Shown here in pieces: positions 1 through 64,000 of a stretch of 64,000 nucleotides of DNA; position 1 is the stretch's first letter, and the number at the start of each line of letters is the position of its first letter. The translations under genes and the position numbers were made by a program. The stretch comes from an uncultured delta proteobacterium (GTDB lineage Bacteria > Desulfobacterota > Binatia > UBA9968): contig CAWJZV010000024.1 in the NCBI GenBank assembly GCA_963847445.1, forward strand, positions 96,001 to 160,000, in the 5' to 3' direction. The notes beneath the pieces were generated by a model. That model was given only the letters and a program-made list of their open reading frames with translations. It made no database searches and was not told where the DNA came from.

Positions 1-546
1 CTGTTCGCTTACATGTTCGAGCTAAAAGAGCCGCGCTTCGTCACCGGCTACACGCCGCGGGAGATCGACTTCGCCTTGGAGCGCAACGAGATCGACGCCC
101 GAGTGAGCATCCTGGACAGCTTGCTGACGCGTAATGCCCATTGGCTCGATAAAGATATGGTGGACATTAACGCCACCATGGACATCCCCAAAGATATCAG
201 TTTCAGCCATCCGCGGCTGGCTAAACTTATCGAGATCGAAGCCCTGGCTAGGTCTAATCAGGAACGCCGATTGATCGCCCTATTTCGCGGCGCGCGCGCC
301 ACCGGCCAACCGTTTGTCCTCCCGCCCGCTACACCGCCTGACCGAGTAAAGATTTTACGCGAAGCCATGCGCAATGCCTTCGCCGACCCCGATTACGTCA
401 AGAGCTACGAGAAACTCACCGCCGAGCCGGCCATGTCGATCGCCCCGGAAGAGTTCGAAAAACAGCTGCGCGAAATCCCCCGTGAACCGGAGATTATCGA
501 TCTATTCAAAAAGCTATCCGGCCCGGGGCCGCTGCCGAAGCGCTAG
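1..546 (+). CDS. Bug/TctC-like tripartite tricarboxylate transporter substrate-binding protein, 5' partial
   Basis: Frame is open from base 1; VTGY...EIDFALERNEID and PFVLPPATPPDRVKILREA segments typical of Bug-family C-termini. Confidence 0.7.
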   Translation: MFAYMFELKEPRFVTGYTPREIDFALERNEIDARVSILDSLLTRNAHWLDKDMVDINATMDIPKDISFSHPRLAKLIEIEALARSNQERRLIALFRGARATGQPFVLPPATPPDRVKILREAMRNAFADPDYVKSYEKLTAEPAMSIAPEEFEKQLREIPREPEIIDLFKKLSGPGPLPKR

Positions 547-650
547 CCGCTAACATCACATCGTTACCCATAAGTTTCGGCTGGACACGGCGGGTGCGGG
601 AGAGTCTACGAATTATCGTAAAGCACTCAAGCCGCGGCGGGTTTTCCGGT

Positions 651-794
651 CCCCCTCTTTGGAAAAGAGGGGCTAGGGGAGATTTGTCGCGCCTACGCAG
701 CTCCATTTATAGAACTGGAATGCCGCGCTGGTGCTAAAGAAACCGCCCCACGCCACAACCAAATCCCTCTCAATCCCCCTTTTCCAAAGGGGGA
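651..794. repeat. Inverted pair of CCCCCT(C/T)TT..AA(A/G)GGGG palindromic REP-like units
   Basis: ccccctctttggaaaagaggggctaggggagattt (651-685) and reverse-oriented aaatccctctcaatccccctttttccaaaggggg (761-793) between convergent genes. Confidence 0.75.
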
Positions 795-879
795 AGGGGT
801 AACTATGAGGCCTCTGCTTCAACCCCCGTGTCCAGCCAACAAGTTGGGTCCGCATGATCAGGGTAGTAGGCGAGATATC

Positions 880-1194
880 TCAAGGCAGCCGCAGTAACAG
901 AATCCCAGCGACGACCAGCGCGACGCCGCCAAGCATTCGTGCATTGAGTTGCTCGGCGAATAGGAAGTAGCCAGCGATTACCGCGAGCAGCGCCTCAAGC
1001 CCGAGCACGACGACGTAACTCGATCCGAGCGCTTCCTGTTTCATCGCCCAGGCCTGGATCAGCGCGCCGGCGCCGAAGAGCGCGACCAGCGCCAGCGCCG
1101 GCAACCAGCGCGTCAGTCCGGCGGAATGTTTCATGAACACGCCGCCGGCGACGTACAAAGCCGCGGCGAGAGCATAGAGCGCCAGCGCTTTCAT
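880..1194 (-). CDS. SMR/DMT-family small membrane transporter
   Basis: 104 aa, four hydrophobic helices, MKxSxG, LGSSY and LFAEQL...G...V..GI..L SMR patterns. Confidence 0.75.
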   Translation of the reverse strand: MKALALYALAAALYVAGGVFMKHSAGLTRWLPALALVALFGAGALIQAWAMKQEALGSSYVVVLGLEALLAVIAGYFLFAEQLNARMLGGVALVVAGILLLRLP

Positions 1195-1246
1195 TTGAGT
1201 TTGCCGTAAAGCGAAGAACTAAGTTCGTCTGGCTGGCAAGCTTGGC

Positions 1247-2866
1247 CTAGGCGCCGATCAACTTGAGTTTGTTCTTGGCGTTCTTGCCAATCTTGTTGCG
1301 CGGGAATTTCTCCGCGACATGTTCGAGCAGATCGATGCCCAAACCGCGTTCTTGGCCGGCCCGTTCGACCAGGCTGAAACCCAGGGCAAAAAGATCTTCC
1401 GGCGCCAGGCTTTTTTCTTTTCTCAAAGTTTCAAAAACCGGATAGGCGGAGCCGCGATAAAGACCGGTCAAGAGCTCCACGGCTGGATGTTGGCGATTGG
1501 TCGCCAGCGTGTGCGCATGCAGTTTCAACTGCGCCAGTGCCAACGCATAGCGATGCTCAGCTTTGAACTCGCTAAAATCTTTGAGCGGAGTCAAGAATCC
1601 CAGCGCTTCTTTGTATTTCTTGGTCTTAAGCAGTTTGACGCCCTGGTCCGCCAGCCGGTCGTAGACCAACGCCACATCGGCGCTTTTGAGGACATGCAGA
1701 AACGCCGTCTGAATCCGCTCTTCGCCGGCGATCGCTTGGTGCAACCGTTTCCACAGGCCGTCGAGCGTGTCTTGGCGCCACTTGCCTTCGAAGGACGGCA
1801 GCAGCTCGGCGATGCTCCACGCCTTGCTTGGATCTTGGCAAGCGGCGAGATCTTTGAGCAAAACATTTCGCGCTTCGGGAATCCTGCGCAGCGAACTCGC
1901 CGCCACGTCGCGCTTGCGATAGTCCGGATCGCCGAGCTCCTCGACTAAGGTGCGAATGCTCGCCGGCGTGGCGACGTCGCCCATTTTGCGCAGGGCGAAT
2001 TTTTGCAGATCCGAGTGCGGGCTTTGCATCAGTTTGGCCAAGAGCGAGCGGGAATCCTCGGGCAATTCATGGGCGTCGAGCAGATCGATGACCAGCCGCG
2101 TCACCTCGGAGTATTCGGCTTCTTCAAGTATCGGCAGCAGTTTGGCGTACTCGTCTTTGCGCAGCTCTTGCTCGCGCAGGCAACGGAGCAAGCCAACCAA
2201 AGCATGGGCGCGCACCGCCGGATGGTGCTCGGCGCCGATGTATTTGAAAAGCCAGCGGCGCGCTTGCGGCCGGCCCAGTTGGCCGAGCAGCCGCATGGTT
2301 GAAACCGCCGCCGGCCGTTGCTGTTTGACATCGAGCTTGGCCGCAAAGGCTTCGACTTCATCGTAGAAGCCATCGAGTTCCTTAGTCTCCATCTCGCGCA
2401 GCGCCGGCGTCATCAAGTCGCATATGACTTTGTTGGTCTCGTCCGTGCCGGCGCTGAGCATCTGCAGCAGCCCCTTCAGCGCCGCCTTACCGCGCACCGC
2501 GGCGAGCACTCGCGCACCGTTCAACTGCCAGGTCCGCGAAGCCTCCTTCGACTGCTGGACTAACAACGGCACCGCCGCTTGGCCGATGCCGGTGAGCGAA
2601 CGCACGGCGCGCTCCTGCATCTCTTTGTCACCGTCGTCGAGCATCTTGAGCAGTTGCGCGGTATTGCTCTTCGGCTGCACTTCTTCAAAATAGCGCAGCG
2701 CATAATCCTTGAGCACCGGATTGGCGCTGTCGAGCATGGTGCCGACAAGTTTTGCCGTCGCCGCGTTGCTGATTTTCAATGCACCCAACACGAGCAACGC
2801 CGCGCAGCGTTGCTCGACGGTGCCCTTTTCCACGAGGGCCAGAAGGTCTTGAAGCGTGTTGTCCAT
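1247..2866 (-). CDS. HEAT-repeat protein with TPR-like C-terminus
   Basis: 539 aa helical ORF with repeated L..D.D...R..A...L units; C-terminal EKFPRNKIGKNAKNKL. Confidence 0.7.
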   Translation of the reverse strand: MDNTLQDLLALVEKGTVEQRCAALLVLGALKISNAATAKLVGTMLDSANPVLKDYALRYFEEVQPKSNTAQLLKMLDDGDKEMQERAVRSLTGIGQAAVPLLVQQSKEASRTWQLNGARVLAAVRGKAALKGLLQMLSAGTDETNKVICDLMTPALREMETKELDGFYDEVEAFAAKLDVKQQRPAAVSTMRLLGQLGRPQARRWLFKYIGAEHHPAVRAHALVGLLRCLREQELRKDEYAKLLPILEEAEYSEVTRLVIDLLDAHELPEDSRSLLAKLMQSPHSDLQKFALRKMGDVATPASIRTLVEELGDPDYRKRDVAASSLRRIPEARNVLLKDLAACQDPSKAWSIAELLPSFEGKWRQDTLDGLWKRLHQAIAGEERIQTAFLHVLKSADVALVYDRLADQGVKLLKTKKYKEALGFLTPLKDFSEFKAEHRYALALAQLKLHAHTLATNRQHPAVELLTGLYRGSAYPVFETLRKEKSLAPEDLFALGFSLVERAGQERGLGIDLLEHVAEKFPRNKIGKNAKNKLKLIGA

Positions 2867-2920
2867 ATGCTTATCTCAATCGTAAATCCACGGTAAAAGT
2901 CAAGGCGCGCCGCTGCGGCC

Positions 2921-2983
2921 GTTACGGGTTACGGGTTTCGAGTTTTGGGTTCAACTCGAAACCCATAACGCGAGACCCGAAAC
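2921..2983. repeat. Inverted heptamer tandem repeat (GTTTCGA/GTTTCGG type)
   Basis: gttacgg gttacgg gtttcga gttttgg followed by complementary ctcgaaac...cccgaaac; same family at 11899-11926 with 12095-12117, and at 59263-59303. Confidence 0.7.
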
Positions 2984-3046
2984 TTTTCGGATTGCTTGAC
3001 TCTGAAACAGATTGCCGATACGAACGGCGAAGTCCAAGGAGAACAT

Positions 3047-4205
3047 ATGTTTTATCCAGATCTTTCCCCGTTCGGCGTCGACATGGAGCGTTTGAAACGC
3101 GACCGTTTAACCCGGCTGCAAGGCGAGATGAAGCGGCAAGGCCTCGGCGCGCTCTTGCTGACCGATTTTTTGAATATCCGCTATGCGACCAATACCGTCA
3201 TGATGTTGGGCCTGCGCGCCACCGGCATTCAACGCTTCGCCCTGATCCCCGTCGCGGGCGAGCCGATCGTCTGCCAGCGCGAGCTGTCGCGCAAGAGCGA
3301 CTATCGCAGCGCGCGCTTCGATGCCTACATGTTCGCCATGCGCCCGCCCGTCGCCACCGAAGACTTTGTCGATCAGGCGATCGCCGGCCTGAAGGAACTG
3401 GGCGTTGCCGGCGAGCCTGTCGGCGTCGATTATCTGAACTTGACGGCGATAGACGGATTGAAAGCCAAAGGCGTGAACCTGGTCGACGGCTGCCAGGCCG
3501 TGCACCAGGCGCGCGTCGTCAAGACAGTCGATGAATTGCAACTGATCCGCTGGACGACCCAAGCCAAGGCCAAGGGGTACGATCTGGTGCGCGGCGCGCT
3601 GCGTAAAGCCGATCCGCCGGAAGATCAGTTGAGCCGCATCATGCTCGATTATTTAATGGATCAAGGCTTCGAAGCCGGCAGCGAATTTATTTCAATCTAC
3701 GATTCCTCGACCATCGACTCGCGGCCGCACAACGAGCCGATGGGCGCCGATCTGGTGGTCAAAGAAGGCGATCTTAGTCATCTGCGACGCCACCGTCGCC
3801 GGCCCCGGCGGCTACTACAGCGACTTCTGCCGCACCTTTAGCCGCGGCGCGCCGACGGCCGAAACTAAACAGCGCTACAAAGAAGCCTATGGTTCGCTGC
3901 AGCAAGCGATCCAGTTCGTCCGCCCAGGCTCCTGCGCCGAGGCGTTCAAATCCTTCGGCAAAGGCGCCAGCGCCCGCCTGCCCGGCTTCGACGGCTTTCA
4001 CGGCGTCGGTTTGTGTATTTATGAATCGCCCTGGCTGCGCGGCGGCGATCCGGAAAAGTACATGATCTCGCTGGAAGAAAACATGATCGTCGCCTGCGAG
4101 ATCAACCACTACCCGGTCAAGCTCGAACATCTGATGCGAGTGACCAAAGACGGCGGCGAGATCCTGTCAGAGTATCCGGTCGACCCGGAACTGGTTCCGG
4201 CCTAA
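3047..4205 (+). CDS. M24 (Xaa-Pro aminopeptidase/creatinase) family protein, frameshift near 3775
   Basis: AAGGAGA RBS before ATG 3047; ARVVKTVDEL; after the shift ICDAT..GYYSDFCRT, FHGVG, ACE..VKLEH supply the D,D,H,E,E ligands. Confidence 0.8.
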
Positions 4206-4394
4206 GAAAGATTTGCCGCAAAGAACGCAAAGTTCGCAAAAAAGAAGGGGCGCAGCATGCTGCGCCGCTAAGAATCCGATGTTCCTTTTTGCGCCCATTT
4301 GCGCTCTTTGCGGTTAATCGAATCCGCATTCGCGAATCCTCTTGCTGCGCTTTCACTTCGTGACCTTTGTGCTCTTTGTGGTTAAATCATCCGA

Positions 4395-5236
4395 TCAATC
4401 GAAGAACGCCAGCGTGCGCATCTCGATACTCTCGCGCGCCGGCGCGATTGACCGGGACTGTTGGGATCGTCGAACGCGGCATGGGCGGACCAGCGCGCGC
4501 GGCCGTCTTTCATCGAATCGTAGCACTTGAAGACGATCGCTTCGTCAGTCTGCATGTTGGGAAAGTAGAACCAGCGATGGTTGGGATTGTGGGTGAGATG
4601 ATAGATCTCGCCGACGCGGTCTGGATAGCGCCTTTCGGTGCCGATCAAATCTTTAGCGGCGATGCTTTGCGAATCGGCGATCGCCAGCGGCGCGGAAACC
4701 ACCGGGTTACGCACCGGCCGCCACACTTGAATCACGCTGAAACGTTTTTGCATCAACGCCTCAGCTTCTTCCTGCGGCAATAGATCGCGCACCCGCTGCG
4801 GCCCCGACCATTCCGTATAGTCGTTGTGCACGCTGCGCACCGGCCGGCTGGCGAATTTTTCTTCGCGCACTGCGTCATTCTCCGCGCGCAGCGTATGATC
4901 GAAAACCAAGACCCGCGCCGCCCCGGTCGCCCGCTTTACCAGTTGTTCGATCTCCGGATAGTAAACCCGCTTCACTTCGTCGTCGTTGTAGAAATCCTTC
5001 ATCTTGGTTTCATGTTTGACCAAGAGGAAGCCTTCCTTGTCGAGGGAGAATCCACTCGCCAGCCGGCCGTTGCGGATCGTCACCGCATGCGCCTGGTAGT
5101 TTCCGGTATTGCTGGTGACCCGCACTGCGCCCGGCAAGTTGGACTCGGTCACCGGTTTCTCACCGCCTGGAATGATGTAATTCAACGTCGATTGCACCGA
5201 CTCTATTTGTGAATTCTGTTCACCGGCCTGCAACAT
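4395..5236 (-). CDS. CmcJ/NvfI (AsaB-like) family oxidoreductase, C-terminal frameshift near 4440
   Basis: FDHTLR, VHNDYT, QVWRP, HRWFYFPNM, HAAF.DP; RESIEMRTLAFFD* in the shifted frame. Confidence 0.8.
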
Positions 5237-5272
5237 GAGAGACCTCCGTCGATTACTGTTGGTTCTGACGCC

Positions 5273-5306
5273 TTGAACGTTTTGAACTATTTGAACGGTT
5301 TGAACG
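5273..5306. repeat. TTGAAC tandem repeat, period 7-9 nt
   Basis: ttgaacgtt ttgaactat ttgaacggt ttgaacg; same family at 15457-15483, 29865-29898, 50742-50856 (inverted pair), 52702-52746, 60579-60601. Confidence 0.7.
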
Positions 5307-5318
5307 AGTCCATCCCAA

Positions 5319-6374
5319 TCATGATTTTCGCCCGAGCTCGCGCAACGCCTTCTGCCACTTGGTCGCTTCCCGGTCGTACTGATCCGTAGTCAAGCCCGCC
5401 TCGGGATACCAACGCTTGAAGCCAAAGTCTTTCGACGGGCTGCCGAACTGCAAGTCTTCGAGAATTTTCTGTCCTTCCGGGCTGAGAATGAAATCCGCCA
5501 TCAGCACCGCGGCATGGGGATGAGGCGCCTGATAGACGATCGAAGTCGCGCCGGCATTGGTCGGCACACCTTCCATCGCCACCCAATCGATCGGCGCGCC
5601 TTTGAGCTTTGACTCCATGGCATGATCGCGAAAGATCGACGGCGAGATCGGCACTTCGCCGGAGATCGCCAGGTCGGCCATGGCCCGCCCGGATACGGAA
5701 TGCAGACTGATATCTTGCGCTTTTAGTTTGCTAGCGAACGCGTCCCCTTTGAACTTCAGAATCGCGCCCATCATGCGCACACCCGTGTCGCTGGTCGTCA
5801 TACCCAATTTGCCCTTGAGCTGCGGGTTGAGCAAGCCGGCGAAGTTTTTCGGCACCGCGCCGGCGGGAATCGCGTTGGGATTATAGCCGACACCGATGAA
5901 GCTCTCGCGATTGACGCCCCAGTAGTAAAGTCCATTGCCGGCTTTTTCCTTGGCATGGGCCGGATATTTTTGCAGATGCGGTGAAGTATAAACCGCCAGG
6001 AGCCCATCTTCGCGCAAGCTCTTGAGCAGAGGCAAAGTCGTTTCAATGGTGTCGACCAAATACTGCCGCGCCTTCGCCTCCGCAGTGATGCGCGCCATCA
6101 AATCGTTACTCGCCGCCCGGTAGACATCGACTTTGACGCCGTATTTTTTCTCGAACCCCTGGGCCAGTTCTTTGTAGGAGCTGCCGGCCAGCGAGGTGTA
6201 CCAGGTGACTTTCCCCTCCGCCTTGGCGCCGGCGACGAGAATCTTCTCCCGATCCGCACCGCTATAGGCCACCAGTTCAGACAGCGTGCGAGGCGGCTTG
6301 GTTTGCGCCGATACCACGCCGAATGAAGTGCCTAAGATGAATAAAATCGTGATCCCATGTCGTAAGCATGCCAC
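5319..6374 (-). CDS. ABC transporter substrate-binding protein (AfuA/Fe3+-thiamine-like)
   Basis: Signal peptide; GAKAEGKVTWYTSL; APHPHAAVLMADFILSPEGQ. Confidence 0.85.
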   Translation of the reverse strand: MACLRHGITILFILGTSFGVVSAQTKPPRTLSELVAYSGADREKILVAGAKAEGKVTWYTSLAGSSYKELAQGFEKKYGVKVDVYRAASNDLMARITAEAKARQYLVDTIETTLPLLKSLREDGLLAVYTSPHLQKYPAHAKEKAGNGLYYWGVNRESFIGVGYNPNAIPAGAVPKNFAGLLNPQLKGKLGMTTSDTGVRMMGAILKFKGDAFASKLKAQDISLHSVSGRAMADLAISGEVPISPSIFRDHAMESKLKGAPIDWVAMEGVPTNAGATSIVYQAPHPHAAVLMADFILSPEGQKILEDLQFGSPSKDFGFKRWYPEAGLTTDQYDREATKWQKALRELGRKS

Positions 6375-6638
6375 GGCTGTCCCACAACCTCCGGTTAGCT
6401 GAAAAGTGCTTGAACCTACCGCAAATCAGCACTTCGTACAAATCAACTTTCCGGATTGCGGCGCGGGAAAATCAGGGGGGCCGTGAATTCCCCCAGGTCG
6501 TTTCCGTCTAATCCGTATGAGCTATTGTGCGGTTGAGAATCGACCGGTCATCGTATAAGCGAAGAAGCTGACATTGCGACGCCCGGACGCAGGCAACATC
6601 GATTTGCGGTCCAAAACAATACTGTCACGGAGGCGCCT

Positions 6639-6974
6639 ATGAATAAAATGAGTTATGCAGCCGTTGTCATTCTGAGCCTGCTGATCATCGGCTGTGGCTC
6701 CAGTAACAATGGGGCTTTCGCCGCGCGCAGCGGGCGAGAAGCGCAACAAAATGAACGGGCGGCGATCGTGGAGCGTTTGATTCCCGAGGAAGGTGCGCTG
6801 CCGGAAAATCGCTTGAAGGACGTGCTCGCTGCGATTTCCACGGTCGACAAGGCGTTCGAGATGGAGAATCCCACGCGGGAAAGAGTCCGCCGTCACCTGC
6901 TAGACCGAGAAGTTACGACGCTGCGTCGCATCGAGACAAACGTCCGAGCCATCGAAAGGAAACGCAGGGACTAG
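6639..6974 (+). CDS. Hypothetical lipoprotein
   Basis: GGAGG RBS; basic N-terminus, hydrophobic core, lipobox LIIGC. Confidence 0.55.
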   Translation: MNKMSYAAVVILSLLIIGCGSSNNGAFAARSGREAQQNERAAIVERLIPEEGALPENRLKDVLAAISTVDKAFEMENPTRERVRRHLLDREVTTLRRIETNVRAIERKRRD

Positions 6975-7077
6975 ACTTACGCGAATTTTACATGCCGCGC
7001 CCCGCATTGTCATATTCAGCGCTCTGCCGGGTCGTTGACAATGCACGCTAACCGTTCGCGAGAGCAACGCCGGCTGC

Positions 7078-9314
7078 TTATTGTTGTTGGACTCGCAACG
7101 CGCGATAAATCGTCTCGGCACTTACCGGCAGATTAAACAGCCGCACGCCAACCGCGTCGGCGATCGCGTTGGCGATGGCCGCCGGCGGCGCGTTGTTGGC
7201 GAACTCGCCGATGGGCTTGGCGTTGTGCGGGCCGACGCCGCCGCCGGAGGTGACTAGAACGGTTTTCAACTCGAACAGATCGGCGATGGACGGCAATTTG
7301 TAATCGCCGAGATTATTGTTGGTCACTTTGCCTTGATCGATGACGATCTCTTCCATGAGTCCCTGGCCGACGCCCATCACCGCCGCGCCGTCGATCTGCC
7401 CCTGATGCGTCAACGGATTGATGATCGTGCCGACATCGTGGGCGGTGACGAAGCGATGGAGTTTCACCGCGCCGGTCTCGGGATCGACTTCGACCTCGGC
7501 GACCTGTGCGCAGATGTACGAAAACTCGTCGGGTGCGCGATAGTCTTCATAGACGGTAACGAGCAGCGGTTCCGCCGTTTGAGCGACAACCCGGCGCAGC
7601 AATACTTGTTGGCCCCGGATCTTGGCGCAGCGAAAACTTGCCGCCGTCGAAGTCGATGTCTTCGGCGCGGCATTCCAACATGCGCGCGGCTTGGGCGAGT
7701 AATTTTTCGCGCAGCTCGTCGCAGGCTTTGATCATGGCATTGCCGGCGACGTAAGTCATGCGGCTGGCGCGCATGCCGCCGTCACGCGGCGCCGTGTCGG
7801 TGTCGCCGATGACAACACGCACATGGTCAATGCCGATTTTCATCCGATCGGCGACCAACTGGCGCAAGATCGTGTGCGTGCCCGAGCCTTGATCGATGCT
7901 CGGGCTGACGATTAAGTAGCCGCCGTCCGCTTCGGCGCTGAGAATCACGCCGGTGTCGCCGCCGCTGATATGGCGGCCCGAAAGCGCGATGCCGCGCCCA
8001 TGATTGGCTTTCTTCGGTTTCTTCCAACCGGCGGCGTCCAGTGCGCCTTGGAGCACTTCACGAAAGCGCACGTCTTTCAACTCTTGACCGACCGCGTCGG
8101 CTTCTCCGTCGCTAAGAAAGTTCTTCAGGCGAAACTCAGCGGCATCTATAGCCAGTTCTTTGGCGATGATGTCGGTGTGGCAGTCCACCGCGAATGCCGT
8201 CGCCACCGCGCCGGGACTGCGGTAGTAACCGCCAGGGACGGTGTTGGTATAGATCTGCATGAACTCAATGTCGGCGTGCTCGATGCTGATACTGGCCCCC
8301 GGCATAGTGCCAGGTCGCCAACGACGTATTGGACTTGAGCGCGCCGTATCCGCCGCTGGCATGGACGGCGCGCATTTGCCGCGCGACCAGCCGGCCGTCG
8401 CGCATTACCCCGCTCTTGATCGTGATCACCGTCGGATGCGCCGGATTGCTCGCCGACAGCTCTTCGGCGTAGGTCATGATGAACTTCACCGGCCGCCCGG
8501 TTTTCTGCGCAAGAAAATAAAGGATCGGCAAGTCGACACCGTCACCCTTGCCACCGAACTCGCCGCCGACGTTGACCACGTTCATGCGGATGCGCTCTTC
8601 GGCCAAACCCAGGCATTTGGATAACTGGCTGCGCACTCCGAAGGGATTTTTCACTCCGGCCCAAACTTGCACGCGGCCGTCCGGCTCAATCGCAACGGTC
8701 GCCGCGTGCGGTTCGAGGTAGCCTTGATGGCGCGCCGGTACATTGAAAGTGTGTTCGAATACCAGATCGGCGTCGCGGAAGCCTTGCTCGACATCGCCTT
8801 TCTTCCACGCTAATCGCGTGAGACCGTTGCGCAGGTCGGCGGCGAGAATATTCTTCGGCGCGCCATCGTACTCGGCGACATTGTCATGGAGCTGCGGCGC
8901 GTCCGGCGCCATCGCTTGCAGCGGATCGAACACCGCGGCAAGAATTTCGTAATCGACGTCGATCAATTGAATGGCTTCCTCGGCGGCATCCACGGTCTCC
9001 GCCGCCACCGCCGCCACCCGGTCGCCGATGAAACGCACTTTGTCCCAGCACAGCACCGGCAAGTCGCGAATCTGCTTGCCGATAAGCAGCCCGCGCACAT
9101 CCGCGCCGGTGATAATCGCCTTCACCCCGGCAACTTTCTCCGCCTTGCTGGTATCGACGCGGACAATCCGCGCGTGCGGATGCGGACTGCGCAAGATTTT
9201 CGCCCACAGCAGCCCTGGCAGCTTCACATCGGCGGCATAGATCGACTGGCCGCTGACCTTGTCGCCCGCCTCCGCCCTCGGCACCGACGCCCCAATCGCT
9301 TTGAATTCAGCCAT
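7078..9314 (-). CDS. Xanthine dehydrogenase family molybdopterin-binding subunit, frameshifts near 8290 and 7610
   Basis: Three consecutive ORFs reconstitute one protein: ILRSPHPHARI, HQGYLEP, GGEFGGK, DQGSG, AHDVG.IINP...GQIDG, AKPIGE; colinear with the intact paralog at 31697-33937. Confidence 0.88.
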
Positions 9315-9531
9315 GGTGTTAGTTTCCTTAATCTATTTTTGCCAGCGCCGCTGGATAGTTAATCAACCTTCAGGGTAATTAGTACGCCAGAGCACCCAAG
9401 GTCAAGGTTGGATGGCAACAATGATGCGAAAGAAGACTTTGTATCTCAGATAAATTGCCAGAACATGAAGCGGTTGGACGCGAACTGGTGAGATTTATCG
9501 ATTGGATGAAAAATCCAATTTCACCACGAAG

Positions 9532-9710
9532 TGAATCATGATCTTACGCACGCCCACAGATAATGTAAAGTACCGGAAGCCATTCCTTAGACTCGTCATG
9601 CCGGCGCAGGCCGGCATCCAGCGGAAGGGATATACCGGCCTGCGCCGGTATGACGGAACAGAGAGTCGTATCGATGCCCAGTCATCGCTGCACGTGTATT
9701 TTCTAAGGAG
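9532..9710 (+). mobile_element. Non-autonomous mini-element family A, copy 1
   Basis: Begins right after CACCACGAAG; left end TG....ATGATCTTACGCACGCCCACAGA, right end GTATTTTCTAAGGAG; internal CGTCAT...ATGACG REP doublet. Confidence 0.7.
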
Positions 9711-9735
9711 ATCACGAAAGCCACGAGACTGAAGA

Positions 9736-9760
9736 GGACGGGTTTCAAACCCGCCCCTAC
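9736..9760 (-). repeat. GTAG-type REP palindrome GTAGGGGCGGGTTTGAAACCCGCCC
   Basis: Near-identical copies at 9736-9760, 11295-11319, 13039-13063, 13934-13958, 28742-28766; variants at 4246-4270, 27800-27823, 61718-61740. Confidence 0.85.
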
Positions 9761-9856
9761 AATTCCAGAATCTTATTTTGCGCCCTTTGCGGTTAAATAC
9801 TCCGGTTCTGAATGACTTCCTTGGTTACGGCTCAACTGAACTTTGCCATTAGTGCA

Positions 9857-10958
9857 TCACAGCCCATACAACGCCTTGGCATTGTCGCTGAGGATTTTCT
9901 GTTTCACTTCCGCTGACAGATCGGTGCGCTCTTTGAAAATTTTAATCGCGTCGACATCGCTCGAGGTATCCATGTGGCCGTAGTCGGTGCCGATGACCAG
10001 ACAGTCCGCGCCGCCGTTCTCGACCAGATAGGGCAAGTCGTCGGAGTTTTCACAGGTGACAAACATGCCGTAGTCGCGCGCGATGTTCTCCGACCAGGGC
10101 CGGTCCAAAGTCTCGAAAACGGTTCTTGGCTTCGTGCAGCACCCAGGGCAGCCACTGCGCGCTGGCTTCGATAAAACCCCAGCGTAGTTTGGGAAATAGT
10201 TGATGGACGTCGCTGAGCATCACATCGCTGAACGCCGCCACCGTCGGCACGCGGAAGCGATGCAACCCCGCCGCCTGCGACACCGGATGGCGATAGAGAT
10301 CGTTGAGCCAAGTGTTGCCGTTGGCGATATGCACCGCGATGGGAATGTCGAGCTTCTGCGCTTCGTCGTAAATCGGATAGAAGTACGGATCGGCGAGCAA
10401 GCGGCTGCCTTCGATGGGCCGCATTAAAACGGCGCAGGCGCCATGCTGCTTGGACCAGCGGATTTGGTCCAACGCGTCCGGCATGCTCAAGATCGGCGGC
10501 ATGCACGACCATAAGAGACGCCCCTTGCCATGTTCCCAGATATCGGCCAGCCATCGGTTCCAGCTTTTGCACAGCGCCACTTCCACCGCGGCCCGTTCGG
10601 TCACGCCCTCGATGAACATGGTGTTGTGCAGCACTTCGACATCGACGCCGGTCTGATCCATATGTTCCAAACGCATGTCGACATTGCCCATCTCGCGCGA
10701 CGCATCCATGTCGGCGAACTTGCGTCCCGCCTGTTTGGCGCGTTGTTCCAGCGCCTCAGGGGAGAAAGCCGGGAATCGCAAACCACGCACCTTGCCATCG
10801 ACGAGCCAAAACTGCTGCTTCACGCCGCCCTTCTCAGCGGTCTGCAACGGTGTCGGCCGGTACTGCCGCTCCGACGGATCCATGAACTCCCAAGTCCGCT
10901 CGCACTCGACAACATGCGCGTCCGCATCGATCACAATCGCCTGTCCATTGGTCGTCAT
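9857..10958 (-). CDS. Amidohydrolase_2 family protein, frameshift near 10105
   Basis: GGAGA RBS; IDADAHVVE, IAVH, FPKLRWGFIEAS, GTDYGHMD, ILSDNAKALYGL. Confidence 0.85.
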
Positions 10959-11048
10959 GTTTAAATCTCCTCTTCGGCCCGAGACTATTTGATCGTGCTG
11001 CATCCTGTCAATATTGCGGAGCGCGAGGAGTTTATTTTCACCACGAAG

Positions 11049-11256
11049 TGTCCATAACTTACGCTCGTCTACAGAATATGAAAATGGATGGACTCCCTCC
11101 ATAGGCGGTCTGCTTGAACGCGTCGTTCCCGCGCACGCGGGAATCCAGGTTTGGTCTGCGCCCAATTGGCCTGGATTCCCGCTTTCGCGGGTATGACGGA
11201 ACCCAGGTGACCTCTTCGTTGTGCAGACCCTCTCCTTGCACGTATTTTCTAAGGAG
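11049..11256 (+). mobile_element. Non-autonomous mini-element family A, copy 2
   Basis: 208 bp after CACCACGAAG; CTTACGCTCGTCTACAGAATATGAAAATGG...GTATTTTCTAAGGAG; internal REP doublet about 11121-11199. Confidence 0.75.
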
Positions 11257-11442
11257 GTTTCGTAGGGTGTGTTTCGCGTTCCAGGTTGCAAAGAGGGCGG
11301 GTTTCAAACCCGCCCCTACATTTCGGAATTCTTTTTGCGTTCTTTGCGGCCAAACTCCAGATCCAATCCACGTCCTTCGTGGTGAAAGAGTCCGACCCAT
11401 CTCAGCCTCGACCGTCTAATTCAGTTCTGCTAGTCTCGCGTC

Positions 11443-11888
11443 ATGAATCTGGCAAGACAATCTTCTGACCACCACCGATGAGATCCGCGATCTAATCAAT
11501 ACAAACCAAACGGATCGCCGTCCTCGGCATCAAGACCGACGCTCAAGCCGACCAGCCGTCGGTGTACGTGCCGCAGTACATGCAACGCGCCGGCTTCGAG
11601 ATCATCCCAGTGCCGGTGTATTACCCGGACGCTACGAAAATCTTAGGTGAGACGGTTTATCGCCAGCTAACCGCCATCCCTGGCGACATCGACATGGTCG
11701 ACGTCTTCCGCCGCCCCAACGACATCGCCGGTCACATCGAAGACATCTTGGCGAAGCGACCCAAGTCCGTCTGGTTTCAATCCGGCATCCGCAACGACAA
11801 GGCGGCGGAGATATTCGCCAAGGCGGGGCTAAAAGTAGTCCAAGACCGCTGACTGATGGTCGACCACCGGCGGTTCGCCGGGAATTGA
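11443..11888 (+). CDS. CoA-binding protein (YccU/COG1832 family), probable selenoprotein; two 5' indels
   Basis: Reconstructs as MNWQDNLL..KRIAVLGIK..IDMVDVFRRP..VWFQSGIRN..VVQDR(TGA)LMVDHRRFAGN; TGA 11850-11852 sits at the family DRC cysteine. Confidence 0.8.
11850..11881 (+). promoter_or_regulatory. Putative bacterial SECIS element
   Basis: Stem CCGGCG (11867-11872)/CGCCGG (11876-11881) with a G-first apical loop about 20 nt after the in-frame TGA. Confidence 0.65.
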
Positions 11889-11984
11889 GATCGTTTGGGG
11901 TTACGAGTTTCGGGTTTCGAGTTTTCGGACTGCCGCGGCGAATTCAGGCTGCTCGATATTTTGCGAATCTAGCAACTAACGATC

Positions 11985-12052
11985 CGTCATACCGGCGCAG
12001 GCCGGCATCCATCCCCTTTTTCCTCTTAGATTCCGGCCTGCGCCGGAATGAC
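11985..12052. repeat. CGTC-type REP doublet (REPIN-like)
   Basis: cgtcataccggcgcaggccggcatcc...gattccggcctgcgccggaatgac; others at 51484-51568, 56763-56872, 57940-58019 and inside family A elements. Confidence 0.85.
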
Positions 12053-12142
12053 AGAAAACGGGGCGATTTGAACTGGGCTGACGGCTTCCACTGAACTCGA
12101 AACCCGAAACTCGAAACGCCGAATCGCGCGCAATGCGTACGC

Positions 12143-13006
12143 TCACGCCGCCAACTTTTTCGCCCGCAGTTGCTTGGCGATAAAATTCTTTACCATCTCA
12201 TGAGCCCGATCCGTCATCGGCCCCGGATCGTCAATCCACAGATGTTCGCAACCCGCGAATAATTCATACTGACAGTCGCCGCCCGCGGCGCGATAGGCGT
12301 TGGCGAATTTCTCCTGCACCGCCGGCCGCACGTTGTCGTCCAGCTCCCCTTGCATGATCAGCAGCGGCGGCAACGTGACTTTTTCGCCGCGGTCGAGAAT
12401 CTCCTGCGGATTGGCTTCGTGGATCGTTTCCCAGGGATTAAAATAGTTCTTGCTGTGCTGCATCATCTCGGCTCGCCCCAGCGACTCGGCATTCAAGTAC
12501 CGCGCATAGGGATTGCTCACCGGCGAGCGCGTCGCGACGTAGTTGACTCTGGCATCGAGGTTCGGCGCTGCGGCGAGCTTAAGCGCATTGTAGCGCGGGT
12601 CGTCCGGCCGCATCGCCAACAGCTCGACTTCATGGCCGCCGCTCGAACTGCCCAGCACACCGATCGTCGCAGCATCGCCGTTCCATTCCTGCGCTTTAGA
12701 TTTCAGCCAGCGCACGCCGTAGTTGGCATCCTGCACCGACGCCGGATAGGGCGCCTCGGACGCGCGAGTCAGGTCGATGGCGACGACGAGAATTCCGCTC
12801 CGCGCCAAACTCTCGTCCATGCTCGAGTTGGCAGTCCGGTCCTTGTTGTTCCACGCCCCGCCATGAAGATCGAGCAACACCGGAAACGGCCCCGCCCCCT
12901 GCGGCTGGTAAACCCGCGCCATCAACATCCGCGCCGCCGCCTTGCGAAACTCGACATCCCAACTCTTGATCTCGAACTTGTCCGAAGGATTGTATGCGGT
13001 CGCCAT
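12143..13006 (-). CDS. Alpha/beta hydrolase (HSL/Aes-like esterase)
   Basis: LHGGAW oxyanion motif, GSSSGG nucleophile elbow, QGELDD, GCEH. Confidence 0.88.
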   Translation of the reverse strand: MATAYNPSDKFEIKSWDVEFRKAAARMLMARVYQPQGAGPFPVLLDLHGGAWNNKDRTANSSMDESLARSGILVVAIDLTRASEAPYPASVQDANYGVRWLKSKAQEWNGDAATIGVLGSSSGGHEVELLAMRPDDPRYNALKLAAAPNLDARVNYVATRSPVSNPYARYLNAESLGRAEMMQHSKNYFNPWETIHEANPQEILDRGEKVTLPPLLIMQGELDDNVRPAVQEKFANAYRAAGGDCQYELFAGCEHLWIDDPGPMTDRAHEMVKNFIAKQLRAKKLAA

Positions 13007-13163
13007 TTTTACGCCCTCCCTTACTATTGAAGCTATGAGAGCGGGTTTCAAACCCGCCCCTCCTGTAAATTATTTTTTGTGCCCTTTGCGTTTCCGATCG
13101 TCCTGAGCACCGTCGAAGGATGCGGCAAATCATCCGAATCCAAAACTTGTGGTTAACACTCTT

Positions 13164-13733
13164 TTACGGCATCGCCGGCGCTTCGCCGACTTGCCAAATA
13201 TACAACGTGCGCGAATCGGCATAGTCCGCGGTGCCATCGCTCGGCGGGGCGAGATGCTCGACGCGCGTCGGTTTCCAGTCGTCGATGTCGAAATCATGGG
13301 CGACCACGCGCGAACCGGGTTTGAGCTTTTGCAGCTTCGGCCGGAGCGCGTTGTTGAACCATTTGAACATGTACAGCGTCACCACCGTCGCTTCGGAGAT
13401 ATCGACGGTGAGTCCGTCCTGGGCGCGAAACTCGACCAGGTGGCTCACGCCTTCGCTCAGGGCGTTTTCCTTCGCCTTGGCGACCAGCTCGGGATTGAGA
13501 TCGATGCCGACGCCGCGGATACCGAACTTCTTCGCCGCTTCGATGACGATACGGCCGTCGCCGCTGCCCATGTCGTAAAGGATGTCGCCCTTCTTGATCT
13601 CGGCGACCTCGATCATCTTATGCACCACATACATCGGCGAGGGAACGTAAGGGATTGAATCTTGCGCCAGACTCACCTGGCGCATCAGCAGCACCAGTCC
13701 AAAAACCACCAACAGCTTAGCAACATTTCCCAT
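13164..13733 (-). CDS. Class I SAM-dependent methyltransferase with signal peptide
   Basis: PYVPSP, LYDMGSGDGRI, ATVVTLY, LKPGSRVVAHDF. Confidence 0.85.
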   Translation of the reverse strand: MGNVAKLLVVFGLVLLMRQVSLAQDSIPYVPSPMYVVHKMIEVAEIKKGDILYDMGSGDGRIVIEAAKKFGIRGVGIDLNPELVAKAKENALSEGVSHLVEFRAQDGLTVDISEATVVTLYMFKWFNNALRPKLQKLKPGSRVVAHDFDIDDWKPTRVEHLAPPSDGTADYADSRTLYIWQVGEAPAMP

Positions 13734-13843
13734 GATGGAGATCCTCCGCTAAAGCATTGAGCGTCGGCATCATATGCCGAGCACCACGATGGTTGTCAAT
13801 GGCAAATTGAACCGGCTGCGTCGCGCCAGGCACAAATCCATCT

Positions 13844-13992
13844 CACCACGAAGCCCATAGCGCGGCGAAGCCGCAACCGAAAAGAAGAATGGCCGCAAAG
13901 AACGCAAAGCGCGCAAAAAAAGAATCGGAAATCGTAGGGGCGGGTTTGAAACCCGCCCTCTTGGCTTCGTGATCTTCGTGTCCTTCGTGGTG
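13844..13992. mobile_element. CACGAAG host repeat with family B left end and GTAG REP cargo
   Basis: CACCACGAAG|CCCATAGCGCGGCGAAGCCGCAACCGAA matches the left end at 48953; the following about 90 bp recurs inverted at 28736-28825. Confidence 0.6.
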
Positions 13993-14111
13993 AAAGCAAC
14001 TTTTCTATGTAATCGCGGATCGGCCGCGATATCCGCGATTTTTCGGGCTGGGCAAACTCTTTCGGCTGTGGTAGTAGCGGGGACTGACTGAAACAAATAG
14101 GAGCTAAGCCT

Positions 14112-15132
14112 ATGACCGGCAAACGAACATGGCTATTGGCTGCGGTACTCGTTGGAATATTCTTTTCCCGGCGCTACGGCTCGCGCCGCGGTGCCGACGC
14201 CGATGCTCGCCGCCTACGGCGGCCATAACGAAACCATGATCCCGATCTGGGTCGGGGCGGATAAGGGACTGTTCCGCAAGTACGGCGTCGATCTGCGCGC
14301 GCTACAGACCCGCAGCGGGCCGATCATGATGGCGACCCTCGCCTCCGGCGGCACGCCGCTCGTCTGGTCGGCGCCGAGCAGCGCGCTGAGCACCACGGCG
14401 AGCGGGCTCAAGCTCGGCTGCTTCGCCGTCGGCAACAACCAGGTGCCGCGGGAAGTCATCGTCAGAAAAGGCATCGAGTCGATCGAAGACCTGCGCGGCA
14501 AAAGCTTTGGCGTGCAGAGCATCGGCGGCGGCTTTTGGATCTCGACCATGGTGGTGCTCGACGCCCTGGGCATCGATCCGGACAAATACAAACTCAACAT
14601 GCGCGTCATCGGCGATACCGCCACCGTCACCCAAGCGCTGATCACCGGCAACGTCGACGCCATGGTCGTCCCCTATAGCTACGGCGATGTCGCCAAGCGC
14701 GCCGGCGCCAAGGCCCTGGCCGATGCCGGCAAGTTGAACGTCACCTATCAAGCCACCGTCATGTGCGCCCAGAAAGATTCCAGCGCGGTATCGAACGACA
14801 CCATGATCGCCATGACCAAGGGCATCGTCGATGCGCTGGCCTACATTCTCGAACCCGCCAACAAGCGCGAGGTCAGCGAGGTGCTCAAGAAAAACCTGCG
14901 CTTGAGCAAGGACGAAGATGTCGACGGGTCTTATCGAGTGTCGCGCTTGCAGATGCCCAACCTCGACATCGCGCCGAACCTGGAAGCCTGGCGCACGGTG
15001 AAACGGCTGGTCGCCAAAGTGAATCCCAAAGTCCAGGACGTCGACATAGAACAAGTGATCGTCACCGGCCCGGCGCAATTTTTGGAAACAAGCGGCTTCA
15101 TGGCGGAGATGCGGAAGAGACTGCCACGATGA
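14112..15132 (+). CDS. ABC substrate-binding protein (NMT1/SsuA-like), 5' frameshift
   Basis: Signal MTGKRTWLLAAVLVG from ATG 14112; PIWVGADKGLFRKYG, IEDLRGKSFGV, ALITGNVDA. Confidence 0.82.
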
Positions 15133-15219
15133 CGAGATTCTGTTCACCACGAAGGCACGAAGATCACGAAGGTAAGAGAAGACAGGAGATTTGTTTTCCG
15201 AACTTCGTGTACTTCGTGC

Positions 15220-15427
15220 CTCCTTCGAAAATACATGTGAGGGGATGATATGCACAACAAAGAGCCTGCGGGGCTCCGTCATACCCGCGAAAGCGGGTAT
15301 CCAGGCTAATTCGGCGCAGAACAAACCTGGATTCCCGCGTGTGCGGGAATGACGAATTGAGCGGGATCATGTTCTGGGAATACCAACCATTTTCATGTTC
15401 TGTAGACGAGCGTAAGCTCATGGAGCA
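15220..15427 (-). mobile_element. Non-autonomous mini-element family A, copy 3
   Basis: 208 bp, reverse orientation, interrupts the right arm of the host inverted repeat 15145-15437. Confidence 0.78.
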
Positions 15428-15514
15428 CTTCGTGGTGCAAAGCCGATAATCAACCTTGAACTTTTGAACTTTAAACATTGAACCGCGCTCATAGCGCACA
15501 GAAGGAGCCCCACC

Positions 15515-17227
15515 ATGCACGGCGGACAAGTAATGTTGAAGGCGGTCGAACGGAGCGGCATCGATTTTATTTTATCCTCGCCCGGCTCGGAGTGGCCGCC
15601 GATGTGGGAAGCGCTGGCGGAAGCGGCGGCGCGCGGCGCGCAGAAGCCCAAGTATATCAACTGCCGCCACGAAGCGGTCGCCGTCGCCATGGCGGCGGGC
15701 TACACCAAAGTGACCAATCGGCCACAGGTCGTCATGCTCCACGCCACCGCCGGGCCGCTTAATGCCGCGATGACTTTGCGCGCCGCGCTGCACGAGCGCA
15801 CGCCGATGGTGATCATCAGCGGTGAGATCGCCGCCTACGGCGAAAACACCAAAGTCGCCGATCCCGGCGGCCAGTGGCTCCATGACCTCACCGACTTGGG
15901 CGGTTCGCCGGATTTGCTGCGCGGCTGCGTCAAATGGGCCGACCGCATCTCGTCGGTGGAATTGTTGGGGCCGACCATCGAACGCGCCGTGCGCATCGCC
16001 ATGGAACCGCCCATGGGCCCGGTGCTGATCGGCATTCCGTTCGAATGCATGATGGAACAAGTCGATGACATCGACCACGGCAAGGCCAATGAAGTCGCCC
16101 GCGCCCACGCCGTCGACGACGCCAGCATCGACAAAGCGCTAAGCCTCATCGCCGCGGCGAAAAATCCCATCGCCTTGACCGAACATGTCGGCGGCGACCC
16201 GCGCGCCGTGGCGCGCTTCGTCGAGCTCTGCGAAATGTTCGGCATCCCGGTGATGGAAACCTACCGCCCCGCGTTCATGAATTTCCCGCGCACCCATCCA
16301 CTTTATTTGCATCACGATCCCAAGGCGGTCGATGCGGCGGATTTGATTCTAATGGTCGACGCGGTGACGCCTTGGTATCCGGCGAGCAAGCCGCCCAAGA
16401 ACGCCAAAGTGATTGCCATCGCCGATGAGTTTCCCAACTCACGCCTGCCCTACTGGGGCTACAACGTCGATCTGGCCTTGGTCGCAGCGCCGGCAACGAC
16501 TCTCGGACAACTGGTACAAAAAGCCAAAGCCTCCGAGCAAGTCGCCGCCAATCGCGCGAGCTACCAGCAACGCGCAGCGCGCACGGGCGAGCAGCACGGC
16601 AGTTATTTTGGCAAGCTTAAAGAAGAAGCGCAGAAGCACGCCGACGACAATCCAATTGATCCGCGCTGGGCGGTGCATGCGCTCGGGCAAGCGCTGCCGG
16701 CGAATGCAGTGATCTCGGAAGAGACCACGGTCTATCGCAGCTTGATCCAAGAAACCATGCCGCGCGACCAACCGCAGTCTTACTTCGCGCGCATCACCGG
16801 CGGACTCGGCGTCGGTTTGAGCTACGCCCTGGGCGTGAAGTTAGCGATGCCCGACCGGCCGGTCTTCGCGTTCATCGGCGACGGCGCGTTTCATTACAAC
16901 GCCGTGCCGTCATGCTTGGGCGTAGCGGAGGAATATGGCCTGCCGATCCACTGCGTGATTTTCAACAACGGCCGCTATCTGTCCATGGAAACCAGCTTGA
17001 TCAAATATTTCCCCGACGGCGCGGCGAAAACCACCGGCGTTCACTTCGGCGCCGAGATCGGCCCGCGTCCCGATTACCAGCACTACGCCAAAGCCCATGG
17101 CGGCGAAGGCTTCCGGGTCACCAACCCGAAGGACATCGCGAAGGCCGTCGAACAAGCGCTAAAGTGCGAGCAGGAAAAGAAACTAACGGTGATCGACCTG
17201 GTGCTGAGCGATTTGAATCCGCGCTAG
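15515..17227 (+). CDS. Thiamine pyrophosphate-dependent enzyme (acetolactate synthase/benzoylformate decarboxylase-like)
   Basis: RHEAVAVAMA catalytic Glu; GDGAFHYN...FNN ThDP motif; AAGGAG RBS. Confidence 0.88.
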   Translation: MHGGQVMLKAVERSGIDFILSSPGSEWPPMWEALAEAAARGAQKPKYINCRHEAVAVAMAAGYTKVTNRPQVVMLHATAGPLNAAMTLRAALHERTPMVIISGEIAAYGENTKVADPGGQWLHDLTDLGGSPDLLRGCVKWADRISSVELLGPTIERAVRIAMEPPMGPVLIGIPFECMMEQVDDIDHGKANEVARAHAVDDASIDKALSLIAAAKNPIALTEHVGGDPRAVARFVELCEMFGIPVMETYRPAFMNFPRTHPLYLHHDPKAVDAADLILMVDAVTPWYPASKPPKNAKVIAIADEFPNSRLPYWGYNVDLALVAAPATTLGQLVQKAKASEQVAANRASYQQRAARTGEQHGSYFGKLKEEAQKHADDNPIDPRWAVHALGQALPANAVISEETTVYRSLIQETMPRDQPQSYFARITGGLGVGLSYALGVKLAMPDRPVFAFIGDGAFHYNAVPSCLGVAEEYGLPIHCVIFNNGRYLSMETSLIKYFPDGAAKTTGVHFGAEIGPRPDYQHYAKAHGGEGFRVTNPKDIAKAVEQALKCEQEKKLTVIDLVLSDLNPR

Positions 17228-17256
17228 ATCACGGCGTCGTTGAAAATAAATCGCGC

Positions 17257-18114
17257 TTACGCCGCGTCAGCGCTGGCAACCGTGATGTCGATCTCGGCGT
17301 GGAGTTCCGAGGTAATCGCGTTGCCGCGAAACGTGCCGCTCACGGGAGCCGCGAGCAGAGGATCCCCGGCTGCGGCAATGGCCACATGGCGATCGCTTAC
17401 AGCGAGACCCTGTCCGGGATCGTAGCCACGCCAACCGACGCCCGGTAGATAAACTTCGCCCCAGGAGTGCAGCGAGAGTCGATCTTTTGTGCCGCCGTCT
17501 TGGCAATAGCCGTTGACGAAACGAGCCGCGATGCCGACATAACGGCAGGCGTCGATGAATAAAACCGCCAGATCGCGGCTGGGTCCGGCTCGGCTCAAAA
17601 AAGTTTCTTCGGCGCTTCTCGGCGCCCCAACCCCCCGTTCTGTTTGTTGAAAGCTTTCGGAAATTTCCCGGGTGAGCATCGTCAGGAAACGCAAGGTTTT
17701 CCATTCAGTCCGATTGGCGATCTGACGGGCGAATTGTTCGACCAAGTGGCTCTCGTTCCGGCGCACGGTATAAGGGGCGAGGTACGCCTGAAGCGGATCC
17801 TGGTAGCTAACGGGCAGGCGGTCGGCCCGTTCGGCGAGAATATAATTGAACGGATTGCGGTATTGGGTGACTATTTTGGCGCGGCTGGCAACGATCAGTT
17901 TTTCCGTCAGACCTTGAAACCAAACATTCTCGACGATGTTGCCGTCGATATCGATCCCGTCCGTCGATCCGGCGGGACGCGGGTCGATTTTGGATTCGAA
18001 GTGCTGCACGTTTTGCACAGCATCGCAGCGCGGACGGATCCGCAGATGATGCAACTCCAGAAAAACCGGGCGGCTATAAGTGTAAGTAGTTTTGTGACTG
18101 ATTTCGAAGAACAT
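17257..18114 (-). CDS. Bacterial transglutaminase-like protein with Ser at the catalytic Cys position
   Basis: HKTTYTY N-domain; GPSRDLA, ARFVNGY, LHSWGEVYLPGVGWRGYDP. Confidence 0.85.
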   Translation of the reverse strand: MFFEISHKTTYTYSRPVFLELHHLRIRPRCDAVQNVQHFESKIDPRPAGSTDGIDIDGNIVENVWFQGLTEKLIVASRAKIVTQYRNPFNYILAERADRLPVSYQDPLQAYLAPYTVRRNESHLVEQFARQIANRTEWKTLRFLTMLTREISESFQQTERGVGAPRSAEETFLSRAGPSRDLAVLFIDACRYVGIAARFVNGYCQDGGTKDRLSLHSWGEVYLPGVGWRGYDPGQGLAVSDRHVAIAAAGDPLLAAPVSGTFRGNAITSELHAEIDITVASADAA

Positions 18115-18157
18115 GGTTATCCTTCCGCCCAATCTTGCCGCGCGATTGCCGCGCCGA

Positions 18158-19138
18158 TCACTGGCCGACTCGATCCGGCGGCGTCGAACCCACCGGGCGA
18201 AGCGCGAAAAAGGTGTCGAAGATGCATTGATCCACCAGATTCAACTTGGTCTGAAATCCGTCGAGAAACTCATGCAGGCCGCGGGCGACGATCTGCGGCG
18301 TGTCGGTATACGCCAATTCGGCGCGCAGCTGGCCCAAGCGCTGCTCGGCGGTATTGCGGTACATGCCGATCGGCGTGCCGGAGATCGCGTGGAGTGAATC
18401 GTTGGCGGTCGTCAGGCAGTAGTGAATCGAGCGGGGAAACTCATGGTCCAAGACCAGAAAGTTGATAATTTGCTCCGGCGCGATGTGGCCGTGGCGCTTG
18501 CGGTACATTTCTAAAGCGCTCGCCGATCGTAACACCGCGGCCCATTGGATATCGTCCAACGGGGTGCCCACGTCGGCGACCGACGGCAGCAGCATGAAAT
18601 ACTTGACATCGAGCAGCCGGGAGGTCTTATCGGCCCGTTCGAGCAGTCGTCCCAGGCTATAGAAGTGCCACACTTCCCCGTGCAACATGGTCGCGTCGGT
18701 GATGCCGTGAAACAGTTGGCTGGCCTTTTTTACTTCGCTGAAAAAGCTCGAAGACGACGTCCTCAGCCGTTCGTTTGCCGCCGCGGCGTTGACCATCAAA
18801 TAAAAAGTGTTGACCTGTTCCCACATCTCGGGCGAAATCGACTCGCGAATTGTCCGGGCGTTCTCCCGTGCGGCGCGCAAGCAAGACACGATCGAGCTTG
18901 GGTTGTCCTCGTCAAAGGTAAGAAACTTGATGACGTTGTCCCGCGTCGCCACCGGATAGTTCGAAGAGAACGCAGCGTCGCCGCCGGAGATGCTCACCAG
19001 GGGATGCCACTGTTCCGGAGAGCCGCTCGGCAAATCGAGCATCAATTGCAGGTTAACATCGATAAAGCGCGCGACGTTGTCGGCTCGCTCCATGTAGCGG
19101 CTCAACCAGTAGATCGAATTGGCGACTCGGCTTAGCAT
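18158..19138 (-). CDS. Alpha-E domain protein (DUF403)
   Basis: MLSRVANSIYWLSRYMERA, ARENAR, LGRLLERADKTSRLLDVK, FPRSI. Confidence 0.92.
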   Translation of the reverse strand: MLSRVANSIYWLSRYMERADNVARFIDVNLQLMLDLPSGSPEQWHPLVSISGGDAAFSSNYPVATRDNVIKFLTFDEDNPSSIVSCLRAARENARTIRESISPEMWEQVNTFYLMVNAAAANERLRTSSSSFFSEVKKASQLFHGITDATMLHGEVWHFYSLGRLLERADKTSRLLDVKYFMLLPSVADVGTPLDDIQWAAVLRSASALEMYRKRHGHIAPEQIINFLVLDHEFPRSIHYCLTTANDSLHAISGTPIGMYRNTAEQRLGQLRAELAYTDTPQIVARGLHEFLDGFQTKLNLVDQCIFDTFFALRPVGSTPPDRVGQ

Positions 19139-19189
19139 TAGTCTAATTCACGATTGCGCCGCGCTATGAGCTGCTCAGGAGCGCGGCGT

Positions 19190-20620
19190 TTAAGCCTGTA
19201 ATACCCACGTGTCCTTGCTCCCTCCTCCCTGAGATGAGTTGACCACCAAGGAGCCGGGTTTGAGTGCGACGCGAGTCAGTCCGCCGGGTAACACGTAAAT
19301 GTCGCTGCCGTAGAGCACATAGGGACGCAAATCGACATGGCGCCCGACGACGCGGCCATCGGCGATCACCGGCACCCGCGATAGACCCAAGGTCGGCTGG
19401 GCGATATAGTTGCGCGGATTTTGTTGAATCCGTTGGGCAAACTCAGCACGTTCTGCTGGCGTCGCGTGCGGGCCCACGAGCATGCCGTAACCGCCCGATT
19501 CGTTGACCGCTTTGACGACTAGTTTGTTTAGGTTGGCAAGCACGTAGGAAAGTTCCTCGGGCTCGGCGCAAATATGCGTCGGCACGTTTGGGATGACAAT
19601 TTCTTCGCCCAGATAGTATTCGATGATCTTCGGCACATAGGCGTAGATCGACTTGTCGTCGGCGATGCCCGTGCCCGGCGCGTTGGCCAACGCCACGCGC
19701 CCTTTCTTATAAATCTCCATAAGCCCCGCCACCCCCAGTAATGAATCCGACCGGAAAGCTTGCGGGTCGAGAAAATCATCGTCGATGCGCCGATACAGCA
19801 CGTCAACCGGTTCGAAACCTTTGGTGGTGCGCATCATGATCCGGTTGTTGAGCGCCACCAGATCACGCCCCTCGACCAATTCGACGCCCATTTGTTGCGC
19901 CAAAAAAGAATGTTCATAGTAGGCCGAATTGTAAATGCCCGGAGTAAGCACGGCGACTTTGGGCGAGTCAACCGCCGGGAATAGCGATTGAAGAGTCGAC
20001 AGCAAGCGGCTGGGATATTCATCCACCGGCCGGACGCGCGACGCCTCGAAAACCTGGGGAAAGGTCCGCTTCATGATCCGGCGATTTTCGAGCACGTAAG
20101 ACACGCCGGAGGGACAGCGCAAGTTATCTTCCAAGACGTACATCTGGCCGTCGCGGTCGCGCACCAGATCGGTGCCGGTGATATGGCACCAGACCTTTTG
20201 CGGCGGATTGAGTCCGACGCATTCTTTCCTAAAAGAACGCGCCGATTGGATCAGATATTCCGGCACGACTTTGTCTTTGACGATTTTTTGTTGATGATAA
20301 ATATCGTCGATGAATAAATTGAGCGCGTAGACCCGCTGCTTCAATCCCTTCTCGATCCAATCCCACTCGGCGGCTTCGACGATCCGCGGTATGACATCGA
20401 ACGGGAATATTTTTTCGGTTGCCGCGCTGTCGCTATAAACGTTAAAAGTAATCCCGTTCTGCAACAGCAGGCTCTCGGCGGCCGCTTGGCGGGCGAAAAG
20501 CTCACCGTCCGGCAGCGACTCGATCCGCTCCTTTAGCAATCCTGCGCCAGAGCGTGGAGTGCTGTCAGAGACGAACATCTCGTCATAGAAATCAGTGGTT
20601 TCGTAAAGTTCAAATTTCAT
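19190..20620 (-). CDS. Circularly permuted type 2 ATP-grasp protein
   Basis: VLEDNLRCPSGVSY, NSAYYEH, YRRIDDDFLDP, HVDLRP, VVNSSQGGGSKDTWV. Confidence 0.93.
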   Translation of the reverse strand: MKFELYETTDFYDEMFVSDSTPRSGAGLLKERIESLPDGELFARQAAAESLLLQNGITFNVYSDSAATEKIFPFDVIPRIVEAAEWDWIEKGLKQRVYALNLFIDDIYHQQKIVKDKVVPEYLIQSARSFRKECVGLNPPQKVWCHITGTDLVRDRDGQMYVLEDNLRCPSGVSYVLENRRIMKRTFPQVFEASRVRPVDEYPSRLLSTLQSLFPAVDSPKVAVLTPGIYNSAYYEHSFLAQQMGVELVEGRDLVALNNRIMMRTTKGFEPVDVLYRRIDDDFLDPQAFRSDSLLGVAGLMEIYKKGRVALANAPGTGIADDKSIYAYVPKIIEYYLGEEIVIPNVPTHICAEPEELSYVLANLNKLVVKAVNESGGYGMLVGPHATPAERAEFAQRIQQNPRNYIAQPTLGLSRVPVIADGRVVGRHVDLRPYVLYGSDIYVLPGGLTRVALKPGSLVVNSSQGGGSKDTWVLQA

Positions 20621-20694
20621 GGCCGGTCCTAGAGTAATGCCAAAGCCGCCGTTACCCGCATAAGGTAACACGACCGCAGCACCCCTTGTCTACC

Positions 20695-20709
20695 GCAACG
20701 AATATGCCA
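20695..20709 (-). promoter_or_regulatory. Sigma54 (-24/-12) promoter
   Basis: Minus strand TGGCATATTCGTTGC has exact GG-N10-GC spacing, 75 nt upstream of the ATP-grasp ATG. Confidence 0.65.
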
Positions 20710-20917
20710 TTCAAGCACCCGCGATTTGCGCTAGTTAATTGCCTGGCTTTGTGGCGAACGACCATTTTTTGGGCAATGCGCTGCCTGAGCTTTGATCAAC
20801 GATTGTCGTTGACAAAGGGTATGAAATCCGCACTCGGTGTCGCGACCGCTCCTCGCTTGATCCCGGCAGGCTGATCTTCTAAATTGAGTCTCCGTCCAAT
20901 CGACCCAGTAAAGAATC

Positions 20918-23900
20918 ATGTCTATCCACGTTGCGCTTCATCACGTCACCCATTACCACTACGACCGGCGGATCACTCTTGGACCGCAGGTTTTGCGCCT
21001 GCGTCCGGCACCGCACTGCCGCACCCGCATCTTAAGCTATTCACTGAAGATCTTGCCCAAAGAGCATTTCATTAATTGGCAGCAGGACCCGCAGGCGAAC
21101 TATTCAGCGCGTCTGGTGTTTAACCAGACGACGACTGAATTTCGTATCGAGGTCGATCTGGTCGCTGAGATGGCGGTGATCAATCCCTTCGATTTTTTTC
21201 TTGAGCCCTATGCCGAGAATTATCCGTTCGAGTACGAGTCTTGGCAACAAAATGAGCTTGCGCCATACGTCAAGCGGGAGCCGGTTACGCCGCTTTTCGA
21301 GCGTTATCTGGGGGCAATTCCGCGCGAGCCCAAGCGCTGTGTGGATTTTCTCGTCAGCTTGAACGCGCAATTGGCGCGCGACGTGCAATATTTAATTCGC
21401 CTCGAACCGGGCGTGCAAACGCCCGAAGAAACCCTCGTCAAAGGTTCGGGCTCTTGCCGAGATTCTGCTTGGCTGCTCGTCCAACTGCTGCGCCATTTGG
21501 GACTGGCGGCGCGCTTTGTCTCGGGCTACTTGATTCAACTCACCGCCGATGTGAAGTCCCTCGACGGCCCTTCCGGTCCGGAAAAGGATTTCACCGATCT
21601 GCACGCCTGGGCCGAAGTTTATCTGCCGGGCGCGGGTTGGATCGGTCTCGACCCGACCTCTGGCTTGTTCGCCGGCGAAGGTCATTTGCCGCTCGCTTGC
21701 ACGCCCGAGCCGGGATCGGCCTCGCCGGTGACCGGCGTGATCGACGAATGCAAAGTAGATTTTTCCCATGAGATGTCGGTCGCCAGGATCTGGGAAGCGC
21801 CGCGCGTCACCAAGCCCTACACCGAGGAACAGTGGCAGGCCATCGATCGACTCGGTCATGCTGTCGATGTCGACCTGACGGCAAACGATGTCAGACTCAC
21901 CATGGGCGGTGAACCGACTTTTGTCTCGATGGACGACCCAGAGGGCGAAGAATGGAGTACGGCGGCGCTCGGACCGAACAAACGACGGCTCGCAGTGGAG
22001 GTTTATCAACGCCTGCGGGCTCACTACGGCGCTCACGGCCTGGTTCATTTCGGCCAGGGCAAGTGGTATCCCGGCGAGCAACTGCCGCGCTGGTCGCTCA
22101 ATTGCTATTGGCGCGCCGACGGCGAGCCCATCTGGCGCAATGATTCGCTGATCGCCGACGAGACCCAAGCCGGCAATGCAACCGCTGAACTCGCAAGTAA
22201 GTTTCTCCAAAACGTAGCCCACCGACTGGGCTTGGACGACCAAGATATTTTCCCCGCATACGAAGACCTGTTTTACTACCTCTGGCGCGAGCGCCGCTTG
22301 CCCGCCAACGTCGATCCCTTCGATTCCCGGCTCGAAGATCCGCTCGAACGCGAGCGGCTCATGCGCATTTTCACTCAAGGCCTAAAACAGGTTGTCGGTT
22401 ATGCTCTGCCGGTGGCGCGCGATCCGCGCACAGAACGTTGGCGCAGCGGCCAGTGGTTTTTGCGCGGCGAGCGCTGCTACCTCGTTCCCGGTGACTCGGC
22501 CATGGGCTATCGGCTGCCGTTAGACTCGTTGCCGTGGACCAGCGCCAACGACTACCCCTATATTTTTCCACCGGATCCCGCCCAGCCGCTGCCGCCGCTT
22601 GCGACTCACGGGCAAATTCGCTTTCAGATTGACGCAAGTAAGCCAGTCGATAGCACCGCATTGAGGCTTGACAGCAGTGGCGCGGGGCAGCGCACTAATA
22701 CCGAGCGCGTTCCCGGCCAAGCATGAGAGCGCGCCATGGATCTCGCGCACGGCAATCTGCGCTGAAGCGAGAAGCGGCGTGCTTTACATCTTCATGCCGC
22801 CGACCGCCGCCCTGGAAGATTATCTCGAACTCGTTGCCGCCGTGGAAGCGACCGCGGAAGCGCTCAATCAGCCGGTTCTATTTGAAGGCTACGAGCCGCC
22901 GCGCGATCCGCGCCTGCCGCACTTTCGCATCACTCCCGACCCGGGCGTGATCGAGGTCAATATTCATCCTTCGTCGAGTTGGGCCGAGTCAAGCGAACAG
23001 ACGGCGTTTCTCTACGAGGCGGCGCGCCAGTCGCGTCTATCGACGGAAAAATTCATGATCGACGGCCGCCACACCGGCACCGGAGGCGGCAACCACTTCG
23101 CGCTCGGCGGCGCCACGCCGGCGGATTCGCCCTGGCTCCGGCGGCCGGATCTCTTGCGCAGCTTTCTAAGCTATTGGCATAATCATCCGTCGCTGTCTTA
23201 TCTTTTTAGCGGGCTGTTCATCGGCCCGACCTCGCAAGCACCGCGCATCGACGAAGCGCGCAACGATTCGGTCAGGGAAATTGAAGTGGCGTTCCGCGAG
23301 CTGGAGCGGCGCTTGGCTGCAAACCGCGGCGATTGCCCGCCCTGGCTGATCGACCGGCTCCTGCGCCATCTGCTCATCGACGTCACCGGCAATACCCACC
23401 GGGCCGAGTTCTGCATCGACAAACTCTACTCTCCCGACAGCGCCACCGGACGCTTGGGCTTGCTGGAGATGCGCGCCTTTGAGATGCCGCCGCACGCGCG
23501 CATGAGCCTGACGCAACAGTTGTTGATTCGAGCGCTGATCGCGCGCTTCTGGAAAACCCCATACGCGCCGCCGCGATTAGCCCGCTTGGGCATGGAACTG
23601 CACGATCGCTTTCTGCTGCCGCATTTCATTTGGCTCGATTTTACCGATGTGATCGCCGAGTTGAATCAAGCCGGTTACGGCTTCGATGCCGGCTGGTTTG
23701 CGCCGCACTTCGAATTCCGCTTTCCCAAGTACGGCGACTTTGCCGTTCGCGGTATCGAGCTGGAATTGCGCGCGGCGCTAGAACCTTGGCATGTGCTGGG
23801 CGAAGAGGGCGCCCCTGGCGGCACGGCGCGCTACGTCGACTCGTCGCTGGAAAGAGTCCAAGTCAAAGTGACTGGGCTGCCGCCCGATCGCTATACGATC

Positions 23901-24260
23901 ACCTGCAATGAAGCGGCGCTGCCGCTGCAATCGACGGGGACCGTCGGCGAATTCGTCGCCGGCGTGCGTTACCGCGCCTGGCAACCGCCATCGGCCTTGC
24001 ATCCGACCATCGGCGTGCACACGCCGCTCACCTTCGATATCGTCGACCGCTGGATGAATCGCAGCCTCGGCGGCTGTCAATATCATGTCATGCACCCTGG
24101 CGGGCGCAGCTATGAAGTCTTTCCCGTCAACGCCTTCGAAGCCGAGAGCCGCCGTCTCGAACGGTTCTTCCGCGTCGGTCACACGCCGGGGATCATGGAA
24201 ATCAGCGAGAAGCGCATCGACCCGGAGTTTCCCTTCACCCTCGATTTGCGTAAAATTTAA
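20918..24260 (+). CDS. Transglutaminase-like plus DUF2126 putative amidoligase fusion, frameshift near 22690
   Basis: GSCRDSA, LHAWAE, GLDPT triad; LTMGGEPTF; [44 protein letters not shown]. Confidence 0.9.
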
Positions 24261-24376
24261 TCTGGCGCAGGTAAAGTCAACGAGTTATTCTGTGCTGGCA
24301 ATTGGTTATTCTAGGCCTTCGGATGGCACTGCTTGATTCAACCGATTGCCGATCCAGACAGCACCATTTCTGAGTC

Positions 24377-26902
24377 ATGGCCCGTGCACGAGCATTTATG
24401 AATTACCCGCTGAACCCCGATCGTTACGATGAAGTTTTCGCAGCCCAAGGTCGGCCGCGCGGCCATTGGGCACGTTTGGCCCAAGCGGCAACGCGGGCCG
24501 GCCGCACGGCATTGTCGCACCGCGCCAGCACGATTCGCCGCGCCGTCGAGCAGGACGGCGTTACCTACAATGTCTATGGCGATCCCAAGGGAACCGACCG
24601 GCCGTGGGAAGTGGATCTATTGCCGTTCGTGATCTCGGCGCAGGAATGGCAGTTTCTTGCCAAAGGCGTAGCCCAGCGCGCGCAGTCTGCTGAATCTCGT
24701 GCTCGCCGACTTATACGGCGCTAACCGCCTGCTCGCCGAAGGGCTGATCCCGCCGGCGATTATTCACGGTCATCACAATTACCTATGGCCCTGCCGCGGC
24801 ATCGAGCCGCCGGGCGGAACTTTCCTGCACCTTTATGCTTGCGATCTCGCGCGCTCGCCCGATGGCCGTTGGTGGGTCATGGGCGATCGCACCCAAGGCC
24901 CCTCGGGGGCGGGTTATGCGGTGCAAAACCGGCTCATCGTAACGCCCTTGTACGAAAATATCTTTCGCTCCCTGGGCGTGCAAAGGTTGGCTAATTTTTT
25001 TCGCACGCTGCAGCAACAACTCGCTGCGCTCGCGCCCACCGATGGGGAAGAGCCGCTGGTCGCCCTGTTGACGGCGGGGCCGTACAACGAAACCTATTTT
25101 GAGCATGTTTTTCTGGCGCGCTATCTGGGCTTCCCGCTGGTCGAAGGATCGGATCTGACGGTGCGCGACAACCGGGTCTATCTGAAAACATTGCAAGGAT
25201 TGAAGCTCGTCCACGGGCTCTTGCGCCGTCTCGACGACGAGTACTGCGATCCGGCCACCTTGCGCACCGACTCGGCCCTCGGCGTCGCCGGCCTGATCTC
25301 GGCAGCGCGCGCGGGCAATGTGCTGATCGCCAATGCGCTGGGCTCCGGCGTTCTCGAATCGCCGGGGTTGCTCGGCTTTTTGCCGGCGATTTGCGAGAGC
25401 CTGCTCGGCGAGCGGCTGGCCTTGCCGTCGGTGGCGACCTGGTGGTGCGGCGAAGCGCCGGCGCTCAAGCACGCGATCGACCATCTCCCCGAGCTGGTCA
25501 TCAAGCCGGTCTTCCCTTCGATGAAAATCGAACCGACTTTCGGCCACGACCTCGATAGCGCCGCGCGCGCAGCCATGGTGGAGCGGCTGCGCGCCACGCC
25601 CCACGCATTCGTCGCTCAGGAATGGGTGCAGGCTCTCCCAGGCACCCACCTGGTCGAACGAGACTCAGCAGTTCGAACCGCAGGGTCGTCGGCTTGCGCC
25701 TTTATGCGACCGCCAAAGGCGATGGCTATGAAGTCATGCCCGGCGGGCTCGCCCGCGTCGCTCCCGAATCGGCCGTCGAAGTCGTTACCATACAGCGCGG
25801 CGGTTCGAGCAAAGACGTCTGGGTACTCGGCGACGACGCTACGCCGTGGCAATCGCTGCTGGTGCCGCGGCTCGGCGCCCGCAATATTGTCCGCGGCGGT
25901 TTTTATTCGCCTTCGCGAGCGGTGGAAAATCTGTTTTGGATGGGGCGCTACACGGAGCGTGTGGAAAACGTCGGACGCTTGTTGCGCGCCGTCGGTCAAC
26001 GACTCGCCGAAAGCGATCCCGCGCATTTGGCGACGCTCAAAGTGCTGACTCGGTTGTCGGACAAAGCGCGCTTGCGCGAACCGAGTGAAAACGCGAGTTC
26101 GTTAACACCGGCCGCAAAAAAATTGCCGGTCAGCTTAGGCCCGGAGTGGGTGATTGCCGCGACCGGGGACCCCAAGGTTCTCAACGGCGTCCCGGCCAAC
26201 ACCGCGCGCCTGCTCTTCTGCGCGACCCAACTGCGGGAACGCATGTCGCTCGATCATTGGCGCACCGTACAGCGGCTCGCTCATGTCCACGAGCCTACGC
26301 CGCAAAGCCTGGAAGCATCGTTGGCGATTCTCGACCGGATCATTCCCGCCTGCACGGCTCTGGCGGGCTACGCCCTTGACGATATGACCCGGGATGACGC
26401 CTGGCGCTTTCTGGTGATAGGACGAGATTTGGAGCGCATGGCATTTCTCAGCTCGGCGGCGATGCAGGTGCTCGGGCTGCCGGACGAAGATAGCGATACC
26501 GTGCTCGGCGCGTTATTGGAAATCGGCAACGTCAGCATGACCTACCGGGCGCGCTACCAGCGCCATCCCGAATTGATACCGGTACTCGATCTGTTGGTGC
26601 TCGACGAATCGAACCCGCACTCGGTCTGTTTTCAGTTGGCGGCGCTCTACAACCATCTGAATCAAATCTGGGCACAGCTGGGATTCCGGCCGGTCAACGA
26701 TCCCGCGTCGCTGCTGCAGGCGCTCAGAGAATTCGATCTGGTTGAGTTGGAAGGTCAGCGCATGTCCCAAGATAAACCGGGCGAACCGCTCGCCGCTCTG
26801 CTGACCGCTTGCGAAAGCTGCGTCTACGGCCTGTCCGATGAGCTTACCCAACGTTTTTTTATTCACGCCGGCGAGCACCCGCAGACGAGCGTGGCGGCAT
26901 GA
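24377..26902 (+). CDS. Circularly permuted ATP-grasp plus alpha-E fusion, frameshifts near 24685 and 25630-25680
   Basis: DGVTYNVY, DRTQGPSGAGY, NETYFEH, MPGGLARV, SKDVWV, SRAVENLFWMGRYTER, DESNPHS. Confidence 0.88.
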
Positions 26903-27871
26903 GTCAAAACAGCGCGCGCCGTTATCGAGTCGAACACCACACCGCCTACCGGTACTCGGAGCCTGTGATGCTGTCGCACCAGCAGCTCCACTTGACGCCG
27001 CGGGCCTTGGACTACCAACCGATCCAGGCCCATGAAGTCGTCATCAAACCAGCGCCGACACAACAGCGCAAAATAATCGATGCCTTTGGCAATCCGGTGA
27101 TCGAGATCGCCATCGAAGCGGCGCACGCCAGCTTGGATGTCATCGCCCACTCCACCGTCACCGTCACCAAACGGCCTTTTATCGATCCAGAGGAAACGCC
27201 CTCCTGGGAGACCGTTCACGACGCCCTCGCTTATCGCGCTGCTCTGGCATCCTGAGCCGGCGATCCTCGAAGCCACACAGTTTCTCTTCGAATCCGCCTA
27301 CGCCCGGGTGAAACGCACTCTCAGGGCCTATGCCGGCGATTGTTTTGAACCGGGCCGGCCGATTTTAGCGGCCGCGGCGGCACTGATGGCGAAAATTCAC
27401 GGCGAGTTTAAATTCGATGCGGCAGCGACCAACGTGACGACACCGGTGATGGAATTTTTCGAACAGAAGCGCGGTGTCTGCCAAGACTTTACCCATTTGA
27501 TGATCTCGTGTTTGCGTTCAACCGGGCTGGCGGCGCGTTACGTGAGCGGCTACTTGCTCACGCGCCCGGCGCCCGGCAAGCCGCGACGCGTCGGCGCCGA
27601 CGTTTCCCACGCGTGGGTATCTCTATGCATCCCTGGCGTCGGTTGGGTTGACCTCGACCCGACCAACAATATTATGCCGTCGTTGGAGCATATTACGCTC
27701 GGATGGGGCCGCGACTTCGCCGACGTGACGCCATTGCGCGGCGTGATCAACGGCGGCGGCGAGCCAACCTTGGAAGTTAAGGTGACCGTCGAGCCCGTCG
27801 TAGGGGCGCAATTCATTGCGTCCAACTCGGGGCGCGCAGCTTCACTGGTCGCCGCTTGGTTACACCGCTAA
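26899..27871 (+). CDS. Bacterial transglutaminase-like protein, frameshift near 27245
   Basis: HHTAYRY N-domain; GVCQDFTH, ARYVSGY, SHAW, DLDPTN, GRDFADVTP; ATGA overlap with the upstream gene. Confidence 0.88.
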
Positions 27872-27877
27872 TCCGCT

Positions 27878-28606
27878 CTATGCGGTTAACGTCAGCAGAA
27901 CATCCGCATACCAGGCGCAGTTGAGATTCAACCGCTCGTCCTCATCAATATCGCGGTTGGCCACGTCCATGCGCGCCGAGTGGACGCCAAGCAGCGTCCA
28001 GGCGAGGTCGCCGCGACCGGAACGGTCAGTGGTAACGCGGGTGACCACCGGCGCGCCGCTGGTGCCGCGATGCATCCTGGCATCGGTCAGAAAATAGCCT
28101 TGTCCCTGAAAACGAATGCCGAACGCCGAGGCGATGCCCGCGTGGCGCGCCACCGGCAGGTGATGCAAATTGTCGTGAAACCCCAATGGGAAGCCGACGA
28201 TCAGCACCGGAGTGCCCACTTCGATCTGATCCAACTCAGCGACCAGATGCTCGGGTGTAAACGGCGCGAGAAGGACCGTCTCAGGGAGAGCCGGTCGGTG
28301 AATTTCCACAGCGACGACGTCAACACTGCCGCCGGAATCGACGCCTTGGCGCCACAGCGCTTGGGTTCCTCCATAAAGCGGAATCGACCACTGAATCACA
28401 TTGCCAATGTTTTGCTCATCGACGTGAAGCTCGATGGTAAGCCGGTCCGGCCGGTGATTACTGGCTTCCTCGATCACGACGTGCCGGCTGGTCACTAAAA
28501 ATAACCGGCTATCGCGCTCGAAAAAAAATCCGGTGGCGCCGGTGAGCGGCTGGTCACCCGACATCGTCGAAACCCGAGTTACCGCCAATAGCAAAGATTC
28601 AATCAA
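27878..28606 (-). CDS. Trypsin-like serine protease, no signal peptide
   Basis: ATGFFF, VTSRHV (His), DVV (Asp), GTSGAPV (Ser), LLGVHS; start uncertain (28606-28627). Confidence 0.8.
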   Translation of the reverse strand: MIESLLLAVTRVSTMSGDQPLTGATGFFFERDSRLFLVTSRHVVIEEASNHRPDRLTIELHVDEQNIGNVIQWSIPLYGGTQALWRQGVDSGGSVDVVAVEIHRPALPETVLLAPFTPEHLVAELDQIEVGTPVLIVGFPLGFHDNLHHLPVARHAGIASAFGIRFQGQGYFLTDARMHRGTSGAPVVTRVTTDRSGRGDLAWTLLGVHSARMDVANRDIDEDERLNLNCAWYADVLLTLTA

Positions 28607-28843
28607 GTTGCGCTCCCGAAAACTCAATAGGCGGAGGTGAATATTCCCATCAATGGCCGGTAAAACCTATTCCTTGTACACCGCGTCGATGAAGGCGCTT
28701 TTTTCCAATTCGTCAACCAGCGATCCATCCACCAACCAAGAGGGCGGGTTTCAAACCCGCCCCTACGACTCCCGAATTTTTTTTTGCGTCCTTTGCGTTC
28801 TTTGCGGCCATTCTTCTTTTCGGTTCGTGGTGATGCGTAAAAC

Positions 28844-29839
28844 TCACTGCAAGCGCGCGAAGAAGCCGCTATCTTCTAATTTTTTGCACAGACTCATGTC
28901 GGCGATATCTTCCGGCTTGAGCTCCGCGGCTTTCGGGTTGATGCCATGTTGGGCCATCAGTTTTAACACCGAGGCGATACCCGCAAGGCTCGGGCATGGT
29001 TTGCGCGGAATAACTTCTGCGATGGCGCGATAGGCGCTCTCCAAGCGGTCAGGCCGATCGAGCCGCAAATTGCGCGCGATGCTATCGACGACGGCCTTTT
29101 TATTCGCCGGATTTTGCACGAACGCCACACCCTCGACGACCGCCTTGGCGAGATTTTCCACGATCAGCGGATGGCTGCGCAGGTATTTACGGGAGGTCAC
29201 CAAACCCGATGCCTGGTACGGCACGTTCGCCTTGCCAAGATCGAACAACATTGGAAAACCCTGCTGAAGCACGACCTGCTCGACCTCAGGATTGAAAAAC
29301 GCCGCGTCGATAGCGCCGGCAAACAGCGAGCTCATGCGCTCGGGAGTGCTGCCGGTATTCAACAGCGTGATGCGGTCGCGCCGCGGCACCAATCCCAGAT
29401 GGTCCAGGCCAACGTAGGTGGCCATCGCCAGCGATCCAGAAGGTGTGCCGATGCCAACCTTCTTGCCCTTCAGATCTTCGGCGCTCTTGATGCCCGGACG
29501 CACGTTCAAAAAGTAATTCAGTTTGTCTTCCATGCCGAGCAGCATCGTCATATCGCCGCCCGCGGTAACGGCATTGGTCACGTGAGAGGCGCCGAGCAGA
29601 CCGAACTGAATATCGCCGGCGATCATCGACTGCATCGCCCGGCCGGCGATGATGAAAATCAACTGCGGATCGAGATTGTACTTGCGAAAGATCCCTTGCT
29701 CCTTGGCAATCCACAGCGGCATCGCATTGCCGCCGATGGCGCCGTAAGCGAAGAGAAATTTAACCGGCGGCTCCGCCGCATGGACGGCGCCGGCTATCAG
29801 AAACGAAAGCAAAATCATCGTCGACTTGAGTTGTTTCAT
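28844..29839 (-). CDS. ABC substrate-binding protein (NMT1/SsuA-like)
   Basis: Signal peptide; PLWIAKEQGIF, DLKGKKVGI. Confidence 0.85.
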   Translation of the reverse strand: MKQLKSTMILLSFLIAGAVHAAEPPVKFLFAYGAIGGNAMPLWIAKEQGIFRKYNLDPQLIFIIAGRAMQSMIAGDIQFGLLGASHVTNAVTAGGDMTMLLGMEDKLNYFLNVRPGIKSAEDLKGKKVGIGTPSGSLAMATYVGLDHLGLVPRRDRITLLNTGSTPERMSSLFAGAIDAAFFNPEVEQVVLQQGFPMLFDLGKANVPYQASGLVTSRKYLRSHPLIVENLAKAVVEGVAFVQNPANKKAVVDSIARNLRLDRPDRLESAYRAIAEVIPRKPCPSLAGIASVLKLMAQHGINPKAAELKPEDIADMSLCKKLEDSGFFARLQ

Positions 29840-29902
29840 TGACGCACTCCGAATCCGAAACGGCTTGAACTTTTTGAACGACTGGAACGGCTTGAACGAG
29901 TT

Positions 29903-30601
29903 TTAGGCTTTCTTCCGCCGGCCCTGGCCAAACAAAATTTTCTTGCCTTCCTCGGTCATGCCCGCCGAGCCGACGTTGATTGTCTTGGCGATCTCGTAGG
30001 CGCGCACCACCGCGGGGCGTTTTTGAATCGTCTCAAACCAGCGCTTCAAGTTGGCGAAGTCGTTCAAGTCCTGCCCCTGGCGCTCGTGCAAAACGATCCA
30101 AGGATAACAAGCGATGTCGGCGATGGAATAAGCGCCGGCGACGAATTCACGATCTTCCAGGCGCTCATCGAGCACGCCGTAGAGCCGCTCGGTTTCTTTG
30201 GTATAGCGCTCGATGGCGTAAGCGATTTTCTCGGCCGAATAACCGCGAAAATGATGATTCTGGCCGAGCATCGGCCCGAGCCCGCCCATTTGCCAAAACA
30301 ACCACTGCATCACCTCGGCGCGCCCACGCACATCGCGCGGTAGATATTTGCCGCACTTGTCCGCGAGATATTCGAGAATCGCCCCGGACTCGAAAATACT
30401 CAGAGGCCCGCCGCCGCCCGTCGGCTCATGATCGACCATCGCCGGAATCCGATTGTTCGGCGAGATTTTTAAGAACTCGGGCGCGAATTGCTCGCCCTTG
30501 CCGATATTGATCGGTTTAATCGAGTAAGGCAGCCCCGTCTCTTCCAAAAAAATTGTAATCTTGTGTCCATTCGGGGTCGTCCAGTAGTAGAGATCGATCA
30601 T
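29903..30601 (-). CDS. yfcG: Glutathione S-transferase, YfcG/YghU (Nu) class
   Basis: TPNGHK, SPNNRIPA, FESGAIL, WQMGGLGPMLGQ, YSIADIA. Confidence 0.85.
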   Translation of the reverse strand: MIDLYYWTTPNGHKITIFLEETGLPYSIKPINIGKGEQFAPEFLKISPNNRIPAMVDHEPTGGGGPLSIFESGAILEYLADKCGKYLPRDVRGRAEVMQWLFWQMGGLGPMLGQNHHFRGYSAEKIAYAIERYTKETERLYGVLDERLEDREFVAGAYSIADIACYPWIVLHERQGQDLNDFANLKRWFETIQKRPAVVRAYEIAKTINVGSAGMTEEGKKILFGQGRRKKA

Positions 30602-30640
30602 TGAAACCTCCAAAGGGATGTGCAGCTTGGTGCTCCTCGC

Positions 30641-31648
30641 CTACTTTCCATATACCCGGTCGATGAATCCTTCTTTTTCGAGCTCGCGCACGACGCTGTC
30701 GTCGATCAAACTGTCAACGGTAACTTTGCTGCCGGGCGTTTGCTTCAAGGCGTCGTCGAGCTGAATCTTCATGCCCTCGCGACTCGTGTAGGGCACGCGT
30801 TCGAGGATCTTCGCTGTGGAATCGTAGGAGCTGTCGAGATATGCCTTGTTGGCGGTGCGCTGATATTTGGCGACGATCTTCTGCGCGCCCTCCTTGTTGG
30901 TCTTGAAGTAATGCGATCCTTCGATCAGCGCCATCATCACTCTTTTCACGATCGGCCGGTTCTTCGCCAGGTAGCTTTTAGTTGTCACCGCGCAGATGAA
31001 CGGCAATGGGTACGGTTTCTTCAGATCCGCCATGTTGGCAAGGATGCGATAGGGAACGCCAGAGGGAGTAAGATGCACGTTGCCCGGAGGCGATGGAAAT
31101 CCCGCGATCACTCCGCGGCTGAACCCTGCGGCCCGCTCCGCCGCCCCGCCGACCTGCAATATTTTTACATCGTCCATCGGCCGCAGCCCCATTCCTCTCA
31201 GCAACTCCCGCGCGGCGACGTCGGAAACGCTGCCGAAACGGCTGATGCCGATGGATTTTCCCTTGAGGTCTTCCGGCGACTTGATGCTGTCGAGTACAAC
31301 CAACTCGTAAGCCAAAACATTGATCATGCAACCGACGCTGACCGTATCGGCGCCGCGCACGTTGGCATTGGCCACACCGCTGCCGGCCGCGTTGCCGATC
31401 GAGATATCCTGAGCCACGATCGCCGAGATACCGACCGTCGTGCTGCCGATATAAACCATGTCGACATCGAGTCCGTTCTTTTTGTAGAACCCGGTCTCAA
31501 GTGGAATCGTCCACAATTGATTCAGCGTATCCGTGGAACTGTAGGCGATCCGAATCTTATCCTGCGCCTGCGCAGCACTGGCCGAGATCATCAGCAGGAC
31601 CGAAAGAGAATAAAAAATATTGCGCCAGCGACAACTGAAATCGTTCAT
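30641..31648 (-). CDS. ABC substrate-binding protein (NMT1/SsuA-like)
   Basis: Signal peptide; GFYKKNGLDV, DLKGKSIGISRFGS. Confidence 0.85.
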   Translation of the reverse strand: MNDFSCRWRNIFYSLSVLLMISASAAQAQDKIRIAYSSTDTLNQLWTIPLETGFYKKNGLDVDMVYIGSTTVGISAIVAQDISIGNAAGSGVANANVRGADTVSVGCMINVLAYELVVLDSIKSPEDLKGKSIGISRFGSVSDVAARELLRGMGLRPMDDVKILQVGGAAERAAGFSRGVIAGFPSPPGNVHLTPSGVPYRILANMADLKKPYPLPFICAVTTKSYLAKNRPIVKRVMMALIEGSHYFKTNKEGAQKIVAKYQRTANKAYLDSSYDSTAKILERVPYTSREGMKIQLDDALKQTPGSKVTVDSLIDDSVVRELEKEGFIDRVYGK

Positions 31649-31696
31649 AGTCCCTCCGTTATTTCCCTGTCATACTCACGCCTCTCGCCTCAAGCC

Positions 31697-33937
31697 TCAC
31701 GCCTTCCCGTGCAGCGCCGCATAGACTTTTTCCGCCGTCACCGGTGTGTCGAATATCCGCACGCCGCAGGCATCCTGCACGGCGTTGGCAATCGCCGCCG
31801 GCGGCGTCACGTTGGCGTGTTCGCCGATCCCCTTCGCTTCGTAGGGCCCGGGGCCGTTTTTGCCTTTGACCAGCACGGTTTTGAATTTCGGAATATCGAG
31901 AATATTGGGAATCTTGTACTCACCCAAGTTGGTGGTCGTCACCTTGCCTTGATCGTGGGTGAGCTCCTCCATCAGGCCGCTGCCGATCGCCATGATCGCC
32001 TCGCCGTCGATCTGTCCCTGATGACCTAGTGGATTGATGATCGTGCCGACATCGTGGGCGCTGACAAAATTAGTCAGCTTCACCCGGCCGGTGTCGCGAT
32101 CGACTTCGACCTCAGCCACTTGAGCGATGAACGAAGTCGACGAGCCTTTGCGCGGCACTTCGGTTTCGACACTGACGGCTATCGGCGCGTCCGTCGAATT
32201 CACCACCTCACTCAATGTCAACAACTTGCGTTTACTACCCTTGCTGGAAAACTGGCCCGACTTGTAAACCACCTGATCTTCCGCGCAGCCGAGCAACTGC
32301 GCCGCCTGCGCGTTGAGTTTCTTGCGCAATTCAGCCGACGCTTGAAACGCCGCCGCGCTGTTAATATTGGTCGAGCGGCTGCCGCCGAAACCGACATCGA
32401 CGCTGTAGGAAACATCCGCGGTGTTGCCGATGCGGCAGCGCACCTGTTCGTACGGCACTTGCATCTCCGCTGCGACCGTCTGGCAAAGCACGGTCTGCAA
32501 TCCGGTGCCCTGATCGCCGGCAACGGTGAACACGGTTAAGCTGCCATCGAGCTCAGCCGTTAGGTTGACCCACACTTTGCCCGCGCCGGTGCCGCGCTCG
32601 TACATGGCCACGCCGCGGCCGACGTTGGCGCGCTTGGGCGATTGCCAGCCGGCGGCGTCGAGCGCAGCTTTCAAGGTTTCCTTAGCTTTTACACCGCTCC
32701 AAGATTTGCCCAAGGCATTCTCTTCGCCTTCGCCGACCAGATTCATCATGCGGAACTTGGCCGGGTCCATTTTCAATTCTTTGGCGATCAGGTCCATATG
32801 CGACTCAGAGGCGAACACTGCTTGAATCGCCCCCGGCGCGCGCCAGAAACCGCAGGGCACGGTATTGGTGTAAACCTGCAACGCTTCCATGTAGCTGTTA
32901 TCGATCTTGTACGGCGTCGCCGAGCCGGCGCCGCCGATGCTGGCGCGTCCCGGTTTCATGCCGGCGTAGGCGCCGGTGCCGTGGATCGCTTGCAGATAAC
33001 GCGCGGTCATTCGGCCATCGCGCTTGACGCCGGTTTTGACTTTCACCACCGTGTAGTGATCGGGATTCATCGCCGTCAGTTCTTCGCTGTGAGTGAGCAC
33101 GATCTTCACCGGCCGCTTGGCCTGTTTGGCGAGAAAATAGCAGATCGGCAGTTCGCCGGCGCCGCTCTTGCCGCCGAAGTCGGCGCCGACATGAACCGCT
33201 TGCAGGTGAATCTGTTTCGGCGCGATGCCCACGGCCTTGGCGAACTGCCCGCGCGAGCCGAACGGACCCTTGGTCGAAGCCCACGCATTGACGGTGCCGT
33301 CGTCATCGATCTTGACGAGAAAAGACTGCGGCTCGAGATAGCCTTGATGATGGATCGGCATGCGAAAGGTATGCTCCAAAACCAGATCGGCTTCGGCGAA
33401 ACCTTTTTCGATATCGCCTTTGCCGAAGGTCAGCTTGTTGAGCACGTTGCCGCCCGCCGGCGCCATGATCTCCGCCGGCGCGCCGTCGTAAGCGGGCGCG
33501 TTGTCGTGCAAAACCGGCGCGCCCGGTTGCATCGCTTCGAGCACGTCGAACACCGCCGGCAACTCTTCATATTCGACGTCGATTAAATTAACCGCCTCCT
33601 CGGCGGCATCGCGGCTCTCCGCCGCCACAGCCGCGACTTTGTCGCCGATGTAGCGCACTTTGTCCCAGCACAAAACTGGAATATCGCGAATGCTCTTGCC
33701 CTGATAATGCTCCGGCTCGTCTTTGCCGGTGACGATCGCCTTGACACCCGGCACTTTCCACGCCCTTGAAGTATCGATGCTCTTGATCCGCGCATGAGGA
33801 TAGGGACTGCGCAAAATCTTCGCCCACAAAGCATCGTCGAAGTGCACATCCGCCCCATAAATCGCTGTCCCATTAACCTTTTCCGCCCCCTCAACCCGCC
33901 CGACGGAAGCGCCAATGATCGAAGTTGGTTTTGTCAT
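31697..33937 (-). CDS. Xanthine dehydrogenase family molybdopterin-binding subunit
   Basis: 746 aa intact; HQGYLEP, GADFGGK, DQGTG, GGSRS, GQIDG, AKGIGE. Confidence 0.92.
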   Translation of the reverse strand: MTKPTSIIGASVGRVEGAEKVNGTAIYGADVHFDDALWAKILRSPYPHARIKSIDTSRAWKVPGVKAIVTGKDEPEHYQGKSIRDIPVLCWDKVRYIGDKVAAVAAESRDAAEEAVNLIDVEYEELPAVFDVLEAMQPGAPVLHDNAPAYDGAPAEIMAPAGGNVLNKLTFGKGDIEKGFAEADLVLEHTFRMPIHHQGYLEPQSFLVKIDDDGTVNAWASTKGPFGSRGQFAKAVGIAPKQIHLQAVHVGADFGGKSGAGELPICYFLAKQAKRPVKIVLTHSEELTAMNPDHYTVVKVKTGVKRDGRMTARYLQAIHGTGAYAGMKPGRASIGGAGSATPYKIDNSYMEALQVYTNTVPCGFWRAPGAIQAVFASESHMDLIAKELKMDPAKFRMMNLVGEGEENALGKSWSGVKAKETLKAALDAAGWQSPKRANVGRGVAMYERGTGAGKVWVNLTAELDGSLTVFTVAGDQGTGLQTVLCQTVAAEMQVPYEQVRCRIGNTADVSYSVDVGFGGSRSTNINSAAAFQASAELRKKLNAQAAQLLGCAEDQVVYKSGQFSSKGSKRKLLTLSEVVNSTDAPIAVSVETEVPRKGSSTSFIAQVAEVEVDRDTGRVKLTNFVSAHDVGTIINPLGHQGQIDGEAIMAIGSGLMEELTHDQGKVTTTNLGEYKIPNILDIPKFKTVLVKGKNGPGPYEAKGIGEHANVTPPAAIANAVQDACGVRIFDTPVTAEKVYAALHGKA

Positions 33938-34431
33938 GTTAGACTCTCCTAGTGATGATCGAAGCTGTGCGGAATATAGCGTTAATCGCTCCCGGCGGGC
34001 AATAGAAACATGCCGCGGGATGGCAAACCTGAAATTTCATCTGGACGAAGCTGAGAAATTGGCGCTTGGCTCGGTTTAGTGGCTAGCCAATTTGCTCCGG
34101 AGGAAAATCTCTCCAACAGGTCGCCGAAGCGGCGCGCAATACTAGGAAAACAGCTTAGCGCTCCAAAGTTCGTCGAAGAAATGCGCTGCCGACATGATTT
34201 TGGTGCCAGTCGTCGCCACGCCGTGGCAACTTTTCGCCGTAAACAACGATCCGTCTCTTCAGCCCAACCTCTTCTGCGAAATTCGGCTACTGAGATGCTG
34301 AATTTTCAGGATATTCGGCAACTCAGTCGCCGATTTGCATAATACTGGCCTCGCCGCCGTCATTTTCGCTAGCGGTTCCAGTTTGATATCTTGTTCCAAA
34401 GCGCCTAGTCAAGATTGCGTAATATCTAACC

Positions 34432-35022
34432 GTGAACCCTGCACACTCGCCGCACTGCCGCGCCTGTAAAGAGCGTATCCGCGATTTATTGAGCGCGAGC
34501 TTCGGCGGCTGCCGCATTAACCATCAGTTCCCTTGGTCGTCCTACCCGGAAGACTACGTAAACAAACAAATCGGCAATCCCCTGGAGCGAATCCGCCGCG
34601 CCCTTGGCGACCTGCGCGGCCATCGCGACTTCATCAAGAGCGCACAGATGCCGCCTTGTGACTACTTCATTCCCGACCCGCCTTTTATCGTAGAATTTGA
34701 CGAGAACCAACATTTTTCTCGCGCGCGTCTCGTCACCCTAGCCAATTATCCGGCGAACGCCGTTATCGGCTTTCCAATCTCGCGTTGGCGCGAGCTCTGC
34801 CGTGCGATCGACGCAAAAGATGACGAGCCTTTTGACCGCGACGAACGGCGCGCATGGTACGACACGCTGCGGGATTTGCTTCCAAGCGTGCACGGATTTG
34901 GCCCAACGGTTCGGCTTTACGCTGAAGAATTCCCATGGTGTACGCTCGACCCCGCTTCGGCGCAGGGAGTGGAAAACTTTCGGATACTGCTCCGTCACCG
35001 GCTTCCGGATGGAATCCGTTAG
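34432..35022 (+). CDS. Hypothetical protein, possible Vsr/PD-(D/E)XK-like nuclease fold
   Basis: CDYFIP..FIVEFDENQHF and RAWYDTLRD motifs; N-terminal H..HC..C. Confidence 0.5.
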   Translation: MNPAHSPHCRACKERIRDLLSASFGGCRINHQFPWSSYPEDYVNKQIGNPLERIRRALGDLRGHRDFIKSAQMPPCDYFIPDPPFIVEFDENQHFSRARLVTLANYPANAVIGFPISRWRELCRAIDAKDDEPFDRDERRAWYDTLRDLLPSVHGFGPTVRLYAEEFPWCTLDPASAQGVENFRILLRHRLPDGIR

Positions 35023-35155
35023 CGCAGCGGCGACCGGCCGGTCGCCCCTGACATTACGGCGCATCGCGGCAATTAACCGGGTTAGACAAAGCGTACCGGA
35101 ATTATTCAACAAAATCAGGAAGAGCCGTCGACGATATCCAAGCAGCCGCCTGCCG

Positions 35156-35186
35156 GCGAAGACTTTCTCCGTTTCATTCGTATTAT
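35156..35186 (+). promoter_or_regulatory. Putative ECF-sigma promoter (autoregulatory copy)
   Basis: GCGAAGACT-N9-TCATTCGTATTAT; matches the copy at 36661. Confidence 0.7.
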
Positions 35187-35285
35187 GGGTTAACGGAGCA
35201 TTCTATCGAACGCTTTGGCTCCCGGGACGGATGATTGTATGATCGAAACGTTGCACCACGCATCTAAGGTTGATCCAACGACACT

Positions 35286-35840
35286 ATGGCGACAGCTTGG
35301 CCCGATAAAGAAGACAATGAACTGCTCGCGTTGGTTCAGGAGGGCAGCCATCCGGCTTTTGCCGAGCTGGTTCAGCGCCACACCGAGCGCTTTTATCGCC
35401 TGGCATTTCGTTATCTGCAAAATAAACAGGCGGCCGAGGACGCGGTCCAGGACGCGTTTCTAAAGTTATGGGAAGATCCGAAAAAATGGCAGGCCGACAA
35501 GAACTCGAAGTTTACGACCTGGTTTTATCGCGTCGTGGTGAATCTATGTCTCGATTGGCAGAAACGAAAACGGCCGGTGGCGTTAAACGAAGAAATGCCG
35601 CTGATCGACGACCGGGAGAGCGCCGATCAAGCCGTGATGCGCCACGAAGAACAGAAAATGTTGGAGCAGGCGATCGCAGCCCTGCCGGAGCGCCAGCGCA
35701 GCGCCATCAATCTCTGCTTCGACGCAGGCTTGAGCAATCAGGATGCCGCCGACGCCATGGGCGTGAATTTGAAAGCATTGCAGTCGCTGATCATGCGCGC
35801 CAAGACGACGCTGAAAGAACGCATGAAGAATTATCTGTGA
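35286..35840 (+). CDS. ECF RNA polymerase sigma factor
   Basis: AEDAVQDAFLKLW, KFTTWFYRVVVNLCLD (region 2); LPERQR...GLSNQDAA (region 4). Confidence 0.92.
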   Translation: MATAWPDKEDNELLALVQEGSHPAFAELVQRHTERFYRLAFRYLQNKQAAEDAVQDAFLKLWEDPKKWQADKNSKFTTWFYRVVVNLCLDWQKRKRPVALNEEMPLIDDRESADQAVMRHEEQKMLEQAIAALPERQRSAINLCFDAGLSNQDAADAMGVNLKALQSLIMRAKTTLKERMKNYL

Positions 35841-35847
35841 GGGTTTT

Positions 35848-36161
35848 ATGACTGAGAACGAAGACGAAAAATTGGCCAGATTGCTGCACTCGCGACCCAT
35901 CGAACCTGCCAGCCATGATCTGGCGGCTCGAATCATTCTAAAGGCCCAGAGCTTGCCGCAGCTGCAAAATGTTTCGCTCTGGCAAGCGGTGCGCCAATTG
36001 TTCGCCGAATTTCATCTGCCGAAACCGGGTTATGTGCTCGCCAGCGCACTGGTTTTGGGAATGGTGCTGGGCTTCGCACGGCGCCGGAAAATGGCCAGCT
36101 CAGCGACGCTAGCACCGCGAGCGCGCAGAGTTACATCGCCGGTGACGAGGAGTTGTTATGA
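35848..36161 (+). CDS. Putative single-pass membrane anti-sigma factor, frameshift near 36080
   Basis: Follows sigma gene; DLAARI segment, one TM helix; shifted frame ends YIAGDEELL* overlapping the next ATG. Confidence 0.6.
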
Positions 36162-36595
36162 GCCAGAAGACTAAACTGGCGTTTATCGCGTCGATCGTTG
36201 TCAATGTGCTTTTGCTCGGCTTCTTGGTCGGCCAGTCGCCGCGCCGCTTCGATCGCAGCGCCCTGCGCGAAAAGCGCATGGAGCAGGCGATCAAAGACCT
36301 GCCCGCGGCGTCGCAGTCCCGCTTGCGCGACAGATTTCTGCAACTCCGCGCCACCGCCGAGCCGCTATTCGGTCAAATGCGCCAGGTCCAGGATGAATCG
36401 GTGCGGCTCTTAGCCGTCGAACCCTTCGACGAAGCCGCCTTCGACGGGCAGCAAGCCAAGATCAACAAACTGCGCGCCGACACGACAAAAAAACTATCCG
36501 ATGCGGTCAAGAACGCGGTCAAAGATCTGACGCCGGAGGAACGGCGCCGCTTTGCCGAACTGTTGCGCCGCCCGCCGCCACCGGGTGAATCATAG
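36158..36595 (+). CDS. Periplasmic heavy-metal sensor (CnrX/ZraP/Spy-like)
   Basis: ASIVVNVLLLG anchor, helical body, EPFDEA and LTPEERR motifs. Confidence 0.75.
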   Translation: MSQKTKLAFIASIVVNVLLLGFLVGQSPRRFDRSALREKRMEQAIKDLPAASQSRLRDRFLQLRATAEPLFGQMRQVQDESVRLLAVEPFDEAAFDGQQAKINKLRADTTKKLSDAVKNAVKDLTPEERRRFAELLRRPPPPGES

Positions 36596-36621
36596 AATTC
36601 CTCACAAAAACGCACCACTCC

Positions 36622-36652
36622 AAGAGCGCCGGCCGTACCGGCGCTTTTTTTT
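36622..36652 (+). terminator. Intrinsic terminator
   Basis: agcgccgg-ccgta-ccggcgct followed by a T run. Confidence 0.8.
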
Positions 36653-36660
36653 CGCCCGCC

Positions 36661-36691
36661 GCGAAGACTCCCGCCGGGTCACTCGTATCAT
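36661..36691 (+). promoter_or_regulatory. Putative ECF-sigma promoter upstream of macA
   Basis: GCGAAGACT-N9-TCACTCGTATCAT directly after the terminator. Confidence 0.7.
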
Positions 36692-36727
36692 CAGGTAACA
36701 ACGGATTAGAAGAGAGGGCAAAACTCT

Positions 36728-37938
36728 ATGAATTGGCTATCCAAAACCCGGCGCAACAAGATCATCGCCGGCTTCACCGTAGTCGCGCTCACCGCCGGCG
36801 GCTGGTATTGGTATGCCAGCACGGCGCAAAGCTCCCAGGGCGAGGCCATTCAGCCGATCGCCGTGAGCCGCGGTAACATTGAAGAAGTCGTTACTTCACA
36901 GGGCAAGCTCGAAGCCAAGCAGTACGTTGATGTCGGTACCCAGGTTTCCGGCCAATTGAAAGCAATCCACGTTGACATCGGCGATACCGTAACCAAGGGC
37001 CAACTACTCGCCGAGATCGACCCGCGAGTTTATCAGGCCCAGGTGGAAGCGGGAGAAGCGAAGCTTAACAGTCTGCGCGCCCAGCTAAACCAGCAGAAGG
37101 CCGAGGCGGTTCTGGCCGAACAGAATCTCAAGCGCAATCAAAATCTGATCGCCGTCAATGCCGTAAGCCAGCAGGCTCTTCAGGAGACCGAATCCCAGTC
37201 GGCAGTGGCCAAAGCTCAAGTGGAATCAATCATCGCGCAAATACAGGAAACCGAGTCCAATCTGAAAGCGAGCCGGACCAATCTCGGTTACACAAAAATC
37301 TTCGCGCCGATGGCCGGCACCGTGACGACTTTGCCGACCAAGGAAGGTCAAACATTGAACGCCAATCAGACCGCGCCGACGGTTTTGCAGATTGCCAGTC
37401 TCGACATCATGACCGTGCGCGCCCAAGTCGCCGAGGCGGATGTCAGCCGCATTAAACCCAATATGCCCGCCTATTTCACCACCCTCGGCAACAGCGAGCG
37501 GCGCTGGCCCGGGACAGTGCGGCAGATCCTGCCGACGCCGCAGATCGTCAACGATGTGGTGCTCTACGATGTCTTGATCGACGTAAAAAACCAAGGCCGC
37601 CGCCTGATGACCAGCATGACGACCCAGGTTTTTTTCATTCTCGGCAAGACGGAAAACGCCTTGATCGTGCCCGCTGAGGTGCTCACCCGCCGGGTGGCGC
37701 GGGAAGACAGCGAAAAAGGCAAAGCCTTTCGCGTCGCAGTGATCACGGCAACGGGCCGCGAACAGCGCGTCATTCACGTCGGCTTGCAAAGCCGCACCCA
37801 GGCAGAAGTCGTCGACGGACTCAAAGAGGGTGAAAAAATCGCAGTGAATCGTCCCGCCGGCAGCGCCAACCAGGCCGGCAACCAGCAGCGTCCCGCCGGC
37901 GCCGGCAACGCACCGCGCATGAACCGAGGTCCGCAGCT

Positions 37939-37942
<4 letters not shown>
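36728..37942 (+). CDS. macA: MacA-type periplasmic adaptor
   Basis: [43 protein letters not shown]. Confidence 0.85.
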
Positions 37943-39880
<1,938 letters not shown>

Positions 39881-39888
39881 GGTGCTCT

Positions 39889-41235
39889 ATGCGTAAATAT
39901 CTGTTGAACGGTACAGTCGCCCTCTCATTGGCGTTGTCGGCATGCAGTCTCGCGCCGCAATACGAGCGACCGCAGATGGCTCTGCCCAACGGTTGGAGCA
40001 ACGTCGCCGGCGTCGGCAACGCGCAGTTGAATCCGACCACGGCCTTCTGGCAGGAGCTCGGCAGCACAGATCTCAACCATTTGATCGACAATGCGCTGGC
40101 ACAGAATCTTGATCTTGAAGCCGCGCTCCATCGCATCGAGCAGGCGCGCGCCCAGGCGAAGAGCGGCGCCGCGCCGCTCTATCCGACGATCACTGCCAGC
40201 GGCAGCGCATCGCAGACTTTTCAAGATGCGAAAAACACCCAGTCGGCGCGCGGCGGCGGCAGCATCAGCTATGAAGTCGATCTGTGGGGAAAGAATCGCA
40301 ACGCGGCCAAGTCCGCCGACTATCGGGCCAACGCAAGCGAGTTCGATCGCGAGGCGCTGCGCCTGGTCGTAACCGCGGATGCGACGAATTTTTACGCCGA
40401 GATTTTGAGCCTCAACGACCGCATTCGCATCGCCGAGTTCAATCTCAAAAACGCCGAAGAGGTTTTGCGTATCATCGAAGCGCGCTTCGGCCAGGGCGGC
40501 GTCTCGGGTCTGGAAGTGTCCCAACAGCGCGTCGCCGTGAACAATCTCCGCACCGTGATGGCATCGCTCTTCGAACAGCGCAGCACGACTGCGAACGCCC
40601 TGGCGATTCTGCTCGGGCTGGCGCCGCAGAATTTTTCCGCGCCGACCGCTGAGCTGGCGACACTCACCATGCCGCCGGTAAATCTGACGCCGCCGGCAAA
40701 TCTGTTGACCGCCCGGCCCGACATCGAGAGCGCGGAAGCCGGCCTGCTCGCGGCCAATGCCGATATCGGCGTGGCGCGAGCGGCTTTCTTCCCGTCGCTG
40801 ACCCTGGGTTTGGATACGGCTATCGCCGCCGGCTTCGGCGGCCCTGCAGCAGCGGCAACGTCCGTCGCATCGAGCTTGCTCGCGCCGATCTTCACCGGCG
40901 GCCGGCTCACCGGCAATCTGGAGAGCGTCACCGCGCGCCAGAAGGAGCTCGCGGTGCAGTATCGCCAGACCGTGCTGGTGGCATTTCAAGAAGTCGAAGA
41001 CGCCCTCGCCGCGCTTAAAGGTAACAACGACCGCGCCGCGCTGGCGCGCGCCACCGTCGCCGAATCGCAGAACGCCTACGATATCGCCAAAGCGCGCTTC
41101 GACGCCGGTGCCATCGATTTCCTGACCCTGCTCGAAACCCAGCGCAGTTGGTACCAGGCACAGGACAACCAGATATCGATAAACCAGGGTCAGCTCTTCG
41201 CCTTCGTCCAGTTACGCAAAGCGATGGGCTCGTGA
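39889..41235 (+). CDS. NodT/OprM-family outer membrane efflux lipoprotein
   Basis: Lipobox LSAC; YEVDLWG, RPDI..AE..L.AANADIGVARAAFFP, AFQEVEDAL. Confidence 0.88.
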   Translation: MRKYLLNGTVALSLALSACSLAPQYERPQMALPNGWSNVAGVGNAQLNPTTAFWQELGSTDLNHLIDNALAQNLDLEAALHRIEQARAQAKSGAAPLYPTITASGSASQTFQDAKNTQSARGGGSISYEVDLWGKNRNAAKSADYRANASEFDREALRLVVTADATNFYAEILSLNDRIRIAEFNLKNAEEVLRIIEARFGQGGVSGLEVSQQRVAVNNLRTVMASLFEQRSTTANALAILLGLAPQNFSAPTAELATLTMPPVNLTPPANLLTARPDIESAEAGLLAANADIGVARAAFFPSLTLGLDTAIAAGFGGPAAAATSVASSLLAPIFTGGRLTGNLESVTARQKELAVQYRQTVLVAFQEVEDALAALKGNNDRAALARATVAESQNAYDIAKARFDAGAIDFLTLLETQRSWYQAQDNQISINQGQLFAFVQLRKAMGS

Positions 41236-41431
41236 AAATGACCAAATCAATGACCCGGTCTCGGCCGAGCTAATGAACACTCGCATGGCCGAGATTGAAA
41301 CTGATCCCATGCAAATTTCAGCTTGTGACACTCCTAGCCCGTTGAGTAATCGAATGGCACTGTCATCCGCCTGCTAAGGGCTAGTTATTTCTCTTGCAAG
41401 TCGCGGCTCGATGATTATCTTGTAGGTTACG

Positions 41432-42553
41432 ATGGCGGACCTTGATTATTATAAGACTCTCGGCGTCGAACACGGCGCCTCGAAGGACGACGTGCGCAAA
41501 GCCTATCGCAAACTTGCGCGCAAGTATCATCCCGACCTTAATCCCGGCAATAAAGAGGCAGAAAGCAAATTTAAATCCCTCTCGGTTGCCTACGACGTCC
41601 TGAGCGACGAGAAAAAACGCAAGCTTTACGACGAATTCGGCGAGGCCGGACTGGCCGCCGGCTTCGATGCCGAGAAGGCGCGTACCTACGAGCAATGGCG
41701 CCAGCAGTCAGCGCATGGCGGCGGCACACAGGCCTTCGACACGGACGACTTGGGCGATCTTTTCGGCGGCCTTGGCGGCATGTTCCGGCGCGGCCCGCGG
41801 ACGCAAGCCGGACCACAGCGCGGCGGCGATATTGAATCGAGCATGGAAATCGATTTCCTCGACGCTGTGCGCGGCTTTCAAACCGCCATCACACTCGACC
41901 GGCCAGTGTCCTGCGATACATGTCGCGGCTCGGGCACGAAAGCCGGAACAGTGCCGACCAATTGTCCCCAATGCGCCGGCAGCGGCAGCGTATCCATCGC
42001 CCAAGGGCCGCTGCAGTTTCGCCAGGCCTGCCCCCGCTGTTCGGGCAGCGGAAAGTTGCCCGGTGAGCCATGCACCGCCTGCGACGGCAGCGGTCGCGTC
42101 ATGCGCGCGGAAACGATTCGAGTCAACATTCCACCCGGCGCCGATCCCGGCAAGCGCATCCGTTTGCGGGGAAAGGGCGAAGCGGGATTGCGCGGTGGAC
42201 CGGCGGGAGATCTCTTTATAACGCCGCGTATCCGGCCTCATCCGATACTCACCCGCTCCGGTCGAGACTTGTCCATGGACTTGCCGATCACCGTCGGCGA
42301 AGCGCTGCGCGGCGCCAGCGTCGAGGTGCCGACGCCCAGTGGAGCGATCATGGTAAAAATTTCTCTGGGTGCTCAGAGCGGCCAACAGTTACGCATCAAA
42401 GGCAAAGGAGTTCCCGCCCACGGGCAAACTCCAGCCGGAGATTTATATCTGCGGCTGATGGTGCGCGTGCCTAAGGAAGATGTTGCTCAAGAAGTGATCG
42501 ACAAGATCGACCAAGCCTACGGCGAAAGCGTGCGTCAAAACATTCGGCTGTAA
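41432..42553 (+). CDS. dnaJ: DnaJ chaperone
   Basis: J domain with HPD, G/F region, four CxxCxGxG repeats, C-terminal domain. Confidence 0.9.
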
Positions 42554-42567
42554 CCGAGGAATAAAAA

Positions 42568-42861
42568 ATGCCGCGAAAATATTTGCGCATTACCGAAGTG
42601 ACGAAAGTCTGCGGCGTTAACGTGAAGTTCGTCAAACGCCTGGAACAGGAACAGGTCATCTCGCCGGTCGTCCGCGGTAACGAAAAATTCTATCCCCTCG
42701 ATCAAGTCGACCGTGTCCGCGTCGCCCATCTGCTCATCGAAGAAATGGGCGTAAACTTAGAAGGCGCCGAAGTCGCGCTAAATATGCGCGAGCAAATGAT
42801 CGCCATGCAGCGCCAGTTCAATGAAATCCTTCGGCTGCTCGGCCGCGAGTTGCGAAAATAG
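42568..42861 (+). CDS. MerR-like HTH protein (CbpM/HspR family)
   Basis: L..EMGVNLEGAEVALNMR motif; position downstream of dnaJ. Confidence 0.75.
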   Translation: MPRKYLRITEVTKVCGVNVKFVKRLEQEQVISPVVRGNEKFYPLDQVDRVRVAHLLIEEMGVNLEGAEVALNMREQMIAMQRQFNEILRLLGRELRK

Positions 42862-43031
42862 CCGCATCGATTGACCGGCCTCGGGGAATCACTCGCTGCT
42901 TGCCGCTTCCGCCTGAATGACCGCGATGCGGTTGACTTAGGCGCACTCGGTTGATTACTGTTCGGAAGGGTCAGGGCTTCAAGCCGACGCGTGCTCATGG
43001 ACCGTAGAAACTAGCGACGAAAGGTAACTAG

Positions 43032-44327
43032 GTGAAAAGAGTCCTAGCGATGATTTTAGGCGGCGGGGTCGGCACCCGGCTCTACCCTTTAACCAAACTG
43101 CGCGCCAAGCCGGCGGTCCCGCTTGGCGCCAAGTATCGCTTGATCGATATTCCGATCAGTAATTGCATCAACTCCGATCTCCAGCGAATTTACGTATTGA
43201 CGCAATTTAATTCCGCGTCGCTCAACCGGCATATTTCCCGCACTTACGCCGCTTTAGGGGCGGGCTTCTCCCAAGGATTCGTCGAAGTGCTGGCGGCGCA
43301 GCAAACTCCCGAAAGTCCGAATTGGTTTGAAGGAACGGCCGACGCGGTGCGCAAGTATATCCGGCTCTTCGCGGAATGGGATGTCGATCAGTATCTGATT
43401 TTGTCCGGCGATCACTTGTACCGGATGAATTATGCTGACTTCATTGAGCGCCACCGCGAGACCAAGGCTGACATCACCCTCTCGGTGGTGCCGGTGGATC
43501 AGAGCCGGGCTTCCGAGTTCGGTTTGATGGCGATCGACGGCCATGGACGGGTGCGCGCGTTCAGCGAAAAACCCAAAGGCGACGCTCTGAAAGCGATGGC
43601 CGTGGACACGACGGTGCTCGGCCTATCGAAAGAAAAGGCAAAAGAGCTGCCTTATATCGCCTCCATGGGCATCTACGTTTTCGACAAGCAGGTGCTGCTC
43701 GATCTGCTTGAAAAAAACCCGAGTCACACCGATTTCGGCAAGGAAATCATTCCAGCGGCGGCTGCGCATAACCGAGTTCAAGCTTACTTGTTTAAGGACT
43801 ACTGGGAGGATATCGGCACCATCGAATCTTTCTACCAGGCCAATTTGGCGCTCACGGAGCAGCCGGTTCCTTCCTTCAGCTTTTACGATGAGAAAGCGCC
43901 GATTTACACCCGCTCGCGCTACTTGCCACCGACCAAGTTGCTCGACTCCCATGTCATCGAATCCATGGTCGGCGAAGGCTGCATACTCAAGGAATGTACC
44001 GTGAAGCGCTCGGTCATCGGTATTCGCTCGCGCATCGAAACCGGCTGCGTGATCGATAATGCATTGCTAATGGGCGCGGATTATTACGAGTCGCCGGCGG
44101 AACGGCAGCAAGTCCTCGACAGCGGCAAAGTTCCCCTGGGCGTCGGCGCCAACACCACCATCCAGCGGGCCATCGTCGACAAAAACGCCCGTATCGGCCG
44201 CAACGTGCAAATTGTCAATCAAGATAAGATTCAGGAATCGACTCGGGAGGAGCTCGGATTTGTCATCCGCAATGGCATCGTCGTCATCATCAAGAATGCG
44301 ACGATTCCTGATGGAATGGTGGTCTAA
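43032..44327 (+). CDS. glgC: Glucose-1-phosphate adenylyltransferase, cyanobacterial/plant type
   Basis: [54 protein letters not shown]. Confidence 0.95.
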
Positions 44328-44364
44328 CGATAAGCGTTTTTGGTATTCTCCAAGGATCGACCCG

Positions 44365-45540
44365 TTATTCGGTCACTCCGTCATTGCCCGGTACCGGCCT
44401 CTTCTTGCGCATTCCACCTTCGATCATCTTGTACTCGAACAGCCGGCAGTCCAGCGCGCCATTAAATAGCGGCGTGCGTTTGGAAGTGGCGAGCCGGATG
44501 AGCTTGGGCAGCCGCATGTCGGCGCTGAGAAAGTAAGCGCGCCAGCCGGTGAACTGTTTTTTCAAGACATCGCCCAGCTTGGGGTAGAGTTCCGCTAGCG
44601 CTTGCTGCTCGCCGAGGCGCACGCCATAAGGCGGGTTGCTGACGATGATCCCTGCTTTGGCCGGCGCGGTGATTTCCAGAACACTAGCCCGCTTCAAACT
44701 GACGACCTGCCCCAGACCGGCACCCGCCAGATTCGCCTGCGCCGCTTGCAGTACCGTGCCGTCGAGATCGCTGCCATAGATCGGCAGCGCCACGCGTGCC
44801 TTGCGCCGCGCCGTGCGCCGCTGGATCAGCTCGCGCCAAGCCGTCAAGTTGAAGTTCAGAAATTTTTCAAAGGCGAATCGGCGTCCCAATCCCGGCGCGA
44901 TATCGAGCGCCATGCACGCCGCTTCGACAAGAATCGTCCCGCTGCCGCACATCGGATCGAGCAAGGGGATGCCCGGAGTCCATCCGGCGAGGCGGAGAAT
45001 TCCCGCGGCGAGGTTTTCTCTCAACGGCGCTTCGCCGGTGGCGATGCGCTGCCCGCGCTTGAACAATGGCTCACCCGAGGTGTCGAGATAAAGTGTAAAC
45101 TCGCGATCGGTTAAATGACCTTGGATCGGAATATCCGGATCGCGCGTGTCGACACTCGGCCGCTGCTGCGAAACCTGGCGGATTTTGTCGCACACCGCGT
45201 CTTTGATCTTGAGCGTGACGAAGTTGAGGCTTGTGAGCGGGCTCTTGGTCGCCGAGACATCGACGCGAATGGTCCGCGTAGCATCGAACCAGTCGGTCCA
45301 CGGCACTGCGTAAGCGATGCGATAAATATCGTTTTCACTGCGATAACCCGCTGTCGCGACTTGCCAGAGCACGCGGCTAGCGATGCGGCTTTCGAGATTG
45401 ACCCGGTAGCAAACCATGAGATCGCCGCCGAACTGCACGCCGCCGCCGACGGCGTGAACTTTATCTGCGCCGAGTTGGCGCAATTCGTCGACCAGGATCA
45501 TCTCCAGGCCGCGCGGACAGGTGGCGAAAAACTATTCCAT
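44365..45540 (-). CDS. THUMP-domain RNA methyltransferase (RlmL-like); in-frame TAG at codon 3
   Basis: ME*FFATCPRGLE start, EAPLRENLAAG, DPMCGSGT, NPPYG. Confidence 0.85.
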
Positions 45541-45570
45541 TGATAATCACAAACAAGCATCTGCCACAAT

Positions 45571-45602
45571 AAAAAAGGGCAACCGAGACGGTTGCCCTTT
45601 TT
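45571..45602 (-). terminator. Intrinsic terminator (potentially bidirectional) after the RRM gene
   Basis: aaaaaagggcaacc-gagac-ggttgcccttttt. Confidence 0.85.
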
Positions 45603-45625
45603 GCAGTTATTTTACTTGCGAAACT

Positions 45626-45985
45626 CTACCAGCGATTACCCCGGCCACCGCCGTCGCCGCCACGGCCGCCGCGGCCACCACCGCCACCGCCACGATTACC
45701 GCCACCGCCACCGCCACCGCCAAAGCCTTCACGCTTGGCCATCGGCTTGGCTTCATTGACAGTCAAGGTGCGGCCATCGAGCTGGGTGCCATTCAGGCTT
45801 TCGATCGCCTTCTGTGCTTCGGCCCCCGAGCTCATCTCGACAAAGCCGAAACCGCGCGATTGACCGGTGAATTTATCGGAAATCACATTGGCCGAGGTGA
45901 CCTCGCCATGCGCCGAAAAGATTTCTTGCAACCGATCGCCGGTTACTGAATAGGGCAAGCCGCCCACGTACAATTTACTACCCAT
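45626..45985 (-). CDS. RRM RNA-binding protein with Gly-rich tail
   Basis: KLYVGGL (RNP2), RGFGFVEM (RNP1), poly-Gly/RGG tail; AGGAGG RBS. Confidence 0.93.
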   Translation of the reverse strand: MGSKLYVGGLPYSVTGDRLQEIFSAHGEVTSANVISDKFTGQSRGFGFVEMSSGAEAQKAIESLNGTQLDGRTLTVNEAKPMAKREGFGGGGGGGGNRGGGGGGRGGRGGDGGGRGNRW

Positions 45986-46180
45986 GTTCTCCTCCTATAG
46001 AGAATGTTAATGTCTTTTACCCTGAGAAATGAACTGCTAATGGGGGCCGAACATGGGAGCTCAACTGCGTAGCTCTGGTCGGAAGATCCTTTAGATATTG
46101 TTCGCAAGGACAGACTGACACGGGCCTTCAACCTTTGTTATGTCCTCTACCAGAAGGCCGTTTACTGAAGAAGATGAATA

Positions 46181-46209
46181 AGAGTACGTCTTATACCGCG
46201 CAATGTCAA
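46181..46209 (-). promoter_or_regulatory. Sigma70-type promoter for the RRM gene
   Basis: Minus strand TTGACA-N17-TACTCT. Confidence 0.55.
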
Positions 46210-46343
46210 TGATAATGTCAATACCGTCCACGCGACGACCTTGGCGCCGACTGTTTGAAGCATAATAGGCTTGAAACCGCTGCGCCACTTAAACCATAAT
46301 GCGCCCAATCGGATGGATCACCTGAAGAACTCTAAGGAGTAAG

Positions 46344-47310
46344 ATGAAAAAGCTAAGATTATTTGCGTTGCTGGTGTTTAGCCTTCGCGAGCGCTACGGT
46401 ATCGGCGCAAGATCGCGTGCGCATCGGCGTGCCGCTGTTCCCGACGGTGTCCTATCCGGTGCTCATCGCCCATGAAAAAGGCTTCTTCGAAAAAAATGGT
46501 TTGAAAGCGGAGATTATCCGCATCAACAGCGAACCGACAACCTATCAAGCGTTGATCTCCGGCGATATCGATGCCACCTCCGGCGCGCCGACGGGACTAG
46601 TGCAGTCCAACCTGCAAGGCATACCGGTGACCTCCCTCGGCAGCTGGGACAATCTGGTTTCCTACACGGTCATGACCAAAGATAAGATCGACGACCTGTC
46701 GCAGTTGCGCGGCAAGAAAGTCGGCATCAACCGGCTCGGCGGCAAGTCGTCGTTGGTCTTGCGCGTCATGCTCGAAGACGCCGGCCTCAATACATCGAAA
46801 GACGTTACGCTCCTGCAACTGGGCGGCTCCCAGGAACGCTTGGCGGCGCTCGTGCGCGGCGGCATCGACGCGGCGCCGGTGGACTTCGCCTTCGAACCGA
46901 AGATGAAACAGATGGGCTTTCACCTGGTGCCGAGCAAGAAGACCGCCTTCATGAACGGCCCGATCACGGTCACCGTGGCGAACTTGAAGGCCAACCGCGG
47001 CAAATGGCTGCGCTTCGTCAAAGCCAACATGGAAGCGACTTATTATATGACGGTGAATAAGTCCGGCGCGATGGATGTTCTGAAAAAAATCATTCAGACC
47101 GACGAACGTGAAACTCTCGAGCACGCCTACGAGCAGATGCGCGCCCGCGCCACCGTCGATCTGGTCGCACCCGACGCCGCCATCGAAAACCTGGTGAAGA
47201 TGATGACCTACGTCGACAAACGCGCCGCCGGCATCGACCGCAGCAAGCTCACCGACTACTCCATCGTCCGCGAACTGATCCAGAGCAACACCGTCCCGGT
47301 GAAAAGATAA
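46344..47310 (+). CDS. ABC substrate-binding protein (NMT1/SsuA-like), 5' frameshift
   Basis: AAGGAG RBS, MKKLRLFALL signal; IAHEKGFFEKNGL, LRGKKVGI. Confidence 0.83.
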
Positions 47311-47315
47311 GCCGG

Positions 47316-47381
47316 AATGGAGTATTGGAGAGATGGAGTAATGGGTTTCCGGATCCAACACTCCAGTCACTCCAACACTCC
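47316..47381. repeat. Inverted octamer repeat (TGGAGTAT type)
   Basis: atggagtattggagagatggagtaatgg ... ccaacactccagtcactccaacactcc. Confidence 0.7.
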
Positions 47382-47440
47382 GGCGGCTCATAGCAGAAGC
47401 CAAACTGTCGCAAATCGGATTACCAAGGATAATTATTTCC

Positions 47441-48922
47441 ATGAACGACATTTCCTTCGTCGACACTACCCTGCGCGACGGCCAACAAAGCCTGTGGGCT
47501 TTGGGCATGAAGACCGACGCCATGCTCGGTGCCGCCGAGCAGATGGACCAGGCCGGCTTCGAGTCCTTGGAGTTCTTCAGCTCCAACATGATCAAAAAAT
47601 ACGTGCGCGAGCACAAAGAGAATCCCTGGGACTGGATTCGCCAGGGCACGAAAAAGTTTCGCCGCACCAAGCTGCGGCTGCACGGCGGCATCCACGGCTC
47701 GGGCGCGTTCGAAAAACTCCCCAGCGCGATCATGAAGCTGCTGGTGGAGCGAATCGTATCCTACGGCATTACGCTGACGCGCACGTCGACTTGCTGGAAC
47801 GATTTCCGCGGCTTCAAAGAAGAACTACACGAGCTGCGCCAGTTGGGCATGGAGACCATCGTCAACTTGATCTACTCGGTATCGCCGCGCCACACCGACG
47901 AGTACTACGCGCAGAAGGCCAAAGAAGCCGGCGAGATCCGTCCCTATCGCGTTTGCTTCAAAGATGTCGGCGGCCTGCTAACGCCCGAGCGCGCGCGCAC
48001 GTTGATACCGCTGATCATGAAGAATGCCGGCGAAACCCCGGTGGAATTTCACGCCCACTGCAATAACGGCTTGGCGCCGCTCTGTTACCTCGAAGCGGCC
48101 AAGCTCGGCATCAAGACCATCCACACTTCGATTCCGCCGCTGGCCAACGGCTCGTCACAGCCGTCGATCTTCAACATGGCGAAGAATCTGCGCGCCTTGG
48201 GTTTTGCGCCGCAGATCAATGAAGAACCGTTGAAGCCGGTGACCGAGCATTTCACCGCCATCGCCGAGCGCGACGGTCTCGCCATCGGCCAACCCCTGGC
48301 CTACGATCACTCGCAATACCTCCATCAAGTGCCCGGCGGTATGATTTCCAACCTGCGCCACCAACTGCGCCTGGTCGGCATGGAAGACAAGCTGCCGGCA
48401 ACTTTGGCAGAGGCGGCGCGCGTGCGCGCTGAGTTTGGCTTTCCGATCATGGTCACGCCGCTGTCGCAATTCGTCGGCACCCAGGCGGCGATCAACGTCA
48501 TCGTCGGCGAGCGCTACAAGGAAGTCACCGATCAAGTGATCCAATACGCCCTCGGCGTCTGGGGCGCCGAAGCCACTGAGATCATGGATCCCAACGTGAA
48601 AGATCGCATACTGAATCGCGGCCGTGCCAAGGAATGGACCGCCTGGGAACCGCCGCAACCTTCGCTCAAAGAAATCCGCAACAAATTCGGCGGCCCGTCG
48701 CTCTCCGATGAAGAACTCTTACTACGCGTCTACGCCGGCGCCGACAATGTCAACGCACTCATGACCGCCGGCGCGCCGAGGCCGAAACTCGACGGCAAAC
48801 AGCCGCTCATGCAACTGATCGAAGAACTGACCAAGAAAAAAGACAGCAGCCACATCCACATCCGTCGCGACGGCGTCTCGCTGACTTTGGGAAAGTCGCC
48901 CAAGACCGATGCCTCGGCGTAA
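47441..48922 (+). CDS. Pyruvate carboxylase subunit B/oxaloacetate decarboxylase alpha-like carboxyltransferase, no biotinyl domain
   Basis: DTTLRDGQQS, FKDVGG, HAHCNNG, HQVPGGMISNL, MVTPLSQFVGTQA; no AMKM motif. Confidence 0.85.
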   Translation: MNDISFVDTTLRDGQQSLWALGMKTDAMLGAAEQMDQAGFESLEFFSSNMIKKYVREHKENPWDWIRQGTKKFRRTKLRLHGGIHGSGAFEKLPSAIMKLLVERIVSYGITLTRTSTCWNDFRGFKEELHELRQLGMETIVNLIYSVSPRHTDEYYAQKAKEAGEIRPYRVCFKDVGGLLTPERARTLIPLIMKNAGETPVEFHAHCNNGLAPLCYLEAAKLGIKTIHTSIPPLANGSSQPSIFNMAKNLRALGFAPQINEEPLKPVTEHFTAIAERDGLAIGQPLAYDHSQYLHQVPGGMISNLRHQLRLVGMEDKLPATLAEAARVRAEFGFPIMVTPLSQFVGTQAAINVIVGERYKEVTDQVIQYALGVWGAEATEIMDPNVKDRILNRGRAKEWTAWEPPQPSLKEIRNKFGGPSLSDEELLLRVYAGADNVNALMTAGAPRPKLDGKQPLMQLIEELTKKKDSSHIHIRRDGVSLTLGKSPKTDASA

Positions 48923-48952
48923 AATACCGCGGACGATCTTCACCACGAAGAG

Positions 48953-49194
48953 CCCAGCGCGGCGCAGCCGCAACCGAATTTCGGAATATCTCGCGCAAAG
49001 CACGCAAAGGAAGAACGTTGTCATTTCGAACGGAGAGAGAAATCCGTCTTAGATCATTCGTATTCGCTCGGGATGCAGGCCTCTGGCCTGTCACTTCGCG
49101 ACCTTGGCGACCTTGGCGCGAGGAATATCCGAATCCGAGGCGTCTCGACTCCCGGACAATTTGCGCAAGCCGCGCAAATTATCACGGATAGTAG
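48953..49194 (+). mobile_element. Non-autonomous mini-element family B
   Basis: CACCACGAAGAG|CCCAGCGCGGCGCAGCCGCAACCGAA...GATAGTAG|TACGAAG within host inverted repeat 48941-49260. Confidence 0.6.
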
Positions 49195-49288
49195 TACGAA
49201 GGAAACGAAGCTTTCTGAAAATTTTTCTCGTACTTCGTGCTCTTCGCGTCCTTCGTGGTGAAAAATCTTAAGCACCTATGGAGCTACC

Positions 49289-50729
49289 ATGAACTACACC
49301 GGCCTGCGCGACTGGCTCGCCAAAGTCGACGGCTTCGGCGAACTAACGACGCTCGAAAACATCGACTGGAATCTAGAGATGGGCGCCATCGTCGATGTGC
49401 TCTACCGCGAGCATCCGCCCTATGCGCCGGCGCTGATCTTCGACAATATCAGAGATCATCAGCCCGGTTATCGCACGCTGTTCGGCCACTTCGCTTCGCC
49501 GAAGCGCATCGCGCTGACCCTCGGCGTCACAGAGGAATTCGACCATGTGCTGGAATTCACCCGCATGTATCATGAGCGCATGAAGCAGACCGCGCCGCTG
49601 CGCATGGAGGAAGTGAAAACCGGCCCGGTTCATGAAAACGTCCAAGAAGGCAACGACGTCGACCTGTCGATTTTCCCGTCGCCGCTGATGCATGAAAAAG
49701 ACGGCGGCCGCTACATCGGCACCGGCCATCTGGTGATCACCAAAGATCCCGATTCGGATTGGATCAACGTCGGCACCTACCGGATCATGTCGCAGGATAA
49801 CAACTACTTTGAGCATCTACATCGGTCCGGGAAAGCACGCCTTCATCCACAAACAGAAATATTTCGAGAAGAACCAAGCGATGCCGGTGAACGTCGTTCT
49901 CGGCAGCGATCCCCTCGACTGGTTCGCCGCGGCCTGTCCGGTGCCCGCGGGCGTCAGCGAGTTCGACTACGCCGGCGGTTTGCGCGGCGCGCCGACCAAA
50001 GTGATTCGCAGCGACATCACCGGCCTGCCCTATCCCGCCGATGCGGAAATTGTTTTAGAAGGCGAAATCCGCCCAGGCGAATTTAAAGACGAAGGCCCCT
50101 TCGGCGAGTGGCCCGGCTACTACGCCAGCCCGCGCAGCCCCGAGCCGTTCATTCGTGTCAAACGCGTCTTGTATCGAAATAATCCGATCATCTCCTGCGC
50201 CAACCCGGCGCGCCCGCCGCACACCCTCACGCTCCTGCGCGCGATCACCCGCTCGGCCCATGTCTGGGAAGAAATGGAAAAAGCCGGCATCCCCGATGTC
50301 AAAGGCGTCTGGTCCCACGAGCCCGGCCCGCGCCAGTTCACCGTCGTCGCCATCAAGCAGCGTTATCCCGGCCATGTGAAGCAAGCCGGCATGATCGCGT
50401 CGCAATGCTTCTCCGGCGGTTATCAAAATCGCTTCACCATCGTCGTTGACGACGACATCGACCCGACACGAATCGACGACGTCGTCTGGGCGCTCTCGAC
50501 CCGCTGCGATCCGGCGGACGATATCGACATCCAGCGGCGCAGCTGGTCCAGCGCCCTCGACCCGATGATCCATCCCGATTCGAAAGTATTTCTCAATTCC
50601 CGCGCCGTCATCGACGCCTGCCGCCCCTATGAATGGATGAATAAATTCCCCGAAGTCGCCGAAACGAGTCCGGAGCTTCGTAAACAAGTGTTGGCAAAAC
50701 TAGGGCGTAGCTTTTTCGGCTTGCGTTGA
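49289..50729 (+). CDS. UbiD-family (prFMN) decarboxylase, frameshift near 49808
   Basis: LRDWL, PALIFDNI, DGGRYIGT, NVGTYR, AEIVLEG, EGPFGEWPGYY, VDDDID, WALSTR. Confidence 0.9.
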
Positions 50730-50874
50730 TACTTAGTGGTCGTTCAAAACGTTCAAGCCGTTCAACCGCGCCCTTCGATTCCCTCAGAGCCGTGGGCTCG
50801 CGAGCGGGGTGATCAATACGTTTTGACCGACTTGAACATTTTGAACGATTTGAACAAATTCAGTGGAGCGAACT

Positions 50875-51399
50875 ATGTCCATCTACCAACTCGGCGACGA
50901 CAGACCGATTATTCCCGCTTCAGCCTATGTCGCCCCTGAAGCCACGCTCATCGGCAAAGTCATCCTGGGAGAGAACGCCAGCGTCTGGCCCGGCGTCGTC
51001 ATGCGCGGCGACAACGATTCGATTACGATCGGCAATGGCAGCAACGTCCAAGACAACGCCGTGCTGCACGCTGATCCTGGATTTCCACTCTTGGTCGGCG
51101 AGAACGTCACCATTGGCCACCAGGCCGCGCTGCACGGCTGCACCATCGGCGACGGCTCGCTCGTCGGCATTCAAGCCGTGGTTATGAACGGCGCCGTCAT
51201 CGGCAAAGACTGCCTGGTCGGCGCCGGCGCTTTAGTGCTGGAAGGAAAGAGCTACGGCGAGCGCAAACTCATCCTCGGCTCCCCCGCCAAAGTCATCCGC
51301 GAACTCACCGATGAAGATATCGAAAAAATGCACCGCGCCGCGCCGGGCTATGTGCAGCGGCAGGAAATGTACAAGTTGAAGTTAAAGAGAATCGGCTGA
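50875..51399 (+). CDS. Gamma carbonic anhydrase family protein (YrdA/PaaY-like)
   Basis: RGD, SNVQDNAVLH, TIGH, LHGC zinc ligands, hexapeptide repeats. Confidence 0.9.
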   Translation: MSIYQLGDDRPIIPASAYVAPEATLIGKVILGENASVWPGVVMRGDNDSITIGNGSNVQDNAVLHADPGFPLLVGENVTIGHQAALHGCTIGDGSLVGIQAVVMNGAVIGKDCLVGAGALVLEGKSYGERKLILGSPAKVIRELTDEDIEKMHRAAPGYVQRQEMYKLKLKRIG

Positions 51400-51633
51400 T
51401 CCAGAATCAACAAAGTACGGCAACCAATCGTCAGCTCGAAACCGAGCGGCGCTGAAAGTTGACTGGAAGTCGACTACTATTTCCGTCATTCCGGCGTGAC
51501 AACGGGAATCCAGGTTTATGTCCGGCGCAATAAAGCCATGATGGATGCCGGTTGTCACCGGCATGACGAACTCGAGCGTCACCTTCATCTATCGGCCTGC
51601 CTGTCAACCCAGGCGTGACCTTAACACACACCG

Positions 51634-52641
51634 TCACTTCAAAAATATCTTGCCGAACTCCCGCTTCTTCTCCTCGAACGCTTTCGCCTCCAGCACTTCC
51701 ATCTGCACATATTGAATCTTGTCGGCGCCGGGGAGCGGCGGGTAGATGCCTTTGCGGTTGGGGAATTCGCCGGCCTGGGCGAGGACCTTCATGTTGTCGT
51801 CGTCGAGGTAGTAGTCGATGAACGCTTTGCCGGCGCTCGGGCGCGGCGCTTTGTTGCTGAGCACGGCGTAGTGGGCGTCGCCGAGCATTTTATCGAGACG
51901 CACGTAGTCTAGCGGCGCACCGCCCTTGGCCGCGGTGTAGGCGTATTTGATGAAAGTCAGGGCGATGGGAAACTCGCCGTTGGCCATGCGCTCGGCCGCC
52001 GGCAGCATCGACTCGACCAAGGTCGGCTTCGTCGCCGCCAGATCGCGGATGAATTTGTCGGCGCGTTCCTTTGGCATGATCTTGTGTAAGCTCGACAACC
52101 ATTGAATCGTCGTGACGTGCAATGTTGGATCGGCCATCACCAGCATGCCTTTGTATTTCGCACTCACCAGATCGTCGAGCGACCTGGGCGCGTCCTCGGC
52201 TTTGATCGAGCCCTTGTGATAGACCACGCCGACGATGCCGTAGCGGCTCACCGGGCCGAGCCGCGGATCGATCTGCTCCTTGGGATATTTTTTCGCCGTC
52301 GGCGAGTCGTACTTGGCGATCATCCCTTCGTTGGCCATGATCACCAGCGGATCCGAGTTGTTCATGACGATGTCGTAAAGCGGCGCGCCGGCGCGGTACT
52401 CGCTCATCGACCGGTTCATCACGCTCATCGCCGAAGCGCGCCAGTACTCGGCGTTGAGCCCGGTCTTCTTGCGAAAGCCAGCCAACACTTCATCCACCAC
52501 CTGGCTCTCCAAGCGAGCCGTAAATCACCACCTTGCCGCCTTCTTTCTTGGCCGCTTCGATGGTTTTCGCATCCTGGGCAAAAGCTGGTGTACTCGCAGA
52601 CCAATGTCGCGAGTGTTAAAATCAGCAATGACGAATTTCAT
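51634..52641 (-). CDS. ABC substrate-binding protein (AfuA-like), 5' frameshifts
   Basis: AKKEGGKVVIYGSLES reconstructed across the indel near 52515; KAPRPSAGKAFIDY. Confidence 0.78.
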
Positions 52642-52817
52642 CTGTCCCTCCATTGAATTACTGCGACTCCAACTATCACGGCAGCAATTCTCCGGTCAAC
52701 ATTGAACCTTGAACCTTTGAACTGTTGAACCCTGCCACAATTGAACCCTGCCGCGTTGACATGAGCGAAGTCAACTTGTTATAGCCGATTGAAGTTCCAA
52801 CGAAAGGTGCTCAAACA

Positions 52818-53886
52818 ATGCAAATCATCGACGCCGACGGCCATGTCAACGACCGCCCCTGTATGGACGAAATATCGAAGTTCATGCCGGCGGGCAATCG
52901 CACGCAGGTATTTCCCGCTTTCGATCACATTCACTTTCATTACTTGGAAGGCGGCGAAAAGCGTTCGCGCACCGGCGATGTCGGCCCCAAAGAATGGCTC
53001 GACTTCCTGGACGAAACTGAGATCGATTGGACCGTCGTCTATCCCACGGCAGGATTAGCCGTCGGCCGGATCATCGCCGAGGACTGGGCTATCGCCGCTT
53101 GCCGCGCTTACAACAATTGGCTTTATGAAAAATTCACCAAGGTTACGCCGCGCATCAAAGGCATGGCGCTAATCCCGATCCAAGATACTCAAGCCGCCTG
53201 TGAAGAATTGCACCGCGCGGTAAAAGAACTCGGCATGGCCGGCGCCATGCTGCCATCCAACGGCGAAGGCATCAAAGGCCACTTCGGCTCAAAGATCTAT
53301 TGGCCGATCTACGAGGAAGCCGAGAAACTTAACGCGCCGTTGGCGGTTCACGTCGGCGCGCTGCACCATTTAGGCATGGACAGCATCGGCGTTTACTATC
53401 CGGTGCATGCCCTCGGCCATCCGTTCGGGATCATGGCGCAAGCAGCGGCGATGCTCTCCTACGGCGTGTTCGATCGCTTCCCCAAACTGCGCGTCGGTTT
53501 CCTCGAAGGCGGCGCGACCTGGGTGCCGTTCTTCATGGACCGTCTCGACCGCTCCTACCCGCATCATCTGCAGGTCGACATTCATGGCGAATTCCTGCCG
53601 AGCTCGCACCCTGATGTGATGGCCAGCGAATATTTCCGCCGGCAAATCAAAGCCGGCAAAATTTTTGTCGGCTTCGACGGTGACGATCATGGCCTCGGCT
53701 ACGCGGTCAAAGAAGCGGGCAACGAGTCGTTCGTCTTCGCCACCGACTTTCCGCACGAGAGCTTCGATGCCAAATCCTGCCGCATCGAGCTCCAGCATAT
53801 TCTCAGCCGCGAAGATCTCAGTCAGGCCGATAAAGAAGCGATTCTGGCGAAAAAATGCCATAACATTTTACGGCGTCGAGCGCTGA
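52818..53886 (+). CDS. Amidohydrolase_2 family protein; homopolymer frameshift near 53850
   Basis: IDADGHV, CRAYNNWL, LAVH, FPKLRVGFLEGG, FATDFPH; true end KNAITFYGVER*. Confidence 0.87.
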
Positions 53887-53901
53887 AGCGGAGAATCACC
53901 A

Positions 53902-54301
53902 GTGCCGCGAATATTATCCGCCTACGAGCCCCAAGCCTACGCAATCATGCGCATTATCGTCGGCGCTACTATTTGTCTGCCACGGTTTACAGAAAGCTGC
54001 CGGCGCCTTTGGCGGCGTCAACGGCGAGCCGGCGCCATTGTTTAGCTTACTCAGTATCGCCGGCTACCTCGAACTCGCACTGGGTTTGATGATTGCCATG
54101 GGCATATTTACCGTTGCCGCCGCGTTTCTCGCCAGCGGCCAAATGGCCGCGGCCTACTTCATCGGCCATTTTCCAATGGGCTATTGGCCAATCATGAATC
54201 AAGGTGAAGTAGCGGTCTTATACTGTTTCGTGTTTCTCTATATCGCCGCGCGCGGTCCGGGCATCTGGAGCGTCGATATGTTCGGCAGCGCGACGCGGTG
54301 A
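53902..54301 (+). CDS. DoxX family membrane protein, frameshifts near 53965-53995
   Basis: YAIMRII..HGLQK, AAFLASGQMAAAYF.GH, N.GE.AVLYCF, GPG.WSVD. Confidence 0.8.
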
Positions 54302-54415
54302 TTGTCAATCGAGATACATAACTCACAGGGTCTTTGATCTTAACCTTTGTACTGGACGGAGGCTTTGTGATTAAATCGCACCGTTAACGATTCTGGGAAA
54401 ACTTCAGGAGTATTC

Positions 54416-55329
54416 ATGGCAGAAAGTTCTTCACCCGTAACGACACCGCGCGTCAAAGGCCCGCTCGTCTGGCTCGGCATGGATCAGCAAGAGCTCGATG
54501 ACGCCTACGACCAGACGGTTTACGCGCCCAATCAACCTTTGCTCGCCAAGCGCCGCGCCGCCGCCAGCGAGTCGGTGTTGAAACGATTTCCGCCGGAGCG
54601 CGTCGCCTACGGCCCCAGCGAGCATGAAAAGCTCGATATCTACAAAACTCATAAGCCCAACGCGCCGGTGAATGTCTACGTCCACGGCGGCGCCTGGCGC
54701 CACGGCCAAGCCAAAGACTGCGCCGCTCCCGCCGAGATGTTTATCAACGCCGGCGCCAATTTCGTCGTCCTCGACTTCGTGCAAATTCAAGACACCGGCG
54801 GCAACCTGCTGCCGATGGCGCAGCAAGTCCGCAACGGCGTCGCCTGGGTCTATAAAAACGCCGCGCAGCTTCGGCGCCGATGCCCAATCGCGTCTACATC
54901 ACCGGCCATTCCTCCGGCGCGCACTTGAGCGGCTGCGCGTTGGTCACCGACTGGCAGAAAGATTTTGGCCTGCCGCCGGACATCATCAAAGGTGGATTGT
55001 TGATCAGCGGCATGTACGATTTGCAGCCGGTGCGGCTATCGAAGCGCAGCGAGTATGTGAAATTCACCGACGAGGTCGAGCAAGCGCTCAGCTCGCAACG
55101 CCATCTCGACAAGCTGCATGCGCCCATCACCGTCTGCTATGGCACCCAAGAAACGCCAGAGTTTCAGCGCCAAAGCCGCGACTTCGCCGCCGCGGTGAAA
55201 GCTGCCGGTAAGCCGGTAGAACTCCTGGTCGGCGAAAGCTTGAATCACTTCGAGATGCAGGAAACCCTGGGCAATCCCTACGCCATCGGCGGCCGGGCGG
55301 CGTTAAAAATGATCAACTTGTCCACTTAA
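54416..55329 (+). CDS. Alpha/beta hydrolase (arylformamidase-like), frameshift near 54870
   Basis: LDDAYDQ, VHGGAW, GHSSGAH, SGMYDL, LNHFE. Confidence 0.85.
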
Positions 55330-55499
55330 GAATCTCTTTCAGATTTATGATGAGCAAGCCTCAACACGAAGATCATGAAAGCTACGAGGTGTTCGGATAA
55401 TTGAAATTCCGGCCTTCGTGTCTTTCGTGGTGTAATAGTCTTATTGACCGTGGCACTTGCGCCACACAAAGGCCGCAGAACGTTTGACTAGGAGGAACC

Positions 55500-56039
55500 A
55501 TGAGCCGCATCCCCCACGCTAAGCGCGATGAATTGTCGCCCGAACAGCAAAAGATTTGGGATCACATCCACGCCGTCCGCACTGGCGGCGGCGGGCCTTA
55601 TTCGATGTTGCTCCATGTGCCGGCGCTCGCCGCCAACGTCGCCGCCACCGAAGATTATTTTCGCTTGGATTCGGCGCTCAGCGATGCCGACCGCGAGATC
55701 GTCATCCTCGCCGCGGCGCGCGAGCTCGGCGCGCACTATCCCTGGGTGCGCCACGAAGCGCGCGCCCGGCAAGTCGGCGTGCGCACGGAAGTGATCGAGA
55801 CCTTGCGCGCCCAAGGCTCTCGCGCCGGCTTCACGCCGCGCGAGCAACTTCTGACCGACATCCCGCTGAGCCTGGTGCGCGAGCACGGCTTGTCCGATGA
55901 ACTCTTCGCCCGCGCCGAACGGGAGTTGACTCGCCGACAACTCGTCGAAGTCATCGGTCTGGTCGGCCACTACAGCACCATCAGCTTCGTCGCCAACACC
56001 TTCCAAATACCCAAGCCCGAAGGCAGCCAGACGTTTTAG
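55500..56039 (+). CDS. Carboxymuconolactone decarboxylase/AhpD-like protein, paralog 1
   Basis: GPYSMLLH.P, REIVILAAAR...Y.W..HE, VGHY; AGGAGG RBS. Confidence 0.8.
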   Translation: MSRIPHAKRDELSPEQQKIWDHIHAVRTGGGGPYSMLLHVPALAANVAATEDYFRLDSALSDADREIVILAAARELGAHYPWVRHEARARQVGVRTEVIETLRAQGSRAGFTPREQLLTDIPLSLVREHGLSDELFARAERELTRRQLVEVIGLVGHYSTISFVANTFQIPKPEGSQTF

Positions 56040-56076
56040 AGTAGATCTTCATCTGAGATTGGTGCGAAAGAGAATT

Positions 56077-56146
56077 CACCACGAAGGACACGACGGGTTG
56101 GGATAACCAAGTCTCCGAACTTCGCGCCCTTCGTGCCTTCGTGGTG
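56077..56146. repeat. Unoccupied CACCACGAAG...CTTCGTGGTG inverted repeat
   Basis: caccacgaaggacacgacg...cttcgcgcccttcgtgccttcgtggtg; similar unit near 55364-55432. Confidence 0.75.
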
Positions 56147-56201
56147 AACAAACTCAACGTAACGAAGCCAGGCCACCCACAAAGAACCTAGAAAGGTAAA
56201 T

Positions 56202-56741
56202 ATGAGCAAACTACCCAACGCGACACGCGACGGACTTTCGCCAGAGCAGCTGAAAATTTGGGACCATGTCTTCGAGGGGCGCACCGGCGGCGGCGGTCCA
56301 TACTCGATGCTGATGCACTCGCCAGAGATGGCACAGCACTTCGCCGCCACCGAAGACTACTTTCGCAACCATTCGCTTCTGCCCGATGCCGACCGCGAGA
56401 TCATCATCCTCACCGCCGCCCGCGAAGTAAGCGCCCACTACGCCTGGACGCGCCACGAAATCCGCGCTCACAAAGTCGGCATCATGCCGGAAACGATCGA
56501 AGCGCTACGCGCCCATGCCGACGCCGACAAGTTCACCGGCAAAGAAAGACTGCTGGTGGAATTTACCCGCACGTTGATGAACCAACATGAGCTTCCCGAC
56601 GAACTGTTCGAACGGATGGAGAAGGAATTCGGCAAAGCAAAATTTATCGAAGCCGTCGGCCTGCTCGGCCACTACATCACCATCGGCACAGTGATAAGAA
56701 TGTTCGACGTAAAACCGCCGGCGGGAAGTAAGACCTTCTAA
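56202..56741 (+). CDS. Carboxymuconolactone decarboxylase/AhpD-like protein, paralog 2
   Basis: Same length (179 aa) and motifs as 55500-56039. Confidence 0.8.
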   Translation: MSKLPNATRDGLSPEQLKIWDHVFEGRTGGGGPYSMLMHSPEMAQHFAATEDYFRNHSLLPDADREIIILTAAREVSAHYAWTRHEIRAHKVGIMPETIEALRAHADADKFTGKERLLVEFTRTLMNQHELPDELFERMEKEFGKAKFIEAVGLLGHYITIGTVIRMFDVKPPAGSKTF

Positions 56742-56883
56742 GAACGCCGCAGAAACAACTCAGTCATACCGGCGAAGGCCGGTATCCAGACCCTTCTTCC
56801 GCGTGGATACCGTTCTTCAACGGTATGACCGACGCTGTCCGTCACCTGATTCCCGCGTGCGCGGGAATGACGAATTTACGTCT

Positions 56884-57873
56884 TCATTTCGCTGGATATC
56901 TCTTACTCAATTCAACAAAGAACCCTTCTTTATCCAATTCGTTCAACACACCGGCATCGTAAAACTGCTCGGGCTTGGCGGTTTTTGCCTGGGGCATCTG
57001 CGGCGCCAGCATGTCGAGGATGAATTGAATTCCTTTCGGCGTGAACGTCGGCTTTCTTGGAATCGTCTTCACATAATTTTGGTAGGAACTCTCCAGCACC
57101 TCGGTGTCGTTGCTGCGCATGTATTTGGCGAATACTTTTTGCGACTCCAGCTTGCGCGCGTAGATGAAATGGATCGACTCCAAGTAGCCCTTCATGACGT
57201 TCTTGACGACATCGCGGCTCCCTTTCAAATACGCTCGCGAAGTCGCCAGGCCGTTACCCTGCACTTCAACGCCGAGATCGGCAATCTGCAGCAAATCGAC
57301 GAAGCCCATCTTGCGCGCGATCGGCGCCGTCGACAGGTTGAAAAAAGACGCGTCCACCGTCCCCGCGCTCATCGCCCCCATGCGCTCGGCATCGGGACCG
57401 CCTGGCACCAGGATCAAGTCCTTGTTTATTTCCAGATTGAGATGTTTAGCGAGAATTTGCGCTGCGTAATGGGTAATCGAGCCAAAGCCGCTGATGGCCA
57501 GCTTCTTACCTTTGAGTTGTTCCAGACTGGTTATGCCGGGCCGGACGAAGACCAACTGATAAAATTTATTCTCCATGCTGGCAACCAAGACCAGATTGTA
57601 ACCGGTCAGATTGGCTTGGATCACAGTACCGACGTTGACCATCGGCGGCTCCCCCGCCGCCAACGCTTGCGTCGCCACCTGCCCACCGCGCAAAAATACC
57701 GGATCGACCTCGACACCATACTTGCGAAATAACCCCTGCTCTTTACCAACCCAGATATGGCTCTGGGTAAACGCCAGGGACGGATAGCCCATGGTGATAC
57801 GTTTCATATCTTGGGCGTCGACGCTCGCGACGGCGGCAATCAATAGAATGAAAAATGCTACTCGTAGCATCAT
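56884..57873 (-). CDS. ABC substrate-binding protein (NMT1/SsuA-like)
   Basis: AGGAGG RBS; IWVGKEQGLFRKYG, LKGKKLAISGFGS. Confidence 0.85.
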   Translation of the reverse strand: MMLRVAFFILLIAAVASVDAQDMKRITMGYPSLAFTQSHIWVGKEQGLFRKYGVEVDPVFLRGGQVATQALAAGEPPMVNVGTVIQANLTGYNLVLVASMENKFYQLVFVRPGITSLEQLKGKKLAISGFGSITHYAAQILAKHLNLEINKDLILVPGGPDAERMGAMSAGTVDASFFNLSTAPIARKMGFVDLLQIADLGVEVQGNGLATSRAYLKGSRDVVKNVMKGYLESIHFIYARKLESQKVFAKYMRSNDTEVLESSYQNYVKTIPRKPTFTPKGIQFILDMLAPQMPQAKTAKPEQFYDAGVLNELDKEGFFVELSKRYPAK

Positions 57874-58048
57874 GCCTCCTGACAACCTGAACCACTCGCG
57901 GCCAACGCCGGCGGCGGAGACTGAGCCAATCGCGAATTCCGTCATACCGGCGTAGGCCGGTATCCAGATTCGGTTTCCGAACCCCGCCGCGCCTGGATGC
58001 CGGCCTGCGCCGGCATGACAAACCTTGGCCGCAACTGATCAGTCAGAA

Positions 58049-59241
58049 CTAACCGATCGCCACCAGCCCCGGCTCGCGCTCGAACAACGACTCGCAGCCG
58101 TTGCAGTGACAATCACCGGCCCGCCTAAAGTAAACGACATCCTACCATCGGCGGATCGCGCCATCGGCTTCCAGACAAAGGCGTTGTTCTTCTTCCATCG
58201 CCAAATCGCGGGCACGGTCACTTTTCGTTCGAAGCGTGAACAGCGGCCCGTCGTCGCCATAGCCGCAGCCATGCATTTGCAGAATCGTTCGCATGCCGCT
58301 TTTCGAGCCGAAGCCGTTGACGAAATCTTCCAGCGCGCCGAAGGTCAGCCGCGGTTTAATCATCTGCAAGCCGATTTCGTAAACTTCGCGCTGCAATGCG
58401 ACCACTGCTTTCCAAGCCTCGGGAATCTTGCCGAGCAACACCGGCTGGCACACCTGGGTCAATTGCGCGCCCATGATCGCGTTGATCTCGCTGGTAATCA
58501 GCGCGCCGGCTTCGAGCCTGCGGCCGATGGGCGGGTTGGTGTAGCGCTGCGGCTTCGCCGTGTCGATCGCGTCGATCGTCAGCGTCATCGGAAAGTATTC
58601 GCTGCGCAGCGCCAAGCATCTTGGCCAACACGTCCGAATAAAAGACTCCCGGCATCGACACCCGGACGGGCGAGCCTGATCAGTTCATCCAGACCTGCCG
58701 CCGCCACCTCGGCGGAACGGCGGACAAATTGAATTTCCTCCGCGCTTTTCACATAGCGCACCAGACCGATCACATCCGTGGCGTCTTCGAAACGAGCGTT
58801 GGGCACTTTGCTCATGGCAGTTTCGAGGGCGGTGTGATTGACCACGCCGTCTATAGAATCGCAGTGGGTAACTCTGCCGCCTTTCAAGCCGGCCACGCCG
58901 ATGCGCGCCCGCTCGAAACCCAGGTCGCGCAGCGCTTCGCCCATCGGCTCCGCCCACTCGCGGCCGGTCTGCCAAGGATCGGGCACCCATTCATTGTTCG
59001 ATCGGCGGTCGGCGACGACGATCGGCGCCCGTCCGTCGGTCGGCAGGACCATCGCCGAGCAGCGCAGTTGCGTCATGTAGCGCGCATCGATGCCGTCGCC
59101 GAGAGGTACGAGAATGCAGTCGAAGCCAGCTTGCGCCGCGTTGGCGCGCACCGCATTCCAGCGCCGGTCGCGCTCCGCCAGCGAATAACCATTCCAAACG
59201 AAAACCGTCGCGCCGGATCCCGGCGGCGTAGTCCACGGCAT
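58049..59241 (-). CDS. Atypical M24-fold protein, frameshifts near 58615 and 58190
   Basis: YSLAERDRRW, RYVKSAEEI, MHGCGYGDDGP; paralog of the upstream gene. Confidence 0.75.
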
Positions 59242-59310
59242 AAAAGCTTCCCTTCGGTTCGCCGTTTCGAGTTCTGAGTTAAACCCGAAACTCGAAACCC
59301 AAAACGCATT

Positions 59311-60525
59311 TTAAGTAATCGAGACCATCCCCGGCGTGCGCTGAACCAGCGGCTCCCCACCCTTATCCGTCACCAGCACGCACCCGCCCCAGCTAGTGTC
59401 GAAGGTGCCGTCGGCGCTATGGGCGATCGGTTTTAGAATAAACACGTTGCCCGCCTCGAGCCCGACCTCTCGATTGCGCATGCCGCGGTTTTGCGGCGTG
59501 AACAACGGACCGTCGTCGCCGTAGCCGCGTCCATGCATGAGCAGCTGGCTTTTCATGCCGCGCTTCTCGCCAAAAGTATTAATCAGATCCATGAATTCGG
59601 CGAAGGGGCGCCCCGGCGTGAGATATTCCAGGCCGGCGTAATACATTTCCTTTTGCAGCTCGATGGCCGGCTTCCACGACTCGGGGATGGCACCTAAGAG
59701 AATCGGCTGTTGCTCCTGGGCGATCAGGCCGCCGAACACCGCATCGACTTCGTTGGCAATTTTGTACATCGGCTTAAGCGTGCGCCCTTCCATCGGATCT
59801 TCAAAGCGCGGCAAGCGCCCGCCGCCGTTGGCGCCGCTGTAAAAAGCCATCGGATAGTATTCACTGCCGAGAGAGATCATCCGGTGCATCACCTGCGTGT
59901 ATAGATAACCTTCGTCGACTCCCGGCCGCGCCAACTCGATCATCTTATCGATGCCCGCAGCGGCGATCGCCGCGCCGCGCCGCAGGCAAGCGATCTGTTC
60001 GGCGCTCTTGACGTAACGCGCGTAACCGATCGCCTCAGTGCCGTTTTCAAAACTCGCGTTGGGCAAACGCTTGATCACTTCGGCGTAGGAGTTGTGATTG
60101 ACCACGCCGTGGAACGCGCGCCCATGGGTGTAAAACCCCCGATGGGTGCCGGAGACGCCGATGCGCGCGCGCTCCATGCCGGCGTCGATCAGCGCCTGCG
60201 CCATCGTTTGGCCCCAGGAAACTTGCACCGGGAGAAACTCGGGAATCCACGCGTTGCCGTCTTCCTGGTCGGAAATCACGATTGGCTTGCGGCCATCGGT
60301 GGGCAGAATTACCGCCGCGTTATCGAGCGTAGTCAGAAACCGGCAGTCCGAGCGCGTGCCGCGATGTTGCTCCAAGGACAAATGCAGATTGCGCCCGTCC
60401 ACACATAGCGGTACGAATACACAGTCAAACCCCGCCTTCGCCGCGTTATCGCGCACCCGCTGCCAACGCCAGTCGCGCTCCGCCAAAGAATAGCCGGTCC
60501 ATTTGATATCTGCTGGGGCTTCCAT
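59311..60525 (-). CDS. Atypical M24-fold protein
   Basis: YSLAERDWRW, RYVKSAEQI, MHGRGYGDDGP, VLVTDKGG. Confidence 0.8.
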   Translation of the reverse strand: MEAPADIKWTGYSLAERDWRWQRVRDNAAKAGFDCVFVPLCVDGRNLHLSLEQHRGTRSDCRFLTTLDNAAVILPTDGRKPIVISDQEDGNAWIPEFLPVQVSWGQTMAQALIDAGMERARIGVSGTHRGFYTHGRAFHGVVNHNSYAEVIKRLPNASFENGTEAIGYARYVKSAEQIACLRRGAAIAAAGIDKMIELARPGVDEGYLYTQVMHRMISLGSEYYPMAFYSGANGGGRLPRFEDPMEGRTLKPMYKIANEVDAVFGGLIAQEQQPILLGAIPESWKPAIELQKEMYYAGLEYLTPGRPFAEFMDLINTFGEKRGMKSQLLMHGRGYGDDGPLFTPQNRGMRNREVGLEAGNVFILKPIAHSADGTFDTSWGGCVLVTDKGGEPLVQRTPGMVSIT

Positions 60526-60617
60526 TTACCTGACCCTCACATCTGTTCGCTCGCCGCGTGATCACCGAAACGGACGATTTGAACTGTTTGAACTTTTGAA
60601 CAGATTTTTTCAATGAC

Positions 60618-61592
60618 TCACCGGCGCTGCAACACTTCCGGATTGGCGACGTGAATCGGCTTGCCGGCGAGATACGCCATGATTTGTTCCACCGCCAAGC
60701 CATAGTGAATCTCATAGGTCTCGGCGGTAACGAAGCCCAGATGCGGCGTGCAGATCGCGTTGTCGAGCTTGAGCAGTGGATGATCGGCAGCGAAGATCGG
60801 TTCGTCTTCGTAGACATCGACGGCGGCGAAACCCGGTCGCCCCATTTTTAGGGCATCGACCAGAGCGCCATCTTCGATCAGCTTTGCCCGGCTAGTGTTG
60901 ACCAGCAGCGCCGTCGGCTTCATGCGCGCCAAATCGAACCGAGTGATAATCCCGCGAGTCTCGCGCACCATCGGCAGGTGCAGCGTCAAAATATCCGACT
61001 CGGCAAAAAATTCTTCGCGGCTCGCAGCCACTTCGTAACCCGCAAGCCGCGCCTGCGCCAACGAAGCGCCGCGCCCCCAGCAAAGCACCCGCGCGCCAAA
61101 GGCCTTACCGATATTCGCGACGATGGAACCGATACCGCCGAGGGCATAGACCCCTAACGTCTTGCCGAAGATATCGACACCCACGGTGGACTGCCAGCGT
61201 CCCTGGCGCAGCCCGTGAACTTCTTCGGGTACATGGCGCAGCGCCGCCAGTATCAGCGCCCAGGTTAGCTCGGCGGTGGAATGAGGCCGGCCCTTGCCGC
61301 CGGCGCACACCATCACGCCGCGCTCGGTGCATGATTTGAGATCGATATGGGCGGTCACGCGCCCCGTCTGGCTGATTAGCCGTAAGTTGGGTAACGCCTC
61401 AAGCAACGGACGGCGTATCCATGACCGCTGCTGCGTCAAGACAACGCACTCGGCATCGTGCAGCCGTCCGGCAAGCTGCGCCGGATCCTTCAGCGTATCG
61501 GTGTAAATCTCGACCTCATGGCCGGCAAGCTGGGCGAAGCAGGACATCCGACGGAAGGCATCCTGGTAATCGTCGATAACGGTGATTTTCAT
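60618..61592 (-). CDS. D-2-hydroxyacid dehydrogenase family protein
   Basis: IDDYQ, STAELTW, LGGIG, LVNTSRA, DVYEDEP, TPHLG. Confidence 0.9.
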   Translation of the reverse strand: MKITVIDDYQDAFRRMSCFAQLAGHEVEIYTDTLKDPAQLAGRLHDAECVVLTQQRSWIRRPLLEALPNLRLISQTGRVTAHIDLKSCTERGVMVCAGGKGRPHSTAELTWALILAALRHVPEEVHGLRQGRWQSTVGVDIFGKTLGVYALGGIGSIVANIGKAFGARVLCWGRGASLAQARLAGYEVAASREEFFAESDILTLHLPMVRETRGIITRFDLARMKPTALLVNTSRAKLIEDGALVDALKMGRPGFAAVDVYEDEPIFAADHPLLKLDNAICTPHLGFVTAETYEIHYGLAVEQIMAYLAGKPIHVANPEVLQRR

Positions 61593-61850
61593 TGGCTAGA
61601 TATGGGTTGATTGGTTACAACGCAGAGAAATCCAATGCGCCATGATTACGATACGAACAAGGCTGAATTGTTTCCGAGTTGGGTAAATCTTAGACCGGGA
61701 CAACCACTCCGCCCCCCGGGCGTATGCCATACGCCCCTACATTCGGATGGCCGCTGGGAATTTACTTTGTGCCTTTTGCGTTCTTTGCGGCCATTCATCC
61801 GAATCCGATTTTTTGTGACCTTTGTGTTCTTTGCGGCCAAATATCCTAAC

Positions 61851-62321
61851 TCACTCATCCTCGCCGAGCATCGTGCCGCGGCAGCGCTTGGCGCCGCACA
61901 GACAGGCATGATCGCGCTTGGCTTTCTTGGTGTGTTTCTCGCCGATCTGCAGGTTGTAATCGTAGGCGAGCTCTTCGCCGGCACGAATATCGCGGCGCGC
62001 TTCGATAAACACCCGATGATTTTCTTCCTCGATCTCGCAGTTAGGCGCGCAGGAGTGATTGATCCAGCGCGCCGAATTTCCCCCGCGGGTGGCGTCGATC
62101 ACCAACTCATCGTCGACGGAGAACAGCATCGTGTGCGACGAGTTTTCTTGGAGCCGGCCGAAACGCCGGTCCGCCTCTTTGTCGGTGATCAGCTTGCCTT
62201 TGTACTCGATGATTCGCGTGCCCTTGGCAATCGGCCGCAGCGCGAACACGCCGCGGCCATGGATCGGTGAGTTGCGCACGACGATCCGCCGGAGAACTTT
62301 TTTGGCTTTAGTCTTTTTCAT
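61851..62321 (-). CDS. SET-domain protein-lysine methyltransferase with post-SET motif
   Basis: IHGRGVFA, ARWINHSCAPN, GEELAYDY, CLCGAKRCRG. Confidence 0.9.
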   Translation of the reverse strand: MKKTKAKKVLRRIVVRNSPIHGRGVFALRPIAKGTRIIEYKGKLITDKEADRRFGRLQENSSHTMLFSVDDELVIDATRGGNSARWINHSCAPNCEIEEENHRVFIEARRDIRAGEELAYDYNLQIGEKHTKKAKRDHACLCGAKRCRGTMLGEDE

Positions 62322-62351
62322 ATTTTTAGAATATTGAGGAGGCGCGAACGC

Positions 62352-63783
62352 TCAGTCCTTGTCCATCGATTTGACGAATTGCATCATCCGCTCGGCCGGC
62401 GCCGGGTCCTGATACTGACCGTAGAGCCGTTGGCGCATGCGGTCGACTTCGCCGCTCTGCAAGCGCTCGTAGAGCTGGCTGCGCTTGCCGAACGGCGTCA
62501 TCACCATGTCCGCCGCCACCGCCATCAGGCGCAGGTGCTCTTTGGTATCCGGCGCGCCGCCGCGGAAGTAGCGCTCGACAAACGGCCCGAGGTCGGCGCT
62601 TTTCAAATCCGACGCGCCGCCGCTCAACATCAGCGTGCTGGTTAGCAATCCCTCCATGGTCCGCTCGGCGCGGTCCGACGCTTCGATGCTATGCACCCGA
62701 TAGGCCGCGCTCAACAGCGGCGCCCAGGTGCCGCCGCCGGCGCGGTAGCCTTTCGACTCGCCCACTTGAATGCACGAGCGCAGGATCTCGATATCCTGTA
62801 TCAAGCTCGACAGCAGGATCTGCGACGGCGCGCTGGTGTTGCGCTTGGCATACTGCGTCAAGATCTGCGCCACGCCGAGAAATGCCTCGAGCTTGACCAC
62901 CAGCCGCAGCATCGTCGAGTACTGCCCCCAGGTGTGAATGTACATGATTCCTGAAAGCAGCTGCGGATCTTTGTAGACGAACATGCGCTCCCACGGCACG
63001 ACGACATCGTCGAAGATCAGCGCGGCATCGACTTCGTCGAAGCGCGTGGTCAGCGGCTGGCGCTCGGGATCGGCATGTTCGGCGTAAAGATCGCGGCAGA
63101 GAATTTTTAAGCCCTTGGTGTTCATCGGGATCGCGAAGGCGATGGCGTAATCATACTCGTCCGGTTCCCGCGGCCGGTTCGGATAGACGATCACCTCGTC
63201 GGCGATCGGCGCCAAGGTCGCCAACGTGCGCAAGCCGCGCACCACCGGACCTTCCTTGGTCTCGCCGACGACCCGCAGAGATCAAATCGGGATCGGCCTG
63301 TTTACCCACCGGCTTGGTGCGGTCGTAGTACTGATCGGTCAAGGCGTGAGTGAGGCAGAGGTCGTTGCGGCTGACATAGCGATGATAGGCGCGGGCGTTG
63401 TCGGCCCATTGCTTGTTGGTCTTTTCGATATGATGGGACCAGTCGAGCAGGCCAACCACCAGCTCGGCGACAAACTCCGGGTAGCGCCCCATCTGGCCAA
63501 AGGTCTGCTTCGCCCAGAATTCGATATTGCGCCGCTTGAGCAAAAGCTCGTCGTGATTCTTCGGCGGCAGGTAGCTGTAGGAGATCCGCTCGCCTTCGTA
63601 CTCGCAGGTCATGACATCGCGATGCTCCGGCGCATGCTGCTTGTCGTACAGATCGGCCAGGGTCTTGATCGTGCCGCTGAAGCCGGAATGCGCCGTCACG
63701 TCGGCGATGCGCTTACCCGCGTGCCACACCTCGCGGCCGTCGCGCAGCGCCTTGATATAATCCGCCCCTCGTCTAATGGGCAT
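62352..63783 (-). CDS. 4-hydroxyphenylacetate 3-hydroxylase (HpaB-like) family monooxygenase, frameshift near 63280
   Basis: GADYIKALRDGREVW, GQMGR.P, LATLAP, RFDE.DA..IFDDVVVPWER, LYE. Confidence 0.85.
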
Positions 63784-64000
63784 GAGAAAAAACCTCCAGA
63801 GCCGATATTACTGCTGTTTAAAGCATCAAACTTTATAGCGTTAATCCGACACCGCAAGCAACCGCCTGACACTTGTTGATGAATTCTAAAACCGTTAACA
63901 GCGCTCAGGTTGACAGCCGGCGCGCCAGCAAGTTAAGACCGCGCTAGCACCCGGCTGATCCGACGAATGGGGAGAACGCCATGATCATCAAAGTGCTGAT

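Follow-up and report, generated by a model that had tools for sequence, protein, structure and literature searches.

The window analysed here comprises 64,000 nucleotides from an uncultured delta proteobacterium, whose genome (G000) has been assembled to 7.19 Mb in 48 contigs. Within it lie three intergenic copies of a short repeated element, hereafter called family A, at the coordinates that a first-pass annotation of the window had assigned to them. As claimed there, all three copies begin immediately 3' of CACCACGAAG, finish in GTATTTTC(T/G)AAGGAG, lack terminal inverted repeats and enclose a REP doublet, i.e. an inverted pair of REP-type hairpins. The features of the locus are as follows.

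9522-9531, plus strand: left target flank of copy 1, the outermost heptad CACCACGAAG, whose final AG is the presumed core
9532-9710, plus strand: family A copy 1, 179 bp, with its left end at 9532-9571, REP doublet at 9594-9656 and right end ATTTTCTAAGGAG at 9698-9710
11039-11048, plus strand: left target flank of copy 2, CACCACGAAG
11049-11256, plus strand: family A copy 2, 208 bp, with its left end at 11049-11087, REP doublet at 11121-11199 and right end at 11244-11256
11257-11384, no strand assigned: remainder of the host repeat around copy 2, which contains a GGGTTTCAAACCCGCCCCTAC hairpin module and closes with the right-arm outer heptad CTTCGTGGTG (11375-11384)
15145-15219, no strand assigned: host palindrome of copy 3, with the left arm CACCACGAAG-GCACGAAG-ATCACGAAG (15145-15171), the loop and, up to 15219, both inner heptads of the right arm
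15220-15427, minus strand: family A copy 3, 208 bp, with its right end at 15220-15232, REP doublet at 15277-15354 and left end at 15388-15427
15428-15437, minus strand: left target flank of copy 3, formed by the outer heptad of the right arm and reading CACCACGAAG on the minus strand

The two hairpins of the interior doublet are GC-rich, mutually inverted and flanked by CGTCAT...ATGACG. The term MITE-like fits these elements, but a literal MITE they are not, as they have no terminal inverted repeats, just a 6-bp subterminal pair, in which GAAAAT is separated from the left end by about 34 nt and ATTTTC from the right end by 7 nt. This subterminal repeat is not mentioned in the first-pass annotation. 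Removal of copy 3 from the sequence restores a palindrome arm, as had been proposed, and the identical empty arm, CTTCGTGC|CTTCGTGGTG, stands at the orthologous site in all four relatives compared (G004, G014, G021 and G022, the last being the closest). It had also been claimed that nothing is duplicated upon insertion except AG; these are indeed the only bases common to the target and the element end, and the shared dinucleotide points to AG (CT on the opposite strand) as the putative recombination core.

Genome-wide, family A is present in 47-51 complete copies of 159-268 bp, none with terminal inverted repeats. Pairing of left and right ends gave 50 copies when the two were at most 400 bp apart, 51 under a 6-kb limit, which admits a spurious pair of 2595 bp, and 47 with stricter patterns. 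The insert boundaries are base-exact in every copy, and the recurrence of about 50 such pairs at a fixed site is far beyond chance. No two copies are identical, nearest neighbours being 93.3% identical in the median and 98.4% at most, and the closest genomic match to copy 3 is 95.1% identical to it. Tandems in which a right end abuts the next left end occur naturally and are not circles; neither a natural junction of this kind nor the left end yielded a sigma-70-like promoter. Among the Logan contigs, none spans a circle junction, and excision products were not seen either.

The insertions proved to be bound to the CACGAAG repeat, as predicted. Among 60 strict left-end hits, 54 adjoin the outermost CACCACGAAG-type heptad of a palindromic repeat of ~79 bp, and none adjoins an inner heptad, while the remaining six consist of four decayed sites of the same type, one natural tandem junction and one chance match in coding DNA. 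The CACCACGAAG 10-mer has 303 exact occurrences in the genome, 51 of them immediately before a family A left end, and not one of the 324 exact heptads that have another heptad at most 14 nt upstream is used for insertion. The host palindrome family amounts to 147 left-right arm pairs genome-wide (61 shorter than 130 bp and 86 of at least 130 bp); the repeat modules are mosaic, and one palindrome may have both arms filled.

The first-pass annotation had proposed that the same ends might be found around an IS110 gene, and such copies exist. In related genomes, the family A ends enclose a 1.54-kb element with a 421-aa IS110-family transposase and a structured leader of ~170 nt. Three of the 30 IS110 loci of the genus have family A ends and the CACCACGAAG flank, and the order at one of them (L019) is CACCACGAAG, left end, 421-aa ORF, right end and GACACGAAG. 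A pattern scan of the 12 nearest public loci (76-100% protein identity) detected the left end in 11, and CCACGAAG precedes it in 10 of these 11; the pattern missed the twelfth locus (L059), in which the left end is visible on inspection of the sequence. Four of these IS copies occupy different sites within one genome assembly. The records of the closest IS copies are those of Candidatus Binatia or Deltaproteobacteria. As to the protein, the expected domains are both present, since the transposase matches DEDD_Tnp_IS110 (PF01548, 1.3e-32) and Transposase_20 (PF02371, 2.7e-18) of Pfam, as well as the NCBIfam model NF033542, 'IS110 family RNA-guided transposase' (3.3e-86, 289.5 bits against a cut-off of 140). 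A HMMER alignment to the IS621 chain 8wt6_A (E = 4.5e-11) places D, E, D, D and S in conserved columns, the aligned motifs being GlDvhK/GIDTAK, amEstG/CIEATG, ktDmkDa/KTDTVDA and hESag/YESGS; the roles of these catalytic residues in IS621 are described in PMC11208158. Like family A, the autonomous element has no terminal inverted repeats, runs from TG... to ...AAGGAG, and is site-specific, with the same site and orientation. Alignment of the two is confined to the first ~40 nt and the final 13 nt, the common right end being ATTTTC(G/T)AAGGAG, and the interior of the mini-element is non-coding and unrelated.

The leader contains CACGAAG/CCACGAAG, which equals the left target flank plus the AG core, and CGAAGGAG, which equals the right element end plus the AG core and also fits the family A terminus C(G/T)AAGGAG. 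In 10 of 12 lineages, the target guide is identical to the element's own left flank over 8-10 nt, the flank being cut by the contig end in the other two; the donor guide, likewise in 10 of 12 lineages, is identical to the element's own right end directly 3' of ATTTTC. Furthermore, relatives with 44-57% protein identity have their own flank and end sequences at the homologous RNA positions, a covariation that is accompanied by retention of the two closing helices of the leader through compensatory changes. For the closing helix of the donor loop, RNAalifold predicts 18 pairs from 10 sequences, 11 of them changed on both sides. In several relatives, the 5' side of the donor loop contains a repeat of a segment that lies 20-32 nt inward from the left end. 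An Rfam search of the leader returned no match, and its single-sequence fold was no better than those of shuffled sequences (z = -1.0). The predicted guide match to the target was thus borne out for the left flank CACGAAG, along with the right end CGAAGGAG, but not for the right flank GCACG, for which, as for the first bases of the left end, no guide was found in the leader.

In most copies the target guide reads GACACGAAG, which has a 9-nt match to the inner heptads but a match of just 7 nt to the heptad that is used. The genome has 114 inner GACACGAAG heptads, yet none of the 54 placed insertions lies there, all of them following the outer CACCACGAAG. Since the guide fits the unused heptads better, base pairing alone does not account for the restriction of insertion to the outer heptad. 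We tentatively suggest, at somewhat less than even odds, that target choice is gated beyond the known guide pairing, either by an extra guide or by the base of the 79-bp palindrome, which may act as a structural gate given the complete avoidance of the inner heptads.

We conclude, with a probability of about 0.88, that family A is MITE-like and non-autonomous and derives from a 1.54-kb insertion sequence of the IS110 family in which the bridge RNA gene precedes the transposase gene. The common ends, the common site, the autonomous partner and the guide matches all support the original reading of these elements as non-autonomous donors moved by an IS110-type enzyme. The mini-element would have kept the cis-acting donor ends alone: on the left ~40 bp composed of TG, three variable bases, CATG, a CTTACGC.CG.C.ACAGA block and ATGAAAAT, and on the right 13 bp composed of ATTTTC, (G/T)AAGG and the AG core. 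Because the bridge RNA gene and the transposase gene have been lost from family A, both would be needed in trans from a full-length copy, and such mobilisation in trans is suggested by the shared ends and by the donor guide CGAAGGAG, which matches the right end of family A. In the proposed reaction, one guide of the recombinase-RNA complex, CACGAAG (followed by UG), would base-pair with the left target flank and the core, while the second guide, CGAAGGAG, would pair with the right end of the element and the core; the two DNAs would then be exchanged at the common AG (CT on the other strand). Without duplicating its target, the element would land immediately behind the outermost CACCACGAAG heptad of the ~79-bp palindrome, so that its left end adjoins the heptad. 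We infer a circular intermediate, as well as the exact positions of cleavage.

The left junction pattern was found in 23 of 31 genomes of the genus, whereas the cognate transposase was found in only 3 of the 31; the reversed junction pattern, used as a control, had no match in any of the 31. The transposase is absent from all 48 contigs of G000, where the sole IS110 gene (C15) is truncated and has no significant similarity to the cognate protein; therefore, the copies in G000 are probably immobile at present, or else served by an IS copy that was not assembled. The missing enzyme also agrees with a view of family A as the decayed remains of an element now extinct; the IS copies of the relatives would share the ends of family A by descent and would no longer act on it. 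The same holds for the divergence among the G000 copies noted above. A decayed copy of G004 at the site of copy 2 can be read in the same way. We nevertheless consider the fossil view unlikely: copy 3 is specific to G000 although its flanks are 89-95% identical to those of the relatives, the left-end variant TGTGTC of the IS in G009 recurs in 9 of the 20 junctions listed for that genome (one being the IS itself), and the IS is found at four sites in a single assembly. It bears, moreover, on present activity only, not on the identity of the element.

Empty orthologous sites, which the first-pass annotation had called for, exist for every copy in the window, and they likewise bear on a second alternative, namely that the mini-element is itself immobile, the palindrome and its insert having spread as a composite repeat or through recombination or gene conversion between repeats. 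The majority of host repeats are loaded (86 of the 147 arm pairs reach at least 130 bp) and their modules are mosaic, as this would predict. The site of copy 2 is precisely empty in G022 (TTTTCACCACGAAG|GTTTTCGTAGGG), which retains the GGGTTTCAAACCCGCCCCTAC hairpin module of the host repeat without the copy, and it is filled in the more distant G004, a pattern that requires precise excision or lineage sorting if the element moves by itself. On the other hand, the palindromes orthologous to that of copy 3 are intact and empty in 4/4 relatives, and at the locus of copy 1 the arm filled in G000 is empty in G022, whose copy sits in the opposite arm. With boundaries that are base-exact in all copies and that also delimit the transposase-bearing element at unrelated loci, spread as a composite repeat is very improbable. 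Transposases of the Y1 (HUH) class insert 3' of a short target word and need neither terminal repeats nor a duplication; the internal hairpins and the insertion of family A after a fixed word, without repeats or duplication, would fit a Y1 enzyme, of IS200/IS605 type or associated with REPs, that moves it as single-stranded DNA, and G000 has four Y1_Tnp matches, two of which are full genes (307 and 275 aa). However, within 3 kb of the Y1 genes of G000 there is no family A end, REP hairpin or CACCACGAAG heptad, and every full-length copy found encloses an IS110 gene. The two hairpins are, in addition, internal and mutually inverted rather than subterminal in a single orientation, and a target of GAAG or CGAAG only would have caught inner heptads too, where no insertion was seen. 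Taken together, these observations make a Y1 enzyme hardly credible.

For the IS110 derivative that we favour, the closest precedent appears to be ISPpu9/MITEPpu9 of Pseudomonas putida, by analogy with which family A would be a further case of a known type. ISPpu9 (P. putida KT2440, NAR 2025) is described as a member of the IS110 group without terminal inverted repeats, which targets REP palindromes and recombines at AG, a dinucleotide that the target and the element end contain once each (PMC12288879). According to the same source, MITEPpu9 is a short, MITE-like element with both ISPpu9 ends, presumably mobilised in trans by the transposase; it contains the sRNA gene ssr9 and has eight copies, five of them attached to the IS (PMC12288879). 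Family A shares with this pair, as described, the putative recombination at AG, the palindromic extragenic target and the short two-ended derivative, and differs from MITEPpu9 as described in containing a REP doublet and in forming ~50 free-standing copies per genome, mostly without a transposase, across most of the genus. IS621 has been reported to comprise a DEDD and Ser recombinase, and an upstream non-coding RNA with two guide-bearing loops, the core dinucleotide forming part of the guides, and to target REP sequences (Durrant et al. 2024, PMC11208160; Hiraizumi et al. 2024, PMC11208158). The present element resembles that account in its DEDD and Ser enzyme, its REP-type target and its upstream leader RNA, predicted from the DNA sequence, with putative guides that include the core. 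In contrast to IS621 as described, both guides were identified on the 3' sides of the loops, the conserved donor is longer and bears the GAAAAT/ATTTTC repeat, and partner guides were not found. As the guides show the sequence that the transposase-sense strand has at the left flank and the right end, the top strand in the IS621 convention corresponds to the antisense strand, with a CT core and the genes inverted relative to the donor site. For ISPpu10, a 'sequence-structure dual match' has been described, in which all insertions lie within a single intergenic sequence that is repeated, specificity is raised beyond RNA-DNA pairing by a stem-loop that the target encodes, and the recombinase is trans-acting (bioRxiv 10.64898/2026.03.19.712850). 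The likeness to this IS110 element as described there lies in the single repeated intergenic target, known in our case from sequence alone.

Bridge-RNA recombinases of the IS110 family are being developed as programmable genome-writing tools, and their natural behaviour is known from few elements. Family A supplies numerous natural elements that consist of the donor only, along with their autonomous partner, and reveals which donor parts are retained once dispensable DNA has been lost; judging from the shared ends, the conserved donor would be unusually long and bipartite, with about 40 bp on the left, including the subterminal repeat, and 13 bp on the right. The distribution of junctions and transposases (23/31 against 3/31 genomes) indicates that donors can outnumber and outlast the enzyme, and the unused inner heptads offer a clear example in which guide pairing alone fails to predict the site used. 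If the additional gating of target choice is true, the ~50 donors and ~160 empty targets per genome constitute a natural data set for specificity rules beyond the IS621 model. For annotation, family A accounts for a substantial part of the intergenic repeats of these uncultured bacteria.

REP/BIME doublets and REPINs go with RAYT transposases. The interior of family A resembles the former in being an inverted hairpin pair; unlike REPINs, the mobile unit as defined by its boundaries is the IS110-ended element and not the doublet, and no hairpin-flanked Y1 gene was found in G000. The doublets had been interpreted as cargo in a three-level nesting of repeat, mini-element and REP. Their presence was confirmed and the nesting is plausible, but the counts give it no direction, the 33 doublets of the genome being about equally common within family A (16) and elsewhere (17).

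Three copies of a gene-less mini-element, here called family A, were delimited in the window by reading the sequence and aligning the three stretches:

9532-9710, plus strand, family A copy 1
11049-11256, plus strand, family A copy 2
15220-15427, minus strand, family A copy 3

All three copies are intergenic and begin directly 3' of CACCACGAAG with a common left end, TG...CAT(G/A)A.CTTACGC.CG.C.ACAGA..ATG.AAA, and they share the right end GTATTTTC(T/G)AAGGAG, so that the three copies with common ends proposed by the first-pass annotation are borne out. The interior of each copy holds an inverted pair of GC-rich hairpins with the flanks CGTC(A/G)T and ATGACG, and an Rfam search of window positions 9000-16000 returned just two matches, both of them sub-threshold, microRNA-like hairpins. 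The gene between copies 1 and 2 appears as a pair of long minus-strand frames that overlap (9904-10572 and 10050-11291); either a frameshift in the gene or a frame open by chance may account for this.

The source assembly (G000) comprises 7.19 Mb in 48 contigs, and the window is positions 96001-160000 of contig C24. A BLAST search of G000 with the three window copies gave 299 matches. Left and right ends could be paired in 50 cases within 400 bp and in 51 when the limit was raised to 6 kb; the additional pair, 2595 bp long on contig C4, is spurious and is not an autonomous copy, as its right-end match is a chance one. A stricter pattern recovered 47 complete copies. Genuine copies measure 159-268 bp and have constant flanks, (T)TTCACCACGAAG before the element and mostly G.CACGAAG after it. 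For the 45 copies with a partner, the identity to the nearest neighbour is 80.7-98.4% (median 93.3%). A loose pattern allowing three substitutions also returned 143 'orphan' left ends, nearly all of which are chance matches in coding DNA; later left-end counts therefore use a stricter pattern. REP doublets of the type found in the interiors occur in G000 inside family A in 16 of 33 cases and outside it in 17, counts that are compatible both with a REP entering the mini-element and with the mini-element forming around a REP. The family A observation itself is real.

The sequence into which family A inserts is a host repeat, a palindrome of ~79 bp. Its left half reads TTCACCACGAAG-G.CACGAAG-G.CACGAAG-GTTCGGA, followed by a loop, and its right half TCCGAAC-CTTCGTG..-CTTCGTG.C-CTTCGTGGTGAA; each arm is made of three CACGAAG heptads spaced 8-9 bp apart. 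Examples in the window are:

15145-15219 with 15428-15437, host palindrome
55361-55432, host palindrome
56076-56146, host palindrome

G000 has 147 pairs of a left and a right arm that are at most 900 bp apart. Those shorter than 130 bp (61 of 147) are mostly 70-90 bp long, a few being chance pairs, and the remaining 86 measure at least 130 bp because they carry inserts. The exact word CACCACGAAG occurs 303 times, followed by the second heptad in 161 cases (empty sites), by a family A left end in 51 and by something other than these or a second module in 63. Every family A copy separates the outermost heptad of an arm, left or right, from the second one and has its left end against the outer heptad; both arms of one palindrome can be filled.

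Comparison with other genomes of the genus revealed the empty orthologous sites that the reading of these copies as insertions calls for. The palindrome orthologous to the copy 3 site is intact and empty in four relatives (G004, G014, G021 and G022), where it reads ...CTTCGTGC|CTTCGTGGTG..., and the copy 2 site is precisely empty in G022, the closest relative with 93% flank identity (TTTTCACCACGAAG|GTTTTCGTAGGG), and holds a decayed copy in G004 (84% flank identity). At the copy 1 site, the same palindrome is present in G022, where the left arm is empty and the right arm holds a family A copy; G002 has a 67-bp spacer with no repeat of any kind. The sole sequence present twice after insertion is AG, as had been proposed. 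Head-to-tail arrangements also occur naturally: a family A tandem was found in G000 (C18:8976-9464), and in L052, a locus with the full-length element, the IS is followed at ~2493 by a family A left end. Together with loci L061, L063 and L114, natural right-end/left-end junctions are seen in this element and two distant relatives; such junctions could arise by insertion of a circle beside a resident end. Of the 24 public sequencing runs listed, 19 contain part of the window stretch. Contigs of four runs break at the repeats and span neither an empty site nor a right-end/left-end joint, and are uninformative on excision and circles; the two boundaries of copy 3 are included in X1 contigs and show no differences there.

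The first-pass annotation had also proposed that family A would be moved in trans by an IS110-type recombinase, and its proposed tests support this mechanistic reading. When the IS110 domain was searched in 31 genomes of the genus and 30 loci were taken, the family A left end was found after the target word in three of the 30 (L019, L020 and L035), two of which have the right end as well. L019 runs from ...TTTTCACCACGAAG through the left end, a leader of ~250 nt and an ORF of 421 aa to ...AAATTTTCGAAGGAG, followed by GACACGAAGAGCACGAAGG, and the element is 1537 bp long. Its protein contains both IS110 domains, passes the NCBIfam model 'IS110 family RNA-guided transposase', and has D, E, D, D and S in the conserved columns when aligned to the solved IS621 recombinase. 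Scanning public genomes yielded 78 loci, the 12 closest of which have 76-100% identity and come from assemblies titled Candidatus Binatia, Deltaproteobacteria and similar. The pattern scan detected the left end in 11 of these 12, in 10 of the 11 after CCACGAAG; it missed the twelfth (L059), but the left end is present there after CACCACGAAG. The right end lies ~1.54 kb downstream in nine, and one assembly has four IS copies at different sites. In one copy, L124 (945-2108), the IS is internally deleted: its ends are intact and ~1.16 kb apart, and its similarity to the transposase breaks off at residue 259. This copy has a form intermediate between those of the full element and the mini-element.

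The alignment of family A with the IS is confined to the first ~40 nt and the last 13 nt, and the two right-end variants of family A, CGAAGGAG and CTAAGGAG, both occur in full-length copies. CATG at left-end positions 3-9 is common to all relatives, as are ATGAAAAT(GG) at ~33 nt from the left tip and ATTTTC at 7-9 nt from the right one; the ATGAAAAT region and ATTTTC pair up as a 6-bp subterminal inverted repeat. Since family A keeps exactly these end stretches, from the left tip through ATGAAAATGG and from ATTTTC to the right tip, the comparison suggests that the parts kept are needed in cis.

The leaders of 11 IS copies are nearly identical, yet they show compensatory changes in two long-range helices: an outer helix of GCGGUGCCCCAG with CUGGGUGCACCGC, where the L053 group of copies has C:G in place of a U:A pair, and a second helix, GGGACAUCC/GGAUGUCCC, which closes a second domain. 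The scaffold words ATGAAAATGG, GAGCCCG, AUUGUCGCC and AGCACG are conserved in relatives with 44-57% protein identity, which rebuild the second helix with other letters, e.g. GGCGACC/GGUUGCC and UGAUUGCC/GGCAAUCA. For the donor loop only, RNAalifold run on 10 sequences predicted 18 pairs, of which 11 are changed on both sides. The single-sequence fold of the leader gave a z of -1.0, helix shuffles of single sequences a weak signal, and an Rfam search of L019 no match. Promoter scans found 0 sites at the natural right-end/left-end junction of L052 and 0 in the left end and leader of the IS locus L054.

The target match expected of a bridge RNA was found after GAGCCCG, where the segment (A/C)CACGAAG-UG combines the left flank CACGA, the AG and the element's first two bases. 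The RNA that follows AGCACG, CGAAGGAG, is identical to the final bases of the element, its AG included. At the same positions a Dehalococcoidia relative has GUUCGGAAU-AU, equal to its own flank (gttcggaat), and (U)GUAGCAAU, equal to its own right end (cgtagcaat). Of 12 lineages, 10 have a target segment that equals their own left flank over 8-10 nt, and in the other two the flank is cut by a contig end; the donor segment equals the lineage's own right end, directly 3' of the conserved ATTTTC, in 10. Such matching is the behaviour described for bridge RNA guides in two reports (PMC11208160, PMC11208158). Unlike in IS621, both guides stand on the 3' sides of their loops and have the sense of the transposase strand; the top strand as defined for IS621 is therefore the antisense one here, with CT as its core. 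An AG core in sense orientation has been shown experimentally for ISPpu9 (PMC12288879). The leader analysis turned up no second guide for either loop. GGUGUCC was rejected as a right-flank guide, as it forms one side of the outer closing helix and other copies show compensatory changes there. Handshake dinucleotides 3' of the guides were not adopted either: UG suits this element and AU the Dehalococcoidia relative, but most other lineages do not fit. In five of the 12 lineages measured (L062, L066, L071, L075 and L077), a segment that precedes ATGAAAATGG immediately, 20-32 nt from the left tip, recurs on the 5' side of the donor loop in exact runs of 7-10 nt, a length reached by at most 24 of 1000 shuffles; in this element the run is only 4 nt. 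The recurring segment has the same sense, so its DNA partner would be the strand to which the other donor guide pairs, which is not predicted by the IS621 model.

Insertions are indeed tied to the CACGAAG repeat. Among 60 strict left-end matches, 54 follow an outer heptad and none an inner one; G000 has 324 exact heptads with another heptad at most 14 nt before. The remaining six comprise four decayed forms of the same site, one tandem and one chance match. In most IS copies the target guide is GACACGAAG, a better fit to the inner GACACGAAG heptads, of which there are 114, than to the outer CACCACGAAG at which insertion takes place. CAC precedes the heptad at 45 of the 54 insertion sites. A further target determinant beyond the known guide pairing must exist. 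A preprint on ISPpu10 reports a target stem-loop as such a specificity determinant (bioRxiv 10.64898/2026.03.19.712850).

The left junction pattern was found in 23 of the 31 genus genomes, with 33 matches in G000, 22 in G022, 20 in G009 and 18 in G019, and the same pattern written backwards, used as a control, had 0 matches in all 31. This count replaces an earlier tally of 36 of 41 genomes that partly reflected REP hairpins alone. The cognate transposase (E at most 1e-30; matches at least 78% identical) is encoded in three of the 31: G009, G024 and the unpublished G005, which contributes one of the three genus IS copies and six junction matches and on which no conclusion depends. It was not found in the contigs of G000, whose completeness is 91.8%. 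The single DEDD_Tnp_IS110 match in G000 is a gene in locus L001 (C15:5604-8912), broken after ~220 codons by an IS3-like element on the opposite strand; truncated, without family A ends and without significant similarity to the cognate protein, it was rejected as the mobiliser. Two of the four Y1_Tnp matches in G000 are RAYT-like genes:

G000 C2:49258-50181 (L002:1468-2391), RAYT-like Y1 gene, 307 aa, long C-terminal extension
G000 C7 (L003:1033-1860), minus strand, RAYT-like Y1 gene, 275 aa, long C-terminal extension

No family A end, host repeat or REP hairpin lies within 3 kb of the IS110 and Y1 genes of G000; the genome holds hundreds of REP-type hairpins, yet none is that close to the two RAYT-like genes.

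The sole IS110-derived MITE-like element with mechanistic data that we found described is MITEPpu9 (PMC12288879), and a census paper notes conserved MITEs similar to an ISfinder entry labelled ISNme5_IS110. Nothing on this element or on the heptad palindrome was found in the literature covered, which lay outside subscription journals and ISfinder. The value of family A lies in its scale, its clean definition of a minimal donor and its unexplained site restriction.

The host palindrome is a separate repeat family in its own right. Variants with CACAAAG, CACGAAA or CGCAAAG heptads occupy orthologous intergenic sites in relatives (L132, L134 and L152). In addition, a second module is found directly 3' of the outer CACCACGAAG, in the window at 13844-13992 and genome-wide after 28 of the 303 CACCACGAAG words. 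It starts with G.CCTAGCGCGGC..GCCGCAACCGAAA, has CGCAAAG-type heptads in its interior and ends near a GGGTTT.AAACCCGCCCCTAC hairpin; at 13844-13992 it takes the place of the two inner heptads of the left arm and the loop.

Follow-up and report, generated by a model that had tools for sequence, protein, structure and literature searches.

A strongly supported selenocysteine form of the PF13380 CoA-binding family in an uncultured deltaproteobacterium

Results

A CoA-binding gene carrying an in-frame TGA

The window analysed here is a stretch of 64,000 nucleotides from an uncultured delta proteobacterium (assembly GCA_963847445.1, contig CAWJZV010000024.1, positions 96,001 to 160,000). On its forward strand, positions 11443-11888 were read directly from the window sequence as a gene of the PF13380 (CoA_binding_2) family, whose features are collected in Table 1. 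The match to the profile extends over positions 2-115 of 116 and reaches 113.7 bits (cut-off, 22.8), and a genome-wide profile scan recovered the same gene as PF13380 at 107 bits. Intact orthologs are stand-alone, single-domain genes of 146-151 codons, in agreement with the roughly 135-150 residues expected for the family, and read M-N/S/T-WQDNLLT..EQIRDLI..TK-RIAVLG from their start. The gene lies alone between two genes on the opposite strand, encoding an amidohydrolase and an alpha/beta hydrolase, so that its neighbourhood gives no functional clue.

Table 1. Features of the PF13380 gene and its upstream region, in window coordinates.
Feature	Coordinates	Strand	Basis or remark
Extended -10-like element, TGC-TAGTCT	11428..11436	+	Ends 6 nt 5' of the ATG; in 19/21 upstream sequences
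-35-like hexamer, TCGACC	11408..11413	+	17 nt 5' of the -10-like hexamer; putative promoter role
Start codon, ATG	11443..11445	+	Orthologous to the start of intact relatives (M-N/S/T-W-Q-D-N-L-L...)
First extra base, AAT-C-TGG against AAC-TGG in orthologs	11448..11449	+	+1 frameshift; ortholog alignment, X2 contig
Second extra base, in ACAAACC	11503..11504	+	Further +1 frameshift; ortholog alignment, X2 contig
CoA_binding_2 body, RIAVLG...VVQDR	11511..11849	+	PF13380, 113.7 bits; PDB 1iuk, E 1.5e-24
In-frame TGA, predicted to be read as Sec	11850..11852	+	At the invariant Cys of the D-R-C motif
C-terminal tail LMVDHRRFAGN and true stop TGA (11886-11888)	11853..11888	+	In frame; matches or nearly matches the post-Cys tail of homologs
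SECIS-like hairpin, 6-bp G+C stem, GUU triloop	11867..11881	+	In all type-A Sec forms

The residues directly before the internal TGA read ...AGLKVVQDR, and in the selenocysteine (Sec) form of the protein no Cys occurs elsewhere. A sequence-only reading of this DNA had proposed that the frame continues past the TGA as LMVDHRRFAGN and that a hairpin, CCGGCG-GTT-CGCCGG, lies about 20 nt downstream. Both features were confirmed: the stem, with arms at 11867-11872 and 11876-11881, starts 15 nt after the TGA, and its loop (GTT, 11873-11875) starts 20 nt after it. Since every close ortholog likewise has the TGA, an open frame after it and the hairpin, their combination is beyond chance.

Alternation of TGA and cysteine codons among homologs

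Orthologs (E <=1e-30) were identified in 70 of the 123 genomes of the order to which the window belongs, and 28 of them carry an in-frame TGA that is absent from the other 42. Broken down by genus, TGA forms account for 19/20 orthologs in g1, 4/4 in g12 and 5/19 in g3, a genus of another family. These counts take in genomes marked unpublished, namely G005 among the TGA forms and G076 and G079 among those without TGA, on which no conclusion rests; the TGA of G019 is known from a split match only. An apparent TGA in G100 was rejected, being the gene's own stop codon in a sequence whose site codon is TGT. The codon at the site was read directly in 20 loci (TGA in 15 from g1 and 2 from g3, TGC in 3 from g3) and in another set of 16, and the text around the site in directly read loci was always VVQDR-[TGA or TGC/TGT]-LMV(D/E)HR.

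A wider search across bacteria gave 335 species-level matches; direct reading of the same codon in the best 80 gave 9 with TGA and 71 with TGC/TGT. All nine TGA matches were metagenome-assembled genomes labelled delta proteobacterium, Thermodesulfobacteriota, Binatia or Syntrophobacter sp. SbD2, and the 71 Cys forms were mostly from Pyrinomonadaceae and other Acidobacteriota. The TGA/Cys alternation among homologs to which the sequence-only reading had looked was thereby found both within the order and across species. No in-frame TGA was seen among the 35 homologs recovered when 400 further genomes from the phylum were drawn. The PF13380-type family as a whole comprised 3575 clusters at 50% identity (E <=1e-3); among its best 150 representatives, 85 cover the site and all 85 carry Cys there, and three end at ...KVVQDR. 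Two family representatives have D-C-I-G-C at the site.

In a quick tree of 104 rows, from which 12 of 116 rows had been left out (including L143 and duplicate sequences), Sec forms fell into two clusters, one uniting g1 with g12 and the other consisting of a subset of g3. Mapping the Sec and Cys labels onto this tree needs four changes, and its well-supported branches force at least two switches.

Conservation and structure of the region downstream of the UGA

All Sec genes of g1 and g12, here termed type A, read CTGATGGTCGAYCACCGGCGGTTCGCCGG after the TGA. This sequence encodes LMVDHRRFAG in every type-A form, the same peptide that Cys homologs carry after their Cys, and folds into a stem of 6-7 bp whose GUU loop begins 20 nt after the UGA. 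Among 19 distinct type-A genes, the ten codons that follow the TGA differ by 5.4% per pair, as against 21.5% over the 113 codons before it; the corresponding values for third positions are 14% and 46%, and none of 104 upstream ten-codon windows was as conserved as the post-TGA stretch. Third positions of these codons vary freely in Cys forms, whose tail peptide is variable too.

The Sec genes of g3 possess a distinct hairpin, GGUCGCC-GGC-GGCGACC (type B), which overlies a different tail peptide (HRSPAAT...) and whose loop starts 23 nt after the UGA. A stem-loop just 3' of the UGA was thus found in all Sec forms, and in both types the first base of the loop is G. Both properties accord with the bSECISearch model of bacterial SECIS elements, in which the loop opens with G and starts 16-37 nt after the UGA. 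The earlier description of a SECIS-like hairpin with G early in its apical loop therefore holds for the GUU and GGC loops of all Sec forms, 20 or 23 nt past the UGA. L091/G085, a Cys form that falls inside the Sec clade, retains the stem, its loop being CUU.

Within the Sec clades the element hardly varies: 25 distinct Sec-form sequences show a single stem change, G-C to G-U in L036, and a single loop change, in L044, which is too little stem variation to serve as a covariation test. The stability of the hairpin is not by itself significant (minimum free energy -16.9 kcal/mol, z -1.55, with 13 of 200 shuffles folding equally well). Folds of 48 nt averaged -16.0 kcal/mol for Sec forms (n=26) and -12.0 kcal/mol for Cys forms (n=74), with some duplicate genomes in these samples and overlapping ranges. 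An Rfam search of the hairpin region returned chance matches only and no family.

When set beside the SECIS of the E. coli fdhF type, the hairpin is similar in being a stem-loop that closely follows the UGA inside the coding region and opens its loop with G. It differs in being very small (6-7 bp stem, 3-nt loop), in having no bulged U, in corresponding to no Rfam model, and in lying within the last ten codons of the gene, where it almost reaches the stop.

Upstream elements

In 19 of 21 distinct type-A upstream sequences TGnTAnnnT is placed precisely 6 nt ahead of the start codon, and one of the 21 contains an SD-like tetramer. Given this placement of a -10-like element and the rarity of SD-like tetramers, it is reasonable to infer that the mRNA is leaderless or nearly so, an idea already raised from the window sequence that gains support from the orthologs. 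The heptamer CTCGACC also recurs at the same place upstream in many orthologs. A strict sigma-70 consensus scan called no promoters, the -35-like hexamer included.

Frame breaks and the quality of the assembly

As assembled, this copy of the gene spans three frames: the ATG at 11443 lies in frame 1, IWQDNLLTTTDEIRDLINTNQ (11447-11509) in frame 2, and RIAVLG... (from 11511 on) in frame 0. The sequence-only reading had overlooked the two breaks, at about 11448 and 11503. DNA alignment with orthologs places one extra base at about 11448/11449 and another at about 11503/11504, and removal of the latter gives INTTKR, the same as in the orthologs. A short-read contig (X2) from another sample, 231 nt long and 94% alike with 14 substitutions, is without exactly bases 11401, 11448 and 11503, and a second X2 contig (11791-11977) keeps the TGA and shows no difference there; the contigs compared come from related strains in other samples. 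Among public sequencing runs, none contained half or more of the sampled words of the stretch (best 0.41). A contig from an RNA run, X16, spans 11866-12000 only and is uninformative on expression or read-through.

To place these breaks in the context of the whole genome, we sampled G007, a genome of the same genus, at twenty 20-kb stretches and took from them 274 open frames, each 200 codons or longer. Orthologs were accepted in the window's genome where the best piece was at least 70% identical and at least half of the frame was covered, and 161 passed. Frame changes were found in 46 of these 161 orthologs, amounting to 70 changes in 179 kb, or at least 0.39 per kb. In 42 of the 46 cases the G007 open frame matched a Pfam family (E <=1e-5), and the genes broken here include valS (6 breaks), mutS (2), secD, thiC, purC (2), TsaD and a class A PBP. 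Essential genes such as valS cannot all be broken in one organism, which indicates that indel errors are common in the assembly. When, as a reverse control, open frames of the window's genome (G000) were compared with G007, 27 of 172 showed frame changes, largely antisense shadow frames that see the same indels. This confounding left the control unable to polarise the errors, and the Pfam check served for that purpose. From the breakage of 46 of 161 genes, valS included, we judge that both extra bases in the CoA-binding gene are probably base-insertion errors of an indel-rich assembly and not signs of gene decay.

Selenocysteine machinery

Among 41 relatives, selA scored above its cut-off in 38, and tRNA-Sec was detected at 73-78 bits in 29. 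In the window's own genome selA, selB and selD are found together on one contig (C14), with selD carrying an in-frame TGA of its own. Compared with the intact genes of G014, these loci show one frame change in selA, four in selB and one in selD, their pieces being 87-98% identical, and an in-frame TAG is present in selA. Searches of the assembly with the Rfam model and with ARAGORN found no intact tRNA-Sec gene. The Rfam tRNA-Sec model matched nothing but tRNA-Ser and tRNA-Leu, none above 45 bits, and near the sel operon there was no Rfam match. The single 'SeC' call made by ARAGORN (C2:139122-139203) was dismissed as a false positive, given its poor fold and the lack of an Rfam match at E <=1. 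Pieces of the gene were nonetheless recovered, the first 23 nt in the interior of contig C4 (near 239.46 kb) and the last 23 nt in the interior of C12 (near 77.6 kb), directly beside a gene for a tyrosine integrase. The 45 nt between them are absent from the assembly. Such a split may reflect either a mobile element or rearrangement in the population or a misjoined bin. The machinery to which the sequence-only reading had looked is thus present throughout the lineage; in the window's genome, selA, selB and selD are present with six frame changes as assembled, and tRNA-Sec is represented by its two end pieces.

Discussion

Alternative explanations for the TGA and the frame breaks

The frame breaks raise the question of whether this organism might be losing the gene, or even its entire Sec trait, with the two frameshifts, the breaks in the sel operon and the split tRNA-Sec all being real and the selenoprotein gene on its way to a pseudogene. 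Several observations speak for such decay: the two breaks of the CoA-binding gene lie within 62 nt of its start, six frame changes are concentrated in about 4.4 kb of selA-selB-selD against the genome-wide rate of 0.39 per kb, the TAG in selA is in frame, and tRNA-Sec is divided between two contig interiors beside an integrase. Nevertheless, the breakage of 46 of 161 genes, including valS, mutS, secD, thiC and purC, implies that frame changes in this genome are mostly assembly artefacts, and clusters of breaks occur elsewhere too: close to the CoA-binding gene, on the minus strand, a xanthine-dehydrogenase-like gene (7078-9311) lies in three frames and the amidohydrolase gene (9857-11288) in two. 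The sel gene pieces have kept their close identity to intact orthologs, selD has kept its TGA, and the TGA, tail and hairpin of the window's copy are identical to the clade consensus. The bin is, moreover, 91.8% complete with 6.9% contamination, which also weighs against a loss of the trait. We therefore regard decay as unlikely, and it would in any case be limited to this genome, leaving the family-level Sec finding unaffected.

If instead the TGA were a true stop, the gene would encode a 135-residue protein ending in VVQDR, and the hairpin would be a terminator or a regulatory element. Public gene calls agree with this view, given that 108 of the best 120 database matches stop at the TGA position, covering 92% of the query (the six that were inspected all end VVQDR), and a G+C-rich hairpin does follow the TGA. 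However, such a product would be without the residue that is Cys in 85/85 representatives covering the site, and the 12 full-length matches among the best 120 all have Cys. Beyond the TGA the reading frame persists to a homologous stop and specifies the LMV(D/E)HRR peptide also seen in the Cys forms; no U-run follows the hairpin, on which a terminator scan makes no call; and the frame is preserved in each of two clades whose hairpins differ. Termination at this codon thus appears extremely improbable. Read-through by other means, whether a near-cognate tRNA for Trp or Cys decodes the UGA or the codon has been reassigned across the lineage, might be entertained on the grounds that tRNA-Sec is missing from this assembly and that the Sec reading is founded on sequence. 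Against this, rpoB is intact in this genome, with 1373 codons and no in-frame stop, indicating that UGA is not generally reassigned; nearly all relatives possess the Sec machinery; and a UGA placed exactly at a Cys position and followed by a stem-loop is the standard signature of Sec. This explanation we consider very unlikely.

The proposed selenoprotein

Together, these findings strongly support the assignment of the TGA at 11850-11852 to Sec and of the gene to the selenoproteins. The DR-U-LM selenoprotein first suggested from the window sequence draws its support from the codon alternation, from the conserved frame and stem-loop after the TGA and from the Sec machinery of the lineage. The predicted product would be a single-domain PF13380 protein of about 147 residues (COG1832; YccU/YneT/TT1466 type) in which Sec replaces the cysteine of the D-R-C motif. 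The UGA would be recoded by the ordinary bacterial route, in which a complex of SelB with Sec-tRNA(Sec) is recruited by the stem-loop CCGGCG-GUU-CGCCGG inside the last ten codons, and translation would then continue for 11 residues to the true stop. The mRNA would be leaderless, made from the extended -10 element ending 6 nt before the AUG. In the protein, the single Sec may lie beside the thiol of bound CoA and form a transient Se-S bond with it, allowing CoA-specific thiol/disulfide exchange rather than mere binding. Taken as a whole, this explanation, which joins a Sec-containing PF13380 protein, SelB-dependent decoding, a leaderless mRNA, CoA exchange and frame breaks due to assembly error, seems to us very likely to be correct.

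Structural relatives and likely function

The closest solved structures (1iuk/1iul, 2duw and 2d59/2d5a) were named CoA-binding by their depositors, and by homology the encoded protein would bind CoA as well. TT1466 of Thermus thermophilus (1iuk/1iul; E 1.5e-24) shares the same domain over its whole length and is of the same size, as are PH1109 of Pyrococcus horikoshii (2d59/2d5a/2e6u; E 1.2e-17) and 2duw (E 6e-15). The alignment to TT1466 sets ADRCLMVEH opposite QDR[U]LMVDH, and all of these proteins carry a C-terminal motif of the form (A/M/Q)(D/N)RC followed by LMVEH-like residues, as the window's gene does; the DRC...VEH-type motif that had been attributed to COG1832 is thus seen in solved structures. 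In contrast to the UGA/Sec form of the window, TT1466, PH1109 and 2duw have Cys and no SECIS. To our knowledge, no cellular function has been assigned to any of them.

A Sec residue nearly always denotes a catalytic position with redox activity. Its occurrence at the invariant Cys of this family suggests redox chemistry at that residue, and offers a testable mechanism for a widespread and poorly characterised family to which E. coli YccU and B. subtilis YneT belong. According to PMC8127865, YneT (PF13380, 135 aa) carries disulfide-linked CoA in spores on Cys126 of the sequence TVIMDLC126IK. This residue, 9 residues from the C-terminus, agrees in motif and position with VVQDRU136 of the window's protein; YneT is a Cys form from a Firmicute, and the equivalence of Cys126 to Sec is drawn from motif and position rather than from alignment. 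Given that CoAlation of YneT at its corresponding Cys takes place in vivo (PMC8127865), the likely function of the protein would be thiol/selenol chemistry on bound CoA, and the mechanism so suggested for the family as a whole is covalent chemistry on the CoA thiol.

Chemistry of this kind has a parallel outside the family, which we set out here for comparison. Enzymes of the CoA-disulfide reductase class link their active-site Cys to CoA in a mixed disulfide. A Sec-containing, FAD-dependent bacterial oxidoreductase of the CoA-disulfide-reductase type (TIGR03385, UGxP) is catalogued in PMC13188914 and PMC9312934 and provides a precedent for Se-S(CoA) chemistry. It is, however, a large flavoprotein of unrelated fold with Sec near its N-terminus, and is not homologous to the CoA-binding protein described here.

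More tentatively, and with less than even confidence, we suggest that PF13380 proteins, YccU, YneT, TT1466 and thousands more among them, are not passive CoA binders and might constitute a 'CoA-redoxin', a CoA-specific counterpart of the monothiol glutaredoxins. With CoA held in the pocket, the single Cys of the D-R-C motif (here Sec) would form and resolve mixed disulfides with CoA, and might thereby carry out the de-CoAlation of proteins or the handling of CoA disulfide or persulfide. Should this suggestion be true, the Sec forms, having arisen at least twice in a selenoprotein-rich deltaproteobacterial order, would represent high-activity variants that reveal the catalytic residue.

Novelty and consequences for annotation

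Current accounts describe 'more than 110 families' of selenoproteins (PMC13188914). The family tables of two reviews, PMC9312934 (2022) and PMC13188914 (2026), in the passages that mention CoA, contain no entry for CoA-binding, PF13380, COG1832 or YccU, and the family is not mentioned in deep-Sep (PMC12013277) or in the main text and one supplement of BSepDB (PMC13326102). NCBIfam holds no selenoprotein model matching the family, and a search confined to open-access full text returned no relevant report of a Sec form under the names PF13380, COG1832, PH1109, TT1466 or YccU. The Sec form of PF13380 thus appears to be a selenoprotein family absent from current catalogues, an earlier listing under another name being possible. 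The recoding mechanism is the ordinary bacterial one and the newness lies in the family, by which the bacterial selenoproteome would be enlarged.

For annotation, the locus offers a caution, in that a real recoding signal stands here beside artefactual frameshifts in an indel-rich assembly. Hundreds of public gene models are shortened by 10-13 residues at the UGA, and in this way lose the key residue.

Sequence variants and public annotation of the Sec-form family

Among the 120 database proteins closest to the focal PF13380 CoA-binding protein in a public protein collection, 108 derive from gene calls cut at the UGA, yielding products that are 135 aa long or carry extra N-terminal residues, and that are named either 'CoA-binding protein' or 'hypothetical protein'. 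This amounts to a systematic misannotation of the family in metagenome-assembled genomes. Elsewhere in the PF13380 family, two representatives (P0218 and P0248) were found to replace Q-D-R-C-L-M-V with (H/E)-D-C-I-G-C-R-R-A, which places a CxxC-type motif at the focal Sec/Cys site; such a dithiol variant would fit a redox role. Also identified was a Cys form (TGC) nested within the clade of Sec-encoding relatives and belonging to the same genus (L091, identical to L178 of the related genome G085). Here the hairpin stem CCGGCG/CGCCGG is kept, with a loop of CTT rather than GTT and a protein tail of LMVEH. The form looks like a recent Sec-to-Cys reversion in which the loop G has been released.

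Selenium-related genes of the host genome

Two fragments of the tRNA-Sec gene (selC), corresponding to its first and last 23 nt, were all that was found of it in the genome carrying the window (G000), and they lie inside two different contigs; the middle of the gene, including the anticodon, is absent from the G000 assembly. A 7.7-kb insertion relative to the related genome G003 adjoins the 5' piece in contig C4, and an integrase gene neighbours the 3' piece. Either a mobile element resides within selC, or the bin has been misjoined at that point.

The selD gene of this genome carries an in-frame TGA that, set against the motif of E. coli SelD, appears to coincide with the known Sec/Cys position. 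When compared with their intact counterparts in G014, selA shows one frame change, selB four and selD one, and selA also contains an in-frame TAG. Of two formate-dehydrogenase-alpha-like genes, the copy on contig C34 is probably a further selenoprotein gene of G000: an in-frame TGA falls between profile positions 91 and 147, at about the Sec position of FdhF. Single-base indels are abundant across this assembly: comparison with one congener revealed frame changes in 46 of 161 genes, including six frame breaks in valS, and genes of the window itself are affected. This richness in indels is a caveat on every frameshift or pseudogene finding in G000.

Coordinates of selenium-related genes, frame-disrupted genes and a repeat
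Feature	Location	Strand	Remark
tRNA-Sec, first 23 nt	C4 about 239463-239485 (L183:2464-2486)		
tRNA-Sec, last 23 nt	C12 about 77580-77602 (L184:7581-7603)		
Tyrosine integrase gene	L184:7654-8856	-	~50 nt from tRNA-Sec 3' piece
selA-selB-selD cluster	C14:191492-195726 (L029)		
Formate-dehydrogenase-alpha-like gene	C34:150173-153150		Broken into many frames
Formate-dehydrogenase-alpha-like gene	C48:73414-75492		Broken into many frames
Xanthine-dehydrogenase-like gene	window 7078-9311	-	Spread over 3 frames
Amidohydro_2 gene	window 9857-11288	-	Split between 2 frames
Inverted repeat taccggcgcaggccggcatcc ... ttccggcctgcgccggaatgac	window 11976-12060		Downstream of focal gene
C, contigs of G000; L, loci cut from G000.

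Repeats around the focal gene

Short repeats occur on both sides of the focal gene (window 11893-11924 and 11300-11345; sequences GTTACGAGTTTCGGGTTTCGAG... and GGTTTCAAACCCGCCCCTAC). They attract many contigs in all four sequencing runs compared, with summed depth reaching 230 (run X4), and variants of them were also found 3' of the gene's orthologs; they appear to be small repeats dispersed within this lineage. The inverted repeat further downstream is similar to short G+C-rich palindromic repeats elsewhere in these genomes.
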